The notes beneath the pieces are model-generated. The model did no database searches. It had not been told where the DNA came from and saw only the letters and a program-made list of their open reading frames with translations. A DNA stretch of 13,085 nt, from positions 1 to 13,085 of the forward strand of contig JAWCLA010000019.1 of the NCBI GenBank assembly GCA_039091855.1, given 5' to 3'. The DNA is from Candidatus Aenigmatarchaeota archaeon. GTDB taxonomy: Archaea > Aenigmatarchaeota > Aenigmatarchaeia > QMZP01. Positions 1 to 13,085 of the stretch are shown here, in pieces (the first letter of the stretch is position 1; each line of letters begins with the position of its first letter). A program made the translations under genes and the position numbers.

Positions 1-111
1 AGACACGGCAGGACCAAGCTTGCACGTTCTCATAAAGCTTTTGGCAACCATAACGCTTGTTTTGGCGCCGCTTTTTGTATAAACCACCTTCGCTTTAACA
101 CTCAGTTCCAA
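1..111 (-). CDS. Possible 5' end of a CDS running off the left edge (unknown product)
   Basis: Open minus-strand frame from TTG at 111-109 reading (M)ELSVKAKVVYTKSGAKTSVMVAKSFMRTCKLGPAVS to the window edge. TTATAA at 135-140 lies about 25 nt upstream. Too short to assign a product. Confidence 0.4.
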   Translation of the reverse strand, partial: MELSVKAKVVYTKSGAKTSVMVAKSFMRTCKLGPAVS

Positions 112-256
112 CCCAATTTTATTCCCGAAAATACTTATAAGCGGAAGCGAATATGTTATCGACAATTCTAGATCAATGGATTTTTATCCTTTTTTTCATA
201 TAGCAAGTCGCAACACCTGCAAAAAGGTTTTTTAATTAAAACTCCAATTTTTCCAT

Positions 257-862
257 ATGTCGGCAGATTCTGAATGGAAAACAGTAAAGACAAAGATGTG
301 GGCACGGATAAAGGAAATTGAGAAGGCGGTTCCAAATTATGACTATTCTAGTCTTCACTCCATAATATCCACTGACGACAAGTTCACGGATTTTGTCCTT
401 TCAGAGCTAAGGAAATCCAAGAAGATTCTGTTTGACATCTTGGAAAATTCTTACGAGCAGCAAAAGGAGATGCTAACGAAGGACGTGCAGAAAATAAGGG
501 ATGACATAGACATATTCCTTGACAATGTTAAGATAAGGCAAATAAGATGGCCTGAAAAAATACCAGAAGAGTTCCTTGAAAAGATAGTTTTCCACGATTC
601 GGAACTCCTGAGGGAGATTCCAAAAATGAACTCTCTTCTCGAGGAGATAGAGAAAAATGTGCTTGAGATGGAGAAACCCGGCACCAGCCTTTTCGACAAG
701 GAGCAGCTCGAAAAGCTTAATGCTAAAATCTCGAATGCGAAAAGTCAGGCAGAGTTTCTTTTCAGGCTTTTCAAGGAAAGGGATCTTCTGCTCAACCTTA
801 AGCACATACACAGGGAAGATGTTTATGAGGAAACAAAATCGGAGATAGAGACAAGATTTTAA
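257..862 (+). CDS. Hypothetical protein, 201 aa, E/K-rich, predicted alpha-helical/coiled-coil
   Basis: Clean ATG-TAA ORF with an AT-rich TATA-like tract (TTTTTTAATTAAA, about 228-240) upstream. No recognisable motif. Confidence 0.8.
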   Translation: MSADSEWKTVKTKMWARIKEIEKAVPNYDYSSLHSIISTDDKFTDFVLSELRKSKKILFDILENSYEQQKEMLTKDVQKIRDDIDIFLDNVKIRQIRWPEKIPEEFLEKIVFHDSELLREIPKMNSLLEEIEKNVLEMEKPGTSLFDKEQLEKLNAKISNAKSQAEFLFRLFKERDLLLNLKHIHREDVYEETKSEIETRF

Positions 863-998
863 AATCTTATCCTTACTCTTTCCTCTCAAAAACAGCAATG
901 ACTGCCCAAAAGTTAAAAAATAACAAAAAATCAAGCACGACGACTTTAAACAATTGAATCAGTCGTCTTTCCAAAGAATCTGTCACAAGGCGAAATTT

Positions 999-1646
999 AT
1001 GAAGGCGCAGTTTTTTCCATACAAGGACGAGAACCCTTCAAGAAGCTTTCCAATAGTTATGATATTGCTTATTATAGTAAATTTTGTAATTTTTGCGTGG
1101 AGCCTCACGGATTTCGACAACATAATATCAACCTATGGATTCACCCCCATTTACTTTTCATTTTTCACAATCTTAACCTCAATGTTCCTTCACGGGGGTA
1201 TTGGGCACATAGCAGGAAATATGTGGTATCTATGGCTTTTCGGGGACAACGTTGAGGACAGGTTTGGAAAAATCAAATTCCTGATTTTTTACATATGCGC
1301 TGGATTTTTTGCTGCTTTTGTCCATTACATATCTGACCCTTTTTCTGAAATACCCGCGATAGGAGCTTCCGGCGCAATCTCAGGCGTCCTGGGCGCATAT
1401 ATGGCAATATTCCCGAGTGTGAGGGTAAAGACAATAGGTCCATTTTATCAAATATTTGAGATTCCAGCCTGGGCCCTTATTGGCTTTTGGTTTGTTCTGC
1501 AACTATTCTCTGGGATATTCACCATTATTGGCGGATTGGGAGGGGGAGGCATAGCTTTCTGGGCACACATTGGCGGTTTTATTTTTGGATGGATGACAGG
1601 AAAAATCTATAACAAGAGGCTTTGGGAATTTTTGTTAACAAAGTGA
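999..1646 (+). CDS. Rhomboid-family intramembrane serine protease
   Basis: Motifs MFLHGG..HIAGNM, GDNVED, catalytic GASG and AHIGG, with several TM helices. The ATG at 999 (MKAQFFPYKDENP) is preferred over the TTG at 954. Confidence 0.95.
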   Translation: MKAQFFPYKDENPSRSFPIVMILLIIVNFVIFAWSLTDFDNIISTYGFTPIYFSFFTILTSMFLHGGIGHIAGNMWYLWLFGDNVEDRFGKIKFLIFYICAGFFAAFVHYISDPFSEIPAIGASGAISGVLGAYMAIFPSVRVKTIGPFYQIFEIPAWALIGFWFVLQLFSGIFTIIGGLGGGGIAFWAHIGGFIFGWMTGKIYNKRLWEFLLTK

Positions 1647-1655
1647 TTGCTCACG

Positions 1656-1851
1656 ATTTCTCCCAAAGCAAAAGGCTTTCCCTTGTTATGCCAACCTTTT
1701 CCACGCGGTTCCTTGTGCACCATCGCAGAGGGCAAAGAAGGCTTCCGCCTTTCATGCCCTCTACCGAACTACTCCCTGTTATTTCTCCCAAAGCAAAAGG
1801 CTTTCCCTTGTTATGCCAACCTTTTCCACGCGGTTCCTTGTGCACCATCGC
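1656..1851. repeat. Perfect 71-bp direct repeat (1656-1726 and 1781-1851) separated by a 54-bp hairpin-containing spacer
   Basis: Both copies read ATTTCTCCCAAAGC...GTGCACCATCGC identically. The right copy is the 3' end of the methyltransferase gene. The spacer contains AGAGGGCA (1727-1734)/TGCCCTCT (1755-1762) closing AAGGC-TTCC-GCCTT. Confidence 0.97.
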
Positions 1852-2939
1852 TTGTTTAGGACTAAGATTTTTTCAACCTTGAATCCTAGGCATTCTGCCA
1901 TATTTGAAAGTATTATGTCCGAATCAACAACTCCTGTCGGGAAGCAGCCGTTTCCCACAACCATTCCAATTTTAGAACCTTTCTTGCAAACTCTAAACAT
2001 CTCCTCTATTGACTGGAACATATCAACGAAATAGGGGACAGATTCGAGGGGAAGCGATTTTGCTGTTTCGTAATCCAAAACCCTTTCAAGCTTGGGAATG
2101 TCTTTTTCAAGCCTGTTAAAGGAAACCCCAATGTACGAGCGCAGTGGAGGAAGATTTTGAACCTTGCTGAGAAACAGCTCCTGCTCTATCTCGTAAACCT
2201 TTGTGTACTCTATCTTATTAAGATATGGTGGAGATGTTATGACAGCATCTACTATTTCATCATCAATAGGCAGAGATCTTGCATCTCCAAAAGAAGAGGA
2301 TATTTCGCACCTTTCTGTTTTTATTTTTTCCAAATCATTCACCATCCTGAAAAGCTGCCTCCTCAACATGTCCCTTAGCGGTGGAATGGGTTTTTTCATC
2401 ACCTTTATAACCGCCCCGTCCTTGTGTGCATAGCTGCATTTTATTGAAGCATTCATCAACCCAAGGATAAGGAAATCCCTCACCTTTCTGTCAGAATTTT
2501 CAAGAATTATGTCCCTGAAAAAAACCACGTCCTCCAGAACCTTTCTTGGAAAAACCCTCCTGACAATAGAGGATTCTGGCAGGTTTTTTGGCGGCTTGAA
2601 CTTCGCCTTAATGAGGTTTTTTATTTCCTGTTTCAAAATCCCCGTCTCATAATCTCTTGTCTTGACCTGTGAAGCAAAGACGGCAACAGGGTGAACGTCA
2701 AAGCCAAAAGAATTTATTCCCATCTCCTTGCAGGCTAGAAGCGTTGTACCGACCCCGCAAAAAGGGTCAAGGACAAGCATACCCCCTTTAAGCGAAAACG
2801 TTTTGATAAGTTTTAATACAAGCTCCCTTGAGAAGCCCTCCTTGTAGTAAAGCCAGTTATAAACGGGCTCTTTCTTGTTCGGAACGAAGGTTGCAAGCGG
2901 CCCCCACTCAGTTTTCTCAACTATCCTGTATTGAGCCAT
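1779..2939 (-). CDS. Amino-DNA methyltransferase (probably N4-cytosine, alpha-type motif order), orphan
   Basis: SAM-binding motif I VLDPFCGVGTT lies near the N-terminus, catalytic motif IV VITSPPY later, and there is an N-terminal WLYYKEGFS segment. The ATG at 2939 (MAQYRIV) avoids overlap with marC. Confidence 0.88.
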   Translation of the reverse strand: MAQYRIVEKTEWGPLATFVPNKKEPVYNWLYYKEGFSRELVLKLIKTFSLKGGMLVLDPFCGVGTTLLACKEMGINSFGFDVHPVAVFASQVKTRDYETGILKQEIKNLIKAKFKPPKNLPESSIVRRVFPRKVLEDVVFFRDIILENSDRKVRDFLILGLMNASIKCSYAHKDGAVIKVMKKPIPPLRDMLRRQLFRMVNDLEKIKTERCEISSSFGDARSLPIDDEIVDAVITSPPYLNKIEYTKVYEIEQELFLSKVQNLPPLRSYIGVSFNRLEKDIPKLERVLDYETAKSLPLESVPYFVDMFQSIEEMFRVCKKGSKIGMVVGNGCFPTGVVDSDIILSNMAECLGFKVEKILVLNKRWCTRNRVEKVGITRESLLLWEK

Positions 2940-2976
2940 ACAGTTATTTAATATACATAGGAATAAAATAATTAAT
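2940..2976. promoter_or_regulatory. Very short AT-rich divergent promoter region (methyltransferase / marC)
   Basis: Only 37 bp lie between the divergent ATGs. The region contains TTATTTAATATA and AATAAAATAATTAAT, with no SD-like motif, which is consistent with leaderless transcripts. Confidence 0.5.
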
Positions 2977-3567
2977 ATGCCTCTGGATTTCCTCACAGTT
3001 CTCGTTTCTATGTTTGTCATAATAGACCCGTTGATAGCGATTCCTACCTTTATTGCGCTTTTTGGAAAGTCAGAAAGGAAAATTCAGAAAAAAGCAGCCC
3101 TGGAGGCAAGCATTGCAGCCCTTCTCATTTTGATTGCCTTTTCACTTCTTGGAACAGCAATTCTGGAAAGAATGAGCATATCGCTTCCAGCCTTTATGGT
3201 GGCAGGGGGAATTCTGCTTCTCTACTTGTCATTTGAATTTATTAGGGGAGAACTCCCAAAAAGCAGGACTGTGGAAAAGGACCCTGCTGATGTGGTAGTT
3301 CCTATTGCCACTCCTCTTCTTGCAGGGCCAGGGGCAATAACAACAAGCATATACTTCACTCACGTTTACGGCTCATCAATAACGCTGGCCGCAATATTTT
3401 TCGTGTGCTTCTTTTGCTTCTTCTTCCTTTACTACAGCACGAGAATACTGAAAATAGTAGGAAAAAATGGGCTAAAGATATTCACGAGGATAATGGGCTT
3501 TCTAACAGCTGGAATCGCAATAAGCCTGATGGAAAAGGCATTAATATATTGGGGATTAATAGTTTAG
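2977..3567 (+). CDS. marC: MarC family integral membrane protein
   Basis: Motifs MFVIIDP..IP.F, AFMVAGGILL, VVPIATPLLAGPGAIT and G.NGL.IFTRIMG, with six hydrophobic segments. Confidence 0.93.
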   Translation: MPLDFLTVLVSMFVIIDPLIAIPTFIALFGKSERKIQKKAALEASIAALLILIAFSLLGTAILERMSISLPAFMVAGGILLLYLSFEFIRGELPKSRTVEKDPADVVVPIATPLLAGPGAITTSIYFTHVYGSSITLAAIFFVCFFCFFFLYYSTRILKIVGKNGLKIFTRIMGFLTAGIAISLMEKALIYWGLIV

Positions 3568-3649
3568 AGTTTTTTAATGCACATTTAGGTGATTATCCTT
3601 GCTTTTAAATTGCAAAGATATATCCCTAACAACAGCCTTTAATAGTCAT

Positions 3650-3970
3650 TTACGCAATCGCTGCATTTTGTGGAGCTATTATAAGCCACTCGTCATCCAC
3701 AAGCGATATGCTTGAGCCGTTCTGAACGCATATCTTGTTTATCTTGGCTACTGCCTGCTTCAACTCGTCCATATTAGTTTGCTTCATTGTTTTTAACCCC
3801 ACAAAAACTATGTTGTTTGCTCTTATGCTCTTGGCAATCCTGTCAGTCTCTGAGAACCTTTGCAGGCTATGAACAACTATTTTGGCAGTTTTTGGAGATT
3901 GCTGTTCAATGTTAAGTTCTACATACTCATTTCCGTCTTCCTGCCTTTTCATTCTTTCACCCAATGCCAT
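3650..3970 (-). CDS. sepF: SepF-like cell-division domain with its own probable internal start
   Basis: MALGERMK...EYVEL...SLQRFSETDRIAKSIRANNIVFVGL...DELKQAVAKINKIC..NGSSISLVDDEWLIIAP fits the archaeal SepF pattern. The SD-like GGGGTG (3982-3977) lies 6 nt before the ATG at 3970. Confidence 0.75.
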   Translation of the reverse strand: MALGERMKRQEDGNEYVELNIEQQSPKTAKIVVHSLQRFSETDRIAKSIRANNIVFVGLKTMKQTNMDELKQAVAKINKICVQNGSSISLVDDEWLIIAPQNAAIA

Positions 3971-5758
3971 TTTATGCACCCCTTCCTTTTTCAATCCCGC
4001 TGGGTAAGAATCTCGGGGAGATATTTTTATTGGAGAAACTCCAAGATGAGCAAAAATCCTTTCTGCAGCGAACCTGTTTTTAGCTTCCCTTTCCTCCCTG
4101 TGGAAATTTTTTTTGGATATTTTTATCCTGCTATTATTTAGTCCAAGGATGCTTTTAATCTTGACGCCGTAGGGATAGCGGAAGGCGTTAGTTATTGCGT
4201 GTTCGATTCCTTTTGCAGGACCTACTGCAACAGACTCCCAAAACACATATCTTACTGGAACATACTCCTTTGCCTCTACATCAGGGATTTTTGCAAGCAA
4301 TACCAGGGAACAAACCCTTACAAAAAAGGAAACAAGGAAAACTGCCTGGATTCCTGAAAGCAAAAGGTATCCTGACTCTAGGTGTTGGGAAAGATACGCG
4401 CCAAACAAAGCGCCGATAACCGTTCCTGCTCCAGCTATTAGGTTGTGGTTTGCGACAAAACCGGGCCTTTTTTCAGGAGGCGTGATGGAAAGCAGGTAGT
4501 TGAACACCACAAGGTCAAAGCATCCCCACACGAAACCGTCGTAGATTTTTACCAAAACAAGATGCCAGACATTGGAAGAAAACATATACCAAAGTGGAAT
4601 GAAGCATATAAGAATTCCGGAAACCACTAGAATCTTCCTTGTGCCATACCTGTCACACATATTTCCCCAATACTTCATTGAAACTATCTGAATAAGCGCC
4701 CCTATTGAAACAAGCACAGCGAACGAGCCGTATCCTATGTTCATATCCTTTAGCATATAAACAGCAATGAATGGAGCTCCTATGTTGACCCCAAAGTTAA
4801 CAACAAACATATAAATGGTAAAGAGTGCAAAATTCTTGTTTAGCTTTATCTGGCAGACAAGATCGCTCAGATTAAGGTTTATCCTGTAATGATACATTCT
4901 TTCCTGACTCAATTTGGGTTCACTTATCCTGATAAAGAAAAGAATAGAAAAAGCTGACAGCAAGACCGCAATAAAAAATATAACAGAAAACCCTAAATAG
5001 AAAACCAAAACACCTGATGCTATTGTTGCTAACATTCCAGCTGCCCCTATTATCATGTTCCTCTTTCCAAAATACCTGCCCCTTATGTTTTGCGGTACTA
5101 TGTCTCCCATCATGCTTGACCAGGCAGGGCTTTTCATCGTGCTGAAAAAACTAACAAGGCATAAGATTCCTATCGTGAGCCATACAGCAAAGGAACCTGA
5201 AAGAAAAAGTCCTATGAATATCAAGGGAAGCAAGAAGACTCTGGACAGGATTGTGCATAATGACCACACTTTCTTTCTGCTCATATATCTTATTAACCTG
5301 GCTCCGGGAACCTGCGAGATTATACCTGCAAGATTTTGGAAGGAATTTAAAATCCCTATCTCGGCATTGGTTGCATTAAGGGAAAGAGCAAAAGGCGTTG
5401 AGTAAGAATTTATTATAGAGCTGGACGCGTTTGTAAATACACCTTCAAAAACAGAGTTGTCAAGGTCTTTCCTTAAGACATCTTTTTGCGTTTTTTTGCT
5501 TGCTCTGGTTTTCTCCCTTTCCTGCTTTTCATCAAGCTTTATTAAATTCAGGCCAATTTTCCTGTCCTTTGAGTTTCCGCCTCCATCCCTATTTTGTGAA
5601 CCTGCCGCAGTCTTATCTTCACCTTTTGGGCCCAATCTCACAATCTTTACGTCTTTGATCTCGCCTCTTTGGATACTCTCCCCGTCCTGCAAAACTGTCC
5701 GGTAAGTTTCGCTTTCATCCATCCTCGGCTCATCAACCTTTGATTGCGTATCATTCAT
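3650..5758 (-). CDS. MFS transporter with charged N-terminal extension, fused in frame to a C-terminal SepF-like domain
   Basis: 12-TM MFS core with WSSMMGDIVPQNIRGRYFG and WGNMCDRYGTRK motifs (about 5480-4280). The last 106 aa resemble archaeal SepF. Start is either 5758 (GGGTGGAGGT immediately upstream) or 5791. Confidence 0.85.
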   Translation of the reverse strand: MNDTQSKVDEPRMDESETYRTVLQDGESIQRGEIKDVKIVRLGPKGEDKTAAGSQNRDGGGNSKDRKIGLNLIKLDEKQEREKTRASKKTQKDVLRKDLDNSVFEGVFTNASSSIINSYSTPFALSLNATNAEIGILNSFQNLAGIISQVPGARLIRYMSRKKVWSLCTILSRVFLLPLIFIGLFLSGSFAVWLTIGILCLVSFFSTMKSPAWSSMMGDIVPQNIRGRYFGKRNMIIGAAGMLATIASGVLVFYLGFSVIFFIAVLLSAFSILFFIRISEPKLSQERMYHYRINLNLSDLVCQIKLNKNFALFTIYMFVVNFGVNIGAPFIAVYMLKDMNIGYGSFAVLVSIGALIQIVSMKYWGNMCDRYGTRKILVVSGILICFIPLWYMFSSNVWHLVLVKIYDGFVWGCFDLVVFNYLLSITPPEKRPGFVANHNLIAGAGTVIGALFGAYLSQHLESGYLLLSGIQAVFLVSFFVRVCSLVLLAKIPDVEAKEYVPVRYVFWESVAVGPAKGIEHAITNAFRYPYGVKIKSILGLNNSRIKISKKNFHREEREAKNRFAAERIFAHLGVSPIKISPRDSYPAGLKKEGVHKMALGERMKRQEDGNEYVELNIEQQSPKTAKIVVHSLQRFSETDRIAKSIRANNIVFVGLKTMKQTNMDELKQAVAKINKICVQNGSSISLVDDEWLIIAPQNAAIA

Positions 5759-6036
5759 ACCTCCACCCGATACGTATAAGCGGCTGTTCATTACACTCGG
5801 GGGGCGGGCTGCCGCTTCGGGAGAGGGTTTTTAATTTAAACTTTAGTAGCCCTTGCATTAAAGACAGGCTGTATTTTGTCCTGCTGTTTGCAAGGATTTA
5901 AAGCATATTCTAATCCGCGCAGAAAGAGAGGGAATTTTATCAAGGTAAATACATAATTATATTATATATGAACCTATTTATATATCCATCATTACTATAC
6001 AGATAACTTTTTAAAGCCAAAATTCAACAGACTGAC

Positions 6037-6237
6037 ATGACAAACGGGGAAGAAAGGGAAGAGCAGAAACCTGAAACCATAACAACTACAATAGAGGTTG
6101 AGAAGGAGCTTTTTTTGAAATTTAAGGCCCTCTGCGTCCTGAAAGAGCTTAAAATATCCAGCGAGATAGAGAGACTGATAAGAAGGCGGGTTGAAGAGCT
6201 TTCAGAGGGGATAGAATTGCCTAAGAAAGAAGAGTGA
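6037..6237 (+). CDS. Small ribbon-helix-helix (CopG/ParG-like) DNA-binding protein
   Basis: TTTIEVEKELFLKFKALC...ISSEIERLIRR shows the strand-helix-helix pattern of RHH proteins. A TTTTTAAA box lies about 25 nt upstream. Confidence 0.7.
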   Translation: MTNGEEREEQKPETITTTIEVEKELFLKFKALCVLKELKISSEIERLIRRRVEELSEGIELPKKEE

Positions 6238-6250
6238 AAAATCCTATTGT

Positions 6251-6284
6251 AAAAATCTTCCCTGAAAGATTTTCAGGATTTTTT
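6251..6284 (+). terminator. Hairpin plus T-tract downstream of the RHH gene (terminator and/or operator)
   Basis: CCTGAAA (6261-6267)-GAT-TTTCAGG (6271-6277) followed by ATTTTTT. Confidence 0.45.
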
Positions 6285-6394
6285 ACCGAAAAGCGAAGTA
6301 AAAGCAAAAATATTTTTATACCAAATACAATAAATAATTAATTAGTTCTTCAAACCTAAAATTTCAGGCAATTTAAAAAAGTTCTTATCTAGAA

Positions 6395-7420
6395 ATGCGG
6401 GTCGGAATAATTTATGACAGGGGAGCGAAGTTAAAAACAGAGCACGATTTTATCTCAGCGTCAGCTATAAAGAGCGATGTGGATTCTGTCAGGAGAGTTA
6501 TTAAATCTATAGGATACGAACCTGTTATAATACCACTTGAGATTGACGGCTCTGACATAAAATACCAGATGTGCAGGTTTTTCAACAGGATAAAGAACTC
6601 AAACGTTGATGTTGTTTTCAACCTTTGCGAGGACATAAACGGAAACAGCCAGAACGAGATAAACATACCCGCTGTGCTGAACCTTCTGGAAATCCCGTAC
6701 ACAGGCTCTGACATATTCAGCCTTGCAATGACAAATGACAAGCAGAAGGCAAAGCACATAATGGTAAGGGAAGGCATACCCACCCCAAGGTACAGGGTTT
6801 TTTACAGCACAAAAAGAATAAGCTATCCGCTGAAATTTCCCGCGATAGTTAAGCCGAACAATGAAGACGGGAGCTTTGGTATAGACAGCGGCGCTGTTGT
6901 GAAAAATGTTGACGAGCTCAGGCAAAGGGTTTCTTTTGTTCTTGAAAAATTCAGGCAGCCTGCACTCGTTGAAGAATATGTTGAAGGGAGAGAGTTCAAT
7001 GTCTCTGTTTTCGGAAATCACCCTGAAATCGAGGTATTGCCGATTTCGGAAATTCTTTTTGATGATTTTCCCGAAGGCAAGCCAAAAATTGCCGACTATA
7101 ATGCAAAATGGATTGAAGGCAGCTTCGAGTATGTCCACACTCCTGTGAAATGCCCTGCTGAAATAGAAAAAGAGCTGGAGGAAAAAATAAGGAAAATCGC
7201 GATTAAGTGCGCGATGGTTTTCAGGTTCAGGGACTACGGAAGGGTTGACATAAGGGTCAGCCAGAACGGAAAGCCTTTCGTCATAGAGGTTAACGCGAAC
7301 CCCGACATTTCACCAAAGGCAGGGTTCATGAGGTCGTTTTTCGCGAGCGGAAGGACTTACGAGGATTTTATGAGAAGCGTGCTGAAATGGGCGGTTGAAA
7401 GGAAGGGAATTAATTCATAA
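6395..7420 (+). CDS. D-alanine-D-alanine ligase-like ATP-grasp protein
   Basis: Motifs VVFNLCE, IPYTGS, DKQKAK, GIPTP, AIVKPNNEDGSFGI, LVEEYVEGREF, DYGRVDIR and IEVNANP. It lacks the N-terminal GGxSxE motif of canonical Ddl. Confidence 0.9.
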   Translation: MRVGIIYDRGAKLKTEHDFISASAIKSDVDSVRRVIKSIGYEPVIIPLEIDGSDIKYQMCRFFNRIKNSNVDVVFNLCEDINGNSQNEINIPAVLNLLEIPYTGSDIFSLAMTNDKQKAKHIMVREGIPTPRYRVFYSTKRISYPLKFPAIVKPNNEDGSFGIDSGAVVKNVDELRQRVSFVLEKFRQPALVEEYVEGREFNVSVFGNHPEIEVLPISEILFDDFPEGKPKIADYNAKWIEGSFEYVHTPVKCPAEIEKELEEKIRKIAIKCAMVFRFRDYGRVDIRVSQNGKPFVIEVNANPDISPKAGFMRSFFASGRTYEDFMRSVLKWAVERKGINS

Positions 7421-7468
7421 GTTTTTAAATTTTTTTACGAGGATTTCAAAACAAACATTACTAATGGT

Positions 7469-8044
7469 TTACTTTTCTTTCACCTTTGTGTTGACTTGCC
7501 TGATGATGCCTTCAACCCTTTCCTTGTTTCTTGACCATATGTATCCCAATGAGATGAAGAGTATTCCAAAGGGCTGAAGTATGAAAAATAATATAATAAA
7601 AACTATTTCAGATGGCAAAAACAGATAGTTATTAAAGATAAACAAGACCAATGCAAGCAAAAGGATTGTTATGCCAAACAGGAAAGAAGATATTGGGGTC
7701 AATCGCGCATTTTTTAGCCTTATTATCCACCTTATAGTGAACTCATCAATATAATCTTTTGGATACTCTCCACCTTCTTCTGTATGAAATCTGTGTAGAA
7801 TAACAAGAGATGATATAAAAACTATCGAAAACAGAAATGCAGTAAAAATGAAAAGATAATTTTCACCAAACCCTAATATAAAATTTCCAAACAATAGCAT
7901 AGAAATCAATACAGGAACAATTACAGACAAAATTAGAACCCCGGTCTTTGACACTCTCTTTAACTCCTTTAATCCACCTGTATAAACGGACACTACAATA
8001 ATACCTATAACCAAGGATATTATTACAAACAGAAAATCAACCAT
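7469..8044 (-). CDS. Hypothetical membrane protein (about 5 TM helices)
   Basis: Strongly hydrophobic, AT-rich ORF. The ATG at 8044 (MVDFLF) lies 4 nt after the gatE stop. Confidence 0.75.
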   Translation of the reverse strand: MVDFLFVIISLVIGIIVVSVYTGGLKELKRVSKTGVLILSVIVPVLISMLLFGNFILGFGENYLFIFTAFLFSIVFISSLVILHRFHTEEGGEYPKDYIDEFTIRWIIRLKNARLTPISSFLFGITILLLALVLFIFNNYLFLPSEIVFIILFFILQPFGILFISLGYIWSRNKERVEGIIRQVNTKVKEK

Positions 8045-8048
8045 AGAA

Positions 8049-9899
8049 TCATCTCTTAATCTCCTCCCTGAGAACGTCTGCCACAATTTTCCCAGGGATT
8101 TTTCCCCTCACCTTTTCCATAACCAAGCCCATAAGAGCCTTCTCAGGGTTTGGAAGGGAAAAAACCTGCCTGTTAGAACTTATGGTATCCCTCACTATTT
8201 TTCTCAATTCGTCAATGGAAAGCGAGCCTGCCCCTGCCTTCTCAAGAACCTTTTCCATCCCAATTTCAGGATGCTCTGCCTGCACCTTGAGAACGTCAGG
8301 AAGCTTCTCCTTCGAGAATTTCCCCTCTTCAAGCGCCCTGAAAATTTCCATGAGGTGATTTTCAGAAAGCCTTTCAACAGGAATTCCTTCCCTGCGCAGA
8401 TATGTCAGTGTGGAAGTGAGCGTGTTGGCAACAAGGACAGGTTCCATTATGGTTTTGGCAGCCTTCTCAAACACAAAATCAAAACCCGAATTTACAACCT
8501 GTCTTGCGAGCTCCTCAGGTATCTTGTACTGCCTGACAAACCTTGCTATCTTGTGCTCTATTAGTTCTGGGGGGTTTTTCATTATTTTATCCAAAAGCCT
8601 CCTTTCAACAGGAATTGGTGGTATGTCAGTCTCAGGATACATCCTGGCTGAGCCTGGAAGAGGCCTCATATATTCAGTATCTCCTGAATCCAGAGCCTTC
8701 CTTGTCTCCTCCGGGATCCCGTCAACCAGCTGGTTAACCCTTCTTGCGAAAGCCTCTATCGCGCTTTTGCAGGACTTCACATCACCTGAAACTATCGCGA
8801 GCAAGTCCTCCTTTCCTGCCTTAATAAACTCCGCGAGCTCCCTGAACTCCTTTCCTAGGTTGTATTTTTCGACATCCTCATCACTATGGATTATTCCCTT
8901 CAATCCTGATTTAACCCTCACATAGTTGGCAATCTCGTTCCCCAAGGTTCTGGTTGGTGTGAGCTTCCTCTTCAAAAAACCTCCCATCTTGGGAACCTTT
9001 ATCGCGTATGTTTCCTTCCCCCTTGTTATGTTTGATTGCGCATTTCCGAATATGTGAGTTACATCAATTCCGTGGCACTCAATCTTTTGGAACCCAATTT
9101 CTTTTAGTTCCCTCATTATCTCAATAAGGGAAAGCTGCCTGAGCACCTCATTCTCGACAAGCTTTGGAATAAGGCGGAGTTCCTGCGCACCCTTTATCTC
9201 AACTCTTGCCCCATTCTTTATTGATATGTTTATGTCCTGCCTTATGGTTCCTATACCCCTCTTCACCTTTCCTGTAGAGCGGAGAAGCATCCCTATTGAT
9301 TCGCAAACCTCTCTTGCCTGTTCCGGAGTTTTTATTTCAGGGGATGTCCCTATCTCAACAAGTGGTATGCTCAACCTGTCAAGACCATAGGTAACTGACT
9401 TCTCTCCTGCTTCAATAATCTGGCACGCCTCCTCCTCAACGCATACGTTTGTTATACCAACCTTTCCACTTTTTGTTTGTAAAAAACCATCAATTCCTAT
9501 TATGGCAGTCCTCTGGAAGCCTGTTGTGTTTGAGCCGTCAATTACCTGCTTTCTCATAACATGGATTTCATCCGGAATGTCGCAGTTTAGCATTGTTGAG
9601 ACAACAAGCCCTGCCTCAAGTGCCTCCACATTCATCAGGTGTGGTGGCTCGCAGTCCATTTCCACTAGGCAGGAAGAACAAGGATACACTTTATATATGA
9701 ACTCCTTTCCCCTAAGGACCTCGTGAAGTGCAGCCCTGTCAATCTCGCCCAGCTCGCCCGCAACTGCCCTGAGTTTCCTCCTTATCTCTTCTTTCGGCTC
9801 CTCGTTTTTTACAGAACATTTGCAGAAAAGCTTTCCACCCTCCAGCTGTTGGTGTATCTCAACACCACACTTCAGTCCTATTTTATCATAGTCTAACAT
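8049..9899 (-). CDS. gatE: Glutamyl-tRNA(Gln) amidotransferase subunit E
   Basis: Motifs DYDKIGLKCGVEIHQQL, HVMRKQVIDGSNTTGFQRT, LDRLSIPLVEI, VKRGIGTIRQDINISI and MRPLPGSARMYPETDIPP, with a YqeY-like tail. Confidence 0.98.
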   Translation of the reverse strand: MLDYDKIGLKCGVEIHQQLEGGKLFCKCSVKNEEPKEEIRRKLRAVAGELGEIDRAALHEVLRGKEFIYKVYPCSSCLVEMDCEPPHLMNVEALEAGLVVSTMLNCDIPDEIHVMRKQVIDGSNTTGFQRTAIIGIDGFLQTKSGKVGITNVCVEEEACQIIEAGEKSVTYGLDRLSIPLVEIGTSPEIKTPEQAREVCESIGMLLRSTGKVKRGIGTIRQDINISIKNGARVEIKGAQELRLIPKLVENEVLRQLSLIEIMRELKEIGFQKIECHGIDVTHIFGNAQSNITRGKETYAIKVPKMGGFLKRKLTPTRTLGNEIANYVRVKSGLKGIIHSDEDVEKYNLGKEFRELAEFIKAGKEDLLAIVSGDVKSCKSAIEAFARRVNQLVDGIPEETRKALDSGDTEYMRPLPGSARMYPETDIPPIPVERRLLDKIMKNPPELIEHKIARFVRQYKIPEELARQVVNSGFDFVFEKAAKTIMEPVLVANTLTSTLTYLRREGIPVERLSENHLMEIFRALEEGKFSKEKLPDVLKVQAEHPEIGMEKVLEKAGAGSLSIDELRKIVRDTISSNRQVFSLPNPEKALMGLVMEKVRGKIPGKIVADVLREEIKR

Positions 9900-10485
9900 T
9901 CTTCTCCCCGTTTAATGACTCTCTTGTCGTCTGGATAATCTTGTGAAAGGCTTCATACTTGTCCTTCACCATATCCTTTCCCTCAGGGAGCAGGATTTTT
10001 TTGGACCAAGCCCTCTCTATCTCCTCTGCAACCCAGTCGCAAGCCTCCTTCACGCCAAGCCCCATCTCGTGGCAAGCCTCCCAGAAAAGGGCAGGTATTA
10101 TGTCAAGAGTGTACATTGCATCCGCTGTCGCCAATATCTTTGCCTCTATGGATTCCGGCTGCCTGTCCTTTGACTCCGCCCTGTGGGAAAGTATGCAGTC
10201 CACGACTTTCTTCACAACATCATCAGGATAGTTGTGGTCCCTGAGAATTACCTCAGCATCCTGCGCTCCAGAAAGGTGATGGTTAATATCACCATACCTT
10301 ATCCTTCCTATGTCGTGAAGCCATACCGCGAGCTCAAGAACCTCCATGTCCGGGTTGTAGATTTCGGCAAGCCTGTCTGCGTATTTCTTAACAATCATCA
10401 AGTGAAGGTTCCACTCATACATCTTGTTGGCTTTGCGGAGCTCCCACCTTACCAGCTCCTTTATCTTGTCGATTTTTGATGTCAT
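9886..10485 (-). CDS. HD-domain phosphohydrolase
   Basis: H...AVWLHDIG...HH..GA...CILSH...EAKILATADA HD-superfamily pattern. It overlaps the gatE start by 14 nt. Confidence 0.9.
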   Translation of the reverse strand: MTSKIDKIKELVRWELRKANKMYEWNLHLMIVKKYADRLAEIYNPDMEVLELAVWLHDIGRIRYGDINHHLSGAQDAEVILRDHNYPDDVVKKVVDCILSHRAESKDRQPESIEAKILATADAMYTLDIIPALFWEACHEMGLGVKEACDWVAEEIERAWSKKILLPEGKDMVKDKYEAFHKIIQTTRESLNGEKNVRL

Positions 10486-10506
10486 ATCTCACCAATTTCT
10501 TTTGTA

Positions 10507-10595
10507 AACCCCCTTTCTTGGGTAAGAGCTAATTCTTGTTTGAAGGCGTCAGCAGACGCCTTCTAATCCTCATTTCTTTCGGGAAAGAAGGGGTT
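10507..10595. other. Structured intergenic element between gatD and the HD gene
   Basis: Perfect 9-bp stem GAAGGCGTC-AGCA-GACGCCTTC (10542-10563), hairpin TTCTTT-CGGG-AAAGAA, and enclosing AACCCC (10507-10512)/GGGGTT (10590-10595). Confidence 0.6.
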
Positions 10596-10597
10596 GG

Positions 10598-11959
10598 TCA
10601 GTACAAAAAACTCTCCGGAACGCTCCTTTGAGTAATCTCTCCTGCATAATTGGTTAGCATCATCTCTTTTATTTTTTCCATCTTCCTTGTGTGTCCCAAA
10701 ACCCAACCCAACTTCACATAAGCTGTCTCAGGAAGCATATCCTCTCCAGGAATGGCTCCTGCCTCATAATAAAGTATTCTCAGGTTTGTGTAAACGTTTG
10801 GGTTTATCCTCCCGTAAAGTGTTTGCGGCGTGACGACAAAAGGTATGCTTTCCGAATGTTTTTTGACTGCTGAAATCCAGGATTTTTTTGCAAAGGTGGG
10901 GACATGCCCAAGCCCTGTTCCCTCTATCACAAAACCCTTTACACCGTTTCTCACATAATAATCAATCACCCTTGGGTCGGAACCTGGATAGGCCTTCAAA
11001 ATCGCTATATTAGGTTCAAACCTTATGTCAAGCCCGACCTTCCCCTCGGAGCGCTTTTTTTGGTTTGGGTTTATCTTGTCAACTCTTCCGTCAGGCCAAA
11101 CCTTTGCGAGAGGAAGGTCATTTATCGGACGGAAGGCGTCCCTTCTCGACGTGTGCATCTTCCTGACTTTTGTGCCCCTGATGAAAAGGCAGTATGTGTC
11201 TTCGGGTGAGCCGTGCATACATATACCAACCTCTGCAATGTCGCTAACAGCAACCCTTGCAGAGCATATCAAATTCATTCCGGCATCGGAGGAGCCCCTG
11301 TCAGAAGACCTCTGCGCGCCTGTCAGAACAACGGGCTTTGATAGGTTTCTCAAAAAGAATGACAGGGCCGCGGCCGTGTAATGCAGGGTATCTGTACCGT
11401 GGGTGATTATTATGCCTTTGTCACCAGAATTCAGCATTTTTGCAGCTTCCCTTGCTATCACCTTCCAGTCAGCAGGACCCATGTCCTCGCTCATCTTGGT
11501 GAAGGGGATTGACATTTTCCTTATGTTTACTATCTCACCGAGCTCGGGAACGTTGTGAAGCAACTCGAGTGGGTCGCTTATCGCCTTGACCCCTCCTGTC
11601 CTGTAATCAATCCTGCTCGCTATTGTCCCTCCCGTGGCAATCAAAGACACGGGTGGCTTTCCAGAATCGAACCTCACTTTCAGAAGCTCCTTTCTTGTCC
11701 TTCCAAGCTCGTATTCCTTCTCTTCCCTTATTTCTGAAGGCTCTTTCAATTGGGATTTTTCTATTTTTAGTCCCTTTTCGAATCTCACGCCAATATTGTA
11801 TCCATTATCAAGTTTTATCACAAGACAGTTTGCATCCCCGAGCTCTATTCTCGGCATAAGCAGTCCTTCATAGGCCTTTCCTGCCTTTGTAACCACCACT
11901 CTTTCTCCTATGCGGATTTTTTTCTTTTTTAACTTGGATTCTATGTTTTTTGAGTACAT
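10598..11959 (-). CDS. gatD: Glutamyl-tRNA(Gln) amidotransferase subunit D
   Basis: N-terminal GatD domain VIKLDNGYNIG, plus asparaginase-like motifs ATGGTIASRIDY, ITHGTDT, GAQRSSDRGSSDA and RKMHTSRRDAF. Confidence 0.98.
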   Translation of the reverse strand: MYSKNIESKLKKKKIRIGERVVVTKAGKAYEGLLMPRIELGDANCLVIKLDNGYNIGVRFEKGLKIEKSQLKEPSEIREEKEYELGRTRKELLKVRFDSGKPPVSLIATGGTIASRIDYRTGGVKAISDPLELLHNVPELGEIVNIRKMSIPFTKMSEDMGPADWKVIAREAAKMLNSGDKGIIITHGTDTLHYTAAALSFFLRNLSKPVVLTGAQRSSDRGSSDAGMNLICSARVAVSDIAEVGICMHGSPEDTYCLFIRGTKVRKMHTSRRDAFRPINDLPLAKVWPDGRVDKINPNQKKRSEGKVGLDIRFEPNIAILKAYPGSDPRVIDYYVRNGVKGFVIEGTGLGHVPTFAKKSWISAVKKHSESIPFVVTPQTLYGRINPNVYTNLRILYYEAGAIPGEDMLPETAYVKLGWVLGHTRKMEKIKEMMLTNYAGEITQRSVPESFLY

Positions 11960-11988
11960 AAGAATTCCTTAATCTGTTGATGTTATGA

Positions 11989-12025
11989 TTTAAATAAAAT
12001 TTATGGCAATCCATTTGTATTTAAA
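11989..12025. promoter_or_regulatory. Back-to-back TATA-like boxes for gatD (-) and tRNA-Met (+)
   Basis: TTTAAA at 11989-11994 (30 nt from the gatD ATG) and at 12020-12025 (about 26 nt before the tRNA 5' end). Confidence 0.55.
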
Positions 12026-12089
12026 TCACCTGCGATTAGAATAAATTGTTGCCTGTGTGGCTCAGTTGGTTAGAGCGCCAGACTCATAA

Positions 12090-12178
12090 ACTTCGCCTTG
12101 TGACTTGTTCATTGGGCGACAGAGACGGAGAAGTTCCTTTGGAACTTCCATTTGGGACTTCGCCTTGTGACTTGTTCA
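12090..12178 (+). repeat. Perfect 22-bp direct repeat inside intron 1 (12090-12111, 12157-12178)
   Basis: ACTTCGCCTTGTGACTTGTTCA occurs twice, flanking a 45-nt spacer that contains the hairpin GAAGTTCC-TTT-GGAACTTC (12130-12148). Confidence 0.95.
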
Positions 12179-12191
12179 AGGCATAAGTTGC

Positions 12192-12246
12192 GTTTATGAG
12201 TGATGAGCGGACAGGATGTTAAAATTGCTAAAAGATTCCGCGATGA
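12192..12246 (+). ncRNA. Putative intron-encoded box C/D-like guide for 2'-O-methylation of tRNA-Met C34
   Basis: GTTTATGAGT (12192-12201) is the exact reverse complement of ACTCATAAAC (12082-12091). It is followed by ATGA (12203-12206, within GTGATGA), the stem GCGGA/TCCGC, and GCGATGA (12240-12246). Confidence 0.55.
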
Positions 12247-12278
12247 GTTTTGGGATATCTGGAGGTCGTGGGTTCAAT

Positions 12279-12335
12279 CTGAGACCGAAGCCGAATGGTG
12301 AATAAAAAAGGCAATCCGGCTTCCTTCCATGAGCA
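12279..12335 (+). other. tRNA intron 2 (non-canonical position 59/60 in the T-loop, 57 nt)
   Basis: Complete BHB: GUGGG/CCCAC exon helix, central UUCA (12273-12276):UGAG (12330-12333), bulges AU|C and CA|C, and outer UG/CA. The internal stem is GAAGCCG/CGGCUUC. Confidence 0.88.
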
Positions 12336-12352
12336 CCCCACCACAGGCATTT

Positions 12353-13051
12353 TCAAATGTCAGAAAATGATATGTATTTTCCTGCGTGTTCGTTAATGAT
12401 TTTTTTCAGTTTTTCTTTTTCTACACACCCAATTCCCCTTTCCCTAAGCATTCTTTCAAGGGATTCTATGGTGTTCGTTTTCTTTTTATATATGTCAGGG
12501 AAAACCGTGAAGCCGCCATCATCAGCAACTATCGTTTCGTACCTCAGTATTATCAGCGTGTTTTCAGGAACAGCCGGATAAAGCTCAAGCATGTCAGGAA
12601 TGGAGAGTCTTATGCAGCCGTTTGAAACGGGCCTTCCTATGTTCCAGTATTCCGTTGTGGAGTGAATCCTGTATTTTTCAGTCAAACCGTAATTCTTGGT
12701 AAAAATCCTTATCCCGAGCGCCCTCATTTTTTCATAGGGAACCCTTACCCTTCTTCCGTCAATGGTTGAGCAGAACCTTATTATTTTTCCCTGAAGTGGT
12801 CCTGGATCCTTGTACCTGAACACCGGCCTTTCAACCTTCTCGTAAATAACACCCTTCCCAACAGGAGTCTGTGTTTGATGTTTTCCAACAGAAACCCTGA
12901 ACCTTCTTCCTTTGTATCTAAGGCAAAATTCGGGTATATTCACGTCAATGTATTCGCTTGATGGCAGGCAAAAATCAGGAACTATAAAGTCGGCTATCAT
13001 TCCCGCTGTCCCCAAGCCTGCATATCTAAGGAAATCCCTTCTCGAAATCAT
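12353..13051 (-). CDS. L,D-transpeptidase (YkuD/ErfK family) with Tat signal peptide
   Basis: SRRDFL twin-arginine motif, DVNIPEF.L, VSVGK..TQTP.G, and catalytic RIHST.....IGRPVSNGCIRL. Confidence 0.9.
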   Translation of the reverse strand: MISRRDFLRYAGLGTAGMIADFIVPDFCLPSSEYIDVNIPEFCLRYKGRRFRVSVGKHQTQTPVGKGVIYEKVERPVFRYKDPGPLQGKIIRFCSTIDGRRVRVPYEKMRALGIRIFTKNYGLTEKYRIHSTTEYWNIGRPVSNGCIRLSIPDMLELYPAVPENTLIILRYETIVADDGGFTVFPDIYKKKTNTIESLERMLRERGIGCVEKEKLKKIINEHAGKYISFSDI

Positions 13052-13085
13052 AAAAATCGCTATCTATTTGGGGAAAAATCTATTT

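Follow-up and report, generated by a model that had tools for sequence, protein, structure and literature searches.

Why would an archaeal tRNA gene keep an unusually long intron in the middle of its anticodon loop, and could that intron have something to do with the wobble base it adjoins? The question arises from a 13,085-nucleotide stretch of a Candidatus Aenigmatarchaeota genome (contig JAWCLA010000019.1 of GCA_039091855.1), which we call the window and which is contig C11 of a 689-kb assembly of 38 contigs rated 84% complete. A preliminary description of this DNA proposed that the intron of its tRNA-Met gene carries a guide of box C/D type for the tRNA's own wobble C34. Having compared the locus with its counterparts in related genomes, we think it probable that the intron does encode such a guide, in a minimal form that would act in cis, and we set out below the observations that lead us there together with the other readings that they might allow.

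A tRNA-Met gene interrupted by two introns

The gene occupies positions 12051-12349 of the window (all features described here lie on the + strand) and is split by two introns of 168 nt and 57 nt. Exon 1 (12051-12088) is the 5' exon of a tRNA-Met(CAU) up to position 37 and ends in the anticodon loop CUCAUA, with the anticodon CAU at 12085-12087 and C34 at 12085. Intron 1 (12089-12256) sits at the canonical 37/38 site, its ends may move by one A, and its length of 168 nt is as originally reported. Exon 2 (12257-12278) supplies tRNA positions 38-59; intron 2 (12279-12335, 57 nt) interrupts the T-loop between positions 59 and 60 and contains the hairpin GAAGCCG...CGGCUUC, and at the corresponding place a related metagenome contig has 26 different letters. 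Exon 3 (12336-12349) completes the tRNA with positions 60-73, CCA not being encoded. A TATA-box-like TTTAAAT can be read at 12020-12026, some 28 nt ahead of tRNA position 1, a spacing that presumably fits an archaeal promoter. Spliced in silico, the exons add up to 74 nt and fold as a perfect cloverleaf, to which ARAGORN gives the label tRNA-Met(cat). That label says Met(cat) only; the elongator type is our own assignment, which we take from two stems, GCCUGUG in the acceptor arm and CCAGA in the anticodon arm, set against the features of initiator and Ile2 tRNAs. The 5' exon is 95-98% identical among same-genus genomes by BLAST.

Standard finders miss the unspliced gene because the two introns interrupt it. 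ARAGORN with default settings reports 0 genes in the window, and with introns of up to 300 nt allowed it reports 4 tRNA genes over the 38 contigs, none of them on the contig of the window. Rfam gives 0 matches in the window at the gathering score, and at E <=10 the unspliced gene yields only a tRNA match at 15.1 bits, alongside chance matches. The assembly also encodes GatD and GatE.

A complement of the anticodon loop next to a candidate kink-turn

Intron 1 contains an exact complement of the anticodon loop. The target, 12082-12091 (ACTCATAAAC in DNA, ACUCAUAAAC in RNA), takes in A31, C32-A37 and the next three bases across the exon-intron junction, and the antisense element, GUUUAUGAGU in RNA and GTTTATGAGT in DNA, is its exact reverse complement at 12192-12201, just where the preliminary description had placed a 10-nt complement. 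These are the only two exact sites of the 10-mer in the 13,085-base window, one on each strand. Allowing up to one mismatch raises the count to 3, where 0.94 would be expected, and since 15 of 200 shuffled sequences also reach 3, the loose match count alone is unremarkable; by our own arithmetic, the chance of finding an exact 10-mer complement in a 168-nt intron is about 1.5e-4. Counting upstream from the AUGA that follows, G12202 is the first base and G12198 the fifth, and G12198 pairs with C12085, which is C34. C34 is thus opposite the fifth guide base of a 10-bp duplex, the place where the N+5 rule of box C/D guides would put a methylated nucleotide; this geometry had been pointed out before, and it is alike in all 27 of 27 genes, the window's included, that are compared below.

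As read from the sequence, the bases that follow the antisense element can form a kink-turn. The box AUGA (12203-12206), one base (G12202) past the guide, would be the non-bulged strand and is of D' type; it leads into the C-stem GCGGA / UCCGC (12207-12211 / 12237-12241), closed by a 25-nt loop, and both box and stem lie at the coordinates first given for them. The C'-type strand (12242-12249) would then provide a 3-nt bulge GAU (12242-12244), the GA (12245-12246), G12247 and U12248, with GAUGA falling at 12242-12246. Possible sheared pairs are G12245.A12206 and A12246.G12205, while G12247.U12204 occupies the place of the usual U.U and U12248-A12203 that of the usual G-C. The first A of AUGA, which makes the box look degenerate, is in this way compensated by U12248. 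The predicted module is laid out like an internal (C'/D') kink-turn of the box C/D kind, and its guide follows the N+5 rule; the elements of a box D'/C' kink-turn can all be placed, with AUGA for CUGA and AUGAGUU for RUGAUGA being off consensus. Two details of the preliminary description change as a result. It had read the C'-like box as GCGAUGA at 12240-12246, and there is indeed a C' strand there, only in another register, the kink-turn fitting GAU 12242-12244 plus GA 12245-12246. It had also seen a C box in GUGAUGA at 12200-12206; relatives read N-N-CUGA, N-N-UUGA or N-N-AUGA at that place, which makes the box at 12203-12206 one of D' type and the likeness to a C box incidental.

The boxes had also been called degenerate, with no full C-D'-C'-D set in sight, and this was right: there is one kink-turn only. 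Upstream of the guide, neither the window nor its relatives (five same-genus genes and the short introns examined) showed a GA-containing box, nor did we find the pairing of a terminal C/D motif with an internal C'/D' motif about 12 nt apart at each guide. The shortest introns, such as one of 37 nt (L031), do not have room for a second motif. Two candidates for a D box were considered and rejected: CUGG at 12259-12262, 12 nt past the C' box, is part of the anticodon stem and its spacing is lost in relatives, and where some lineages have a CUGA by the 3' splice site, it overlaps with the UGAG strand that the splicing helix uses. Without a second motif, the module is a half-mer, as opposed to a complete C/D sRNA of the canonical form.

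Conservation and covariation in relatives

We searched 60 relatives and the genome itself at the DNA level. Matches came from 43 of the 61 genomes, and 30 loci were retrieved, 27 of them tRNA(CAU) genes (the window and 26 from its genus, family and order) and 3 tRNA-Ile(GAU) genes. Every one of the 27 CAU genes has a 37/38 intron in which an antisense element of 6-11 contiguous pairs comes first, then a single unpaired base and a box of four bases, then a hairpin or a short loop, a bulge that in most cases has 3 nt, and GA. The box at this fixed offset is UUGA in 11 genes, AUGA in 6, CUGA in 6, UCUA in 2, ACGA in 1 and UAGA in 1, which is to say xUGA in 23 of 27; because the offset is fixed, the G opposite C34 is always the fifth base upstream. 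Where the intron part of the duplex differs, the guide differs with it, from AAC/GUU in the window to UCC/GGA in L007 and G/C in L010. Between the box's first base and the second base after GA the pairing is U-A in 14 genes, C-G in 5 and A-U in 2, with a mismatch in 6, as tallied from a script whose kink-turn placement is wrong in L013, L014, L025 and L030; by eye, the first three of these read CUGA-loop-GAUGA (C-G) and the last reads U-A. Kink-turn stems differ in sequence between relatives and keep their pairing. Even between same-genus genomes the introns are unrelated in their 5' parts, and the 3' module is kept, so selection appears to act on the 3' module.

A wider set of 50 unique archaeal loci with a T-arm nearby carries AUGA in 29, CUGA in 12 and UUGA in 9, the TGA of these boxes having been fixed by the search pattern. 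The six core duplex pairs are invariant and uninformative for the same reason, and the flanking positions are the fair test. In 49 of 50 loci, position 31 forms a pair with the guide base that follows UAUGAG (AU 37, GC 11, UA 1), against a mean of 39 and a maximum of 44 in shuffles, and the spacer base pairs with position 30 in just 12 of 50. A hairpin, a 3-nt bulge and GA come next, with the proviso that the scoring favoured 3-nt bulges. In an alignment of 56 short anticodon arms (A1), 85.9% of cells are paired against 74.7% in shuffles, none of 500 shuffles reaching the observed value, and the covariation score is 0.278 against 0.102 when shuffled and 0.03-0.07 when the partners are slid. 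Compensatory double changes occur at all three kink-turn stem pairs, in 8, 9 and 20 of the 56 sequences, and the combination of the first base of D' with the sixth of C' is AU in 11, UA in 8 and CG in 6, with 11 other combinations and 20 gaps. Conservation and covariation among relatives were what the preliminary description had proposed as a check, and the outcome is positive in the 27 genes, the 50 loci and the alignment alike, in sets whose sequences are related and hence not independent.

Distribution of the design

A search for the pattern GAGC-N6-CTCATA-N(0-30)-TATGAG-NNN-TGA, with one genome per species, returned at least 120 stretches, of which 80 were examined by title. Among these 80 listed matches, 8 are bacterial by record title and are put down to chance, and the remainder are archaeal: many Micrarchaeota, then Aenigmatarchaeota, Woesearchaeota, Nanohaloarchaea, Nanoarchaeota and Hadarchaeota/Hadesarchaea. 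The same listed matches include some MAGs titled Marsarchaeota or Methanosarcinales, as well as Nanoarchaeum equitans Kin4-M. Another cultivated DPANN archaeon, Micrarchaeum A_DKE (L075), carries the module too. Within the phylum of the window, the short form is present in 129 of 301 sampled genomes and in 43 of the 98 that are at least 90% complete; when the pattern is read backward as a control, only about a dozen genomes match. The short form is seen in none of the 4 genomes from the window's own genus because the guides there are more than 30 nt from the anticodon. In two relatives (L160 and L161), tRNA-Trp genes have the same minimal design; these are two of 7 pattern matches, in a search that matched 6 of 61 genomes. 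A tRNA-Trp guide was also sought in the window's own genome, and the pattern matches there all lie within coding-looking sequence.

A repeat element between target and guide

What makes this intron so long is an insertion. By BLAST against its own genome, positions 12090-12156 (unit A) are a 67-nt copy of a genome-wide hairpin repeat, made up of the 5' module TTCGCCTTGTGAC, GACGGA with a hairpin at 12130-12148, and CTTCCA. The repeat in general is built of the 5' module, a variable part, and then GACGGAGAAG, a hairpin and CTTCCA; there are 33 copies of the 3' module over 11 contigs, with 14 hairpin variants whose stems covary, and copies form tandem arrays, 12 of 18 abutting a start codon. The 22 nt at 12157-12178 are 100% identical to 12090-12111 and are a partial second copy of the 5' module, so the intron holds about 1.3 units. 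We looked by eye for a bulge-helix-bulge at the borders of unit A, as a separately spliced intron might have, and saw none. Relatives carry other sequences in this place, and unit A is not part of the guide; it is an unrelated repeat that landed in the intron, and its 67 nt account for the unusual length of intron 1.

The insertion does touch the guide at one point, as the 5' GUU of the antisense element pairs with the first bases of the repeat element. The next unit opens with the same 22 nt, so the junction sequence would be alike with or without unit A. That a repeat sits right at the exon-intron border suggests that such introns tolerate mobile DNA provided that the 3' module is kept.

Two competing folds and a proposed mechanism

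An intron that pairs with the anticodon loop must also allow the tRNA to be spliced. With the anticodon stem enforced, the minimum free energy fold places the 3' half of the splicing motif at 12251-12257, where UGGG (12251-12254) pairs with C32-A35 and a 3-nt bulge, AUA (12255-12257), holds the 3' splice site. Relatives share this layout of UGAG, UGGG or UAAG, a 3-nt bulge and the 3' strand of the anticodon stem. The 3' half is canonical, and at the 5' splice site a strict 3-nt bulge, UAA, leaves two unpaired U opposite (a 3x2 loop); as modelled, the bulge-helix-bulge of intron 1 is a relaxed motif. For the stretch 12078-12262, this splicing fold (anticodon stem, CUCA/UGGG, bulge AUA) is the minimum free energy structure at -58.5 kcal/mol, or -55.9 kcal/mol with both 3-nt bulges forced open, and the fold with the guide duplex and kink-turn stem enforced comes to -56.8 kcal/mol. 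The RNA thus has two folds of nearly equal energy, and these compete because the C' strand overlaps the helix of the splicing fold.

We propose that the two folds would be used in turn. In the unspliced precursor, GUUUAUGAGU would pair with A31 through intron base +3 (12082-12091), and AUGA, GCGGA...UCCGC and GAU-GA would fold into a kink-turn of the C'/D' type. L7Ae would then bind the kink-turn and recruit Nop5-fibrillarin, and fibrillarin would methylate the 2'-OH of C34, opposite the fifth guide base upstream of the box. Finally the RNA would refold to the splicing form, with its anticodon stem, CUCA/UGGG helix and AUA bulge, and the endonuclease would excise the intron. If this is correct, a puzzling long tRNA intron gains a function: it must stay because it carries the guide for its own tRNA's wobble methylation.

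One might instead imagine that the intron becomes active only once excised, possibly as a circle, and that it then works in trans, its targets being rRNA, other CAU tRNAs or further RNAs and not the precursor it came from. There is precedent for parts of this idea in the N. equitans intron, which is described as stable and abundant after excision (PMC3491384), and in the title of Singh et al. 2004, which calls the RNP encoded by the pre-tRNA-Trp intron trans-acting. Here some bases of the duplex belong to the intron and change in step with the guide, for which reason the substrate must be the intron-containing tRNA-Met precursor, and the window holds no better guide target; we regard action on other RNAs as extremely improbable, and as to its target this idea is more a variant of the cis guide than a true rival.

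Since there is one kink-turn only, the particle formed on the cis guide would be a "half-mer", and it may need two precursors, or two excised introns, bridged by a Nop5 dimer. In classical in vitro work, half-mer C/D RNAs reportedly are poorly active. We also raise, tentatively, the broader possibility that a single kink-turn with one antisense element of 7-10 bp and no terminal C/D motif is a sufficient cis guide, in which case the half-mer might be the normal route to Cm34 in many DPANN and Hadarchaeota (and serve tRNA-Trp in some), perhaps with two precursors across a Nop5 dimer, and the present organism might keep fibrillarin largely for tRNA guides borne on introns. With its single kink-turn, the design invites one to ask what the smallest C/D guide that works might be.

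Box C/D machinery in the genome

A guide in cis would depend on the core proteins, and the preliminary description had named the lack of fibrillarin or Nop5 as grounds for giving up the idea. Fibrillarin is encoded in the genome (286.5 bits), and L7Ae was found as well (109.6 bits). Nop5 was not detected in the 84%-complete assembly: the Pfam Nop model gave 0 candidates, no Nop5 gene lies beside fibrillarin, and the best tblastn match to a same-genus Nop5 has an E-value of 1.8. Nop5 is present in 37 of the 41 genomes searched, a number that includes the window's own genome as one of those lacking it, and the 37 include 3 of 4 same-genus relatives; the two same-genus assemblies without Nop5 are both incomplete, at 84% and 86%. 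Canonical C/D sRNAs were not detected in the 689 kb either, a strict regular expression giving 0 matches and box-spacing histograms showing a 3-nt coding periodicity and no 12-nt peak. The genome thus gives no separate sign that a C/D system is at work in this organism.

Half-mer guides were also considered as a general device directed at rRNA. Of 608 candidate kink-turn hairpins, 17 complement the partial 23S over at least 9 nt, and with controls of 17 (reversed) and 29 (antisense) there is no enrichment; no 16S was found in the assembly. One metatranscriptome of the same study has no match on the stretch. DNA matches occur in four hot-spring metagenomes, on contigs that are mostly other tRNA-Met genes or copies of the repeat.

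These results could be taken to mean that the design is a decaying relic in this particular genome, with degenerate boxes, a repeat-swollen intron and a lost Nop5, and that it no longer works. The box is AUGA and not CUGA, 67 nt of repeat lie between target and guide, and Nop5 is absent both from this genome and from one of four same-genus genomes. Against this, the 10-bp duplex is perfect and its intron half fits the junction as it now stands, AUGA is more frequent than any other box of the wider set (29 of 50) and its A is compensated by U12248, and both same-genus assemblies that lack Nop5 are incomplete. We think decay very unlikely.

It is also conceivable that the antisense element and kink-turn form a structural module that binds L7Ae without any methylation, and that masks the anticodon, chaperones folding or the timing of splicing, or stabilises the excised intron. 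Such a role would sit easily with one kink-turn lacking a terminal C/D pair, with a C' strand that pits one fold against the other, and with the failure to find Nop5 or canonical C/D sRNAs in the assembly. What it leaves unexplained is why the box stands exactly one base past the duplex, placing C34 at N+5 in 27 of 27 genes, and why the spacer base is left unpaired (paired in only 12 of 50 loci); moreover, guidance of C34 by C/D RNAs is known from other archaea and from humans, and fibrillarin is retained. We consider a purely structural role unlikely. A guide for C34 built into the tRNA-Met intron itself, as the preliminary description proposed, is supported by the conservation and covariation of the module, the N+5 geometry in every ortholog examined, and the presence of fibrillarin and L7Ae, and it is the reading that we prefer; L7Ae binding and Cm34 formation on this precursor would be its inferred function.

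Comparison with known systems

Having arrived at a probable cis guide for C34, we can ask how it relates to guides that are already known. The preliminary description held that a guide within its target's own intron was known only for tRNA-Trp. That is not the case: Randau 2012 (Genome Biol 13:R63, PMC3491384) described the intron of elongator tRNA-Met in N. equitans as a C/D-like RNA, both stable and abundant, whose box D is of consensus form and whose box C is mutated, and by that paper's account only tRNA-Trp introns had been known to hold a C/D RNA before (PMC3491384). Its main text names no target for the RNA, the terms "anticodon", "wobble", "C34" and "in cis" occurring there 0 times (PMC3491384). 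We find the same module in that locus (L090), where the 66-nt intron reads CUAUGAGC-U-CUGA-CCCGAAAGGG-GAUGA, then a GC hairpin and GUGAG-AAA. The two introns lie at the 37/38 site of the same tRNA and share antisense element, single base, D-type box, small hairpin, C-type box, UGAG strand and 3-nt bulge at the 3' splice site, with N+5 falling on C34; the window thus has the elongator tRNA(CAU), the 37/38 intron and the part order of the N. equitans type. They differ in that N. equitans has CUGA where the window has AUGA and a compensating U, and 66 nt where the window has 168 nt with a 67-nt repeat. Evidence at the level of RNA is confined to N. equitans. Our comparative data would give a concrete target, C34, to this class of intron RNA, and show the class to be widespread.

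In the tRNA-Trp intron all four boxes (C, D', C', D) are present and a second guide serves U39, whereas the intron in the window has one kink-turn and one guide. The separate guide sR-tMet of haloarchaea reportedly has an unusual C'/D' motif. With the euryarchaeal pre-tRNA-Trp intron (Clouet d'Orval 2001; Singh 2004; PMC4033218) our locus has in common a guide in the target's own intron, a duplex spanning the junction and the wobble C34 as target, and there too the guide fold and the splicing fold are described as mutually exclusive (PMC4033218). With sR-tMet (Joardar 2011; PMC4033218, PMC6601510) it shares the target, C34 of an intron-containing elongator pre-tRNA-Met; sR-tMet is the product of a separate trans-acting gene, whereas the guide in the window lies inside its target's intron (PMC4033218). 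Human SNORD97 and SCARNA97 (Vitali and Kiss 2019, PMC6601510) likewise direct a C/D RNP to form Cm34 of elongator tRNA-Met, but are stand-alone snoRNAs from mRNA introns that have full box sets and act in trans (PMC6601510). Both in haloarchaea and in humans, then, it is C/D RNPs that produce Cm34 in elongator tRNA-Met (PMC4033218, PMC6601510).

Our literature search, which covered the main text of openly accessible papers, found no publication naming C34 as the target of a guide in a tRNA-Met intron. The kind of element described here is already known from the intron of tRNA-Met in N. equitans and from that of tRNA-Trp, and what is new is the lineage and the repeat-swollen intron. To those systems our analysis adds an explicit predicted target, C34, backed by covariation, and a putative minimal design with one kink-turn.

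Placement of the hairpin repeat beside start codons and an anticodon

The hairpin repeat that recurs throughout this archaeal genome (G000) is found as arrays or solo 5′ modules on contigs C1, C4, C13, C33, C36, C37 and C38, and in the window at 971-1002 (-) and at 12090-12178 (+), the latter within intron 1 of the tRNA-Met gene. At 12 of the 18 sites in G000, a CAT precedes the array or solo 5′ module by 3-5 nt. At most of these 12 sites the CAT is the opposite-strand ATG of a plausible gene, with MinD-like and RpoN-like genes, the rhomboid gene of the window and others among them, and in the tRNA-Met gene it forms the anticodon. At each of the 11 sites tested, the frame upstream of the repeat-adjoining ATG closes after 0-42 codons, which makes the arrays look like 5′ flanks, not coding sequence. 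Could they be a mobile leader or promoter cassette?

Elsewhere in the window, a 713-aa ORF (3650-5791, -) encodes an MFS transporter fused to a C-terminal SepF cell-division domain. A D-Ala-D-Ala-ligase-type ATP-grasp protein (6395-7420, +) and a protein with a YkuD L,D-transpeptidase domain (12353-13051, -) are also encoded; these are peptidoglycan-type enzymes, surprising for an archaeal genome.

Repeat-like hairpins and intron exchange in tRNA-Met genes

The tRNA-Met gene's intron 2, in the T-loop at 59/60 (12279-12335), contains the hairpin GAAGCCG...CGGCUUCC, then UUCCAUGAGCAC, and the homologous T-loop introns of two same-genus relatives (L006 and L007) contain GAAGG-hairpin-CCUUCC. All three hairpins are similar to the core of the genome-wide repeat. 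In the same-genus tRNA-Met genes L007 and L008, the kink-turn hairpin of the guide has GAAUGAAGG-hairpin-CCUUCCA elements within its terminal loop, one nested in another in L008, and this loop accommodates insertions of 38-78 nt. A contig from hot-spring metagenome run X3 is 90-95% alike to window 12172-12442 and has the same guide region, with U12204>A within the D′ box and 26 different nucleotides where the window has intron 2. The contig is from a related strain whose T-loop intron has been swapped.

tRNA genes and C/D guides

Uninterrupted tRNA genes are nearly absent from G000: ARAGORN, with introns allowed, found 4 in 689 kb, and the Rfam tRNA model gave 6 weak matches to G000, none above the cut-off (best 26.1 versus 29 bits). 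Several introns per gene, or non-canonical ones, probably interrupt most tRNA genes of this genome. Across the whole genome, the spacing of C-type to D-type boxes has no peak at 12 nt and a strict C/D sRNA pattern has no match, despite the presence of genes for fibrillarin and L7Ae; the assembled part may contain few canonical C/D sRNAs or none. The tRNA-Trp genes of two relatives (L160 in G039 and L161 in G052) have a 37/38 intron with UUGGAGC-U-AUGA-hairpin-UAU-GA, the same one-kink-turn design as in tRNA-Met, predicted to be aimed at tRNA-Trp C34.
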